Of a stretch of DNA of 64,000 nucleotides, positions 1 through 64,000 are shown one piece after another. Origin of the DNA: Bdellovibrionota bacterium. Lineage in GTDB: Bacteria > Bdellovibrionota > UBA2428. Positions within the stretch are counted from its first letter, which is position 1; every line of letters starts with the position of its first letter. Below the pieces are notes generated by a model. The model did not search any database and was not told the DNA's origin. It was given only the letters and a program-made list of their open reading frames with translations. The DNA lies in NCBI GenBank assembly GCA_041391385.1, contig JAWKOD010000006.1, positions 67,668-131,667 on the forward strand. Reading direction: 5' to 3'. The translations under genes and the position numbers were made by a program.

Positions 1-1
1 C

Positions 2-721
2 TCTCCTCGTAGTTTTGAAATACTTAAAGCTATGGGCGGAGCACATAACTTATCGGACGTAGATGCTTGCATTTCGAGTTTGCGGGTGACGGTGAGGGAT
101 CAGCTCAGAGTAGACGAAGAGCGTCTCAAGATGTTAGGTGCGGCAGCCATTACAAAGTCTGGCAATAACATGCAGGTTTTTTTTGGTATGGAATCTGATC
201 ATATACGTGAAGAAATTGAAAAGGAGATCTCATTAGTGAAAGTTGGAACTTCGGTTAAACAGAAGCTTTTTTTGTGTGCACCACTTTCTGGTCGTTTGGT
301 GCCACTTTCTCAGGTGCCTGATCAGGCCTTTTCTCAGAAAATTATGGGCGATGGCTTTGCCATAGATCCTACAGACGGAATCGTACTTGCACCTATTGAT
401 GCAACTGTTGTGCAAATTTTTCGCACGGGACATGCTATAGGTTTGGAGACTGAGAGTGGAGTGGAAATTCTTATTCATGTGGGAATTGATACTGTGAAGT
501 TAAACGGAAAGGGCTTTACGGCTCTTGTGCAGAATGGGCAACATGTTAAGGCTGGCCAGGAACTCATCCGTTTTGATTTAGAGCTTATTCGGGGCCTTGT
601 TCCCTCTATGATTACACCGATTGTGTTTACGAATATGGAGCGCATAGCCAGCATTCAGGCTAAATCCAAGGGTGAGGCTAAGGCCGGCGAGGAAATTGCC
701 AGTTTGGAACTTCAAGTCTAG
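2..721 (+). CDS. PTS sugar transporter, C-terminal EIIB-EIIA(Glc) portion (5' end lies upstream of the window)
   Basis: The frame is open from base 2, so the listed Met at 32 is internal. DACISSLRVTV resembles the EIIB phospho-Cys loop. GDGFAIDP...TGHAIGLETESGVEILIHVGIDTV is the two-His EIIA-Glc signature. HPr and EI follow directly. Confidence 0.85.
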   Translation, partial: SPRSFEILKAMGGAHNLSDVDACISSLRVTVRDQLRVDEERLKMLGAAAITKSGNNMQVFFGMESDHIREEIEKEISLVKVGTSVKQKLFLCAPLSGRLVPLSQVPDQAFSQKIMGDGFAIDPTDGIVLAPIDATVVQIFRTGHAIGLETESGVEILIHVGIDTVKLNGKGFTALVQNGQHVKAGQELIRFDLELIRGLVPSMITPIVFTNMERIASIQAKSKGEAKAGEEIASLELQV

Positions 722-735
722 GATTGTCCTCGCTT

Positions 736-1002
736 ATGCAAGTCGTAAAAGTTTTCAAGTTGGACTCCAGTGATGGCCTACATGCTAGGCCTGCTGGTCT
801 TTTTGTTAAAACACTTTCAGCTTTTAAATCTGCCGTGGAGGTAGAGGTTAAAGGGCAAAAGAAAAATGGCAAATCAATTATGAGCCTTATGTCTTTGGGA
901 GCCTCTTCCGGAGACGAACTTAAGGTTTCTATTACTGGAGACGACGCTGAAGGCGCCCTTCAAGCATTAGAACAGCTTTTTGCTTCTAATTTTGCTTCGT
1001 AG
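736..1002 (+). CDS. ptsH: Phosphocarrier protein HPr
   Basis: 88 aa from ATG 736 (the track ORF starts at TTG 724). GLHARPA puts the phospho-His at residue 16. KSIMSLMSLG matches the Ser46 region. Confidence 0.9.
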   Translation: MQVVKVFKLDSSDGLHARPAGLFVKTLSAFKSAVEVEVKGQKKNGKSIMSLMSLGASSGDELKVSITGDDAEGALQALEQLFASNFAS

Positions 1003-1016
1003 GAGATTATGCGGGG

Positions 1017-2717
1017 ATGCTGAAAGTCAAGGGTAAGGGAGCTTCGCCAGGGACAGCATTGGGTACGGCTTTTGTTCTTAAGTCTCGAGATTTTCATTTC
1101 TCAGAATTAAAAAATTATGAATCGGGAAGGGAATTGCTTCGTTGGAAGACGGCGCATGCCGCACTTCTTATTGAGCTAAAGTCGCTTAAGGAAAAATTTG
1201 AAACGGATGCTCCGGTAGAAACCCGGCAGGTTATTGAAGCTCATCAAATGATGGCTGAGGACCCCGAGTGGACTTCTCAAATTGAGGCTTTCATTTCTCA
1301 AGGGCATCAGTGTGAATATGCGGTACACAAGGCGAGCGAAGACTTTGCTCAAATGATAGAAGCCTTGGATGATCCGTATTTGCGTCAGCGTGCTCAGGAT
1401 ATTCGAGATGTAGCTAAGCGCGTATTTGAAGCGCTTGATTCACAAGTAAATCAGAGCGCTTCAAAAAATGAAGATTATATTTTGGTAGCAGAGGATTTAT
1501 TGCCCTCTGATTTATTGAGTCTCTACAGCAAGCATTTAAAAGGAATTGTTCTAGAAAAAGGAAATCCTACTTCGCATACAACTATTTTGACCCGAACCTT
1601 TGAGATACCACTTGTACTTAAGGTTGACTCCCTGATGAAGCAGGTTCGGAGTGGTGAAGAGTTGGCCGTTGATGGACTCAAGGGCAGCTTGGTGATTGCG
1701 CCTACATTAGATGAAAAAGAATTTTATAAGAACCAGATTTTGAGCGAGCGCAGGGATTTGGATGAACTTGCACGGTATACACATGTTGAGTCTGTGACTA
1801 CGGATGGAGTTAAGATTGAAGTCGCTTCGAATCTAAACAGCGCCATGGATTTAGATTTTGCACTTCGCAAAGGGACCGAAGGTGTTGGGCTATTTCGTAC
1901 AGAGTTTTTGTTGATGGATCGTCGCCAAAGTCCTAGCGAAGATGAGCAGTTTCAGATTTACAAAAAAGTTGTAGAATCTCTAAAACCGCATCGTACCGTT
2001 ATTCGTACTTTTGATATCGGTGGCGATAAGCAGGTTGAATATCTCAAACTTCCAAAGGAAGAAAACCCTTTTTTAGGCTGTAGGGGCATACGTTTTTGTC
2101 TGAAAGAAAAAGAATTTTTTAAAGTTCAGTTGAGAGCGCTTCTTCGAGCTGCTCAGTTTGGTCACTTAGGAATTATGATCCCGATGTTGAGTCGTATTGA
2201 GGAGCTTCTTGAGTTTAAGGAACTTCTAAGAAGCTGCTCAGATGAACTTAAGGGTAGAGGGGAAGTTCTGAGCGCAACCCCTGAAATTGGAATTATGATT
2301 GAAGTTCCTTCTGCAGCGCTTATTGCTGATCAGTTAGCTGAGCATCTTGATTTTATGAGCGTGGGCACGAATGACCTGGTTCAGTATTTTTGTGCGGCTG
2401 ACAGGATGAACAGTGCCGTGGCTGACTTGCATGATAGCTATCATCCAGGATTAATTCGTTTACTGAAGCACATTTCAGAAAGTGTTAAAGGTAAAAACGT
2501 CTGGTTGGGGATGTGTGGAGAGCTTGCGGCCCAAGAGGACTATATCCCCTTGTTGATAGCTTTAGGATTTACTGAGTTGAGTGTTTCGCCAGGAGCATTG
2601 TTAAGAACTCGTAGAGCGATTCTATCTAACAGTAAAAAAGCATCTGCAGCATTTCTGGATGGGGCTTTAAGTGCGAAGTCATCAACTGAACTCAAAAGTA
2701 TCTTAAGCAAAAATTAA
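1017..2717 (+). CDS. ptsI: Phosphoenolpyruvate-protein phosphotransferase (PTS Enzyme I)
   Basis: 566 aa. Has the GNPTSHTTILTR phospho-His loop, the GLFRTEFL motif and the GTNDLVQY PEP-utilising C-terminal motif. Sits in operon position after ptsH. Confidence 0.95.
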   Translation: MLKVKGKGASPGTALGTAFVLKSRDFHFSELKNYESGRELLRWKTAHAALLIELKSLKEKFETDAPVETRQVIEAHQMMAEDPEWTSQIEAFISQGHQCEYAVHKASEDFAQMIEALDDPYLRQRAQDIRDVAKRVFEALDSQVNQSASKNEDYILVAEDLLPSDLLSLYSKHLKGIVLEKGNPTSHTTILTRTFEIPLVLKVDSLMKQVRSGEELAVDGLKGSLVIAPTLDEKEFYKNQILSERRDLDELARYTHVESVTTDGVKIEVASNLNSAMDLDFALRKGTEGVGLFRTEFLLMDRRQSPSEDEQFQIYKKVVESLKPHRTVIRTFDIGGDKQVEYLKLPKEENPFLGCRGIRFCLKEKEFFKVQLRALLRAAQFGHLGIMIPMLSRIEELLEFKELLRSCSDELKGRGEVLSATPEIGIMIEVPSAALIADQLAEHLDFMSVGTNDLVQYFCAADRMNSAVADLHDSYHPGLIRLLKHISESVKGKNVWLGMCGELAAQEDYIPLLIALGFTELSVSPGALLRTRRAILSNSKKASAAFLDGALSAKSSTELKSILSKN

Positions 2718-2804
2718 CATTTGTAATATGTTATTAAATAATAAGTTAAGTCTTTAAAAAGCTTATTGAAATTGTATGTTTTAGCCGAAAAGTCTTATGG
2801 TTGT

Positions 2805-3695
2805 ATGCGGAATACAGTTATTTGGTGCTGTTTAAGCATCCTCAGCACAATACTCATTGTGGGTTCTTGCACCAATACGTATGGTGAATTTGATATTAGT
2901 CAGAGTCCGATTGGTTTCTTACGTGGATTAAACGAAGTAACTGTAACTTTTCCAACGGACGTTCCCAATCAAACAGTTCGATTTAAATTTAAAAAGAAGG
3001 CGAATGCTATAAGGCCTCAGCTTAAGGACGCTCTTCGTTTTGTGAAATTAAATCAGGGATATAAAGAAGTGTATAAGCGTGATGCTTATGATTGTAAGCA
3101 GTTTGCTTATAATCTTTTTATTGATGCTCAAAAGGAAAACTACGAAGCAGGTTTTGTTATTTTACGACTCAAGAACGAGTCTATTGGTCATGCGGTTGCA
3201 GCAATTGAAACAGCGGATGCGGGAACTCTTTATGTGGATTTTACTCCTTTTATGACGAAGAACGATCAGCAGAAACATAGTCAGACAGTGGCTTTTGTCA
3301 AAGAAGGCGAGCCCTATATTCGTATTCCCCTGAATTCATTAAGTCCGAACTTTACGAATTCTGAAGCGGATTTTAAATATTTTTATGAGAAAGTAAAAAT
3401 GGGCGAAAAAGAGGTTAAAAAGTATAATGAGCTCGCATTAAGTCTCGAAGAGCAGAAAAAAGCAGTAGCGGCTAAAATTGGAAAATTTAATAGTAAGGTA
3501 GGATCGGGCCGCATAGCCGCTGCAAGTCAAGAAGCTATTCAGAGTGAGCACGAGGCACTTCAGAGAGAAGTCGATGATGTAAACTCACGTTACGATCATC
3601 TGAACTTTGAAGAGGCTCGTATTAAGAGTCTTTATTTTTTTGCAGATTGGGTAGGGAATACCTGGGTAATAGAAAGCCTTAAAATGCTCCCTTAG
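2805..3695 (+). CDS. Lipoprotein with a transglutaminase-like Cys-His-Asp core and a C-terminal coiled coil (function hypothetical)
   Basis: ATG 2805 gives MRNTVIWCCLSILSTILIVGSC, a lipobox (the track ORF starts at TTG 2766). YDCKQFAYNLF ... IGHAVAAIE ... LYVDFTP resembles the C-x2-FA / H-A / D-x-T transglutaminase-like core. The last ~110 aa are heptad-rich in E/K/A. Confidence 0.55.
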   Translation: MRNTVIWCCLSILSTILIVGSCTNTYGEFDISQSPIGFLRGLNEVTVTFPTDVPNQTVRFKFKKKANAIRPQLKDALRFVKLNQGYKEVYKRDAYDCKQFAYNLFIDAQKENYEAGFVILRLKNESIGHAVAAIETADAGTLYVDFTPFMTKNDQQKHSQTVAFVKEGEPYIRIPLNSLSPNFTNSEADFKYFYEKVKMGEKEVKKYNELALSLEEQKKAVAAKIGKFNSKVGSGRIAAASQEAIQSEHEALQREVDDVNSRYDHLNFEEARIKSLYFFADWVGNTWVIESLKMLP

Positions 3696-3713
3696 CTTAT
3701 TAATTTTTTTTGC

Positions 3714-3756
3714 TTGAACATATAACAATTATATTATATATTATAATTGTTATATG
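3714..3756 (+). promoter_or_regulatory. Candidate sigma70 promoter embedded in a 38-bp near-perfect palindrome (operator) overlapping the ArsR-family start codon
   Basis: Positions 3719-3756 (CATATAACAATTATATTATATATTATAATTGTTATATG) pair 18/19 as a palindrome. TTGAAC (3714-3719), a 17-nt spacer and TATATT (3737-3742) lie inside it. The ATG at 3754 has no Shine-Dalgarno. Confidence 0.45.
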
Positions 3757-4074
3757 AATAAAGGCGACTCAGTTAAGCTTAAGAAAAAGCTCCTTCAGGC
3801 GACAGGGCTTCTAAAGGATTTAGCGAACGCTGCTCGTCTTCATGTACTTTGTGAGCTTGTCGAGGGTGAAAAGAGCGTGACCGAGCTTGTAGAGGCAACT
3901 CAAATGTCTCAGCCGCATGTGTCACTCCTCCTAGCTCGCTTTAGAAGAAGTGGAGTCGTGGTGGGAAGAAGAAAAGGTAAGGAAGTCTTTTACTCACTTC
4001 AAAGGTCTTGCGTGAAGGAAATAATAGAATCCCTTTGGCGGGAGTTCTGTAAAGGAAAGAGAGAAAGATTATGA
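3754..4074 (+). CDS. ArsR/SmtB-family winged-helix repressor, BigR/SqrR-like persulfide sensor candidate
   Basis: 106 aa. LANAARLHVLCEL...SVTELVEATQMSQPHVSLLLARFRRSGVV is an ArsR HTH. Cys33 and Cys99 are 66 residues apart, as recalled for BigR C42/C108 and SqrR C41/C107. The stop overlaps the next ATG (ATGA). Confidence 0.8.
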   Translation: MNKGDSVKLKKKLLQATGLLKDLANAARLHVLCELVEGEKSVTELVEATQMSQPHVSLLLARFRRSGVVVGRRKGKEVFYSLQRSCVKEIIESLWREFCKGKRERL

Positions 4075-4757
4075 TTTTTAGACAGTTTTATGAACCCGTT
4101 TCTTCCACTTATTCATATTTAATTGGCTCTAAGAACGAGGCAATTATTATTGACCCCGTCTTGGAAGATACTCAGAAATACTTGCAGGCTATTCGGGAGC
4201 TCGATCTTAAGCTCATAGTTGCACTTGATACTCATGTGCATGCCGATCATATAACTGCGCTGGGAACACTCCGAGAAGAAACTGAATGCGTAAGTATTAT
4301 GGGGCAGCAGTCAAAAGCTGAATGTGTTTCAAGTCACGTGAGTGACGGTGAGAAAATTAAAATCGGTTCTCTCAAAATAGAAAGTCTCTATACTCCTGGG
4401 CATACAGACGACTCCTATAGTTTTCTATTAAACGATCGAGTCTTTACTGGTGACACACTTTTAATTCGCGGCACGGGCAGAACAGATTTTCAAAATGGCG
4501 ATCCCGCTGCGCAATATGAGAGTATTTTTAATAAGCTTTTAAAATTACCTGAGGACACGTTGGTTTATCCAGCACATGACTACAAAGGATGGACCGTGAG
4601 TACTATTAAAGAAGAGCGTGATTATAATCCGCGTCTTCAAGTTAAAAATAAAGATGAATATATCAAGATCATGAAGTCCCTTAAGCTAGCAAATCCAAAG
4701 CTTATGGATGTAGCTGTTCCCGCAAATCTTAAATGCGGCCTTTCAGCTGGAAAGTAA
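4071..4757 (+). CDS. MBL-fold persulfide dioxygenase (ETHE1/Blh-like)
   Basis: 228 aa. N-terminus MIFRQFYEPVSSTYSYLIG, the DTHVHADH metal motif and TPGHTDDS. The context matches the BigR-Blh type operon. Confidence 0.85.
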   Translation: MIFRQFYEPVSSTYSYLIGSKNEAIIIDPVLEDTQKYLQAIRELDLKLIVALDTHVHADHITALGTLREETECVSIMGQQSKAECVSSHVSDGEKIKIGSLKIESLYTPGHTDDSYSFLLNDRVFTGDTLLIRGTGRTDFQNGDPAAQYESIFNKLLKLPEDTLVYPAHDYKGWTVSTIKEERDYNPRLQVKNKDEYIKIMKSLKLANPKLMDVAVPANLKCGLSAGK

Positions 4758-4761
4758 TTTT

Positions 4762-5172
4762 ATGGAATTCACTCAAGCAATTGTGGGAGGAATCCTCATT
4801 GGTTTTGCAAGTGCCTTGCCGCTTTGGTGGCATGGCCGTGTGGCAGGGGCGAGTGGCCTCTTGTCTGACATATCAGCAAAGAGTTCTAGGGATCGAGTTT
4901 CCTCCCTTTATTATGTCTTGGGCCTTATTGGGGGAGCTTTTACGCTCTCACTCATATCTCGAGAAAATTTGTCGGGCGCATTTGTTCCTCTGAGCTGGAA
5001 TCTTGTTGTAGGTGCCTTTTTAGTGGGTCTAGGTGCTCGATTAGGGAATGGTTGCACGAGTGGGCATGGCGTTTGTGGAATGGGTCGCTTTTCGAAGCGA
5101 TCTATCATTGCAACGATGACTTTCTTGGCGACGGCTATGATCGTCGCAAACTTAGTGAGGAGTTTGTCATGA
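4762..5172 (+). CDS. YeeE/YedE-family sulfur-compound transport membrane protein (half-size)
   Basis: 136 aa with 4 hydrophobic segments. GNGCTSGHGVCG is the conserved Cys motif of the family. Confidence 0.8.
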   Translation: MEFTQAIVGGILIGFASALPLWWHGRVAGASGLLSDISAKSSRDRVSSLYYVLGLIGGAFTLSLISRENLSGAFVPLSWNLVVGAFLVGLGARLGNGCTSGHGVCGMGRFSKRSIIATMTFLATAMIVANLVRSLS

Positions 5173-5591
5173 AAAAGAATATAATTTATCTGCTCACAGG
5201 TTTTGTATTCTCAGTGGGCCTTGGTTTGGGTGGGCTTTTATCGCCACAAAAAATTAAAGATTTCTTAGAGGTTTTATATCCTGCTACGTGGAGCCCAGTT
5301 TTGCTCTTTGTTTTATTGTCAGCCTCAATAACCTACTCAATCATTTATTGGAGACAGGTCCGATGTGGAAAAAGTCGTTGCGCTGACTTTAAAAAGATCC
5401 CTCAGGGAAAAATCGATGGGCAACTTATTTTGGGTGCGGCAATCTTCGGAGTGGGCTGGGGACTTTCGGGCCTGTGCCCAGCTCCGGCAATGGCACGTAT
5501 CGGATTAGCTGGCTTAGATCTTTCTACCTGGGTTTTTATTGGGCTTATGTTTGTTGGATTTCATTCGGCATCTCTTATGCGGAAGCCGTAA
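5169..5591 (+). CDS. YeeE/YedE-related membrane protein (second half-size subunit)
   Basis: The true start is ATG 5169, overlapping the upstream stop (ATGA). The track ORF from 5052 is an upstream extension. Contains MKKNIIYLLTGFVFSVGLGLGG and GVGWGLSGLCPAPA. Confidence 0.75.
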   Translation: MKKNIIYLLTGFVFSVGLGLGGLLSPQKIKDFLEVLYPATWSPVLLFVLLSASITYSIIYWRQVRCGKSRCADFKKIPQGKIDGQLILGAAIFGVGWGLSGLCPAPAMARIGLAGLDLSTWVFIGLMFVGFHSASLMRKP

Positions 5592-5608
5592 GAGTAAGGG
5601 ATTCTTAG

Positions 5609-6397
5609 ATGGGTTATTTTGCATTTTTCTTAATGGGCATCACACTTGGCACATTTGGAGGTGGAGGTTCAATCCTTACGTTACCAATACTCGTGTATTT
5701 TTTTGCGGTTCCGGCAACTGAGGCTACCTTTTATTCTTTGTTCGTAGTTGGAATTGCCGCCCTTATGGGTGCTCTCCCGTTTGTTCGAAAAGAAGGCTTG
5801 GAGATTAAGAAATTACTTTTGTTCTTAGTTCCTAGTTTTATAGGAGTCTTCATAGCAAGAAGGGTGCTTTTGCCAGCAGTTCCTGCGACGATTGATTTTA
5901 GCTTCTTTCAACTTACACGAGATGCTTTTCTTATCTTCTTGTTTTCTCTTTTAATGGTCGTTGCTGCTTGGCGGATGCTGAGGCCTGCTCTTGGAGTTAC
6001 TGCTGAGCCTAGTCCGTCAAACGCGACCTTTAAGCTATTGCTTGCAGGCTTATTTGTAGGAGCGCTCGCAGGCTTCTTGGGGGCCGGTGGAGGCTTTATG
6101 ATCGTTCCTGCGCTTGTGCTACTTGTGGGTTGGAATATGAAAAAAGCGATTGGTAACTCTCTTGTTATTATTTCACTGCAGTCGCTCTTTGGTTTTATTT
6201 TGGGTGGAGTAAGAGAAATGCCTATTCAGTGGGAGTTGCTCGTTTTTTCGAGCTTAGTGGCAGTAGCGGGTATATTAAGTGGACGTTTAGTCCTTTCTTC
6301 GATGTCTGATCAGAGTTTAAAGCGTTATTTTTCGTACTTTATTTTGCTTTTGGGACTCTCGATGGCCGCTCATCAGTTGTGGAAAATAGCTGCCTAA
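5609..6397 (+). CDS. TauE/SafE-family sulfite/anion exporter
   Basis: 262 aa polytopic protein with duplicated GGGGSILTLPILV / GAGGGFMIVPALV motifs typical of TauE/SafE. Confidence 0.85.
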   Translation: MGYFAFFLMGITLGTFGGGGSILTLPILVYFFAVPATEATFYSLFVVGIAALMGALPFVRKEGLEIKKLLLFLVPSFIGVFIARRVLLPAVPATIDFSFFQLTRDAFLIFLFSLLMVVAAWRMLRPALGVTAEPSPSNATFKLLLAGLFVGALAGFLGAGGGFMIVPALVLLVGWNMKKAIGNSLVIISLQSLFGFILGGVREMPIQWELLVFSSLVAVAGILSGRLVLSSMSDQSLKRYFSYFILLLGLSMAAHQLWKIAA

Positions 6398-6420
6398 ATC
6401 ATTCTCTGAATAATTAAAAA

Positions 6421-6454
6421 GCCGAACGCCTCGTTCTAAGTGAGGTGTTCGGCT
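6421..6454. terminator. Bidirectional stem-loop terminator between convergent genes
   Basis: GCCGAACGCCTC (6421-6432) pairs with GAGGTGTTCGGC (6443-6454), 11/12 with one G-U. It is flanked by AAAAA upstream and TTTT downstream. Confidence 0.6.
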
Positions 6455-6474
6455 TTTCTTTGTTATTGCTTTGC

Positions 6475-6777
6475 TTAAGTAGCAGGGGTTTCTTCAGCAG
6501 GAGCTTCAGTAGCTTCAGTTGTTTCAGGCGGCGCTTTTTTAGAAAGGCCTGTTTTAACAAGTTTTGCTTCGACAAGTATTTTTGCTTTATCAAAACCATT
6601 TACGTTTTTGCCGTCTTTAGTATGAACTTCAAAACGACCAGAACGTTTTGTGTAAATAACGTAGTCCTGGAATTTTTTTGTTTTAGCTTCAGTTGTAGTT
6701 GCAGTAGCGGCTGCTACTTTGGTTTTTTTAGGTGCTGCCTTTTTGGGCGCAGCTTTTTTTGCTTTTTTTTCAGCCAT
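6475..6777 (-). CDS. Small Lys/Ala-rich basic protein (histone H1-like nucleoid protein candidate)
   Basis: 100 aa. Basic head MAEKKAKKAAPKKAAPKKTK, a globular core YVIYTKRSGRFEVHTKDGKNVNGF, and an acidic T/E/P tail. Low complexity produces spurious ORFs in other frames. Confidence 0.55.
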   Translation of the reverse strand: MAEKKAKKAAPKKAAPKKTKVAAATATTTEAKTKKFQDYVIYTKRSGRFEVHTKDGKNVNGFDKAKILVEAKLVKTGLSKKAPPETTEATEAPAEETPAT

Positions 6778-6845
6778 AATGTTCTCCTTTAGTTGCTCTA
6801 AAATTCTACCTCAGAGGGCTGAGAGTGCAAGGAGCGACCACCGCG

Positions 6846-8126
6846 TTATCTTTTTATTTGAGAAACTTTCATTTGGGCGATGTAAAATTCCTTGGGCGCA
6901 AGGTAGTAAAGGCGTCCCCAGTTTTTCATAACCCCTGCAGCCTGTTTTGCCTCAGCACCCTTGCCCCAATAGAGATCAAGTCTTGAGGGGCCGCGTATGG
7001 CGCCTCCAGTGTCTTGGTCAAAAACAATTCGTTGTGTGTTCTGCCATGTCTGGGGTGTCTCGTCGTTCGTATGGGCGAATACAGGTTTGTCGAACTGGAG
7101 AAATGCCATGGCTCCTTTGGGAAAATAACGCGGGTCTGTGGCGATTGTTCTTCCGGGAATAACTTCGGTACCTAAAGAAGTTATGGATTGCGAAGAGATT
7201 TCTCGGAAGAACACATAACTTGGATTTTTATTGAGAAAACTTTGTTGTTCTTTGGGGTTAAGAGTTGCAAGGTAGCTTTCAATTTTTTGTAGGCTCATTT
7301 CTTCAAGAGGGATAACATCAGTCATGTACTTTCCAATAGGTACATAGGGGTGGCCATTTTGCGAGGCATATCCTACTTTTAGAAAAGTCCCATCTTCGAA
7401 CATCACCGTGCCTGATCCCTGAATTTGTAAAACAAATGCGTCTACCGGGTTCACGTAGCAAATTTCTAACTTTTCTCCTTTGAGTTTATCTTTGGAGTCG
7501 ATTTCTTCACGGTCATAGTAGGGGAGGATTTCGGCACTCGCTCCGTAAATGGAGCCTTTGCGAATGCGTCCGCGTAATATTCCACTGCCTGATTTTTGTT
7601 CTGAAAGTTTATCTTTTATGACTTCGAGAGCAGGGAATTTTTTGATGTAGTCGTTCATGCGAATTACGACCATGTCAGTGGGGACGGAATAAAGGGCCTG
7701 GGAGTATTCTTTTGTCGCTTTTCTTGAGCCCTTAATAATAGGGTCAAAATACGAGGTCATAAAAACTTCGCCCCATTCTTTTTTTCCAAATATTTCAAAA
7801 AAATCAAAATTTTCTTTTAAAAAGAGCATCCATATTTCTGGATTTGGATTGTCTTCTATAATTTTAAGAAAGTTTTTAAGCGCAAGAACGTAGTCGAAAG
7901 AGCTTACGTTGCGTTTTCCAAATTTTAAATTTGTATTGGATCTTTTTGAAAAATAATCGATATGATCGCGCAGCCCTTTGACTAAAGAGTCTTTGTTAAG
8001 ATCATCTGTAACGATTTCTGGTGTGGCACTTGGGCGCATAGCCTCGTCGGGGCTTTTGATTTCTCTATGAGCACAGGAAGCGATTAAAAAGGTGGCTAAT
8101 AGCACGCTGAAAAGGCATCTCATCAC
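6846..8126 (-). CDS. mltA: Membrane-bound lytic murein transglycosylase A
   Basis: 426 aa. Lipoprotein signal LIASC. VGYASQNGHPYVPIGKYM and DTGGAIRGPSRLDLYWGKG match MltA conserved blocks. Confidence 0.85.
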   Translation of the reverse strand: MMRCLFSVLLATFLIASCAHREIKSPDEAMRPSATPEIVTDDLNKDSLVKGLRDHIDYFSKRSNTNLKFGKRNVSSFDYVLALKNFLKIIEDNPNPEIWMLFLKENFDFFEIFGKKEWGEVFMTSYFDPIIKGSRKATKEYSQALYSVPTDMVVIRMNDYIKKFPALEVIKDKLSEQKSGSGILRGRIRKGSIYGASAEILPYYDREEIDSKDKLKGEKLEICYVNPVDAFVLQIQGSGTVMFEDGTFLKVGYASQNGHPYVPIGKYMTDVIPLEEMSLQKIESYLATLNPKEQQSFLNKNPSYVFFREISSQSITSLGTEVIPGRTIATDPRYFPKGAMAFLQFDKPVFAHTNDETPQTWQNTQRIVFDQDTGGAIRGPSRLDLYWGKGAEAKQAAGVMKNWGRLYYLAPKEFYIAQMKVSQIKR

Positions 8127-8278
8127 ATCAAATTCTCACAGATGAGCTACACAATGTAAAGAATCACATATTCACGCCTATTTTTTGAACATTGTAAAAA
8201 TTTGTATTCGCGAATTGCTAAGAAATCGGCCCATATTAACCTGTAAGGGGCTCTCAGAAGGCGAGAAAATAAGGGTAT

Positions 8279-8935
8279 ATGAGAACGCTTAAAGTATTTC
8301 TCTTTTTAGTCTTCACTCTCGTCGCATTAAACCCGCGATCTGGAGCCTATGGCTCAATGGAGCCAAGTATGAGGCTTGATTCTTTGCTCTGGCGCCAGCA
8401 GCGTATGGTTGATGGAGCGCTCAGTTTTATACAAGGTAAAAACTCTGAGCCTGTAGATGTTTCGACTCGTTCTCCGCGCCAACGTTGTTTAAGAGGTGTG
8501 AAAAAGGGCTTCTATTCAGCAGGTATTTTAAAGAAGTATCCAGCTTGGAAGATTGCTTCGCAGATGGATAAGATTTTAAAGAACCCCAAGCAAATTAAAC
8601 GTTTTCTAAAAAATGAATATAAGTTTGTACATCTTGATAAAGTGAAAACAGTTAAAGACGCGCCCGCATATTCGCTTCTCGTATATGAGGGTGCACCTTA
8701 TGGACACATTGAGTTTAAAGTTCCAGCTGATTACTTAGAGAGCAAGGGCTTTACCCACGCTCTGAGATCAAACGCAGGAACGAAGAGTGCCGTGGCCCTC
8801 GAGCAAATTCAGTATGTTTACGTGTCAGATTATATTGATGCTTTCCCTCGCAACCATCCCAGTAGTCGGGTTGCGAATAAATTCGCTCAGAACAAACGAC
8901 CCTTAAAAGCTGTTTTTCAATTACAAAAAATTTGA
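8279..8935 (+). CDS. Secreted hypothetical protein, possible papain-like (Cys/His) amidase
   Basis: 218 aa with a signal peptide. RCLRGVKKGFYSAGIL ... APYGHIEFK ... YVSDY has the order and spacing of Cys-His-Asp in CHAP/Tae-type amidases. The similarity is weak and motif-level only. Confidence 0.5.
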   Translation: MRTLKVFLFLVFTLVALNPRSGAYGSMEPSMRLDSLLWRQQRMVDGALSFIQGKNSEPVDVSTRSPRQRCLRGVKKGFYSAGILKKYPAWKIASQMDKILKNPKQIKRFLKNEYKFVHLDKVKTVKDAPAYSLLVYEGAPYGHIEFKVPADYLESKGFTHALRSNAGTKSAVALEQIQYVYVSDYIDAFPRNHPSSRVANKFAQNKRPLKAVFQLQKI

Positions 8936-8952
8936 TTGATATAAATCTATTT

Positions 8953-10086
8953 TTAGCGTGGCGGAGGCAATGCTTCTCTCAGTTTTGAAAGAGGGATGCC
9001 AAGTTTTTCCGCAGCTCTTTCGAGATCGGGGGGTGGTGGCCCTAGGGCTTCTCGGAGTTCCTCTGTTGAAACACCTAATTTTTGTGCAACAACATTCAAG
9101 TCGGGATGTCCCTCTCTGCCGCGGCGGCCTCTTTCGGGACGATCATACTGAACTCTGTTTCCTTGACCCCTATTTCGCTGAGGTCTTGGTCCACTAATTT
9201 TTCGAACATCTTCTTGTGTGTACGATCCGCGCAGGCACCCTATGGTGTAGGGGAAGTCCCAGGTAGCGTGATAGTGATAAAGCGTTGTTCTTTTGCCGTC
9301 CCAGTCAATTTCGTGTGTGTGGCCATGACATTCGTCCAAATCTTCGCTCGTGAGTTCTTTGCCGCCCACATCTTTGTGACCAAAAATTCCAAAACCGTCA
9401 ATCGCATAGCCCATAATCTCGGAGTGCCCATCAGCGCCAACCTTATCAGGAATACACGAACTAAGGTTGTGGTAGTGGTAGACGCCGCTTTCTTGCGGGT
9501 GTCCTTGGCAATTATCTTGAGTTTCGTGGGCTACAGCGTCTCTTCCTGGGGCATCGAGAGCATTAAACAAAACAACACCTGATTTGAGTACGCCCACTGC
9601 ACCTGGGGCACAAGAAGGAGACGTGTTGAGTTGTGGGTTTGCAGGAAGTTCTACACGAATGCTTTGTTCGCTAATGCTGTTGGGATTTCGGTCAAAGAGA
9701 TAAGCGTCGTCACTTCTTGAAATTGGAAAAGTTCCTGTGGGGTGATTGGGGTAGTCGTTCGAAGTAAAAACTCTTTTATCGCCCTTAAGTGAGATAGAAA
9801 ATTTATGTGGCCATGTAACTGAGCCATCCACAATTGCTTTTTGTGTAAAGTCGTATGTTTTTGAATTGAAATCTATCCAAGGTGCATTCCCTTCTGCGCC
9901 TCCTGCTTGAGGGTCTGTGTGGCAGGCCCAAATCCAAGTTTTTTTGGGAGAGGAGCTAAGGCGACCATCGCCAAGGGGAAGTTTCTTTCGGTCAACAGAA
10001 TGTGCAGATGCCGACAAAGGAACTGAGAGAGAAAAAATATAAAAACTCAATATAATTGCCTTGCTTATTTTCATGGCGTTACACAT
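8953..10086 (-). CDS. Secreted YHYH-domain protein with a C-terminal tandem helix-PPP repeat
   Basis: 377 aa with a signal peptide ending SASAHS. Two YHYH motifs (GVYHYHNLSSC, TLYHYHATWDFPY). The start could be ATG 10074 instead. Confidence 0.7.
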   Translation of the reverse strand: MCNAMKISKAIILSFYIFSLSVPLSASAHSVDRKKLPLGDGRLSSSPKKTWIWACHTDPQAGGAEGNAPWIDFNSKTYDFTQKAIVDGSVTWPHKFSISLKGDKRVFTSNDYPNHPTGTFPISRSDDAYLFDRNPNSISEQSIRVELPANPQLNTSPSCAPGAVGVLKSGVVLFNALDAPGRDAVAHETQDNCQGHPQESGVYHYHNLSSCIPDKVGADGHSEIMGYAIDGFGIFGHKDVGGKELTSEDLDECHGHTHEIDWDGKRTTLYHYHATWDFPYTIGCLRGSYTQEDVRKISGPRPQRNRGQGNRVQYDRPERGRRGREGHPDLNVVAQKLGVSTEELREALGPPPPDLERAAEKLGIPLSKLREALPPPR

Positions 10087-10361
10087 TATTTTAAGCGCTA
10101 CATATGATTTGTAAACTTCCTAACGATCAAGCTTATTGGCTATTCAAAATACAGAAGCTGCTTAAAAGCATAAGAAGTCGATGAGGGGTGCTTAGGATCC
10201 AGAAAAAGTCTCAGTGCAATAGAGGGCTAGTGCTGAGTTATTCGACTCTGAGAGGAATTATCCTTACTGAGCAAATAAATCATCAAAAGGCCTCTTAAGG
10301 GTCAATGCGTTAACCCGCGAGTGTGTTAAGATTGAAGCACTCCAAGTCAGGGGGCTTCAAG

Positions 10362-11336
10362 ATGACAATACTACTTAGCGGGAAAGATTTAATATTGGCC
10401 ACGAAAGACTTTGCTGTCGATACTCCTTGGCGAAGTTGGTGGAGTATTGGGAGCACCTTTTTTCTATTAGCCTTGTCGATTGCTGGAACAATTTGGAGCC
10501 CGCACATACTCCTACAGGGTTTTTGTAGTGTGCTCACGGGCCTACTTATCTTGCGATCTTTTGTTATTTATCACGACCATCAACATGCCTCGATACTGCC
10601 TCATTCTAAATTCGCAGAGTTCATGATGAGGGTGTACGGCATTCTCACTCTTAATCCATCGAGTGTCTGGAAGTCTTCACACAATTATCACCACAAGCAC
10701 AACTCTAAATTGCGGAGTGCTCATATCGGATCTTTTCCGATTATGACAAAAGAAAAGTTTCTCAATTCAACACCCGCACAACAGCGTCGTTATCTTTTTA
10801 TTCGGCACCCACTCACAATTTTGTTTGGGTACATTTTTACGTTTCTTTATGGAATGTGTTTGCAACCCTTTATGATGTATCCGCGCAAGCATTTTGATTG
10901 CCTCCTTGCAATTGTTGTTCACGTTTCGATTGGCGTGTTTTTAATGATGCAGTTTGGAGTGGGAACTTTGTTTTTGACTTTAATCATTCCCTGCTTTTTG
11001 GCATACGCAATGGGATCGTATTTGTTCTATGCCCAACACAACTTTCCCGGAGTTATTTTTTCAGACCATGCAGGCTGGACTTATGAAAAAGCCGCCATGC
11101 AGTCTTCTAGCTATTTAAAAACAGGAAAGCTTATGGCTTGGTTTAGCGGCAACATAGGCTATCACCATATTCATCACCTCAATGCGAAGGTGCCTTTTTA
11201 CCGATTGCCTGATCTTATGAAAAAAGTTCCAGAGTTGCAGAACCCGGTAACTACAACACTCAGTCCCGTGGATATCTATCGCTGCCTTCGTCTTAAAGTG
11301 TGGGACGTTGAAGCTCAACAGATGGTTGGCCTTTAG
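10362..11336 (+). CDS. Membrane fatty-acid desaturase
   Basis: Three His boxes: HDHQH, HNYHHKH and HHIHH. Four or more TM segments. ATG 10362 is preceded by AGGGGG (the track ORF starts at GTG 10323). Confidence 0.85.
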   Translation: MTILLSGKDLILATKDFAVDTPWRSWWSIGSTFFLLALSIAGTIWSPHILLQGFCSVLTGLLILRSFVIYHDHQHASILPHSKFAEFMMRVYGILTLNPSSVWKSSHNYHHKHNSKLRSAHIGSFPIMTKEKFLNSTPAQQRRYLFIRHPLTILFGYIFTFLYGMCLQPFMMYPRKHFDCLLAIVVHVSIGVFLMMQFGVGTLFLTLIIPCFLAYAMGSYLFYAQHNFPGVIFSDHAGWTYEKAAMQSSSYLKTGKLMAWFSGNIGYHHIHHLNAKVPFYRLPDLMKKVPELQNPVTTTLSPVDIYRCLRLKVWDVEAQQMVGL

Positions 11337-11342
11337 TCCTGC

Positions 11343-12155
11343 TTAAGGAGCTTTGGGTAATTCAGTTACGGGCTTGAAATTGAGAGTCTTTCCTTCTTCG
11401 TTTTTAATTTCATTTTCAGCTTCAATCTCAGCTTCTTCGCTTGGAAGAGTAAGGGGCATTCGATTTGCGGTTTGAAAAGGTATGAGCTTATCTGGGCTTA
11501 TAATCTCATATTTATTCATGTCATTGTAGTTTTTGAGCAGGATTTTATCGTCATTAATTTCGCCAATTACAAGAAAGATATCTGATTCATCTGAGTTATA
11601 TGTTTTGCGAGAAGCATATGAGCCCGTTGGGAAGTCTCCTTCGTAACTACGCTTAATTTTTTTTATTTTTCCAGTTGTCCAATTACAACCTACTCGATTG
11701 TCGAGGTTGCCACCTATAAATCTTAAACAGTGAGCAGAGAATCCGTCTGATCCGTAGTAAACACCGACCACACTTGCAGCGCTCGTTCTGCTTTCTACGT
11801 AAACGGGATCGCCAGAACGCAACTTGCTAAGGCCCTCTACGTAGGAATAGAGCGTCGTCGCAAATTCTACTTTATAAGGACCCAGAACCTTACCTTTATG
11901 TGAATCATCTATGTGTTCTAGAATAATGTGAGTCACTTCATCGGGATTTTTAGAGGAACGGACGAGTCCAAAGATTTTTCCAACATAAATATTCTTATCT
12001 GGCATTGTGACAACTGCGTAATTTCCTATCTTAAAGTTACTTCGAGCAAACTCGGGGATTTTAGAATCTGCTGTATGCCCAAGTCCGCTCACTGCAAGGG
12101 CGCAAAGAACTTTGAGGTAAACTTTTAAGTAAAATGAATAGCTTGTATTTTTCAT
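11343..12155 (-). CDS. Secreted hypothetical protein
   Basis: ATG 12155 gives a signal-like N-terminus, MKNTSYSFYLKVYLKVLCALAVSGLG. No recognisable domain. Confidence 0.55.
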   Translation of the reverse strand: MKNTSYSFYLKVYLKVLCALAVSGLGHTADSKIPEFARSNFKIGNYAVVTMPDKNIYVGKIFGLVRSSKNPDEVTHIILEHIDDSHKGKVLGPYKVEFATTLYSYVEGLSKLRSGDPVYVESRTSAASVVGVYYGSDGFSAHCLRFIGGNLDNRVGCNWTTGKIKKIKRSYEGDFPTGSYASRKTYNSDESDIFLVIGEINDDKILLKNYNDMNKYEIISPDKLIPFQTANRMPLTLPSEEAEIEAENEIKNEEGKTLNFKPVTELPKAP

Positions 12156-12257
12156 CCTATTTTCTCGCAATGACTCAGGGACAGTTGCTTTTTAGTCTAT
12201 TAGCTGCAATGCGGCAACATGCGAGTCTTCGGATAGCGCTATTGAGCAGAGCCTCTA

Positions 12258-13376
12258 TTAAAAGCGCTTAAGGCTTAAGAATTCCAGACTATTTCGTTGA
12301 GTCTTTCCTTGTGCCCAGTCAGCGCATATTTCGCCCAATACAGGCATAAACTTAAAGCCATGTCCCGAAAGACCTGCCACCACAAACAGATTTTTTAAAT
12401 CATCGGGCAGGGCATCTACAATAAAGTGCTCATCGGGAGTCATTGTGTAGAGACAAGTTTTGGCTTCTACAAAGGATCCAATGCTTGGAATAAGTTCTCG
12501 CACATAGTTTTCCATTTGTTGAATTTCATTTTTTTCAACGTTTCGATTAACGCTTTGGGGAGTGCAGGGCGTGTGGACATTGTGGAAGGCGACTTTCATT
12601 TTATTATCGAGCGACGGAAATCCATAAAACCAAGTTCCGTTGTCACATTCCTTAAAGTATAGAGGCATCTTTGAGGCTTCTTTAGCTGCTTTAAACCAAA
12701 ACAAGACAACACGTTTTACTTTGAGTGGCAGTTTTACGTTCAAAAATTCCTTCGAAGCCCAAGGACCCATAGAAAAAATAATTTTTTTAGACAATAGAGG
12801 GCCTGCGGAGCTTTGAATTTCGTAATGCTGTTCTTTTTTCTTCCAACTTAAAATTTGAGTATTTTCTAAAATTGGAACAGAGTTTTTTTTAAGTCTTTGG
12901 TGAATGGCCTTAAGTGCTGTGTCTAGCAGTAAGTAGCCGCCATCGGATTCAAAAAAAACTTCTTCTTTTGAATTCAGATTAAATATCGGATGTTTTTGTG
13001 TGAAGTCACTTGCCGAAGATAACTCATGACTTAACTGATGTGTCCTTGCACTCTCTAGGCAGCCTTTAATCACGGGGCTTTGAGCTGTGCCAATTACCGC
13101 ACAGCCTGTTTTAAAGAGCAATTCAGAGCCAAGTTCTTTTTCCCACTCTTCCCAAAGCTGATAAGAGCGTTGAAGTAGGGGAACGTAATTGGGATCTTCG
13201 AAATATGCTTTTCGTATGGCACGTGTGTCGCCATGAGTAGAGCCCTGGTCGTGATTGAGTGAAAACTGCTCAATGCCAATGCAGTTTATTTTCCTTTTGC
13301 TCATTTCATAAAGTGCACCGCTACCCACAGCGCCAAGGCCCACAACCGCAACATCGTAAACACAGCCAGCACTCAT
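12258..13376 (-). CDS. solA: FAD-dependent N-methyl-L-tryptophan/sarcosine oxidase family protein
   Basis: 372 aa. VAVVGLGAVGSG dinucleotide fold, GSTHGDTRAIRKAY, CLYTMTPDEHFIVD (covalent-FAD Cys position) and GLSGHGFKF. Confidence 0.85.
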   Translation of the reverse strand: MSAGCVYDVAVVGLGAVGSGALYEMSKRKINCIGIEQFSLNHDQGSTHGDTRAIRKAYFEDPNYVPLLQRSYQLWEEWEKELGSELLFKTGCAVIGTAQSPVIKGCLESARTHQLSHELSSASDFTQKHPIFNLNSKEEVFFESDGGYLLLDTALKAIHQRLKKNSVPILENTQILSWKKKEQHYEIQSSAGPLLSKKIIFSMGPWASKEFLNVKLPLKVKRVVLFWFKAAKEASKMPLYFKECDNGTWFYGFPSLDNKMKVAFHNVHTPCTPQSVNRNVEKNEIQQMENYVRELIPSIGSFVEAKTCLYTMTPDEHFIVDALPDDLKNLFVVAGLSGHGFKFMPVLGEICADWAQGKTQRNSLEFLSLKRF

Positions 13377-13431
13377 GCCCTGTAGTTTAAGAGCAGTGTG
13401 CTATGTGCTGCAAGTGAGTGGCTATAAAAGT

Positions 13432-14076
13432 TTAGAGTTGAATGCTGTCTTGTAGTCCTGCAAGACCATCGGAATTATCTACAACGGTATAGCTGAGTAT
13501 GCGTGTGATGGGATCCCAACTGAGGTTGCAGTAGATGACTCCATTCACTTCAGATGCAAGTGAAAAGACATCTATGTCCACGTTCCAAATTTGAAAGCCC
13601 GTTGAGCCAATGCCCTGATCGTGCGATCCGTTCCCTTGATGTCTAAAGGTGAGCCATCCTCGCGATGGGTTTTGTGAATTTGCTATATAGAGGTAGTCGT
13701 GATGGCAAGCGGAGTAATTTTCACCCGTCACGCTGGGACCAACGCTACCCATTGTAAATGCGGCATCGGCTCCGTTCGCTCCGTCAGCGCCATCGTTACC
13801 GTTGCTGCCATTGCAGATGTTGTTTTGTGAAACTACAAGCTCTTCTTCCTCAAGAAGATTGTTTCTGTTGCTATCTAAAAAAACAATGAGAGTAGTGCCT
13901 CCGTTGGGACAGGCAAATGCGTTTGCATTTTCGGTCTGTATTCCAATGGGTGCGCCGAGCTCAGCTGCGCCTATGCCGCTGCTTTCAACGCGGGTAACGG
14001 TATTCTTCCCGCAAGATAATGTTAGGAGTGCCAAGGCACTTAAAGAAGCGAGTTTAAGAGTATTGATATTATTCAT
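13432..14076 (-). CDS. Hypothetical lipoprotein with a short collagen-like G-x-x stretch
   Basis: 214 aa. Lipobox LTLSC. Contains GSNGNDGADGANGAD. No known domain. Confidence 0.55.
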   Translation of the reverse strand: MNNINTLKLASLSALALLTLSCGKNTVTRVESSGIGAAELGAPIGIQTENANAFACPNGGTTLIVFLDSNRNNLLEEEELVVSQNNICNGSNGNDGADGANGADAAFTMGSVGPSVTGENYSACHHDYLYIANSQNPSRGWLTFRHQGNGSHDQGIGSTGFQIWNVDIDVFSLASEVNGVIYCNLSWDPITRILSYTVVDNSDGLAGLQDSIQL

Positions 14077-14290
14077 CGAGCACCTCCAATATAGATAAGA
14101 CCCTCGAGAGCTGATTGCAGTTAATTTAAAACTCTTTACATGGATTTATGCTGAGAAACTCAATCTTGAATTAGAATATCTGAAGCCCCTCACCCTCCTG
14201 GGCGACAATCGATCGTGAAAATCAAATCAGTTGCAGTCAGGCACTTAGCGGATGAGATTCCGTATGAGCGGACACAGGGAGCGAGAAGGA

Positions 14291-14345
14291 AGGTCAGGAT
14301 CGAAGTGGATACGTAAACTGGAGCCCAGGAGCAGGATCGAAGTGC
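14291..14345 (-). repeat. Direct repeats of the tRNA-Thr 3' end (att-like remnants)
   Basis: 14320-14341 (GGAGCCCAGGAGCAGGATCGAA) is identical to 14419-14440, which spans the tRNA-Thr 3' end (T-arm and acceptor) plus 2 nt downstream. A weaker third copy (AGGTCAGGATCGAAGTGG) lies at 14291-14308. There is no cloverleaf upstream of either. Confidence 0.6.
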
Positions 14346-14420
14346 CTAGGCATCGTCCGTGCATCACCTACTTCTGAATCCAGCAATTTAATCAAAGCTT
14401 CGCTTTAATAAAATTACCGG

Positions 14421-14492
<72 letters not shown>

Positions 14493-14783
14493 GCACTCTT
14501 TGAATTCGAGCGAGCTTATTTTGTACACAAGCTTGGGGCAGGGGTCCAGAGAGCATCTGTTTTTTTAGCGAGGCCTTTGAAGGTCACGATCAAAGAGAAA
14601 AAAGTATAAAAAATAAACACATACGGCAGCCGGAAAGCCGTCGAGACCGAGGAGTTTGTAGAACCCAATGAGCACGTACACAAGTCCTGTGAAAAGAGAA
14701 GGCTCTTAAAGGGGTTTTTGGCTTTGGAGTCTTTCTTAAGGGGGTTCGGGGGTAAAAGAGCGCTTCACGACTGTGGTAAAAAG

Positions 14784-15176
14784 TTATAGGAGCCACATCC
14801 AGTATTTTGCAAATACGGCTGCGTAGGTTTCGTGCACTCTGTTGGGAATAAGTTCTGTTCCGTTAAAGGGAACGGTTGCAAATAGCGGTACTGTTTGCCC
14901 CATGTGAAAAATTATCGATAATACAAAAAGACCAAAACCGATCACGGCAAAGGCAGCTTCTTTTTGTGAAACTAAAACTGTCGAGCAGGTAATGATCGCG
15001 CCGATAATGAGAAAGTTAGAAAGCCACAAGCTCCACGCAAGATCCTCGGCGTTCCATTTAAAGAACCACGCCATGGCACACGAAAGTACAAAGAGCACGA
15101 GGTTTGTCTTTCGTGTTGCAAAGAATCCCTTTAGCTCGCCGAGTCCCACGTTTATATTATGACACAAGTCAGTCAT
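14784..15176 (-). CDS. Small integral membrane protein (hypothetical)
   Basis: 130 aa with 3-4 hydrophobic helices. No motif recognised. Confidence 0.5.
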   Translation of the reverse strand: MTDLCHNINVGLGELKGFFATRKTNLVLFVLSCAMAWFFKWNAEDLAWSLWLSNFLIIGAIITCSTVLVSQKEAAFAVIGFGLFVLSIIFHMGQTVPLFATVPFNGTELIPNRVHETYAAVFAKYWMWLL

Positions 15177-15228
15177 TTTTGACTTTGAATTTGTAAAGAT
15201 TTAAACAGCTTGCTTGAGGGGTATTTGA

Positions 15229-16494
15229 TTGAACAAGTATATTTTAGTTTTTACGTTCCTATTTTCAATTGTTAATTTTTCTTCAACATTACAGGCAACA
15301 GAGCTCGATTTAGAAATGAGCGGTCCTGAATATACAAAGTATTTTGACACAGCTGAGTTTAAGTCACGTCCTGATAGAGCAAGTGCAGCTGTGAATAATG
15401 TGATTGATCTTGGAAAAAGAAACCTCGATTGGTTTAAGCTCATCAATTCACAAAGACCTGCTGATCAGCAGTTGCCTTTGTATACTCCCGAGCTTCAATC
15501 GGGCATTCCTGTCGAAAGTCCTAAGGCTTATAACGAGCAAACTGTGCTTGCTGATTACGACGCTCTTATTGAGGCAATGCCTGAGAGTTATAAAGAAGTT
15601 TTGTTGGGTACTGAAGAGTTGCCCGTGGACCATCCTTTTGCATCAAACGACGAAGAGTATCTCTTATGGGCGCGCAAAATGGATCGCGTTTATCAATCGG
15701 CAAGTCGCTGGAAGATTATGCAGCCAAACTTGTCATATCTTGCAGCACGTAGCCCACAGGACATACGTGGCTACTATTTTTTGAGTCAAATTGAAGATCT
15801 CTCCGCGCAGCTTTTGGCGTGGGCCGATCTCGAAGCAGGCACGCAATCACAATATGTTGAGTGGTTGGTTTTGCTTTGTCACAATAGTTATGAGCAAAAA
15901 GATGCCTGTCGTGCAGAACTTAATGATTCGATTGCAACGAACACAGTACTTTCTTTTTATGAAAAGTATTTTCCTCAAGCCGAAAAAACCTACAATAGTT
16001 TTTTTGCTATCAGAAACGCGCGCTCTGATGCTGTTTGGACCTCTGTGAATCCATTGCTGACACTTTTTCCGTTTATTAAACCCGAGAGTCTTGAAGTCGA
16101 AAAATGGCTTGTCGATAACATTGAAGACGAATGGCAGTGGGGCGATTGGAAGTTGAAGTTAAACTTTTTAGACGAAAACACGGGGAACGCTCAGCAAACA
16201 ACACACATAGTTTTTACGCCCGGTGCCACTCCTCATGTGGATGGTCTAGGTGGAAGTACTATCACGATGGATGCCAATGCACCTCTTCAGGATTACGGAA
16301 GTCGTTGGACGATCCGTCATGAGTATGGTCACGTTTTAGGCTTACCTGATTGCTATATCGAGTTTTACGACACTGATCGTGAGATCATTATTAACTATCA
16401 AATCGATTTGGATAACTTAATGTGTAGCCGCAGAGGGAAGCTTCAGGAGAAGCATTATCTTGAGCTTAAAAAGCATTATTATTCGCAAAACTAA
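15229..16494 (+). CDS. Secreted zinc metalloprotease (HExxHxxGxxD type)
   Basis: 421 aa. TTG start with GAGGGG upstream, then a signal peptide. The only catalytic signature is TIRHEYGHVLGLPDCY near the C-terminus. Confidence 0.65.
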   Translation: MNKYILVFTFLFSIVNFSSTLQATELDLEMSGPEYTKYFDTAEFKSRPDRASAAVNNVIDLGKRNLDWFKLINSQRPADQQLPLYTPELQSGIPVESPKAYNEQTVLADYDALIEAMPESYKEVLLGTEELPVDHPFASNDEEYLLWARKMDRVYQSASRWKIMQPNLSYLAARSPQDIRGYYFLSQIEDLSAQLLAWADLEAGTQSQYVEWLVLLCHNSYEQKDACRAELNDSIATNTVLSFYEKYFPQAEKTYNSFFAIRNARSDAVWTSVNPLLTLFPFIKPESLEVEKWLVDNIEDEWQWGDWKLKLNFLDENTGNAQQTTHIVFTPGATPHVDGLGGSTITMDANAPLQDYGSRWTIRHEYGHVLGLPDCYIEFYDTDREIIINYQIDLDNLMCSRRGKLQEKHYLELKKHYYSQN

Positions 16495-16611
16495 AAGTCT
16501 TTATGCAGGAGCGTTAGACACATCGCCATCAAAAGGTATCGAATCTGTCAGCCTGAGTTGATGGCGTGTCGAGACTGACTTAGTTTTTGCCATTAGAGAA
16601 GGGGAAATCTC

Positions 16612-26157: not shown

Positions 26158-28686
26158 TTATGATTCTTCGATTTCTTTTAATTTGGCTTTAGCATCTTCG
26201 AGTGCCTGAAGGGTTCGAGGGATGTTTGCTTTTATTGATTCTGCTTTTCTACGTGCCTTCTTGGCATCGTCATTGTCAGCTATTGCTTCAAGGCGTTTGG
26301 CTTCAGCTTCTGCTTCCTCGGCATTTGCAACAGTTTTTTCATATTTTTTCTGAGCACTAGTTAAGGTTGCTTGTGCTTCTTCAAAGCTGATTTGTACAGG
26401 TGTTTCTTCAGTTGATTTTTCTTTTAAGAGTGATTCGCTAAAGGCATCGTGCTCTGCAATTGCTCTATTGAGTTCTTCTTTTGCTTTTGTGACTGCTTTT
26501 TTAGCCTCTCGTCCTGCTGTTATAGCTGCTTGGACTTCGGGGTCCCTTTTTTGCTCTTTTGTGGGGGCAAAGCTGAGTTGTTTTTCTTCAGATACTCTTT
26601 CTGCTTCTTCGAGTGCACGTTGAGCTTTATCTATAGCCGCTTTAAGTTCTCTAAGTTTTGGGGCTGCTGCTTGAAGCGTTTCTTCGATAGCACGTTGTCT
26701 GTTGAGCTCAGCTTCTTGAAGTTGTCTTTGTCTTTGCTCCCAGGTTGCATTTGTTTCTTTTAGGCTAGGAAGAAATACGTTGTCCGTGTCAACATATTCA
26801 GCGCCTACTAAGACAGTAAAAGAACTGGCGATTTGAGAATCGAATTCGGTGTGGCCAAGGCGCACTCCTTCGTTAATCATTTGGGCAACTACAATTTTAC
26901 TAAACTGAATACCTTCAAGGGTTGCAGAGAGTGGCTCCCCCGCTACGGGAGTTCTTTTGCCGTTTGCTGGGGGATAGAATACTGTCTCTGGACTCCATAC
27001 GTTGTCTAGTTTTACAATTAATCCACCCGCGATGAGTTCTCCTTTACCGTCGTAAAGTTCAATTGTGTCGAGAAGGTTGGCCTCGTAAAGGCGTTGCATG
27101 AGAATTACGTTATAGGGATCTAAAAATCTCGTAGAGTTTTCAGACTGACCTTTACGTTGCATGTTCCTAAGTTTCTCTAAGACGCCAAATAGGTTTTTGT
27201 TTTTTTCAAAATGGAAGCCTTCGGTGATTATTCCTGGTTTTACTAAATTTCCTTTGCGATCATAAACTCCGTTAAAAAGGTTATTGCCATCTTTGTAGAG
27301 GCCTGTTTCTTGAGCCTTTGCTAAGTTAATTGTTCCCCGAATTACAGGAAGGGTCCATCCACTCAGGTTAAACATAAAGCCATTTTTGTTTTCGCTCATA
27401 TGAACTGCTTCGGTGGGTACATTTTGTATAAGCGAAGGATCGAACTCTTGAACTCGCCCATCAAGGTCGATTGTGAAAAATTTATTTCCTTTGCTTATGG
27501 CGTCAGCGATGAGGGTAGTTGGATCTTTAGGAAGAATTCTTAAGGCATCCTCTAAGCTTAAGCTTTTGTTGATAGCAGAAAGTTTCTTGGAGTCTGAAAT
27601 GAAAAATAAAGGTCTGTTGATTATCCCGTTTGAGGGCTTTTCCGTTACAGCGTTCATTTTCTCAACATGTGCCATTGCTTCTTCAATGCTGCTAACAGGT
27701 TTAAGTCCCGTCTCCCACATAAGAACGCCCGATTGAATGGCGTTGACTTCGTTTTCTGGTGTGGGCTTGGGCTTGTGCCCAAAAAATCTACGAAGACCAA
27801 TTCCTTGCTGGCGTGCGGTTTCAATAAACTCTTCAGGAGAGGTTGCTTTGATGCTTGGTTCTTTGTTGTTCAGGATATTTGTTTGCAGGAAGCGACTGAT
27901 TTCTTCGTAGGCAATTCCACGGGGTGTTCGTTCAAAAACGTTCGCATCTGCAAAGGGCATGTCGAGATAGTGAATCGTTGGGAGTGAGGGGTCAGCATCC
28001 GAAGCTATTCTTGCATTTTTAGAAAAGTCGTAAAGGTTCTGCTTTAGGCCTGAGGGATAAGTGCCGTCATGCGTTCCAGTTAAAATAAAAGTGGGTACGT
28101 TAATGGGTGTGCTGTTCCAATCGGGGAGTGAGTTCGTGCTGCTAAGTGGATTTTCCAAAACTAAAGAAGAGACAAGGTCGGGTCTTCTTTTAGCGAGTAC
28201 AATGGCACCTTCAGCTAAGTTTCCTTTTGCATAAATGACAAGGGGTCTTTGGTCGGGTGCTTGTGCACGTGTAGATAAAAGAATTGTTTCCATCCATGTC
28301 GCAACATCTTCTGCGCTTTTGTGTGGAGTGGTAGGAGAAAAAGCTTCTGCTCCCATGACAATGTGTTCAGTGTTCGAAGATTCGCCAGTGAGTTTTTCAA
28401 CTTTACTTTTTGCTGGGGCAAAATCGTTAATCTTTGAGCCAAAAGAATCAAAAATTACAGCATGTAGGGGAGCGTTGCTGGGAAATTGATTTTGACTTGG
28501 CTTGATGTGAAGTGCTTGAAGTTTGTTGTTGCGAAGGAGCTCTATTTTTTTAGACTTCTTAAAACTTAGATAGGAATATGCCTTCGCAGTTAATGCCAAC
28601 AAGCAACCTGCAGAGGCAGCGGGTGCAAGGAAAAGCTGAGTTGTGAAAAGAAACAAAAACAGGATTTTTAAAATGTTTGTTTTCAT
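26158..28686 (-). CDS. Exported multidomain protein: alpha/beta-hydrolase-like, Aat (Leu/Phe-tRNA-protein transferase)-like, and a 200-aa coiled coil
   Basis: ATG 28686 gives the signal peptide MKTNILKILFLFLFTTQLFLAPAASA (the track ORF starts at GTG 28749). Aat-like blocks: FHFEKNKNLFGVLEKL, LLDTIELYDGKGELIAGGL, FSKIVVAQMINEGVRLGHTEFDSQ. The tail is E/K/A/Q heptads. Confidence 0.65.
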   Translation of the reverse strand: MKTNILKILFLFLFTTQLFLAPAASAGCLLALTAKAYSYLSFKKSKKIELLRNNKLQALHIKPSQNQFPSNAPLHAVIFDSFGSKINDFAPAKSKVEKLTGESSNTEHIVMGAEAFSPTTPHKSAEDVATWMETILLSTRAQAPDQRPLVIYAKGNLAEGAIVLAKRRPDLVSSLVLENPLSSTNSLPDWNSTPINVPTFILTGTHDGTYPSGLKQNLYDFSKNARIASDADPSLPTIHYLDMPFADANVFERTPRGIAYEEISRFLQTNILNNKEPSIKATSPEEFIETARQQGIGLRRFFGHKPKPTPENEVNAIQSGVLMWETGLKPVSSIEEAMAHVEKMNAVTEKPSNGIINRPLFFISDSKKLSAINKSLSLEDALRILPKDPTTLIADAISKGNKFFTIDLDGRVQEFDPSLIQNVPTEAVHMSENKNGFMFNLSGWTLPVIRGTINLAKAQETGLYKDGNNLFNGVYDRKGNLVKPGIITEGFHFEKNKNLFGVLEKLRNMQRKGQSENSTRFLDPYNVILMQRLYEANLLDTIELYDGKGELIAGGLIVKLDNVWSPETVFYPPANGKRTPVAGEPLSATLEGIQFSKIVVAQMINEGVRLGHTEFDSQIASSFTVLVGAEYVDTDNVFLPSLKETNATWEQRQRQLQEAELNRQRAIEETLQAAAPKLRELKAAIDKAQRALEEAERVSEEKQLSFAPTKEQKRDPEVQAAITAGREAKKAVTKAKEELNRAIAEHDAFSESLLKEKSTEETPVQISFEEAQATLTSAQKKYEKTVANAEEAEAEAKRLEAIADNDDAKKARRKAESIKANIPRTLQALEDAKAKLKEIEES

Positions 28687-28960
28687 TTCTTGATTAATTA
28701 AGGGCGCCAAAGCTGAATTGTTCTTCGTAAGCATCTTGTTGTTGCTCACTTTTATTTACAAAGATTCCAACGGCGTTTCGACGATAAAGAAAGACGACAA
28801 AAAACATCCCTATTGAGTTGATTTTTAGAGCCCAAATGTTGCACCATTGTTGCGATGCACAATAACAGTTTTTCATCCTTAAAGTCAATGCAAGTTCTCA
28901 AATTTCTTAGCTTAAAATATCTTACATGCTCTACGCGTCATATTGGGATATGATCGAGGC

Positions 28961-29800
28961 ATGTCCAAGCATGTGCTTCTTATTCAGTGTCGAGATGAGA
29001 TGGGCCTAGTCCACAAGGTCACAGGTGCCTTGCTCAAGCGCAACCTAAACGTTGTGGAGAATGCTGAGACTGTAGACACTGTTACGACTAGTTTTTTTAT
29101 GCGTACAGAGTTTCTGGGGGATATCTCAAGTGACGAACTTTTAGACGAATTAAAGTCTTTGCTTCCACGCAATGCAGAGGTGCATTTGCGCCTTCAAAAT
29201 CCAAAGAAATTATTGATTCTTGCAACTCGAGAATCTCATTGTTTGGGAGATTTGCTCTTGAGGCATCATTCTGGCGAGCTAAATGCAAAAATTTTGGGAG
29301 TCGTCAGTCAGTACGATTCTTTATCCGATTTGGCAGAGCGCTTTTCAATTCCCTATAAGCATGTTCCTGTCGATCCTAGCTTGGACCGAGCAGCACATGA
29401 GGAAAAGCTTCTACAATGTTGTAACGAATTTGAAGCAGATTACCTAATTTTGGCAAAATACATGCGCGTGTTGAGCTCAGATTTTACTCAGCGCTTTCCT
29501 GAGAGAATGATAAACATTCATCATTCTTTTTTGCCCGCTTTTGTCGGAGCTAGTCCTTATAAGCAAGCATATGAACGCGGAGTTAAAATCATTGGAGCCA
29601 CGGCTCATTTTGTAACACAAGAGCTTGATGAGGGACCAATAATTACTCAATCTGTAATTCCTGTGAAAAATAGTGAATCTCCTGCTCAGATGGCAAAGGC
29701 CGGAAGAGAAATTGAGAAGCTCGTTTTGGCACGTGCAATAAACCTTGTTTTAGAGGACCGCGTAATGGTTCACGGCAGACGCACTATAGTTTTTGAGTAG
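28961..29800 (+). CDS. purU: Formyltetrahydrofolate deformylase
   Basis: 279 aa from ATG 28961. N-terminal ACT domain followed by a formyltransferase core, HHSFLPAFVGASPYKQAYERGVKIIGATAHFVTQELDEGPII. Confidence 0.9.
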   Translation: MSKHVLLIQCRDEMGLVHKVTGALLKRNLNVVENAETVDTVTTSFFMRTEFLGDISSDELLDELKSLLPRNAEVHLRLQNPKKLLILATRESHCLGDLLLRHHSGELNAKILGVVSQYDSLSDLAERFSIPYKHVPVDPSLDRAAHEEKLLQCCNEFEADYLILAKYMRVLSSDFTQRFPERMINIHHSFLPAFVGASPYKQAYERGVKIIGATAHFVTQELDEGPIITQSVIPVKNSESPAQMAKAGREIEKLVLARAINLVLEDRVMVHGRRTIVFE

Positions 29801-29842
29801 TGTTTTCGAAGAGTCCGATGGAATTACAATTCGAATCTTCAA

Positions 29843-32530
29843 TTAGGGTTCAATGTTCTGAATGATGTTATTGCCCAAGAGCGGGATAACTTGCCCATTA
29901 ACACGTTCAAGTTCGACTTTTTCTGCACCAGAATTAAAAGCAAACTCCATAGCTTCAAATAGTGCTTTTTGAAGCCCTTGGTTCATCGCAGCGCTAGGAG
30001 CTGGTGTTGCAGCGGTTGTTGAAGGCGTATTGAAGTCTACTAGCGCATCTATGCTCCAGCGAGTGCCCTTGTGCAGGAGAATGGCTCCAGCAATCAGATT
30101 TCCGTCTTCACCAAATACTTCAATGGAATGAGCGTTTCTTTCATGAAACAGAGTCTGTGGGAGTAACCAACTATGAACATCGTAAAGTGGAAGTCCCTCG
30201 CTGTTAAGATAGTTTTTAGCTTGGTTCATAAGATGCCAAAAATGAGTGTCGTTTTTTACGCTCAGTTGATTGTTTGAGAGAGCTTGTTGGTATTCGGGGT
30301 AGTTCGCTTTGTCTTCAGCGCGAAAGAGGCTTATTGTACTTTTTCTAATCCACGAGTGAAACTTTAAAGATGCGGGACTCAGGGGATCTTCTCTAAAAGT
30401 GAGAGTGCTTTCTTCGGGCTCTCCCATTATGGCAAGGAGTTCTTCAGCGTTTATATTTCTTGCCTGGCCGTTTTCAATAATAAATATATTTCCTGTGGGA
30501 TCTTTGCCTGCGCTGTGAGCTTTGCTCTCAGTGCTAATAATATTCTTTACCATATCTTCAGCATTTTTTTTACTGGCAAGGGGTTGGGCTATTTGTTCTC
30601 TGATCGCATCAGGTCTTATGTATTCAATGCTTCCTTTGTTGCTGACGATATACAATTTTCCCTTTTCGGCAGCGTCAAGAATTTCAGTATATTTTCCGAA
30701 GTAAACTGGGTCAAAACGCTGTAATGGAAAGGGGCGTATGGCGCTTTCGATTTCAGATTGGCTAGCTGTGTGAGCATTCATTCCTTCGGGCAAGAAGGAA
30801 ATGTCTCCGCGGCTGCCTGAACGAGCAAAGTTTATGAGAAGATCCTCTGAGGCTTGGGGTTCGTTGATGGTGCTTTTGTCCTGTCTGCTGTGCATGAGGC
30901 CATATTCTCTTTTGGCTTTGTCGCTGAGCTTGCTCCAAGTTCGGTATATCTCAAAGTTACTGGGATAGATGGGTAAGTAGAAAGTTTTGCCTTTCTGGAA
31001 TTGACGTTCAACGAGTCTGCCTTCTTGGGCTAGGGAAGATATTTCTTGGTGGTTCATCACATCGTTCGCTACGAAGTCTTCAGGTGTAAGTACTTTTTCG
31101 CTACCGTCAGCTGCTTTGAGGCGAATTCTTCCGTGTTTTGCATGTTCAGTGAAGTTAGGTATTTTTGCATTCTTCCGATAAGTTGTGAATCCAGGTACTC
31201 CGCTTGCTCTTCTGAATGATCTTGCAAGTTGATCCGATGCGATAATGTAAACGGCTGTATTTGCATGCGGGGAGTTCTGGTTGTGTTCTTCCGCAGCTTT
31301 TAAACTTTCAACGACAAAGACTTCTTGAGCTTCAAATCGAAAGCCAGCTTCGTAGCCTTCTTTGAGGGTTTTGGGAGTGACGGGTATTTCGCTTCCAAGA
31401 TTTAATTTATTGCCTGTTATTTTCCCGGAATTGCTGGCGTTAATAAAGGTGTTTGCATCTATGCTTGAGTCGGGGGCAGGGATTCCAAGAAATTTTTCTC
31501 GAATATAATTTCTTAGAATAGGTAAGGCTTGGTCGTTGGGGTTGTAGCCATCCGCAAATGCAAAAGTGTCGTGATGGGCTCTAAGGAAATCGTAAATGAC
31601 AAGGTTGCCGTCTGAGTCCCTTGCAAGATTACTGGTGAAGGTTCTTTCGCTTATGGGGACTTGTCGGTCGGCTTCACCTTCAAAGAAAGTGTATCTGGTG
31701 CGGTTTTCTTTGAAAAGATTCACGGTCCACGCTTTGGAATTATGAAGCATCTTCATAATCCAGCTAAAAGCACCCTCGTTAACTCCACTTCCGTTTGTTT
31801 CAAGATCTGCGATAGCGCCCTTCTCGGCATCTATGAGTCGTTGTTTGTCGCCCGGTTCTATGCCCGTAGTTGTTGGGCTCATGGCAATTATTTCGTCAAT
31901 GAGGTTCGGGTCAATCTCAGAAGCTTTAATTGCAAAGTCTGCTCCGCTACTTCGAGTAAAGACAACCAGTTTGGCATCGGGATCCATTTGCGAGCGAATT
32001 TTTCTAAGATAATTAACTGTCCATTCCGCAACTAGTTCGGGTGATTGGAAGTTGTCGCGATTTGGTCCTGCTTCGGCTCCGGGAAGTGCGGGTGCTTCTG
32101 CGTAAATTTTTGAAGCTTCATCCTTTGACATAACTCCTGCATCAACGAGTTCTTTTAAGATTGCTGTGAGAGAGTGGGGGCCGCTATTACCGCCACCGTT
32201 ACCGTGAATAGTTACAAAAACAACTTTTGCTTCGGAGAGAGTAGCTTGTCTTCTGGGAAGGATCCTGTAGGTGCCAAATTCTGGTACAAGCTCGGCTGTC
32301 ATTGAAGGGGAATCGGTTTTTCCCTCTTGAAAACGCTCGACTTCTACGACGAGTCTTTGCATGAAGGGGTCTGCTTCAGCAGCGGCTAAATTTTCGTAGT
32401 GTCCATGCTCGACGAGTGCTTGAAGGCATCCCGTTGCATTTTCTGCTATTGCACGCGGAGATACTCCGATGCATAAAAATAAAAGAACTAAAATAAGTGA
32501 TTTTCTTCTCAGCAATTGCACTCGGCTCAC
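29843..32530 (-). CDS. Exported multidomain protein: alpha/beta hydrolase, middle region, and an Aat-like C-terminal domain (paralog of 26158..28686)
   Basis: 895 aa with signal peptide ...CIGVSPRAIA/EN. Hydrolase elements: VVFVTIHGNGG, FTRSSGAD, GEADRQVP, RAHHD. Aat-like blocks: LSVKNDTHFWHLMNQA, NAHSIEVFGEDGNLIAGA, GLQKALFEAMEFAFNSGAEKVELERV. Confidence 0.65.
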   Translation of the reverse strand: MSRVQLLRRKSLILVLLFLCIGVSPRAIAENATGCLQALVEHGHYENLAAAEADPFMQRLVVEVERFQEGKTDSPSMTAELVPEFGTYRILPRRQATLSEAKVVFVTIHGNGGGNSGPHSLTAILKELVDAGVMSKDEASKIYAEAPALPGAEAGPNRDNFQSPELVAEWTVNYLRKIRSQMDPDAKLVVFTRSSGADFAIKASEIDPNLIDEIIAMSPTTTGIEPGDKQRLIDAEKGAIADLETNGSGVNEGAFSWIMKMLHNSKAWTVNLFKENRTRYTFFEGEADRQVPISERTFTSNLARDSDGNLVIYDFLRAHHDTFAFADGYNPNDQALPILRNYIREKFLGIPAPDSSIDANTFINASNSGKITGNKLNLGSEIPVTPKTLKEGYEAGFRFEAQEVFVVESLKAAEEHNQNSPHANTAVYIIASDQLARSFRRASGVPGFTTYRKNAKIPNFTEHAKHGRIRLKAADGSEKVLTPEDFVANDVMNHQEISSLAQEGRLVERQFQKGKTFYLPIYPSNFEIYRTWSKLSDKAKREYGLMHSRQDKSTINEPQASEDLLINFARSGSRGDISFLPEGMNAHTASQSEIESAIRPFPLQRFDPVYFGKYTEILDAAEKGKLYIVSNKGSIEYIRPDAIREQIAQPLASKKNAEDMVKNIISTESKAHSAGKDPTGNIFIIENGQARNINAEELLAIMGEPEESTLTFREDPLSPASLKFHSWIRKSTISLFRAEDKANYPEYQQALSNNQLSVKNDTHFWHLMNQAKNYLNSEGLPLYDVHSWLLPQTLFHERNAHSIEVFGEDGNLIAGAILLHKGTRWSIDALVDFNTPSTTAATPAPSAAMNQGLQKALFEAMEFAFNSGAEKVELERVNGQVIPLLGNNIIQNIEP

Positions 32531-32821
32531 CGTTTATGATTTACAAATGTGTAGGTGTGTTTTGTTGAAATTCTCTGGTCTGTTTTTGAATATGTTTCTT
32601 CTCTAAAAGTTGCACCATAACGCGGGGCAGTATTATGCCTAAGCCCCTGATTTGTCAAAGCTTAAATTATCTTTACATCTTGTGATTTTGCTCCAAAGCC
32701 GTATTGCTTTGGAATAGAGGCCGCGATTTTCTTTTGGCTTAACTTCAAATTAAAGAAATACTGATGCTATCTTATTCGAATTCTTTAGGTCTCATGTAAG
32801 AATAAGTGAAGTGGGTGCTAT

Positions 32822-33256
32822 ATGAATTTAACAAAAAAACGTGAAAGATTGGCAAAAAAGATAATTGTAGCAGGAAGTTTTTTTTGGATCCTATTTGGAG
32901 TGTGGGGCGTTAATGGTGCTTTTCAAGCAGCCAAAGATGCTCGTGATGTACAAATTCGCAACATAGAGCTTAGTCATGGTTATACTGCTAGAATTCCTGC
33001 GGGTATTCGGCCTGCCACCTGGGTCCTTTCACCTGGAGTTAAAGAACAGATTTACAGTGACACTAATGCGGCTGGTTTGGTTGGAAATCCATATTACATT
33101 GAAAACCGCCTAATGCGGCTTTTATTTGCTTTTGTCGCCTGTATTTTAGTCTCATTTTTTGTCCTTTACGCCGTGTTTGTTGTCGATCCTAGGCGCACCT
33201 CTTTGTGGCATGACGCAAAGACCTTGCCTTCGGTAAATGCTTTAGGCGAAGAATAG
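32822..33256 (+). CDS. Hypothetical two-TM membrane protein
   Basis: 144 aa with two hydrophobic helices. No motif recognised. Confidence 0.45.
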   Translation: MNLTKKRERLAKKIIVAGSFFWILFGVWGVNGAFQAAKDARDVQIRNIELSHGYTARIPAGIRPATWVLSPGVKEQIYSDTNAAGLVGNPYYIENRLMRLLFAFVACILVSFFVLYAVFVVDPRRTSLWHDAKTLPSVNALGEE

Positions 33257-33309
33257 TCCACTCAATCAAAGAAAATTCGAAGATTAGTTTTATTTGTATG
33301 ATTGTAAGT

Positions 33310-33385
33310 TGGAGCGGGAGACGAGGCTCGAACTCGCTACCCTCAGCTTGGAAGGCTGATGCTCTACCAAATGAGCTACTCCCGC
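33310..33385 (-). tRNA. tRNA-Gly (anticodon UCC), CCA encoded
   Basis: The reverse complement is GCGGGAG-TA-GCTC-ATTTGGTA-GAGC-A-TCAGC-CTTCCAA-GCTGA-GGGTA-GCGAG-TTCGAGC-CTCGT-CTCCCGC-T-CCA. Confidence 0.95.
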
Positions 33386-33466
33386 GATAAAAGAAGTGGT
33401 AACACAGCTTTGTGGCCTGTGTAGAGGCCAAAAAACAAAAATTTTTGAATCGACAGGTCCTCGGGT

Positions 33467-33674
33467 AGGGGCTGGAAGCGGAAGCTTTTGGTTGGCTACT
33501 GAATTTCTAAAAAAACTCCCTCTGCGTACCGCTGCACACTGAGGTTGTCAGGTGCAGGGCTGGAAGCGGGAGCTTTCAGTTGACCATAAATAACTCTAAA
33601 ATAGTCGCTCTGCGTACCGCTGCACACTGAGGTTGTCAGGTGCAGGGTATCGCTCTGCGTACCGCTGCACACTG
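33467..33674. repeat. Tandem ~88-bp repeat (2.4 copies), each copy carrying a 26-nt hairpin
   Basis: The 40-mer CTCTGCGTACCGCTGCACACTGAGGTTGTCAGGTGCAGGG occurs at 33520-33559 and 33608-33647, with a 22-nt partial copy at 33653-33674. The flanking GGGCTGGAAGCGG[A/G]AGCTTT is also duplicated. The hairpin is CTGCAC-A-CTGA/GGTTG/TCAG-GTGCAG. Confidence 0.8.
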
Positions 33675-33923
33675 TCTTTATTACGGAGGGTCTTGTCACC
33701 CCCGTACAGGCGTTGTAAGTTGACTGCGTCCGACACGGCTTGTCCAAGTGCGTCGTATTGTGTTTTTATGCCCTCATTTGAGGCTCGCCTAAATTCATTT
33801 TATGGCACATAAATCAAGACGTTCGGTGAAAAAGTGAAATTAAAGCTCTAGCTTCTGGGTTAACAAGTTGTGAGTCTTTAGTGAAAAAAAGAAAGAAGCC
33901 ACTAAGGAGGCGAAAGGAAGTAC

Positions 33924-35114
33924 ATGTCAAAGGAAAAATTTAACCGCGATAAACCACATGTGAACATCGGAACAATTGGTCACGTCGACCACGGTAAGAC
34001 TACTCTTACTGCAGCGATCACAAAAACTCTAGCGTCTAAGGGTCAAGCTGAATTCAAAGCTTATGACCAAATCGACAAAGCTCCAGAGGAAAAAGAGCGT
34101 GGTATTACTATCAATACTTCGCACGTGGAATACGCAACAGCTACACGTCACTACGCACACGTAGATTGCCCAGGTCACGCCGATTATGTGAAAAACATGA
34201 TCACAGGTGCTGCGCAAATGGACGGTGGTATTCTTGTAGTTTCTGCTTCTGATGGTCCTATGCCTCAAACACGTGAACACATTCTCTTGGCTCGCCAAGT
34301 AGGTGTTCCAGCTCTTGTTGTTTTCATGAACAAGTGTGACATGGTTGATGACGCAGAACTTTTAGATCTTGTAGAAATGGAAGTTCGTGAACTTCTTTCT
34401 AAGTACGAATTCCCTGGAGACGATATTCCTATCATCCGTGGATCTGCACTTAAGGCTCTTGAAGGCGACACAGGTGAATTGGGAATTCCTGCAATTGAAA
34501 AATTGATGGATGCAGTTGATGCTTCAATTCCTCTTCCTGCACGTCCAAAAGATAAGCCTTTCTTGATGCCTGTAGAGGACGTGTTCTCGATTTCTGGTCG
34601 CGGAACTGTTGTTACAGGTCGCGTAGAGCGCGGAATTATCAAGGTTGGTGAAGAGATTGAAATTATCGGATTACGTCCTACTGTTAAGTCTACAGTTACT
34701 GGCGTTGAGATGTTTAGAAAACTTCTCGATCAAGGTGAAGCAGGCGATAACATTGGAGCTCTTCTTCGTGGAACGAAGAAAGAAGATGTTGAGCGCGGTC
34801 AAGTTTTGGCTAAGCCCGGCAGCGTAACTCCTCACAAAAAGTTCAAAGGTGAAGTCTACATTCTTAAAAAAGAAGAAGGTGGCCGTCACACAGCTTTCTT
34901 GAACGGGTACCGTCCTCAGTTTTACTTCAGAACAACTGACGTAACTGGAAACGTTACACTTCCTGAAGGAACTGAAATGGTTATGCCGGGTGACCGCGTA
35001 ACTATTGACGTAGAGCTCATCACTCCAATCGCTATGGAAAAAGAACTCCGTTTCGCTATTCGCGAAGGTGGTCGTACCGTAGGTGCTGGTGTTGTCTCTG
35101 CAATTGTTGAATAA
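33924..35114 (+). CDS. tuf: Elongation factor Tu
   Basis: 396 aa. [17 protein letters not shown] and NKCD G-motifs. AAGGAGG Shine-Dalgarno lies upstream. Confidence 0.98.
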
Positions 35115-35129
35115 CTAGGTTTGGAATTA

Positions 35130-35165
35130 TTTTGGGTGGGTAGGTTTTTTCCTATCCACCCAAAA
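35130..35165 (+). terminator. Stem-loop terminator after tuf
   Basis: TTTTGGGTGGGTAGG, a TTTTTT loop, then CCTATCCACCCAAAA. An 11-bp GC-rich stem with one G-U, extended by A/T pairs. Confidence 0.6.
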
Positions 35166-35299
35166 ATGAGAAGCGAAGGGATTTTTGCTTCAGACGAGGA
35201 AGCCGCCGGGGGTGCGCAGGGCGCGTACAAAAATGTACGCAACCGACAAGCGACACTAAAGCTGACGACGGATCAAGCAAAAAGACCAAGCTTATCAAG

Positions 35300-35376
35300 G
35301 GGTCAATAGCTCTAATTGGTAGAGCGTGGGATTCCAAATCCTAAGGTTGTAGGTTCGAGCCCTACTTGACCCGCCA
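35300..35376 (+). tRNA. tRNA-Trp (anticodon CCA), CCA encoded
   Basis: GGGTCAA-TA-GCTC-TAATTGGTA-GAGC-G-TGGGA-TTCCAAA-TCCTA-AGGTT-GTAGG-TTCGAGC-CCTAC-TTGACCC-G-CCA. It occupies the canonical position between tuf and secE. Confidence 0.95.
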
Positions 35377-35398
35377 TTTAAGGAATTTGAGTTAAAAA

Positions 35399-35785
35399 AT
35401 GAAGAATTCAAAAGTTGTTAATATATTTTTTGTAGGCGCTGGAGCCTTATTATGGTTTTTATCACTCCACTATATTACTCAGTGGGTAGGGTACTTCCAG
35501 TTAGCTCGCCATTTGGGGTCAGAAGCATCCGATCTTATTCGTCATGGATTGCCAATCCTTTTGGGAGTCTCTTTATTTGTATTTTTAAGGTCGTGGACCA
35601 AAGCTTCACATTTTGTAAGTGATTGTGTCGACGAACTTTTCAGAGTTGTTTTTCCTGGCCCGAAAGAAGTTAAAGCAGGAACAACGTGGGTTATTATCAT
35701 TGTTATTCTTGCGGGGCTTGCCTTTGGAGCCTTGGACTGGGGTATTACACATGTTATTAAACGCCTAATTGGGCTTGAGTCTTAG
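35399..35785 (+). CDS. secE: Preprotein translocase subunit SecE (three-TM form)
   Basis: 128 aa. Position tuf-tRNATrp-secE-nusG. C-terminal ELFRVVFPGPKEVKAGTTWVIIIV matches the conserved SecE segment. Confidence 0.85.
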   Translation: MKNSKVVNIFFVGAGALLWFLSLHYITQWVGYFQLARHLGSEASDLIRHGLPILLGVSLFVFLRSWTKASHFVSDCVDELFRVVFPGPKEVKAGTTWVIIIVILAGLAFGALDWGITHVIKRLIGLES

Positions 35786-35799
35786 GAAAGGTACCCTGT

Positions 35800-36531
35800 A
35801 TGGATTGGAATCAAGAAGACAAAGAAGCAGAAGTAACAACTGCGGTAGAGACTGTGGAAAGCACAGACGCTGTTGAGACAACTGCTGCTGTTGAAACTGC
35901 AGCAGAAGTAACGGATGAGCCTAAGGCGTCTAAAGATACAGCCGAAGCTACTGAAGATGCTTCTGAAGGAACTCAGCCTACTCGAAAGAAGAGCACACGT
36001 GAGGATCTTAAGTGGTACATTGTTCATGCTCAGACAAGTTTTGAAGCAAGAGCTCTATCTTCTCTTGAAGAAGCCGTAGTGCGAGCTAAAAAAGAAGATG
36101 AGTTTGGAGAAATCCTTATTCCAGTTGAATCTGTAATTGAGCTTGTTAAGGGCCAAAAGAAATCTACTGAACGTAAGTTTTTTCCTGGATACATGCTCGT
36201 TCAAATGATTTTGACTGATGAAAACTGGCATTTAGTAAAATCTACTCCCAGAATCACTGGGTTCGTAGGAAACGCTCGTAAGCCCCCAGCTATCCCTCCA
36301 AGGGAAGTAGAGCGCATTATGGGGCAAATGATTGAAGGAAGACAACAGGCTAAGCCCAAATATACCTTTAAAGAAGGAGATAACGTTCGGGTTATCGATG
36401 GGCCGTTCTCTAACTTCAATGGAACAGTAGAAGAAGTTAAACCTGAAAAATCTAAGCTTAGGGTACTTGTTTCGATCTTTGGTCGTGCTACACCTGTGGA
36501 GCTAGATTTCATTCAGGTCGAAAAGACTTAA
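35800..36531 (+). CDS. nusG: Transcription termination/antitermination factor NusG with a ~65-aa acidic N-terminal extension
   Basis: The NGN domain begins at [18 protein letters not shown] motif [24 protein letters not shown]. The N-terminus is a T/A/V/E repeat (AVET x4). Confidence 0.95.
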
Positions 36532-36614
36532 AAAAGTCAACGGATCTGAATGGATCTTAAAACTTGGGAGATCCTGGAATGGTTCTGGGATCGTTAGGAC
36601 TAGGAGATATATAG

Positions 36615-37042
36615 ATGGCAAAAAAAGTCACTGGATTTATTAAGCTTCAAATTCCGGCCGGAAAGGCAAACCCTGCTCCACCCGTAGGACCAGCACTTGG
36701 TCAACACGGCGTGAACATCATGGAGTTTTGCAAACAGTTTAATGCGCGCACGCAAGCGCAAGCTGCTGAAGGTCTGATCAGACCAATCGTAATATCGGTG
36801 TACTCTGATAAGAGTTTTACTTTTATTACAAAAACCCCACCTGTAGCTGTGCTTCTTTTGAAAGCAGCAAAATTACAGAGCGGGTCTGGCGTTCCAAATA
36901 AAAATAAAGTTGGAAAAGTCAAAATGGATGACGTGAAGAAAATTGCGGAAATGAAAATCAAAGACATGAACTGTTTCACAGTCGAGTCTGCATGTTCAAG
37001 TAATAGGCACCGCCCGCTCAATGGGAATTGGAGGTAATTTAA
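36615..37042 (+). pseudogene. rplK: 50S ribosomal protein L11, with the 3' end frame-shifted as given
   Basis: Residues 1-123 are canonical ([22 protein letters not shown]). After ...FTVESA the conserved IGTARSMGI lies in the +1 frame, and the natural end ...LEVI* (stop 37040-37042) lies in a third frame. The listed ORF ends with unrelated residues at 37037. Confidence 0.85.
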
Positions 37043-37043
37043 T

Positions 37044-37729
37044 ATGGCAAAAGATACAAAGAAAATACTTCTCTTTTTGACGAGACAAAAAATACACACT
37101 TGAAGAAGCTTTTTCTATTTTGGAAAAGTTCAAAGGAGCAAAGTTCGACGAAACAGTGAACGTTGCTTTTCGCCTTGGTGTAGATAATAAGCAATCTGAT
37201 CAACAGGTTAGGGTGCAACACCTTCCTGAATGGAACAGGTAAAAAAGTACGCATCGTTGTTTTTGCTAAAGGTGATAAAGCGACTGAAGCTGAAAAAGCG
37301 GGTGCTGACGTAGTTGGTGCTGATGATCTTGTAACCAAAATTAACGGTGGATGGATGGATTTGACAAAAGTGATTGCAACTCCTGACATGATGCCTGTTG
37401 TTTCAAGAGTCGCTAAGGTATTGGGGCCTCGTGGCTTAATGCCAAACCCTAAGACTGGAACAGTTACTGCTAACATTGTTCAGGCTATTGGAGATGAGCG
37501 CAAAGGTAAGGTTGAGTTTAGAGCCGAAAAAGCTGGAATTGTTCATGCCCCTATTGGCAAGAAAAGTTTTGGCAGTGGAAAGCTTCAGCAAAACCTTGTG
37601 GCACTTGCAGAGTCTATTATTAAAGCAAAGCCTGCAACTTCTAAGGGAGCTTACTTAAAATCAATCACTATTGCCCCAACTATGGGACCTGGAATTCGTA
37701 TTGAGACGAACCAGTTCACAGTAGGATAA
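37044..37729 (+). pseudogene. rplA: 50S ribosomal protein L1, interrupted by four 1-nt frameshifts as given
   Basis: ATG 37044 gives [17 protein letters not shown] is in frame -1. [40 protein letters not shown] is in the next frame. GATPS, then [17 protein letters not shown]... to 37729 are in further frames. The breaks fall at the A-run 37047-37050, the A6 run 37087-37092, the G3 run 37211-37213 and CC at 37225-37226. Confidence 0.85.
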
Positions 37730-37757
37730 TGGGTTGGGATAATTAAGGAGATATGTT

Positions 37758-38279
37758 GTGAATAAGCTTCAAAAAACAGAGTTACTCGAAGAACTCAAAG
37801 GTAAATTCGAAAAGGCAAATGCTGCCTTTATTACTGAGTATCGCGGAATGACAGTTGAAAAAATGACTGACCTTCGTCGTAAAATTTACGATTCCAAAGG
37901 CGAACTCAAAGTTATTCAAAATCGCATCGCGAAGCTTGCAGCTAAGGGCACAAGCTTTGAAGGAATTTCGGAACAGTTTAAAGGACCTTTAGCTGTTGCG
38001 TTTTCTTACGATGATCCTGTCGGAATTGCGAAAGCAGTTCTTGAGCAGGTTAAGGAAGATAGCCCTTTCCAAGTAAAACTAGGTTGTTTGAACGGAAAGT
38101 CTATGACAACGGATGAGGTGAAGGCACTTTCTAAATTGCCTGATCGTCAGACGTTACTAGGAATATTTGCAGGAACGCTTGCCGCGCCACTGCGTAACTT
38201 TATGGGCGTAATGAGCGCTGTGCCACGCAATTATGTCAATGTACTCGTGGCAGTAAAAGACCAAAAAGAAAAGGCTTAA
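37758..38279 (+). CDS. rplJ: 50S ribosomal protein L10
   Basis: 173 aa. GTG start 7 nt after AAGGAG. Operon position and L10 blocks ([16 protein letters not shown]). Confidence 0.93.
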
Positions 38280-38319
38280 AAGATTTGATTTAAAGTCAAA
38301 TTATAGAAGAGAGGAACTT

Positions 38320-38694
38320 ATGAGCATGACCCAAGAACAAATTATCGAATCCGTAGCAACAATGTCCGTTTTAGAACTTTCCGAACTTATCAAAAAGTTT
38401 GAAGAGAAATTCGGAGTTTCTGCTGCTGCACCTGTAGCAGTTATGGCTGGTGGAGCTGCTCCTGCAGCTGCTGCTGAAGAAAAAACTGAATTTAACGTAG
38501 TCCTTACTGATGGCGGAGCTAGCAAGATCAATGTGATCAAAGAAGTTCGTGCTATCACTGGACTTGGCTTGAAAGAAGCGAAAGACCTTGTAGAAGGCGC
38601 TCCTAAAGCTATTAAAGAAGGTGTTTCTAAAGCCGAAGCTGAAACAATGAAAAAACAGCTTGAAGCTGCTGGCGCAAAAGTAGAGATCAAATAG
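38320..38694 (+). CDS. rplL: 50S ribosomal protein L7/L12
   Basis: 124 aa. Ala-rich hinge and C-terminal domain [28 protein letters not shown]. Confidence 0.97.
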
Positions 38695-38736
38695 TAAAGA
38701 CTGGGCGAGAAAAAACGCTTGAGTTTGATAATAAAT

Positions 38737-38779
38737 GACCTGCTCGTGGAAAACATGAGTGGGTCTTTAAAATGTTTTC
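38737..38779 (+). terminator. Candidate rplL-rpoB attenuator hairpin
   Basis: GACCTGCTCGT/GGAAAAC/ACATGAGTGGGTC forms an 11-bp stem with 3 G-U pairs, followed by TTTAAAATGTTTT. The location matches the known partial terminator between rplL and rpoB. Confidence 0.35.
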
Positions 38780-38911
38780 GTAATTTAGGATTTTTTACAA
38801 ACTTGCATGGCCTTTTTGCCGGCTTGAGGAGTATACGCTCAGCGAATACGAGTCGAGGCGGTGAAGAGCTTTGCATGCGCGTTTCTAAAGAGGTCCGAAA
38901 GGTTTAGATAG

Positions 38912-41900
38912 ATGGCGATCAGGGAATCATTTGAAAATGTTAAAAGAGTAAGAAAAAGTTTTGCAAAAATTACTTCCCCCATAGAAACACCTAATTTGGT
39001 AGATATTCAGAAGAAATCGTTTGAGCAATTTCTTCAGGCGAATGTTCAGGCTGAAAAAAGAAAGAACGTTGGTCTTCAGGGTGTTTTTAAGTCAATTTTT
39101 CCAATAAACGATTTCAACAACACATGTTCGTTGGAATTTGTTTCTTATTCTATTGAAAAACCCAAGTACGACGTAGATGAATGTCGATTGAGAGGGATGA
39201 CCTTTGCGGCTCCTATTAAAATCACAGTTCGCTTAGTTGTTTGGGAGAAGGATGAGTCTACTGAAAGTCGCTCTATCCGCGATGTAAAAGAGCAAGAAGT
39301 GTATATGGGTGAAATTCCACTCATGACAGACACGGGCGCTTTTATCATCAACGGTACTGAGCGAGTTGTCGTTTCTCAGCTTCACCGTTCACCCGGTGTG
39401 TTTTTCGACCATGATGGTGGATTAACTCACTCAAGCGGAAAATTACTATTTTCTGCAAGGGTGATTCCTTATCGTGGATCATGGCTCGATTTCGAGTTTG
39501 ATCCAAAAGACTTCCTCTTTGTTCGTATCGATAGAAGAAGAAAACTTCCGGTAACCGCTCTCCTTAAAGCTCTTGATATGAGCAATACAGATATTCTTTC
39601 AAACTTTTATGACGTTGAAGATATTCAACAAATTGGAGTTGGAGAATTTGTTCGTTCATTAAACCCTGACTACTTGTTGGGTTCTAGAGCTTATGTCGAC
39701 ATTACAGATCCTAAAACAGGAGACGTTATCATCAAGAAAAGCCGTAAGTTTACACGTGCTATTCTTGCTGAATTTGAAAAACGTAAAATTAAAACTATTC
39801 CTCTCACTGAGGAAGAGTTAACCACTGAATTGTGGTCGAAGATGTTGCTCATCCTAAAACGGGTGAGATTCTTCTCGAGTCCAATCAGGTGATGGATGCT
39901 AAAGCCATTGAGCTTCTTACAGAAGCTGGTACTAAAACAGTGAAAGCGGTCTTTATTGACGGCGGTACTGTTTGTGCTTCTCTTCGCGAGTCTTTGTTGT
40001 TCGATAAGATTAACAGTCGCGAAGAAGCCTTGATTGATATCTTTAAAAGAATGCGTCCGGGTGATCCACCCACATTAGAGAGTGCACAGAATCTTTTTAA
40101 CGATCTCTTTTTCAATGAAGCTCGTTATGATCTTTCTAAAGTAGGTCGATTAAAGATCAATCATAAATTTAACTTTAAAGATATTCCGTTCGACAAAACT
40201 ATTCTTACTAAAGAAGACATTGTTGCAACGGTTCGTCACCTTCTTGATCTTAAGAACGGTAAAGGAATGGTCGATGACATTGACCATTTAGGAAACCGTC
40301 GTGTGAGATCTGTTGGTGAATTATTAGAAAACCAATATAGAATTGGTTTGGTACGTATGGAGCGTGCAGTTCGTGAACGTATGAGCCTTCAAGAGATTGA
40401 AACTCAAATGCCTCATGACCTTGTAAACGCTAAGCCCGTAAACGCGATTGTTAAGGAGTTCTTCGGATCTTCTCAACTTTCTCAGTTTATGGAACAGACC
40501 AACCCACTTTCTGAAATTACACACAAACGTCGTCTCTCTGCGCTTGGGCCTGGTGGTCTAACGCGTGAAAGAGCAGGCTTCGAAGTTCGTGACGTACACC
40601 AAACACACTATGGTCGTATTTGTCCGATTGAGACTCCTGAAGGACCAAACATTGGTTTGATCTCTTCACTTTCAACTTTTGCTAAAGTGAATGACTACGG
40701 ATTCGTAGAAACACCTTATAGAAAAGTAACGGATAAAAAAGTAAGCGACGAAGTGACTTATTTCTCTGCTCTTGAGGAAGAAGGACACACAATTGCTCAG
40801 GCAAACGTACCTATTGATGACAAAGGTATGATTTCAGAAGAGTTTACTGAGGTTCGTCGTAATGGTGAGCCGACTCTTACTAAATCAGACGAAGTTGACT
40901 TGATGGACGTAAGTCCTAACCAACTTGTTTCTGTTGCGGCTTCATTGATTCCCTTTCTAGAGAACGATGATGCAAACAGAAGTTTGATGGGTTCAAACAT
41001 GCAACGTCAAGCGGTGCCTGTTTTGATTCCCCAGACTCCACTTGTAGGTACAGGTGTTGAGCGTGTTGTTGCTGCTGATTCAGGAGTAACAGTTGTTGCT
41101 AAGTCTGACGGTATTGTTGAGGCAGTTGATGCTTCTCGTATTGTTGTAAGAACTGAAGGTAAGAAAAAAGATGGTAGTGGAGCTGAGGTTGATATTTACA
41201 ACCTGACTAAATACCGTCGCTCAAACCAGAATACATGTATTAACCAAAGACCGATTGTTAAAAACGGCGACCGCGTTTCTAAGGGTGAGGTTATTGCCGA
41301 CGGTCCTGCAACTGACCTTGGTGAGTTGTCTCTTGGACAAAACATTCTCGTGGCTTTCATGCCTTGGGGTGGTTACAACTTCGAGGATTCAATCCTTATT
41401 TCAGAAGGTCTTTTAAAAGAAGACGTATTTACATCAATACACATTGAAGAAATGGAATGTATTGCGCGTGATACGAAACTTGGAAAAGAAGAAATTACTC
41501 GCGACATTCCAAACGTTGGTGAAGAGGCTCTTCGTAACCTTGACGCAACCGGGATTATTCGTATCGGAGCTGAAGTAACTCCAGGTGATATCCTTGTTGG
41601 AAAAATTACACCTAAAGGTGAGACTCAACTTTCTCCTGAAGAAAAACTCTTGAGAGCAATCTTCGGTGAAAAAGCGGGTGACGTTAGAGATAGTTCTCTG
41701 CGCGTACCCCCTGGAGTTTATGGAACAATCATTCAAGCGAATATCTTCAGTCGTGAAGGTATCGATAAAGATGAGCGTTATCAGCAGATTGTTCGAGATG
41801 AAGAAGAGAGACTTCTTAAAGATCAAGCAATTGAAATCTCGATCATTCGTCAGGCAACTTTGAAAAAAGTTAAAAAACTTCTTATCGGTAAAGAAACCGG

Positions 41901-43023
41901 TGGCAAGTTATTGTCTGAAGATGGTGAAGTTGAGCTTCTTAAAAAAGGTCTCAAACTCGCTTCTGAAGATATAGACAACGTTCCTTTTAACCTTGTTCGT
42001 CACATACCCGTAGACGAGAAGTCTGAAGAAGAACTCAATAGAATTATGGATTCCGTTGAAGAGCAAATGGATTTGATCCGTATTGTTTTCAACGAAAGAA
42101 TTGGAAAACTTAAAAAAGGTGACGAGCTTCCTCCAGGCGTTATCAAGATGGTTAAAGTTGCGATTGCTATCAAACGTAAAATCTCCATCGGAGATAAAAT
42201 GGCGGGACGTCACGGAAACAAAGGGGTTATCTCAAAAATTAACCCGATAGAAGATATGCCTTACATGGCAGATGGAACTCCTGTGGATATCGTATTGAAC
42301 CCACTTGGCGTTCCTTCTCGTATGAACGTAGGTCAAATTCTTGAGACTCACCTTGGGTGGGCTTCTTGGGGACTTGGAAGAAAAATTCAAGACATGTTGG
42401 ATGGTCATAAGTTTGAAGATGTACGAGCTTTCTTGAAGAAAATTTTCATAAGCCCTTCACTTCAAAAGTATGTAGATGAAGCCAGCAACGATGAAATTAA
42501 GCGAATTGCATATAGCTACCGTCGCGGAGTGCCTATGGCCTCTGCAGTGTTTGACCGTGCAAGTGAAGACGATATCCATAAAATGTTAGACCTCGCGGGC
42601 TTGCCTCGAAGTGGTCAAACGACATTGTTTGATGGAAGAACGGGTGAGCCGTTTGACCATGAAGTAACAGTTGGAATTATGTACGTTCTTAAACTTCACC
42701 ACCTTGTTGAGGATAAGATCCACGCAAGGAGTATCGGACCTTACAGTCTTGTGACTCAACAGCCTTTGGGCGGTAAAGCGCAATTCGGAGGTCAGCGTCT
42801 CGGAGAGATGGAAGTGTGGGCACTCGAAGCTTACGGTTCTGCTTTTGGTCTTCAAGAGATGTTAACTGTTAAGTCGGATGACGTTGCCGGTCGTACACGT
42901 ATGTATGAAGCAATCGTTAAAGGTGAAAACATTCTAGAGCCAGGTATGCCTGAGTCGTTTAACGTACTTATGCACGAACTTAAAGCGCTCTACTTGAACT
43001 GTGAATTGCAGGAGAGGGTATAG
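38912..43023 (+). pseudogene. rpoB: DNA-directed RNA polymerase beta subunit, with one frameshift near 39830 as given
   Basis: ORF 38912..39892 carries the N-terminal 306 conserved residues. ORF 39832..43023 continues with [14 protein letters not shown]... The frames can only join between 39829 and 39835 (GAATTGTGG). The combined length of ~1370 aa is normal. Confidence 0.93.
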
Positions 43024-46000
43024 ATGAAAGATTTATTAAACTTTTTCGATAAGCCCACGGATCCTATTCGTTACGGCTCAGTAAAAATCAGTCTCGCTAA
43101 TCCCGAGATGGTTTTGAACTGGTCGCATGGAGAGGTGAAGAAGCCCGAAACTATTAACTACCGTACATTTAAACCTGAAAAAGATGGTTTGTTCTGTGCA
43201 AAAATCTTTGGACCTATCAAAGATTATGAATGTTTGTGCGGAAAATATAAGCGTATGAAGTATCGCGGTGTCGTTTGTGAAAAGTGTGGCGTTGAAGTTA
43301 CACAAAGCAAAGTTCGTCGTGAACGGATGGGTCATATCCATCTCGTTACTCCCGTAGCGCATGTATGGTTCTTGCGCTCTTTGCCTTCTCGTATCGGTCT
43401 TGTATTAAATATTACTCTTAAAGAACTTGAGAGAGTTCTTTACTGTGAGTCGTATATTGTAACTGACCCTATGGCGACGGAGCTAAAGACGGCACAAATT
43501 TTAAGTGAAGATTTGTACCAAGAAGCTCTTGAGAAATTTGGTGAAGATTCATTTAAAGCGGGAATGGGCGGCGAAGCAGTTAGAGAACTTCATCGTAAAG
43601 CAGATATCCTTAAATTAGGTGATGAGATTCGCAAGGACCTTGAAGTTTGTGAAAGTGATGCTGTTCGTAAGAAATTAGCAAAACGTCTTAAGGTTGTAGA
43701 AGACTTTAGGGAATCAGGCCAAAACCCTGAGCAAATGATGATGGAAGTTATTCCTGTACTTCCTCCTGATTTGCGTCCACTTGTGCCTCTCGATGGCGGT
43801 CGTTTCGCAACTTCTGATTTGAACGATCTTTATCGACGAGTCATTAACCGTAACAACCGTTTGAGAAGACTTATGGAGCTTAATGCTCCCGATATCATTA
43901 TCCGAAACGAGAAGCGTATGCTTCAAGAAGCGGTTGACGCTCTCTATGATAATGGTCGTAGAGGAAAAGTCTTCACTGGACCTAACAAACGTCCATTGAG
44001 ATCACTTTCAGATACACTAAAAGGTAAGAGTGGTCGTTTCCGTCAAAACTTATTAGGAAAACGTGTCGATTATTCAGGTCGTTCTGTAATTGTTGCGGGT
44101 CCTGAATTGAAACTCCATCAGTGTGGACTTCCTAAGAAAATGGCCCTCGAACTCTTTAAGCCGTTTATTTATAATAAGCTTGAAGAAAAAGGTTTTGTAA
44201 CAACTATTAAATCTGCCAAGAAAATGGTGGAAAAAGAAAAAGACGAAGTTTGGGATATTCTTGCGGACGTGGTTCGTGAGCATCCAGTACTTCTTAACCG
44301 TGCACCAACGCTTCACCGCTTAGGTATTCAAGCATTTGAACCTGTACTTGTAGAAGGTAAGGCGATTCAGCTTCACCCTCTTGTATGTGCAGCTTTTAAC
44401 GCCGACTTTGACGGTGACCAAATGGCTGTGCACGTTCCACTCTCTGTGGAAGCTCAACTTGAAGCTCGCGTATTGATGATGTCTACCAACAACATCTTGA
44501 AGCCTGCTGACGGTAAACCAATTATTATGCCTTCACACGATATTGTGTTGGGTCTTTATTATCTCACTCGTATGCGTCCTGGAGCCCCCGGTACCGGCAG
44601 AATCTTTAAAGATCGCGCTGAAATCAAAATGGCTTACGATCTAGGCGAAGTAGATGTTCAAGCTAAAGTTCATTGCCGAGTACAAGGCAAAAGAGTTGAA
44701 ACGACTGTAGGTCGTGTTCTTTTCTCTGAAATTGTTCCCGATGATATTGCTTTCGAACATTACAACAAAACAATGGCTAAAAAAGATTTAGCTGAATTGC
44801 TAGACTTTGCTTATCGTCAAACAGGCCCTAAGCGTACCGTTCTTTTGGCTGACTCAATGAGAAGTCTTGGTTACCAGTTTGGTACTAAGGGCGGAATTTC
44901 TATCGCCATGAAGGATATGGAAATTCCTGCTACGAAAACAGCTTCTATTGATAAAGCTTTTGTAGAAGTTCAAACGATTGATAATCAATACGTAGAAGGT
45001 CTCATCACTGATGGTGAGCGCTATAACAAAGTTATCGATATCTGGGCTCAAGTTTCTGAATCAATTGCATCAGACATGATGAAGAACTTATCGAAAGATA
45101 AGTTAACTCTTCCAAGTGGAGAAGTTATTGAAACCCAAAGTTTCAATCCTATTTACGTCATGGCAGATAGTGGAGCTAGGGGTTCACCCGCTCAGATTAA
45201 ACAGTTGGCTGGTATGCGTGGCTTGATGGCAAAACCATCTGGCGAAATTATCGAGACGCCCATTACGGCAAACTTCCGTGAAGGATTAACAGTACTTCAG
45301 TACTTTATCTCTACACACGGTGCTCGTAAGGGTCTTGCGGATACAGCTCTTAAAACAGCTAATTCTGGATACCTCACACGACGTCTTGTTGACGTTGCTC
45401 AAGATGCAGTTGTTACTGAACACGACTGTGGTTCTGATGACGGTATTGTTATTTCTGAAGCACAACAAAGTAACGAATTAGCAGAAGCACTCGGCGAAGC
45501 TATTTTGGGTCGAGTTGTGTTGAGAGACATTATGCACCCAAGCTCAGGGCAAATTCTTGTTAAAAAAGGAGTTATGCTTGATGAGGGATTGGTAAGTCTC
45601 GTTGAAGATGCTGGCGTTGATAAAGTTGAAATTCGATCTGTTCTTACATGTAAAGCTAAACGCGGTATTTGTGCTCACTGCTACGGTCGTGACCTAGCTC
45701 GTGGACATATGGTGAATATCGGTGAAGCAGTTGGTGTAATTGCAGCTCAATCAATTGGTGAGCCTGGAACTCAGTTAACAATGAGAACTTTCCACATCGG
45801 TGGTGCGGCAACTCGTCGTGCAGAGCAAAGTTCAATTGAAGCGCGTTTCGAGGGTAGCATCAAATTCAACAAAGTTATTTTCATTAAAAACAAAGATGGC
45901 GCTTCGGTTGCTATGAACCGTAACGGAGAAATTATTCTTTTGGATGATTCTGGTCGTGAGCGTGATCGTCAGAGAGTTATCTACGGATCAAAAACTAAAC

Positions 46001-47169
46001 TTAAAGATGGAGCTACTTTCAAAAAAGGTGACATCCTTCTTGAGTGGGATCCGTACTCCATTCCTATCTTAACGGACAAGTTGGGAACAACTCGTTTCGT
46101 GGATATGAAAGACGGGGTTACCGTTGCTGAAAAGCAAGACGAAGTAACGGGTTTAACTCGTCGGACTATTATTGATCCGAAGAGTGCAAGTTTGCGTCCT
46201 CGTATCGAGATCGAAGCAGATGGACAAGTTCTTTCTACATTTACAGTACCTGTGGGATCACTCGTACAGGTAAGTGATGGAGAGTTGGTTCAAGCTGGTG
46301 ACGTCTTAGCTAAGATTCCAAGAGAGTCTGAAAAAACAAAAGATATCACGGGTGGTCTACCGCGTGTTGCAGAGCTTTTTGAAGCTCGTAGACCTAAAGA
46401 CTGTGCGATTATTGCTGAAGTCGACGGTACCGTGGCATTTGGAAAAGATTCCAAAGGTAAGCGTAAAGTTCTTCTTAACCCAGCTGAAGGCGTTGGTGGG
46501 GAGCCAAGAGAATATCTTGTTCCCAAAGGTAAGCACGTTATTGTTCAAGAGGGTGACCTTTTGCAACGTGGTGAGCGTATCGTAGACGGAGCGGCTAACC
46601 CGCACGACATTCTTGCGGTTATGGGTGAAAAAGCACTTTCTAAATACCTTGTAGATGAAGTTCAAGAGGTTTACCGCCTTCAAGGTGTGAAGATCAACGA
46701 CAAGCATATTGAGACAATCGTTCGACAAATGCTTCGTCGAGTTCGGGTCACTGAATCTGGGGACACAAGTCTTTTGGTAGGTGAGAGTGTAGATAAAGGC
46801 GTTCTCAAAGAAGTGAATGCAAAAGTTGCAGAAATGAACGGAAAGCCCGCTGTAACTGAACCTTTATTGCTAGGTATTACCCGAGCAAGTCTTTCTACTG
46901 AGTCATGGGTATCTGCAGCGAGCTTCCAGGAGACAACAAAAGTCCTCACAGAAGCTGCTATTGCAGGCCGCGTAGATTATCTCCGTGGCTTAAAAGAGAA
47001 CGTCAGTATGGGTCGTTTGATCCCTGCGGGCACTGGAATCGCTCAATACCAAATGATTCGCCCTGAAATGGACGTAGAAGAGGAAGCTCTTCCAGTGGGT
47101 AGGGCCTATCAAGCGCCTCCTATTGAGGAAACAGAAGATTTTGCAGACCTAAGAAAGGGTGATTCTTAA
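43024..47169 (+). CDS. rpoC: DNA-directed RNA polymerase beta' subunit
   Basis: 1381 aa. Zn finger [23 protein letters not shown] and the [12 protein letters not shown] catalytic motif. The ATG abuts the rpoB stop. Confidence 0.98.
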
Positions 47170-47235
47170 TGAGAAGCGCCTTGAATCAAGGGTCCTATTA
47201 TATTAGTAATTTACAAACTATCGTGAAAGGATTGT

Positions 47236-47607
47236 ATGCCAACCATTAACCAGCTCGTTCGACATGGCCGTAGCCAAGTGAATTTCAAGTCAAAGTCTCC
47301 TGCTTTGCAGGACTGTCCTCAAAAACGTGGGGTTTGTACCCGTGTTTATACAGCCACTCCAAAGAAGCCTAACTCAGCACTTCGTAAAGTTTGCCGTGTT
47401 AAGTTGACCAATGGTTATGAAGTAACAAGCTACATTCCAGGTGTTGGACACAACCTTCAAGAACACTCAGTTGTTCTAATTCGCGGTGGTCGTGTAAAAG
47501 ACCTTCCCGGTGTTCGTTACCACACTGTTCGTGGAAGCCTTGATACTCAAGGTGTTGCTAACCGCAAACAAAGTCGCTCCAAGTACGGCGCGAAGAAAGC
47601 GAAGTAA
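47236..47607 (+). CDS. rpsL: 30S ribosomal protein S12
   Basis: 123 aa. MPTINQLVR..., [10 protein letters not shown]. Confidence 0.98.
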
Positions 47608-47610
47608 AAA

Positions 47611-48081
47611 ATGGCACGCAGAAGACATGCCGCTAAACGCGTAATCGTTCCTGATCCTAAATTTCATGACAAAGTAGTTGCTAAGTTTATCAACGACTTA
47701 ATGAAAGATGGAAAAAAATCTACCGCTGAAGCTATTTGCTACGGAGCATTTGATGCTCTTCAAGCAAAATTCAACGACGAGCCTGTGAAGCTTTTCAAAA
47801 AAGCGTTGAACAATGTTAAACCTAACGTTGAAGTTCGTTCACGTCGTGTGGGTGGAGCTACTTATCAAGTTCCTATGGAAGTTCGTCCCGAGCGAAAACA
47901 AACTCTCGCAAGTAGATGGATTATTTCTTATGCGAAAGATCGCAACGGAAAAAACATGGTTGAAAAACTTGCTGCTGAATTGATGGACGCTTGTGAAAAC
48001 AAAGGCGGCGCTATTAAAAAACGTGAAGACGTTCATAAGATGGCAGACGCAAACAAAGCCTTCTCTCACTTCAAGTGGTAG
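47611..48081 (+). CDS. rpsG: 30S ribosomal protein S7
   Basis: 156 aa. [20 protein letters not shown]. Confidence 0.98.
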
Positions 48082-48190
48082 TTTTGCTCGTCCTTTTTGA
48101 ATAATACTTTGTCGAAGCCTCCCTCGGAACCCTTAGCGCGGTTACCTCGGGAGGCTTCTTCGCGTCTTATTCAAAAAAACTTCGCAAAAC
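48081..48190. repeat. 110-nt segmented inverted repeat (long imperfect hairpin) abutting the rpsG stop codon
   Basis: Three complementary blocks: GTTTTGC (48081-87) with GCAAAAC (48184-90), TTTTTGAATAA (48094-104) with TTATTCAAAAA (48167-77), and GAAGCCTCCC (48114-23) with GGGAGGCTTC (48149-58). They are separated by internal loops. Confidence 0.7.
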
Positions 48191-48203
48191 TCAGCGGGCT
48201 TTT

Positions 48204-48275
48204 TCTAAAAGGTACCTAGTTACTTTTTACGTGTACCCGCTACCTTTTTACTCGTACCCGCTACCTTTTTGCGCT
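48204..48275. repeat. Intergenic AAAAGGTACC / TACCTTTTT repeat element, copy B
   Basis: The same 27-mer as 19039-19065, followed by two direct 17-mers GTACCCGCTACCTTTTT (48233-48249 and 48254-48270) spaced 21 nt apart. Confidence 0.65.
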
Positions 48276-48311
48276 TGATCGCACGACTTCTCTCCTTTAC
48301 CATCTTTCGCG

Positions 48312-49826
48312 ATGGTGCACTGTGGTAGAAGTTTTTGGGTTTCTCTGCGTAACTTTTTCATTCTTTTTTTGGCAGTAGGCAAGTTAACTGCCCAGGATCT
48401 TTTAACTGGCCAACAATTCGTTGAAGAAATTCAAAATATAATCTTTCAAGATGGACCTCGAGGTGCAGATTTGTATTTTCGACAAATGGCAGAAGAAGGT
48501 CGCATAGACCTTTCACGACTAAAAGCTCTCGTGCTTTCAGAAAATAAAGGAAAGAGTAAAAAAATTGAAGTTTTGATTCATCCTGACAACAAAGAGGTTG
48601 TGCCTTTTATGCAAAAACAACTTGAACGCGAGCGTATCGACTTTGTGGAACTTGTAGCGATTGAAGACGCTACTCTTCCTTCACCTAAGGAACCTTTTGT
48701 AGAAACAAAAGCCTCCTATGATCGTTGGACAAAGTATCGTATGGGATTTGTCTCAATTACAACATTGATAGGATTAATGGCAGGAGCCATTGTGCCTGAC
48801 CAGTTTGCTCATGGGTGGAGTTTTGAGAATATTGACTCGTACAAAGTTCTTACAGCGTCAATTATGTCGATGTTTGTTATCTCGGTCGAAATTTGTACAA
48901 GTATTTATACGAGTTCACTTGATTCCTTTTTATGGTCACCTCGAGACTTCCAACGCCTCCGACTTTCAAGTGATTCAGGGAAGCGTATACACGCGAGACT
49001 AACAGATTTTTTAAAAAATCTAGGTTTATCTCTTATGGCTCTATCTCAAGGACAAGGTGCTGAAGCTAGATTTAACTTTGCAGAAGCAATGAACGGTGCA
49101 GGTCGAATGGCTGGAGATGGCATGGTTAAGCTTGGTTTTAACCAGATAACTGATCTTGGCAATAATTTGCTTACAAAAGCTAGAAATAGAAGTCCCAGTG
49201 GCGAGATTAAGTATAATGCAAACTATTGGAATATTAATATATTCAACTTTGTGTACATGAATGCTGTTTTTCTTGTGGGTTATTCGATGAGCTATTTTAC
49301 GGGTATACCCACAGATAATCTTTTTGTGCATATGGGGATTTCAGCAGCGAGTGTTTTTGCTTTTTATTTTGCATGTGCGAAGAATCAAAATAATATTGGT
49401 ACCCTTAAGGCTCTTGGATATATCGATGAAGCGACACGTTTGAAGTCTGAGTTAATGGGACTTTATTTTGCCAAGCCGTGGCGAATCATGGCTGAGCTAG
49501 GCGGTCCATCAATCACAATTTTAGGTTTTGCAACGGGTGTGCCCATGCTCCAAATGGCAGGTATCTCTTTGCAGCTCCTTTCTGGGTTACTCGTGACAGT
49601 CCCCTCGACTAGACGCTTGGCAGAAATTGAAAGGTTTGCCCGCGAGACAGGGGCTATTTTTGATGAAAATCATCGCCTCGCACAAGCAGGTGATTTAGTG
49701 GAGCGTCCTTTTAAATATAGAGGTATAGAATCGGGAGCGCCTAAAGGAGTCGTTCAAAAATGTCTTTATTACTTAAAAGGTGGCTATCTTAAAAATGGAG
49801 CTCGTCTCCCTCAAACAGCAATTTAG
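48312..49826 (+). CDS. Orphan membrane protein (504 aa) inserted between rpsG and fusA
   Basis: Signal/anchor FFILFLAVGKLTAQ, a ~130-aa soluble region, then at least 6 hydrophobic segments. No recognisable family. Confidence 0.6.
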   Translation: MVHCGRSFWVSLRNFFILFLAVGKLTAQDLLTGQQFVEEIQNIIFQDGPRGADLYFRQMAEEGRIDLSRLKALVLSENKGKSKKIEVLIHPDNKEVVPFMQKQLERERIDFVELVAIEDATLPSPKEPFVETKASYDRWTKYRMGFVSITTLIGLMAGAIVPDQFAHGWSFENIDSYKVLTASIMSMFVISVEICTSIYTSSLDSFLWSPRDFQRLRLSSDSGKRIHARLTDFLKNLGLSLMALSQGQGAEARFNFAEAMNGAGRMAGDGMVKLGFNQITDLGNNLLTKARNRSPSGEIKYNANYWNINIFNFVYMNAVFLVGYSMSYFTGIPTDNLFVHMGISAASVFAFYFACAKNQNNIGTLKALGYIDEATRLKSELMGLYFAKPWRIMAELGGPSITILGFATGVPMLQMAGISLQLLSGLLVTVPSTRRLAEIERFARETGAIFDENHRLAQAGDLVERPFKYRGIESGAPKGVVQKCLYYLKGGYLKNGARLPQTAI

Positions 49827-49892
49827 TTAAAAGTATATCCTTCTGACCTGCCTTTAAACCGAGAAGCATTGCGATTAGGATTAATTGCATAG

Positions 49893-51994
49893 ATGGCGCT
49901 TAAAAAAGGATCCTTAGAATCATTTAGAAATATTGGAATTATTGCGCATATTGATGCGGGAAAAACGACCACAACTGAACGTATTCTTTTTTACACAGGA
50001 TCATCGCATAAAATTGGTGAGGTTCATGATGGCGAAGCTGTCATGGATTGGATGGAGCAAGAGCGCGAGCGGGGAATTACAATTACGGCCGCTGCAACGA
50101 CTTGTTATTGGAAAGATTATCGCATCAACATTATCGACACTCCTGGGCATGTAGATTTTACAATCGAAGTGGAGCGATCTCTGCGAGTTCTAGACGGAGC
50201 TGTGGGAGTGTTTTGCGCCGTCGGAGGTGTTCAACCCCAAAGTGAAACAGTGTGGAGACAAGCGAATAAATACAAAGTTCCTCGCATAGCGTTTGTAAAC
50301 AAAATGGATCGCACTGGAGCTAACTTTAACAGAGTTCTTGATCAAATGAAGTCGAAGTTAGCGGCTAAACCTCTTGCCTTAGTTATGCCAGTAGGAGAGG
50401 GCGAAGATTTTGAGGGATTCCTTGATCTTTTAAACGCTAAAAAAATAACTTGGTCAAAAGACGATGTGGATGGGAAAGGTTTTCTATCTGAAGAAATTCC
50501 TTCTGATATGAATGATGATTTTCAGGCTGCTCGATCTGCGATGATCGAAACTCTCGCAGATTGTGATGATCAAATCATGGAAAAATACTTGGCAGAAGAA
50601 TCCATCAGTGAAGTTGAATTGCGTGATGCCGTTAGAAGGTCCTCTTTGTCGCTTAAGGCAACACCTGTTATTTGCGGATCTGCTTTTAAAAACAAAGGCG
50701 TTCAGTTTTTATTGGACGCCATCTGTGATTTTTTACCGAGTCCCGCTGAAGTGCCCCCCATGGAAGGCTTTGACCCCGCTCACGAAGATAAAAAGTTGCT
50801 TCGAATAGCCAACAAGGATGAAGCCTTCTCTGCTCTTGCCTTTAAAATTGCACATGATCCCTTTGTCGGCACCATTACTTATACACGCATTTATTCTGGA
50901 TCTATTAAAGCGAATCAAAGTTGCTTGAATGTTGTGAAGGACAAGTCGGAGCGTATTCAACGTATTTTAATGATGCATGCCAATAAGCGCAGCGAACTTC
51001 AAGAGGCGAGTGCGGGAGAAATTGTAGCTATTGTTGGATTCCGTCATACTCAAACGGGTGAGTCATTGGCTGACTCCAAAAATCCGATTCTCTTTGAAAA
51101 AATGACTTTTCCAGAGCCGGTGATTTCAATTGCAATTGAACCAAAGTCTCAAGCGGATCAAGAAAAGCTTTTTGAAAGTTTAAGAAAAATGAGTTGGGAA
51201 GATCCAACATTTAGAGTGCGCACCAATGAAGAAACAGGCCAGGTGTTAATTTCTGGAATGGGGGAGCTTCATTTAGAAATTGTTGTAGATCGCTTACTGC
51301 GAGAGCACAAGGTTCCCGCAAACGTAGGTAAACCTCAGGTGAGTTACCGTGAGAGTATATCTGCGGAATCTAAGGCATCTAATACATGCGAGAGAGATGT
51401 TGGTGGGAAAAAGCAATTTGGCCAAATTACTTTGCGAGTTTATGCACGTGAGCGCGGTGCAGGAAACGAAGTCATTGATTCCATTAAAAATTCGCAGTTG
51501 CCTAAAGTTATTAAAGAACAAATATTAAAAAATGTTCCACTTCTTCTTCAAAGCGGACCCATTGCGGGATTTCCAGTAGTTGATGTTGGTGTGGAGCTAT
51601 TGGGAGCAGAGTATAGAGAAAATGAGTCCTTGGATTTAGCGTATTTAACTGCTCTTTCAATGGCCTTGCAGGAGGCATTCAAAAAGCACAGCCGAAACTT
51701 TTAGAGCCCGTAATGAAGCTAGAGGTAACTTGTCCCAGTGATTTTGTTGGAGACGTTGTGTCTGACTTGGGTATTCGACGTGGTCGCATTCAAGAGATGG
51801 AGTCTCAAGAAGATGTGGGTCTTCAAGTTGTTAAAGCTGAAGTGCCATTGGCCAGTGTGTTTGGATATTCTACAGATCTACGTTCTCGAACTCAGGGGCG
51901 TGGAACTTTTGTCTTAGAGTTTGCACAGTATGATTCTATGCCGCCCAATGTTGAGAAGGCTATTTTAGAGAAGTTTACGGGTGTATCCTATTAA
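49893..51994 (+). pseudogene. fusA: Elongation factor G, with the frame broken at 51681-51686 (AAAAAG) as given
   Basis: ORF 49893..51704 has [24 protein letters not shown] and domains I-IV. The -1 frame from 51683 reads [25 protein letters not shown]... to 51994 (domain V). The joined length of ~700 aa is full size. Confidence 0.9.
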
Positions 51995-52808
51995 AAGAAG
52001 AAGAGTATTGGCTCTCTTTGGAGCCGTATTTTTTACACTTGGACTCGCATTAATAATGATACAAGAACGTCTTATTTTTTTTCCTGAACAAATTTCTGAG
52101 CAATATACTTTTAAATTTAAAAATTTCGACGAGATTTTTTTTGATTTTGAAGGTCAAAAAATGAACTCTTTGCTTTTTCCAGAAGACTCTTCAGATATTG
52201 TTCTACTTTATTTGCATGGAAACGCAGGAAGTTTAGTGGGTTGGGGAGACGTCGCCTCTAAGTTGCGAGATGAGTTGTCCGTAGGTGTTTGGATTGTTGA
52301 CTATCCAGGCTATGGGAAGAGTGAGGGCTCAATTCAATCCGAAAGGCAGCTCCTGGCTTTTACCGAGCATTTTTTATCAGTTGCAAGAAAAGCTTTCCCT
52401 CAAAAGAACTTTGTTATGTACGGACGCTCAATTGGAAGTGGGCCAGCCGCGTGGGTAGCAGCTAAGTATAAACTTCCTTTAATATTAGAAACTCCCTATG
52501 CGAGCTTTTCTAAATTAGCTTCTGAACACGCACCTTGGTTTCCTTCTTTTTTGAAACGCTATACTTTTGAGACACTTAAGTGGCTTAAGAATTACAAGCA
52601 ACCTTTGTTGCTGATTCACGGCAATCAAGATGAGGTGATTCCAGTTGAGCATTCTCATTTGCTCAAGGAGGCGTTGCCTAAGTCAAACTTTAAAGAAATT
52701 GTTGGCGGAACACATAACAACCTATCGGACTTTAAAGACTATTGGTCAAGTTTAAGGGTTTTTGTGAATAAATTAACCCCTGTAGATTTACGAGAGCTTT
52801 CTCTCTAG
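51981..52808 (+). CDS. Alpha/beta hydrolase (membrane-anchored)
   Basis: 275 aa. GTG start overlapping the fusA end. N-terminal TM segment, HGNAG oxyanion region, YGRSIGSG nucleophile elbow, HGNQDEVIP and GGTHNN. Confidence 0.75.
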
Positions 52809-52889
52809 TTAGTGGGCTTAATTCCACTTAAAGATTTGTAATTACCACGAAATAAGTCGAATTATGGCCTATTTTCCTCGCAGGTGCAT

Positions 52890-54137
52890 ATGGGTGGAGT
52901 TAGGGATTTAATCTTATTTTTGTGTTTACTCTTAAGCTTTGAGGCTAACTCAAAGGCAACTAAGTTTTGTTTAGATCATTTAACTTCTACTACGGTTGGT
53001 ATTAAGCGATCTGAATTTTCGAGCGCTGTAAATGAAGTAGAGAAAGTTATTACACAAAAAGAGGCGAGTAAGCCTCATCAGGTAGAGGAACAGTTAGCAA
53101 CATTAGGTTCTTGGTTAGAACTTAAAGACCAACGACCTGATTTAGTTGTTGCTGGGGTCGTAAGACTTTTGGATTCAGTAACAAATAAAGAACTTCCCAA
53201 GCTAGAGGTTGCTCAACTGATTGCAAAGCATTTCGCAGATATATTAGAGATTACAGCCGTTGAAGACTCCTACCGCTACTTTCATGCAAAACTGAACGGC
53301 TTTTTATTGACCTCACTTGATGTGGAATCATTTGCAAAGATTGCTGATGTTGTACTTGCTCATCGTGCCAAGAGAAATACAAAGTATAAATTTGAAGTTC
53401 TTAGTCAATTAGAACAACTGCTTTTGTCTTTTGGTTATAAGAAAGGATACTATCGGTATCTGAGTTTTCCTCAGGGATCTAAACAGCAAGCTGCTTATAA
53501 GTGGAATCGACTCAGGTCGGGGCATTTGGATGATATAGATGTAACTTCTGGAGTTGAAATGGGAACGCTTATGTTGACTGAGAAAAGCTTTGCCTCACAG
53601 TTTTCTCATCATCTAGCGCAGTGGCGAGCTTACCTGAATACGGATAACCTTGTAACCTTGCTCGATTCAGACCCTTTTTCTTCAAGTAGATTGTCTATGG
53701 ACATTCAAAGAGAAGTTTTTCAACTAGCTCAACCCGAGGGAGCTTCTATCCCGGCTGCTATGATGCCTGATTTTACGACTCACTTGGCGCTTAAGTATAT
53801 TTCACGGACTTTTGTTTTAATGAAAGCCGAGAATAACTTTGGTCACGCTCTAGAAGCGTTTTTTGATTTTTTTGAAAAGCCAAATTTGGAACGACAAGAA
53901 TCGTATGATTTTATAAATGATCTCTCATCTAGATATGCTTCATTTATTAATCTTGCAGTTGCCTGGGAGAATGTTATTTTATGGAACTTGGAATCTAAGA
54001 GTCAGTGGGCTGTGCCAGAGGATAAACTTTTAGAGCAAGCGCGCTTAGTGCCAGATTTTATATTTCATCTTGTTTATCAAGAAACACGTAACACACGACT
54101 GTTAAGTTTCATGGAAAAGCTAGCTGCGCTTAGATGA
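52890..54137 (+). CDS. Secreted hypothetical protein
   Basis: ~415 aa with signal-like LILFLCLLLSFEANS. No recognisable domain. Confidence 0.5.
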   Translation: MGGVRDLILFLCLLLSFEANSKATKFCLDHLTSTTVGIKRSEFSSAVNEVEKVITQKEASKPHQVEEQLATLGSWLELKDQRPDLVVAGVVRLLDSVTNKELPKLEVAQLIAKHFADILEITAVEDSYRYFHAKLNGFLLTSLDVESFAKIADVVLAHRAKRNTKYKFEVLSQLEQLLLSFGYKKGYYRYLSFPQGSKQQAAYKWNRLRSGHLDDIDVTSGVEMGTLMLTEKSFASQFSHHLAQWRAYLNTDNLVTLLDSDPFSSSRLSMDIQREVFQLAQPEGASIPAAMMPDFTTHLALKYISRTFVLMKAENNFGHALEAFFDFFEKPNLERQESYDFINDLSSRYASFINLAVAWENVILWNLESKSQWAVPEDKLLEQARLVPDFIFHLVYQETRNTRLLSFMEKLAALR

Positions 54138-54143
54138 TTCCAT

Positions 54144-55037
54144 TTATGGATTTCGTATTGCCCAAGAAATGAGGCTGTGCCCATAGATGTTTGGGTGAAT
54201 TCTATCTTTTTGTAACCATCCTAAATCTCCGGGGTCGCGCAATATACCGAGTCTGTCGAGCTCAATGAGTTTATTTTTGTAACTAGATAGAGATTTGTAG
54301 TTCGTTGGTTTGCAGGCGCTCCAGTTTTTTTGAGTACAGTTTAGACGTGAAAAGGTGTCAACGTAAGTGAATCCTCTGCGCTTTGATTCTGAAGCAAGAA
54401 ACCAGTTAAAGTCTGCCAGAGCATTTGTGAACGAAACATGCACACTCGGAGCGAGGCTTTTGAGTACGCAAGCGCGAGTTCTAGATTCATTCATGAGAGG
54501 ATAATAGATTCCTAAAACTCTAACGCGACTTGTAGGTTTTTTGTAACGTTGGACGTCGTTCATCATAGAGAAGAAATCACTTTTTGCTTTTTCTAATGTT
54601 GGATAAAAATTTTCAGGCTTACAGAGATCAATATATTTTTTGTGATTCAAATCTAGAAAATTATTTCCACCACCTTCTAGGAAGATAAGGTCTGCCTCGC
54701 GAATTCTATTTGCGTTTCGATTGATGAGAGAGTTAAAAATTTGCTCAAGAGTAAAGCCCGCTGCAGCTATGTTTCTTACTCTTACGCTATAGTCGTAGCT
54801 TTGGTTGTACCAGCTCCCAAAATGGTCGGCATAAGTACCACCCTCTACTTTTTTGAGCCAAAAACTAGAGTTAAAGCCACTTGCAACGCTGTCTCCGAAA
54901 GAGGCGACTTTAAGCTCTGGGCCGAAAAGTCCCCTAAAAAATGAGCTAGAGGATCGTAGTCCCCCAGGCCAAGCCATGGCTTGCTTTGTAAATCCTTGAG
55001 ATCCAATGTAAAATGCTAATATTATTAGTTTTTTCAT
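54144..55037 (-). CDS. SGNH/GDSL-family lipase/esterase (secreted)
   Basis: 297 aa. Block I FGDSVASG, block III EGGGNNF, block V DRIHPN. Has a signal peptide. Confidence 0.8.
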   Translation of the reverse strand: MKKLIILAFYIGSQGFTKQAMAWPGGLRSSSSFFRGLFGPELKVASFGDSVASGFNSSFWLKKVEGGTYADHFGSWYNQSYDYSVRVRNIAAAGFTLEQIFNSLINRNANRIREADLIFLEGGGNNFLDLNHKKYIDLCKPENFYPTLEKAKSDFFSMMNDVQRYKKPTSRVRVLGIYYPLMNESRTRACVLKSLAPSVHVSFTNALADFNWFLASESKRRGFTYVDTFSRLNCTQKNWSACKPTNYKSLSSYKNKLIELDRLGILRDPGDLGWLQKDRIHPNIYGHSLISWAIRNP

Positions 55038-55187
55038 TTATAAAGCTCCCCGGGAGGCACCCCTTTACTTAAGGATCGGGGATCTTTTTGTCTTGCACAA
55101 GCCCGGTCAAAAGGTTGTCGCTGCTTCAGCTTCAGCTAAAAGTTAGGGGGAGGGCTAAATTTTCTTAATTTTTCTTAAGGGTTGCAC

Positions 55188-55217
55188 TTGATGTCCTACC
55201 CAGCTTGAGGCTATAAA
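55188..55217 (+). promoter_or_regulatory. Candidate promoter of the S10 operon
   Basis: TTGATG (55188-93), an 18-nt spacer and TATAAA (55212-17), about 75 nt upstream of rpsJ. Pattern match only. Confidence 0.3.
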
Positions 55218-55291
55218 AACCCGACACGTTAACTTTGTTCTTTGAAGTAACTGGTTTAGAGGTTTTGTATGTTGAAGGATTTTATAACTGT

Positions 55292-55600
55292 ATGAAAGTG
55301 CAAAAAATACGAATTAAATTGAAGGCATTTGACAGTCGTCTATTAGACACTGCTGTTGCATCCATCTTGGAGACGGTTAAGAGAACCGGCGCTGAAATTT
55401 CAGGCCCAATACCTCTACCAACTTCCATTAACCGATTCACGGTTCTGCGTAGTCCGCACATCGATAAGAAAAGCCGTGAACAATTTGAAATTAGAACTCA
55501 TAAGAGACTCATCGATATCCTCGATCCGAATCAGCAAACAATTGATTCGTTGATGAAGCTGGATCTTTCAGCGGGCGTCGATGTTGAGATTAAGCTGTAG
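55292..55600 (+). CDS. rpsJ: 30S ribosomal protein S10
   Basis: 102 aa from ATG 55292 (the track ORF from 55235 is an upstream extension). IRIKLKAFD...SGPIPLPT...FTVLRSPH. Confidence 0.95.
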
Positions 55601-55609
55601 GAGTGATGT

Positions 55610-56271
55610 ATGGGAACAGTTAATCTACCAGTTATCGATATTAACGGAAAATCAAAAGGAAATGTAGATGCTCCTGCTGCACTCTTTGCTGCCGAAGCAA
55701 ATGAAGCAGCTCTTCACTTTGTATGTGAAGGTCAGCGCTACAGATTCTATAAAAAGACAGCGAAAACAAAAGGCCGAGCTGAAGTTGCCGGTGGCGGAAG
55801 AAAATCTCGCCAGCAAAAAGGTTCAGGGAGTGCTCGTCAAGGTGGAAGCCGTGCTCCTCACCATGTAGGTGGGGGTGTGGTTTTCGGACCTCAGCCAGTG
55901 AATCGCAAATTTAAAGTCAATAAAAAAGTAAGAGACATTGCAATGGCAACTGTTCTTTCTGATCGCGCAGGAAGTGGACAAATTCACGTTCTCGATTGGA
56001 ATTCAGAGGCTCCTAAGACGTCACTTGTTCAGGGCTTTTAGAAACACTTCAATTGAATACAGCGCGTGTGGGATTTGTAACAAGTCGTTCACTCGAAACT
56101 TCAGTTGTGAAGAGTGTGAGAAACCTTAAAAAGACAGATCTCTTAACAGAAGAAAAATGGACACCATTTGATTTTGTTAAAGCAGATTGTCTTATCTTTA
56201 CGAAAGCAGCTTTTGACTCTTTTGTTAAGCATTACACAGTTAATTCTGAAGCTAAGGGCGGAGAAAACTAA
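55610..56271 (+). pseudogene. rplD: 50S ribosomal protein L4, with one frameshift at the T-run 56036-56039 as given
   Basis: ORF 55610..56041 has GGGRKSRQQKGSGSARQGGSRAPHHVGGGVVFGP. Reading GGC TTT TTA GAA... with one extra T joins it to ORF 56053..56271 (LETLQLNTARVGFVTS...). Confidence 0.9.
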
Positions 56272-56552
56272 TGAAAACGCTTGTAGACGGACTCATTCAA
56301 CCTATCGTGACTGAAAAATCAGCACGCTTAGAAAAAAAGAACAACGACGTCGCTATTCTTGTAGCGGATAAAATGACTAAGCCTCAGATCTCTAAGGCTG
56401 TTCAAGAAGTTTTCGGTATTAAGCCTTTGAGCGTTCGTATCGTAAATTTTCGTCGTAAAGAAAAAAGAAACAAATTCTCAGTCATAGCTCCTCAGAGTTT
56501 CAAAAAAGCATATTTGAAACTTCCTGAGGGAAAGCGTCTTGAGTTGAAGTAG
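56271..56552 (+). CDS. rplW: 50S ribosomal protein L23
   Basis: 93 aa. Operon position. The ATG overlaps the rplD stop (TAATG). Confidence 0.93.
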
Positions 56553-56565
56553 GAGCGACCAGAAC

Positions 56566-57405
56566 ATGAAAAGCTTTCGCCCAACATCTCCATCTAATCG
56601 CCAGAGAACAGTGGCTGATTTTTCTGATTTAGAAAAATCTGCTCCACCTAAGTCTCTTCTAACGAGCAAAACTCGTCAGGCGGGTCGTAACAACCACGGT
56701 CATATTACAAGCCGCTTTCGTGGAGGCGGTCATAAAAGAAGATATCGTTTAGTAAGTTTTTGCCGAGAGCACGTAGGTGTTCCAGCTGTTGTTGAGGGTC
56801 TTTATTATGATCCCAACAGAAGTGCACGTTTAGCACTTTTGCATTATGCAAACGGCGCAAAAGCCTTCATTTTAGCTCCAGTGGGAATTAAAAAAGGCGA
56901 CAAACTTGAAACAGGTCCTCAGGCAGACATTAAGCCTGGGAATTCACTCCCTCTATTAAATATACCTATGGGTTCAAACATCCATAGTATTGAAATTTAC
57001 CCTGGTAGTGGTGCTCAGCTTGTAAGATCTGCAGGTGTGGCAGCACAACTTTTGGGTCGCGAAGGAAAATTCGCTCAAATCAGACTTCCCAGTGGTGAAG
57101 TAAGACTTGTAAACAATGATTGCTATGCAACTATTGGCCAAGTTGGAAACACTGAACACGAAGGTGTCGTTGCCGGTAAGGCAGGACGCACTCGCTGGAA
57201 GGGTAAGAGACCTCATAACCGAGGTACAACAATGAACCCAGTAGATCACCCGCATGGTGGTGGTGAAGGTCGCACAACTGGTGGACGTCACCCCGTTTCA
57301 CCTTGGGGCAAACCTACTAAAGGATTTAAAACACGTAGTAATAAACGCACTGACGCTTTCATTGTGAAAGGTCGTCCGCGCGGTAAGCAAACAGGCGGAA
57401 GGTAA
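56566..57405 (+). CDS. rplB: 50S ribosomal protein L2
   Basis: 279 aa. [19 protein letters not shown] and [14 protein letters not shown]. Confidence 0.98.
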
Positions 57406-57410
57406 TTGAT

Positions 57411-57695
57411 ATGGCTCGTTCATTAAAAAAAGGACCATTTATCGCTAACTCGCTTCAAGAGAAGATTGAAAAAGCTCGCAAGGAAGGCGCTCGAAAAAGC
57501 GTCATTAAAACTTGGTCAAGAGCTTCTTTGATTACTCCTGACGCTGTCGGATTAAGCTTTGCTGTTCATAACGGCAAAAAGTTTATTCCACTTTATGTAA
57601 CTGAAAACATGGTGGGACACCGTTTTGGGGAATTTGCTCCAACACGACATTTTGGTGGTCACACGTCTGGCGATAAAAAAGCCAGCGCATCTTAA
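57411..57695 (+). CDS. rpsS: 30S ribosomal protein S19
   Basis: 94 aa. [38 protein letters not shown]. Confidence 0.98.
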
Positions 57696-57707
57696 GGAGG
57701 AATGGAA

Positions 57708-58154
57708 ATGGCAAAAACACAATTACCCATTACAGCCTCTAACGCTAAATTGAGTTATGCAATGATATCTCCATTTCGTTGCCGACTCGTAGCGGATCTT
57801 ATCCGTGGTAAGGCAATCGAGGACGCAAGCCGTCTGCTCATCCTCGAGAATAAAAAAGCAGCGAAAATCCTATATAAACTTCTCAAAAGTGCCATGAGTA
57901 ATGCTGAACAAAAAGGTGTTGCGGACTTAGAGAGACTTTATGTTAGCGATCTTCGCATAGATGAAGGTCCTCGTATTAAACGTTGGATGCCTCGCGCACA
58001 AGGTCGTGCGGATCGTCGTTTAACTCGAACTTCTCACATTTCCCTTGGACTTGCTGAGAAAACCGGCAGCGCTCCTGTGAAAAGCGCTAAAACATCTACA
58101 AAAGCTAAAAAAACAACAAAAGCTACTTCTAAAAAGAAGGGCAGTGAGGAATAA
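57708..58154 (+). CDS. rplV: 50S ribosomal protein L22 with a Lys/Thr-rich C-terminal tail
   Basis: ATG 57708 lies 7 nt after AAGGAGG (57702 is too close). The L22 core is followed by [23 protein letters not shown]. Confidence 0.93.
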
Positions 58155-58156
58155 GT

Positions 58157-58855
58157 ATGGGTCAGAAGACGCATCCAACAGGATTTAGGGTCGGAATTAC
58201 AAAACCTTGGAAGTCGCGCTGGTATTCTGAAAAAGAATTCGGTCGTAACTTGTCAGAGGACTATGTCCTTCGCCGTTTTGTTAAGGAAAAACTCTATAAT
58301 TCAGGTGTTAGCAAAATTGAAATTGAAAGAACGGCCTCTAAACTTAGAGTGAACGTTTTCTCTGCTCGCCCCGGTATTGCTATCGGTAAAAAAGGTGCTG
58401 GCATTGAGCAACTTCGAATGGATATTGCTAAAAAAATTAAAAAGCCTATTGAGGAAGTTTTCTTGAACGTAACTGAAGTTCGTAAAGCTGAAGCTGATGC
58501 TCAATTGATTGCTGAAAATGTGGCAAACCAAATTGAACGTCGTGTGGCTTATCGTCGCGCTATGAAAAATGCGATTCAACAAGCTTTAAAATTTGGTGTT
58601 GAAGGTATCAAGATCAGAGTATCTGGTCGTTTGGGTGGATCTGAAATTGCTCGTTCTGATAAATATGCGGAAGGATCTATTCCTCTTCATACTTTAAGAG
58701 CGGACATTGAGTATGGTTTCATTGAAGCAAAAACAACAGCTGGAATTATTGGAATTAAAGTATGGGTTTATAAGGGTGAGATTGACATGAGAACTCGCCT
58801 CGGAAGATCCCGCGGTGCGGTTGTAGCAAATGCTGCAGCTGGATTGCCTATTTAA
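58157..58855 (+). CDS. rpsC: 30S ribosomal protein S3
   Basis: 232 aa. [13 protein letters not shown] domain, RRAMKNAIQ. Confidence 0.98.
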
Positions 58856-58865
58856 GGAGTAAACG

Positions 58866-59285
58866 ATGTTAGCACCTAAGAGAACAAAATATCGCAAGGT
58901 CCACAAAGGACACCTCGCCGGAAAAGCAACTCGTTGTAATACATTGTCTTTTGGTGAATTCGGTCTTCAGTGCTTAGAGCCAGGCTGGATCACAGCTCGT
59001 CAGATTGAGGCAAGTCGTATTGCTATGACTCGTTCAATTAAACGTGGCGGAAAAGTGTGGATTCGCATATTCCCTCAGAAGTCAGTTACTAAGAAACCTG
59101 CTGAAACAAGGATGGGTAGTGGTAAAGGTAATCCTGAATATTGGGTAGCACCCGTAAAACCTGGAACAATGCTATTTGAAATGGAAGGCGTGAGTCGTGA
59201 AATTGCTGAAAAGGCATTTACATTAGCTCTCCATAAGCTTCCATTGAGAACGCGCATTATTTCTCGTAACGAGCTTATTTTATAA
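58866..59285 (+). CDS. rplP: 50S ribosomal protein L16
   Basis: 139 aa. [25 protein letters not shown]. Confidence 0.98.
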
Positions 59286-59302
59286 GGTATTGGGAAGATT
59301 AT

Positions 59303-59563
59303 ATGGCAGTTAAAAAAACGAAAAAAGTAACAAGCTCAAAAGCAAAGAAAGCTCCTGCTAAGAAAAAAGCAGCAGCTCCTAAGGCAAAAAAAGTTGAGCA
59401 ATCTGTTGAGGCAAAAGATCTCGATAGAAAAGCAATTGCAGCTCATGCCCGCCAAGCAAAGAAAGAGCTTTTGGCAATTCGATTTAACCTTCAGGCACCT
59501 AGCCTTAAGGAATATCGTCGTAAAAAAACTGAAGTACAGAAATTTCTGTCTCAGTTGAATTAA
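59303..59563 (+). CDS. rpmC: 50S ribosomal protein L29 with a Lys/Ala-rich N-terminal extension
   Basis: 86 aa. Position between rplP and rpsQ. The core is ELLAIRFNLQAPSLKEYRRKKTEVQKF. Confidence 0.88.
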   Translation: MAVKKTKKVTSSKAKKAPAKKKAAAPKAKKVEQSVEAKDLDRKAIAAHARQAKKELLAIRFNLQAPSLKEYRRKKTEVQKFLSQLN

Positions 59564-59574
59564 AGGAAGAATGT

Positions 59575-59913
59575 ATGTCGGCAAGAACGTTTGAAGGAAC
59601 AGTGATGAGTACTAAAATGCAGAAAACCCTTGTGGTTGCTGTGTCTCGTCAATTTCAAGAATCGCGCACAGGGAAAATTGTGTTTCGGGATAAGAAATAC
59701 AAGGTTCATTGCGAAGACAGTGCAGTGAACGAAGGCGATCTCGTCTTATTCTCTGAATGTCGTCCAATGTCTAAAGATAAGAAGTTTCGCCTCGTTAAAG
59801 TAGTGAAGCAGTCTATCCAAGCCTTGGAAGTTAATGATGAGACTGTTGAGTCTCAAGCAGCAACTGCTAAAGCAGCAGCTAAAGCTACAAAAGCTAAAGA
59901 GGTGCAGTCATGA
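59575..59913 (+). CDS. rpsQ: 30S ribosomal protein S17 with an Ala/Lys-rich C-terminal tail
   Basis: 112 aa. [16 protein letters not shown]...KYKVHCED..., tail [17 protein letters not shown]. Confidence 0.93.
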
Positions 59914-60278
59914 TTCAGCACACATCAGAACTCAACGTAGCTGATAACTCTGGGGCTCGCGTTGTAAAATGTATTAAAGTTTTGGGCGGAACACGCCGTC
60001 GTTACGCTAGTTTAGGAGACGTTATTGTTTGCTCAGTTAAGGCAGCAACTCCTGAGTCTAAAATCCGTAAGGGCGACGTTGTAAAAGCGATTATCGTAAG
60101 AACGAGAAAAGAAGTTCGTCGAGCAGACGGAAGCTATATTCGTTTTGATGATAACGCAGCCGTTATCGTCAACCCTTCTTTTGAGCCTATTGGGACACGC
60201 GTTTTCGGACCCGTTGCTCGTGAAATTAGAGCAACTAAAAGTAGCAAAATAGTGTCTCTTGCGATGGAGGTACTCTAA
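59910..60278 (+). CDS. rplN: 50S ribosomal protein L14
   Basis: 122 aa. [17 protein letters not shown]. Confidence 0.98.
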
Positions 60279-60279
60279 A

Positions 60280-60594
60280 ATGTCTCGTGTATCACATGTG
60301 AAAAAGAATGACACAGTTGTTGCTTTGTCTGGAGCTTTTATCGGTCAAACCGGTAAGGTGCTTGCTGTTAAAAATAAAAGTAGCAAAATTCAAGTTGAAG
60401 GTTTGGGAGCAGTTAAAAAACACATCAAACCCAATCAGCAAAACCCTAAAGGCGGTATCGTTGAGCAGTTGAGATGGTGGCCCGCTTCTAAATTTATGGT
60501 TTGCGACAGCGCAGGTAAAAAATTAGGCCGCGTTGGTTTTAAAGCAGAAAAAGGTGCGACTAAAGAACGCACTTATTCCGGTGGAAGGAAATAG
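60280..60594 (+). CDS. rplX: 50S ribosomal protein L24
   Basis: 104 aa from ATG 60280. KOW motif KKNDTVVALSGAFIGQTGKVLAV. The track ORF from TTG 60259 overlaps rplN. Confidence 0.93.
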   Translation: MSRVSHVKKNDTVVALSGAFIGQTGKVLAVKNKSSKIQVEGLGAVKKHIKPNQQNPKGGIVEQLRWWPASKFMVCDSAGKKLGRVGFKAEKGATKERTYSGGRK

Positions 60595-60597
60595 GCT

Positions 60598-61188
60598 ATG
60601 GCAACGGAAAAGAAAGCCGATGGCGCTAAGTATCAATCACGTTTGAAGAAAACTTATAACGAAGAAATTCGAAAAAAGTTAATTTCTTCAGGAAAATTCA
60701 AGAACGTTATGCAAGTTCCTAAGCTCGAGAAGATCGTTATTTCTTGTTCTATGAAAGACGCTCTTTTGAACCCTAAGGCTCTTGAGAGCTTTGCAGAAGA
60801 AATTACAAATATTGCTGGTCAGAAAGCTGTTCTCACAAAAGCAAAGAAGGCGATTGCTAACTTTAAATTACGTGAAAACATCAACTTGGGCTGTGTTGTA
60901 ACTCTTCGCAAAGAGCGTATGTATGACTTTTTAGATCGATTTATCAATATATCTTGTCCTCGTATTCGTGACTTTAAAGGGTTTCCCGAAAAGAGTTTCG
61001 ATGGTCGTGGAAATTATTCTGTAGGCATTAAGGAGCACACTGTGTTTTCTGAAGTTAACTATGACAGAGTTGATAAGGTCAGGGGATTCAACATTACGTT
61101 TGGAACGTCCGCTAAAACGGACGAAGACGCTCTTGTTCTTTTGAAAGAATTTGGATTTCCATTCAGAAGACAGGAAGCGGTGAGGTAA
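60598..61188 (+). CDS. rplE: 50S ribosomal protein L5
   Basis: 196 aa. Contains PKLEKIVISCSM, DFKGF and SFDGRGNYSVGIKEHTVFSE. Confidence 0.97.
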   Translation: MATEKKADGAKYQSRLKKTYNEEIRKKLISSGKFKNVMQVPKLEKIVISCSMKDALLNPKALESFAEEITNIAGQKAVLTKAKKAIANFKLRENINLGCVVTLRKERMYDFLDRFINISCPRIRDFKGFPEKSFDGRGNYSVGIKEHTVFSEVNYDRVDKVRGFNITFGTSAKTDEDALVLLKEFGFPFRRQEAVR

Positions 61189-61194
61189 GAACTT

Positions 61195-61596
61195 ATGACA
61201 AATGATCAATTAGCAGATTTTTTAACTCGTATTCGTAATGCCGGTACGGCACGTAAGATTCGAGTCGATGTTGTAAAAACAAAAATGAACGATGCAGTTG
61301 CAAGCATTCTTCTTAAAGAAGGATATGTAAAAAGCGTTAAAGATGTGGAAGTGGAAGGAAGGCAGTGGATTCGCGTTTTCTTAAAGTATGAAAATGGCGA
61401 TATTCGTAAGCCTGTTATTAAGTCACTTCGTCGTGTTTCTAAGCCTGGATTACGTCGTTATGTTGGGTCGGACAACCTACCTAAGGTAATGAGTGGTTTT
61501 GGTTTAGCAATTCTTTCAACATCTAAAGGAGTTATGACTGGTAAAGAAGCTCGTGAACACCGTGTCGGTGGTGAGCATCTTTGCTCCGTCTGGTAG
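61195..61596 (+). CDS. rpsH: 30S ribosomal protein S8
   Basis: 133 aa. DQLADFLTRIRNA, ILSTSKGVMTGKEAREHRVGGE. Confidence 0.98.
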   Translation: MTNDQLADFLTRIRNAGTARKIRVDVVKTKMNDAVASILLKEGYVKSVKDVEVEGRQWIRVFLKYENGDIRKPVIKSLRRVSKPGLRRYVGSDNLPKVMSGFGLAILSTSKGVMTGKEAREHRVGGEHLCSVW

Positions 61597-61604
61597 GGGT
61601 TTTT

Positions 61605-62153
61605 ATGTCTAGATTAGGTAAACTGACTGTAAATGTTCCTTCAGCTGTAAAAGTAGCTGTTAACAAAGATGCTGTTAATTTTGAAGGACCTAAGGGAAAG
61701 CTTTCAGTAGCTATTCCTGCTGGAATTGGAATTAATGTTGATGCTGGGAAACTTTCTGTAACTCGAAGTAACGATGACGCTGACCAAAGAGCTAAACATG
61801 GTCTTGTTAGAAGTTTAGTGGCCAACTCTGTAAAAGGAGTTAGCGAAGGTTTTGAGCGTAAGCTTGAAATTAAAGGTGTCGGTTTTAGGGCTGCTGTAAA
61901 GGGAACAAGTCTCAATTTGACTGTGGGTTTTTCTCACCTTGTTGATTTTCCTCTTCCCCCAACAGTTACGGCAAAAGTAGAAGGCAATACAACAGTAGTT
62001 CTTTCATGCCCAGATAAAGGTTTATTGGGAGATACGGCGGCTAAGGTTAGAGCTGTACGACCCCCAGAGCCTTATCAAGGTAAGGGAATTCGTTATTCAG
62101 ATGAAGTGATTAAACGCAAAGCAGGTAAATCTGCAGCGAGCGGAGCTAAATAA
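61605..62153 (+). CDS. rplF: 50S ribosomal protein L6
   Basis: 182 aa from ATG 61605 (MSRLGKLTVNVP). PEPYQGKGIRY. Confidence 0.96.
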   Translation: MSRLGKLTVNVPSAVKVAVNKDAVNFEGPKGKLSVAIPAGIGINVDAGKLSVTRSNDDADQRAKHGLVRSLVANSVKGVSEGFERKLEIKGVGFRAAVKGTSLNLTVGFSHLVDFPLPPTVTAKVEGNTTVVLSCPDKGLLGDTAAKVRAVRPPEPYQGKGIRYSDEVIKRKAGKSAASGAK

Positions 62154-62155
62154 TT

Positions 62156-62518
62156 ATGGCTAGGCAAGTAAATAAAAAAACAAGCAAGAAACTGTCTGCA
62201 AGAATCAAGCGGCATGAGCGAATTCGTAAGAAAGTTAGCGGAAGCACTGAGCGCCCTCGACTTTGTGTGCTCCGTTCAAATCGTGGTCTTGAAGTACAAG
62301 TTATTGATGATGCAACTAATAAAACAATTGTAGGGATGAGAACTCCCTCTAAAGTTACAGCAAACAAAGATCATGCAACTGAGCTTGGTAAGAAAATTGC
62401 TGAAGGCGCAAAAGCTAAAGGTATCACTCAAGTGATCTTTGATCGCGGCGGTTATATCTATCACGGAAAAATTGCAGCTTTAGCAGCAGGTGCTCGTGAA
62501 GCAGGATTGAAGTTTTGA
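62156..62518 (+). CDS. rplR: 50S ribosomal protein L18
   Basis: 120 aa. RPRLCVLRSNRGLEVQVIDD, FDRGGYIYHGKIAALA. Confidence 0.97.
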   Translation: MARQVNKKTSKKLSARIKRHERIRKKVSGSTERPRLCVLRSNRGLEVQVIDDATNKTIVGMRTPSKVTANKDHATELGKKIAEGAKAKGITQVIFDRGGYIYHGKIAALAAGAREAGLKF

Positions 62519-62530
62519 GGAATATAAAGA

Positions 62531-63034
62531 ATGGCTAATCAAGAAAAAGTTACAAAAAACTCTGATGACCAAGGCCTCGTAGACCGCGTCGTGCATATCG
62601 GCCGTGTTGCAAAAGTAGTAAAAGGCGGACGTCGCTTTAGCTTTAACGCAATTGTGGTTGTTGGCGATCGTAAGGGACAGGTTGGAATAGGACTCGGTAA
62701 AGCGGGCGAAGTTCCAGATGCTATCCGTAAGGCAGGCGAGCAAGCGAAGAAAAATCTATTAACAGTTCCTGTCACTCGAGGAGATACCAGTCCTCACACG
62801 GTTACTGGAAAGTTTGGATGTGGAAAAGTTGTGATGCTTCCAGCTTCTGCAGGTACGGGCGTAATTGCTGGAGCAGCAGTTCGTGCTGTTATGGAATGTG
62901 CTGGAGTTAAGAACGTTCTGACAAAGTGTCTCGGTTCAAACAATGCTCACAACGTGTTGAAAGCAACAATTGACGGTCTTACTCGATTGAAGACATTGGA
63001 GAAATACCAAGGTCAATTGAAGGGCACTAACTAA
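62531..63034 (+). CDS. rpsE: 30S ribosomal protein S5
   Basis: 167 aa. [37 protein letters not shown]. Confidence 0.98.
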
Positions 63035-63060
63035 AAGGTATTTATTTAAAGGATAACTGT

Positions 63061-63246
63061 ATGGCTGAACAAAAAATATTTGTAAGACAAGTTCGCAGTA
63101 ACACAAGAACCCGTTCACAACATGTGAAAACACTTGTGGCTATGGGTTTAGGAAAGCGTGGCAAATCCACTACTTTGCCTGATAATGCTGCTGTTCGCGG
63201 AATGATCCGCTCTGTAATTCAATGGCTTGAGGTAAAACATGTTTAA
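63061..63246 (+). CDS. rpmD: 50S ribosomal protein L30
   Basis: 61 aa. Position and VRQVRSNTRTRSQHVKTLVAMGL. Confidence 0.93.
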   Translation: MAEQKIFVRQVRSNTRTRSQHVKTLVAMGLGKRGKSTTLPDNAAVRGMIRSVIQWLEVKHV

Positions 63247-63742
63247 GCTACATAATTTAAAAGCACCTATCGGAAGTAACCATGCTCCTAAACGTAAGGG
63301 TTTGGGGATGGGTTCTGGTCTTGGAAAAACTGCAGGTAAAGGACATAAGGGTCAACTTGCACGAAGTGGTGGTTCGATTCACCCTGTATTTGAAGGTGGT
63401 CAAGTTCCTCACGCGAGACGTATGCCTAAAGTCGGCTTTAAGAGTCCACTTAAGCAAATTGATCATCGTGTGAATGTAGCTGAACTCGGAGAGTTTGCAG
63501 GTAAGGATCTTACAACTAAGGACTTGCTTCCTAAGACTTTGAGAACAAAAACTCGCTGCAGAGTGAGTGTTTATGGATCACGTCTTCCGGCTAAACTTCC
63601 AACTTCTCTTGAGGCGCATCACGTAAGTGCTAGCGTTCAAAAGCTTTTAGAAGGAAAAGGCGTTAAGGTAACTGTAGTTGCGTTAAAAGACGGTTCTAAA
63701 CCTCGCGTAAGTACGCGTAAAAGAAATACAAAACAGGCTTAA
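63239..63742 (+). CDS. rplO: 50S ribosomal protein L15
   Basis: 167 aa. GMGSGLGKTAGKGHKGQLARSGG. Confidence 0.96.
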   Translation: MFKLHNLKAPIGSNHAPKRKGLGMGSGLGKTAGKGHKGQLARSGGSIHPVFEGGQVPHARRMPKVGFKSPLKQIDHRVNVAELGEFAGKDLTTKDLLPKTLRTKTRCRVSVYGSRLPAKLPTSLEAHHVSASVQKLLEGKGVKVTVVALKDGSKPRVSTRKRNTKQA

Positions 63743-63777
63743 GGCTGCAACTGGAAGAGGGAAGAAGGTAAGTTTGG

Positions 63778-64000
63778 ATGGATACTAATCTTAGGAGTCG
63801 GATACTTTGGTTGATTGGACTTATTTTAGTCTACAAAGTTGGAGTTCATATTCCAACTCCTGGAGTGAATGCTCAGGCCTTGGTGGAGTTATTTAACACT
63901 CGAAACTCGGCTAACATTTTAGGTCTACTCAACTTGTTTTCAGGTGGCGCTCTGTCACAGCTCTCTATTTTAGGTCTTGGAATTTCTCCTTACATCTCTG
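63778..64000 (+). CDS. secY: Preprotein translocase subunit SecY (5' part; continues past the window end)
   Basis: ATG 63778 gives MDTNLRSRILWLIGLILVYKVGVHIPTPGVNAQAL...LFSGGALSQLSILGLGISPYIS, a typical SecY N-terminus. No stop before 64000. Confidence 0.9.
   Translation, partial: MDTNLRSRILWLIGLILVYKVGVHIPTPGVNAQALVELFNTRNSANILGLLNLFSGGALSQLSILGLGISPYIS

Follow-up and report, generated by a model that had tools for sequence, protein, structure and literature searches.

Paralogous proteins of a Bdellovibrionota bacterium join predicted export signals and a hydrolase-type domain to an Aat-like transferase fold

Two exported-type paralogues with complementary active sites

Here, we describe two paralogous genes, called A and B, in a 64,000-nucleotide stretch of contig JAWKOD010000006.1 from a Bdellovibrionota bacterium; this whole stretch is referred to as the window. 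The product of gene A consists of a signal peptide, a cysteine tag, an alpha/beta-hydrolase domain that is intact and an Aat-like fold whose active-site motif is altered, and that of gene B of a signal peptide, a cysteine tag, a dead hydrolase domain, an Aat-like fold with the D-x-Q motif and a coiled-coil tail (Table 1). To judge from the residues retained, the two have diverged in a complementary manner: A keeps Ser-Asp-His and has Glu-x-Glu/Asp in place of Asp-x-Gln, and B has lost the esterase nucleophile, the His and the oxyanion motif and keeps the donor-site and catalytic residues of Aat. We rate at about even the chance that the pair are prey-directed enzymes, B transferring an ester-activated aminoacyl group and A cleaving an ester, with the adjacent large protein as their partner.

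Table 1. Positions of the two genes, their modules and the associated features in the window
Feature	Position	Strand	Remarks
269-aa signal-peptide protein	21432..22241	minus	downstream of the 1227-aa gene; C-terminal tag ...HSCRAGLLGGGDLL
1227-aa signal-peptide protein, candidate partner	22348..26031	minus	126 bp downstream of B
Gene B (NCBI R3A80_11515)	26158..28686	minus	842-aa ORF as annotated
B coiled-coil tail, Ala/Glu/Lys-rich, aa 651-842	26161..26736	minus	alignment
B Aat-like core, aa 285-650	26737..27834	minus	AF2 model, Foldseek, family profile
B pseudo-hydrolase domain, aa ~70-275	27862..28479	minus	hhalign to the A/P0010/P0012 hydrolase domains
B Cys tag, GCLLALT	28588..28608	minus
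B signal peptide, aa 1-26, ...APAASA/G	28609..28686	minus	read from sequence
Conserved promoter-proximal element ATGGTGCAACATTT, upstream of B	28834..28847	minus	just after TTGACT-18-TATTGT
Gene A (NCBI R3A80_11530)	29843..32530	minus	895-aa ORF, GTG start
A Aat-like catalytic lobe, aa 716-895	29846..30385	minus	PF03588, hhalign, model
A Aat-like N-terminal lobe, aa ~370-442	31205..31423	minus	aligns with family 'GIG-RGF...W...EEA..H' region
A alpha/beta-hydrolase domain, aa ~75-350	31481..32308	minus	AF2 model, Foldseek, conserved motifs
A Cys tag, TGCLQAL	32414..32434	minus
A signal peptide, aa 1-29, ...SPRAIA/E	32444..32530	minus	n-, h- and c-regions read from sequence
Conserved promoter-proximal element ATGGTGCAACTTTT, upstream of A	32605..32618	minus	just after TTGACA-18-AATACT

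A and B are related over both modules

A first-pass annotation of the window had described A and B as minus-strand ORFs of 895 and 863 aa. The ORF of A was found as described. That of B is real as well, its length is not: the coordinates given for it hold 842 aa, and 863 aa requires the GTG at 28749, which opens the longest ORF. A further start, ATG 28734 (858 aa), appears at least as likely as the annotated one because of the N-termini of the orthologues and the spacing to a conserved upstream motif. The hydrophobic N-terminal segment is retained by every candidate start.

The proposed paralogy was borne out by BLASTP, with a colinear pair of HSPs at E 7e-5 and 1e-4, and by hhalign, in which both globular modules align: the C-domains at 87% (E 3.6e-6), and the N-domain of B with the hydrolase domains of A, P0010 and P0012 at 97.9% (E 4.5e-13, 227 columns). 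By these alignments the relationship is far beyond chance. The G-C-L-x-A-L motif that the two had been said to share is also real, the pattern GC..AL occurring only three times in the 18,482 aa of the long ORFs of the window, with one copy each in A, B and the gene that follows B. Orthologues of A (P0007 and P0008) are about 51% identical to it, and those of B (P0002-P0005) 43-51%.

The hydrolase domain is intact in A and has lost its catalytic residues except Asp in B

Searches of the N-terminal regions of A and B against Pfam and NCBIfam returned zero matches even at E<=5. The earlier assignment of these regions to the alpha/beta-hydrolases is upheld for A by the structure model and for B by homology to the A domain. 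In the AF2 model of whole A (pLDDT 77.6) the domain is modelled at pLDDT 85-97 with a canonical order of strands and helices. A Foldseek search of the PDB with it found hydrolases exclusively, in 1,220 matches at E<=1e-3, headed by Rv0183, a monoglyceride lipase (6eic, E 5e-9), and by esterases. The model thus confirms structurally that the predicted N-domain of A is an alpha/beta-hydrolase fold, and it has the capped topology of monoglyceride lipases. Its similarity to Rv0183 of M. tuberculosis (6EIC), human MGLL and the curacin TE (3QIT) (E 5e-9 to 1e-7) corresponds to TM-scores of 0.5-0.7 relative to the target and to an identity of ~11-17%.

The HG oxyanion motif IHGNGGG (HG at 109-110), Ser194 (TRSSG), Asp288 and His320 are present in A, and the model places S194 after beta5, D288 after beta7 and H320 after beta8, which are the canonical positions. 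The nucleophile motif is T-R-S-S-G, whereas lipase/esterase hydrolases have G-x-S-x-G. These HG/Ser/Asp/His motifs are kept in the A family and in P0010 and P0012. The sequences FTRSSGAD, GEADRQVP and RAHHD in A, as well as YAKGNLAEG in B, were found as previously reported.

In B, HG is replaced by FDSFG, Ser by Gly155 and His by Ala, Val or Glu, and the cap insert is absent, so that, compared with the lipase/esterase hydrolases, the B copy lacks the cap and of the catalytic residues only Asp is left. These losses are common to all five B orthologues. Read in this way, the B domain is clearly a dead hydrolase, i.e., a putative pseudo-enzyme.

The C-terminal domains are Aat-like

The isolated C-domains of both proteins match PF03588 and no other family, as the first-pass annotation had anticipated, at scores of 18.7 bits for B (E 0.0013) and 13.9 bits for A (E 0.038), both below the Pfam gathering cut-off of 22.7 bits; with the full-length proteins, B scores 14.3 bits and A has no match to this family. 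The best B orthologue reaches E 1.1e-5, and the relatives P0013 and P0017 have recorded PF03588 matches. A profile built from 31 family sequences matches the solved E. coli Aat structures (2Z3K, 2CXA, 2DPS) with E 1.1e-16 and 64 bits over Aat residues 58-226. The C-domain of A belongs to this family by hhalign (97.6%, E 3.7e-12); a profile of the A family alone gave no direct match to Aat or another PDB entry.

The core of B was modelled by AF2 at pLDDT 89.7 and pTM 0.87. The nine best PDB matches of this model in Foldseek are all E. coli L/F-transferase (E 2e-8 to 7e-7, probability 1.0, 222-238 aligned columns), in line with the earlier proposal, and only other aminoacyl-tRNA-dependent transferases (FemX, L-PGS/MprF, ATE1) rank directly after them. 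According to the model, the core of B is an Aat fold, with an N-lobe and a GNAT-like catalytic lobe. The three blocks that had been aligned with Aat by eye all fall in register in the HMM alignment with E. coli Aat. Taken as a whole, these comparisons support the C-terminal domains of A and B as Aat homologues.

Conservation of the active site was counted over the 31 family sequences, which are ~20% identical. The equivalents of Aat N92 and E133 are N and E in all 31, that of W49 is W in 29 of 29, and that of W111 is Y or F in 30 of 31; E156 corresponds to D/E, K167 to K/R and D186 to D, each in 28 of 31. The conserved equivalents of W49, W111 and E156 are an indirect hint that the family may, like Aat, take Leu-/Phe-tRNA as donor and an N-terminal Arg/Lys as acceptor. 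At the position of Q188 there is Q in nine sequences and G in 20 of the 31, and the chemistry may therefore differ from that of Aat. A proton relay of Gln188 and Asp186 has been proposed for the L/F-transferase (bioRxiv 10.1101/2022.07.20.500667). B retains equivalents of W49, W59, N92, W111 (F521), E133, E156 (E567) and K167, together with those of D186 (D616) and Q188 (Q618), both invariant across its five orthologues. A has K-V-E-L-E-R-V where Aat has L-I-D-C-Q; the A family reads V-E-[LV]-[ED]-R at the D-x-Q position, with a register uncertain by about 2 residues. FDSQ in B and ELE in A were correctly noted before, and the reciprocal degeneration deduced from them holds for one half: the hydrolase of B is clearly dead, and the Aat-like site of A is altered but may still be active.

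In A, the Aat-like N-lobe is followed by a long helical insertion (aa ~446-715, pLDDT <50), and the catalytic lobe is modelled at pLDDT 82-98 with the secondary-structure order of the Aat fold. The helix matching Aat residues 67-91 is still basic in B and the short relatives but no longer in A. A basic loop, R-x-Q-x-R-K-G-Q...R, is invariant in the family and has no counterpart in Aat; a phosphate-bearing donor other than that of Aat might bind to it. The coiled-coil tail is found only in the B family, and a PDB search with it yielded nothing beyond coiled-coil noise (IpaB, NEMO, E>=0.013).

Export signals and distribution of the family

Signal peptides were read by hand for A and B, and hydropathy was scored for 44 sequences; the marks of a Sec signal looked for were positive charge in the n-region, 10 or more residues in the hydrophobic core and small side chains at -3/-1. 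Both proteins have all three, in line with the Sec signals claimed for them. In A, four K/R residues precede the core LILVLLFLCIGV and A-I-A precedes E30; in B, the core is ILFLFLFTTQLFLA and A-S-A precedes G27. Essentially all full-length relatives have signal-like N-termini, K/R standing before the core in 31 of 35 hydrophobic N-termini of the family and small residues at -3/-1. Such a segment was not found in E. coli Aat. Export of A and B by Sec signal peptides is thus supported. Examination of the Aat match, the signal peptides and the paralogy therefore left the interpretation of the first-pass annotation standing.

The sole cysteine of mature A is C35, inside the tag, and C28 is the only one among the 842 aa of B. 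Processing as lipoproteins by signal peptidase II was considered and rejected, since A and most relatives lack a lipobox [LVI][ASTVI][GAS]C directly after the core: their conserved cysteine follows polar or charged residues (ENATGC, AFAKGTC, EHEKC), 5-25 residues past the core. A relaxed lipobox pattern is fitted by B alone (ASAGC, manual reading) and not by its orthologues.

The exported Aat-homologue family to which A and B belong is rare (~33 clusters). Most of its members have no hydrolase domain, and two single-gene relatives, P0010 and P0012, have both modules intact. The hydrolase-Aat fusion does not stand alone but forms one branch of the larger set of exported Aat-like proteins. Annotation pipelines already call such proteins 'Leu/Phe-tRNA-protein transferase'. 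All members with a name or an assigned genome come from Bdellovibrionota, and the named relatives and all five genome loci fall into Bdellovibrionales, Bdellovibrionaceae, Pseudobdellovibrionaceae or Bacteriovoracaceae.

A shared promoter element and cysteine-tagged neighbours

Two features are newly found here, a promoter element common to A and B and a neighbouring large protein without Pfam match that carries the same cysteine tag. The promoter sequence upstream of A is sigma-70-like, and the element TTGAC...ATGGTGCAAC is conserved ahead of each of the five A and B genes that were examined. Since A and B share this promoter-proximal element, they are probably co-regulated. The two genes are adjacent in three genomes, and P0010 occupies the syntenic place of A plus B. 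Adjacency and the common promoter element suggest that A and B act as a pair.

The 1227-aa protein has Gly-rich hydrophobic segments, and its C-terminal end carries a tag of the A/B type, SGCKAALGK; it has no PDB, Pfam or NCBIfam match. A 71%-identical orthologue occupies the same position in locus L001. Proteins of 1,230-1,310 aa without Pfam match and with a C-terminal C-x-x-x-[LF] adjoin an Aat-like gene in L001, L002, L004 and L011, which with the window makes five loci. We infer that the 1227-aa protein is a functional partner of A and B. C-x-x-x-[LIFV] occurs within the last 20 residues of two of the 35 long ORFs of the window, one being the 269-aa protein. P0012 is also followed by a large ORF, which is cut at the contig end and whose C-terminus could not be read.

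Comparison with known transferases

E. coli Aat (EC 2.3.2.6; PF03588; 2DPT, 2Z3K, 2CXA) has the same two-lobed GNAT-related fold as the B core, ~222 of its 231 residues aligning with the model. It is a cytoplasmic monomer of 234 aa without a signal peptide, whereas the proteins of the A/B family are predicted to be exported and are 2-4 times larger. Compared with Aat, the family adds N-lobe insertions, the basic loop and an N-terminal single-Cys tag, as well as the hydrolase domain in A and B and the tail in B; at Q188, most members have Gly, A has E-x-E/D and B has Q. FemX (1NE9), MprF/L-PGS (4V36) and ATE1/Bpt (7TIF, 7WG4), the next-best matches (E 3e-5 to 1e-2), likewise transfer aminoacyl esters, their acceptors being amines or hydroxyls, but they act on the cytoplasmic side and have neither an alpha/beta-hydrolase fusion nor a Sec signal peptide. 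Aat, Fem, MprF and ATE enzymes use aminoacyl-tRNA in the cytoplasm. A precedent for an exported enzyme of acyltransferase fold that uses a cytoplasmic co-substrate in the target cell is the Legionella effector VipF (7WX7), which is among the weaker structural matches of the B core. VipF, however, uses acetyl-CoA, has a type IV secretion signal and no Sec signal peptide, lacks a fused hydrolase and is no homologue of Aat.

Possible functions of the pair

In the reading that we favour, A and B would be enzymes that a predatory lineage directs at its prey, working together outside the cytoplasm of the producer; a predatory lifestyle of this metagenome-assembled genome is assumed from its phylum. 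The Aat module of B would take an aminoacyl group activated as an ester and transfer it to a primary amine, the esterase module of A would cleave an ester substrate, and the adjacent large Cys-tagged protein would be their functional partner. By homology, the donor of B would be aminoacyl-tRNA, which would require action in the prey cytoplasm or on leaking prey contents. As aminoacyl-tRNA is absent from the periplasm, this homology-based donor is the weakest link of the prey-directed explanation, and we know of no route of such proteins into the prey cytoplasm. A more specific version, to which we give only a slim chance, regards the tag [GS]-C-x-x-x-[LFIV] as a docking or hand-over device and the large protein as a translocator, so that the enzymes act in the prey cytoplasm. 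The tag, which stands at the mature N-terminus of each exported Aat-like enzyme and at the C-terminal end of the ~1,230-aa neighbour, would tether the enzymes by disulfides to the large protein, and this would insert in the prey inner membrane and carry them across like AB toxins. Freed by reduction once inside the prey cytoplasm, the enzymes would use prey aminoacyl-tRNA on protein N-termini, creating N-degrons for ClpS/ClpAP or blocking translation. In a variant, the tag cysteine itself would accept or carry the acyl group in a relay between esterase and transferase, amounting to lipobox-independent protein acylation.

Alternatively, the Aat-like module could work in the periplasm, of predator or prey, and draw on an ester donor other than tRNA, such as aminoacyl-phosphatidylglycerol, lipid esters or an acyl-enzyme/thioester handed over by the fused esterase, and with envelope amines (peptidoglycan stem peptides, PE head groups, protein N-termini) as acceptors. 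We regard this as rather unlikely, albeit the most serious competitor. Export signals across the whole family, the fusion to a lipase/esterase/thioesterase-like domain and the presence of L-PGS, the MprF synthase domain that handles aminoacyl-glycerol esters, among the structural matches (4v36, E 7e-4) speak for it, and a change of substrate is hinted at by the basic loop absent from Aat and by the Gly that most members have in place of Gln188. However, the equivalents of Aat W49 and W111, which we take to stack on the donor adenosine in the Aat-puromycin structure, are conserved family-wide, and so is the basic helix matching the putative tRNA-binding surface of Aat (in the short relatives and B, not in A). 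Moreover, most family members have no hydrolase domain, and the fact that we know of no periplasmic transferase of the Aat, Fem or MprF type also counts against such a donor. A further possibility is a secreted complex, linked by disulfides, in which both folds bind peptides or ligands and carry out no transferase chemistry; the pseudo-enzyme in B, the missing D-x-Q of A, the long tail of B and the single conserved Cys common to A, B and the neighbouring proteins would fit such a scaffold. It is nevertheless improbable, since catalytic and donor-site positions are strongly conserved among sequences of ~20% identity and A, P0010 and P0012 still have the complete Ser-Asp-His triad. Besides, the loss is complementary and not joint, which argues that both activities are still needed. 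It is harder still to credit that A and B are ordinary cytoplasmic Aat paralogues whose hydrophobic N-termini are start-codon artefacts or anchors. The ambiguous start of B (28686, 28734 or 28749) would allow this, but none of these starts removes the hydrophobic segment, the N-terminal feature recurs in ~35 independent family members from different sources, and canonical Aat has no such segment; with K/R-bearing n-regions and small -3/-1 residues, the orientation favours export of the C-terminal part.

Implications for predation and for the transferase family

The exported Aat branch would represent either aminoacyl-tRNA-dependent modification used as a weapon in another cell or an Aat fold with a new extracytoplasmic donor, and either outcome, if true, would extend the known range of non-ribosomal peptide-bond-forming transferases. 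The pair also appears to be a clean case of subfunctionalisation after duplication, in which two active sites were lost in a complementary manner and single-gene relatives with both sites intact serve as the outgroup. From the Cys tag in common and the giant proteins encoded nearby, an undescribed sorting or assembly machinery may be suspected. Finally, A and B are candidate effectors for the poorly understood takeover of the prey cytoplasm by Bdellovibrio-like predators.

The Aat-like module ties both proteins to a rare exported family

The 895-aa protein (A) and its paralogue, 842 aa as annotated (B), both encoded in a Bdellovibrionota MAG, had been proposed to contain a module resembling the E. 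coli leucyl/phenylalanyl-tRNA-protein transferase (Aat, Pfam PF03588), and profile and structure comparisons bear this out. PF03588 was the sole Pfam match of the isolated C-terminal regions, at 18.7 bits for B and 13.9 bits for A, both under the cut-off of 22.7 bits; it was matched by three of five B orthologues (best E 1.1e-5), and the NCBIfam search gave no matches. Searching 1.84 billion representatives exhaustively with HMMER and a joint domain profile returned only 33 proteins at E<=1e-3. Most of these are 380-450 aa long and follow the plan of A and B minus the hydrolase domain: a signal peptide, a short single-cysteine motif (Cys tag), a 'G-RGFLG..P.T.E....G...W...EEA..H' region and an Aat-like lobe. 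The 'G-RGFLG..P.T.E....G...W' region is the counterpart of the N-terminal motif of Aat.

A profile of 31 family sequences, with the A family left out, matched the solved E. coli L/F-transferase (E 1.1e-16, Aat residues 58-226) and, by hhalign, the C-terminal domain of A (97.6%, E 3.7e-12). Since a profile of the A family only did not reach Aat in the PDB, the assignment of A is transitive, through the family. B residues 270-660, modelled with AlphaFold2 on the family alignment (pLDDT 89.7, pTM 0.87), had E. coli Aat as all nine best PDB matches (E 2e-8 to 7e-7, ~222 of 231 residues aligned). The next-best folds were FemX, L-PGS/MprF and ATE1, other aa-tRNA-dependent transferases, and generic GNATs came only later. 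The modelled core of B is therefore a whole Aat fold with insertions and extends beyond a C-terminal piece.

Several weaker routes were discarded. Full-length A- or B-family profiles matched nothing in the PDB or only spurious coiled coils (E>=0.013, IpaB and NEMO among them), the IpaB match lying in the Ala/Glu/Lys tail of B. Small domain profiles aligned by hhalign to the single E. coli Aat sequence were too weak (B, E 0.0063; A, E 0.096 and in the wrong register). The MAFFT pairing of DPLSPASLKFHSW in A with GDLSPARLLMAY in Aat was rejected, as the HMM and family alignments place this segment on Aat W58-W59.

Active-site residues are retained in B and changed in A

Residues were mapped on an E. 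coli Aat reference identical to PDB 2DPS. By HMM alignment, Aat W59, N92, W111, E133, E156, K167, D186 and Q188 correspond to W444, N496, F521, E543, E567, K597, D616 and Q618 of B, all invariant in five of five B orthologues. Across the 31 family sequences the equivalents of W49, N92 and E133 are invariant, that of W111 is Tyr or Phe in 30 and that of D186 is Asp in 28; the Q188 position holds Gln in only nine and Gly in 20. In Aat, the adenosine of the donor presumably stacks against W49 and W111, with E156 recognising the basic side chain of the acceptor. The Gln188/Asp186 proton relay of L/F-transferase is a published proposal, and an alternative mechanism has also been suggested (10.1101/2022.07.20.500667).

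The A family has an invariant V-E-[LV]-[ED]-R at the place of F-D-S-Q in B. Secondary-structure spacing in the two models favours a register that places E873 opposite D186 and E/D875 opposite Q188; MAFFT picks another register, and so does hhalign. This altered motif, together with the lack of clear W49 and W111 equivalents and of a basic helix, indicates that the Aat-like site of A is changed.

The hydrolase module is intact in A and degenerate in B

No Pfam or NCBIfam model matches the hydrolase module of A or B. The alpha/beta-hydrolase assignment of the first-pass annotation nevertheless stands, for A through a model of the mature protein (overall pLDDT 77.6; residues 70-430, 85-97) and for B through the homology of its N-terminal domain to that of A. 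The model has the canonical strand order, with HG after beta3, Ser194 between beta5 and its helix, Asp288 after beta7 and His320 after beta8. Foldseek returned 1,220 PDB matches at E<=1e-3, led by monoglyceride lipases, carboxyl- and feruloyl-esterases and a thioesterase. The hydrolase motifs are common to the A family and to the homologues P0010 and P0012. Five of five B orthologues have FDSFG for the HG motif, Gly for Ser and Ala, Val or Glu for His, and lack the cap insert. Of the reciprocal degeneration suggested earlier, the loss in B therefore holds throughout its orthologues, while for A the Aat-like site is confirmed as changed and no further.

A and B probably arose by duplication and complementary loss

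BLASTP aligned A with B only over two short colinear stretches (E 7e-5 and 1e-4). Their paralogy, previously argued from a shared motif, is settled by profile comparison of both domains: hhalign gave 97.9% (E 4.5e-13, 227 columns) for the N-terminal and 87% (E 3.6e-6) for the C-terminal domains. Close homologues are very rare: 5.8 billion sequences contained four B orthologues and two A orthologues, to which the related locus L002 adds a truncated orthologue of A. A adjoins B in all three readable genomes; in the window purU, on the opposite strand, lies between the two genes.

In P0010 (1027 aa) and P0012 (1107 aa) a single polypeptide combines an intact triad with D-x-Q, and the P0010 locus is syntenic (ProRS, 1270-aa protein, P0010, ..., photolyase), P0010 occupying the place of A and B. 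Duplication followed by complementary loss would be the simplest history of the pair, and such loss usually means that neither function has become dispensable, and often that the copies act together. These comparisons demonstrate the architecture, homology and complementary active-site pattern of A and B, and what the enzymes do is inferred; architecture and homology are the part of the overall reading that we hold with great confidence.

Only 5 bp beyond P0010, locus L011 has an ATP-grasp gene that resembles an L-amino-acid ligase, with a gene for an OPT-family oligopeptide transporter next in line; the window has no such peptide-related neighbourhood. Another relative, P0011 (887 aa, soil metagenome bin BH10BDE1), is one polypeptide made up of the short exported Aat-like module twice in tandem.

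Named relatives all belong to the Bdellovibrionota groups Bdellovibrionales, Bdellovibrionaceae, Pseudobdellovibrionaceae or Bacteriovoracaceae, as do all five of the loci detected across 185,579 species genomes. Several relatives are already labelled 'Leu/Phe-tRNA-protein transferase' by JGI and PGAP; no account of an exported Aat homologue turned up in our literature search.

Signal peptides and a shared promoter region

Both N-termini show the textbook signal-peptide pattern noted at first pass (A, RRK + LILVLLFLCIGV + AIA|E; B, ILFLFLFTTQLFLA + ASA|G), with the G-C-L-x-A-L motif directly after it, and export of both is strongly indicated. B has three candidate starts, 28686, 28734 and 28749. 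The 863 aa originally given for B is the longest ORF, from GTG 28749, and does not agree with its coordinates, which correspond to the 842 aa of the NCBI choice, ATG 28686. ATG 28734 (MLTKN..., 858 aa) fits the longer n-regions of orthologues (MFTQK...) and the spacing of the upstream motif, and would match orthologue N-termini at least as well as the other starts.

The regions upstream of A and B in the window, both L001 orthologues and the L002 B orthologue were compared, and all five share one layout: AATTTAAGC, TTGAC(A/T), about 18 nt, a -10-like hexamer and then ATGGTGCA(A/G)C, the last 75-107 nt ahead of the start codons. It is conserved despite protein identities of ~50% between genomes and 15-20% between A and B, which points to a regulator or leader element shared by these genes; co-regulation of A and B is likely. 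A sigma-54 promoter was rejected because GG-N10-GC spacing is absent and the motif lies just downstream of sigma-70-like hexamers. An Rfam search of the A and B leaders gave no known RNA. A tRNA-Gly gene (anticodon TCC) lies between the A upstream region and tuf (EF-Tu).

Coordinates of A, B and associated features (window positions unless a locus is named)
Feature	Coordinates	Strand	Remarks
A	29843-32530	minus	NCBI R3A80_11530, 895 aa
B	26158-28686	minus	NCBI R3A80_11515, 842 aa as annotated
1227-aa protein	22348-26031	minus	downstream of B; signal peptide, Gly-rich hydrophobic segments
N-terminal Cys tag, A	32414-32434
N-terminal Cys tag, B	28588-28608
N-terminal Cys tag, 217-aa ORF	20748-20900
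C-terminal Cys tag, 1227-aa ORF	22351-22377
C-terminal Cys tag, 269-aa ORF	21435-21476
Cys tag, 417-aa ORF	52884-53000
275-aa hydrolase-like ORF	51981-52808	plus
Conserved promoter regions	32605-32690, 28834-28910	minus
Conserved promoter regions, L001	6030-6107, 9830-9907
Conserved promoter region, L002	2010-2089
tRNA-Gly	33310-33385	minus	anticodon TCC
tuf	33924-35114		EF-Tu
P0010 and the following ATP-grasp and OPT transporter genes, L011	5659-12019

A cysteine tag recurs in large neighbouring proteins

A, B and most relatives have no Cys in the mature protein other than that of the tag; a lipoprotein reading was rejected for want of a lipobox. The window has three instances of 'GC..AL': one each in A and B, and a third at the extreme C-terminus of the 1227-aa protein, whose gene lies 126 bp downstream of B. 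C-x-x-x-[LIFV] falls within the last 20 residues of two of 35 long window ORFs, this protein and the next downstream, 269-aa ORF. As [GS]-C-x-x-x-[LFIV], the terminal single-Cys tag marks a run of adjacent exported proteins, several small exported neighbours carrying it at one or the other end, and most of its carriers lack any further Cys in the mature protein. To our knowledge it corresponds to no sorting or modification signal described so far. A 275-aa alpha/beta-hydrolase-like ORF (HGNAGS, GRSIGSG, N-terminal hydrophobic segment) lies directly upstream of the tagged 417-aa ORF, a second juxtaposition of hydrolase and tagged protein.

The 1227-aa protein has no match in Pfam, NCBIfam or the PDB and, at 71% identity to its L001 orthologue, exceeds A and B (about 50%) in conservation. 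Each related locus has a large protein without Pfam match in this position. Those of L001, L002, L004 and L011 (1,230-1,310 aa) adjoin Aat-like genes, and every one terminates in [GR]-C-x-x-x-[LF]. Only some are detectably related: those of L002 and L004 are homologous (E 8e-41), while BLASTP and phmmer found no similarity between the 1227-aa protein and its positional counterparts of 1244, 1308 and 1270 aa, which thus share with it only position, size and C-terminal tag. The 'third' genes (269, 466, 489 and 501 aa) show no detectable mutual relationship.

Aminoacyl-tRNA or another ester as possible donor

The conserved donor-site residues indicate an aminoacyl-adenosine-type donor, which in turn suggests aa-tRNA and action in the prey cytoplasm. 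A non-tRNA ester donor used in the envelope stays a serious rival in view of the location, the fusion to an esterase, a new basic loop and a Q188 position that often holds Gly, and we consider the step that places aa-tRNA use in prey rather doubtful. The overall explanation of A and B that we consider best has roughly even chances of being correct. The finding is of clear interest for the N-degron and aa-tRNA transferase fields and for research on bacterial predation.
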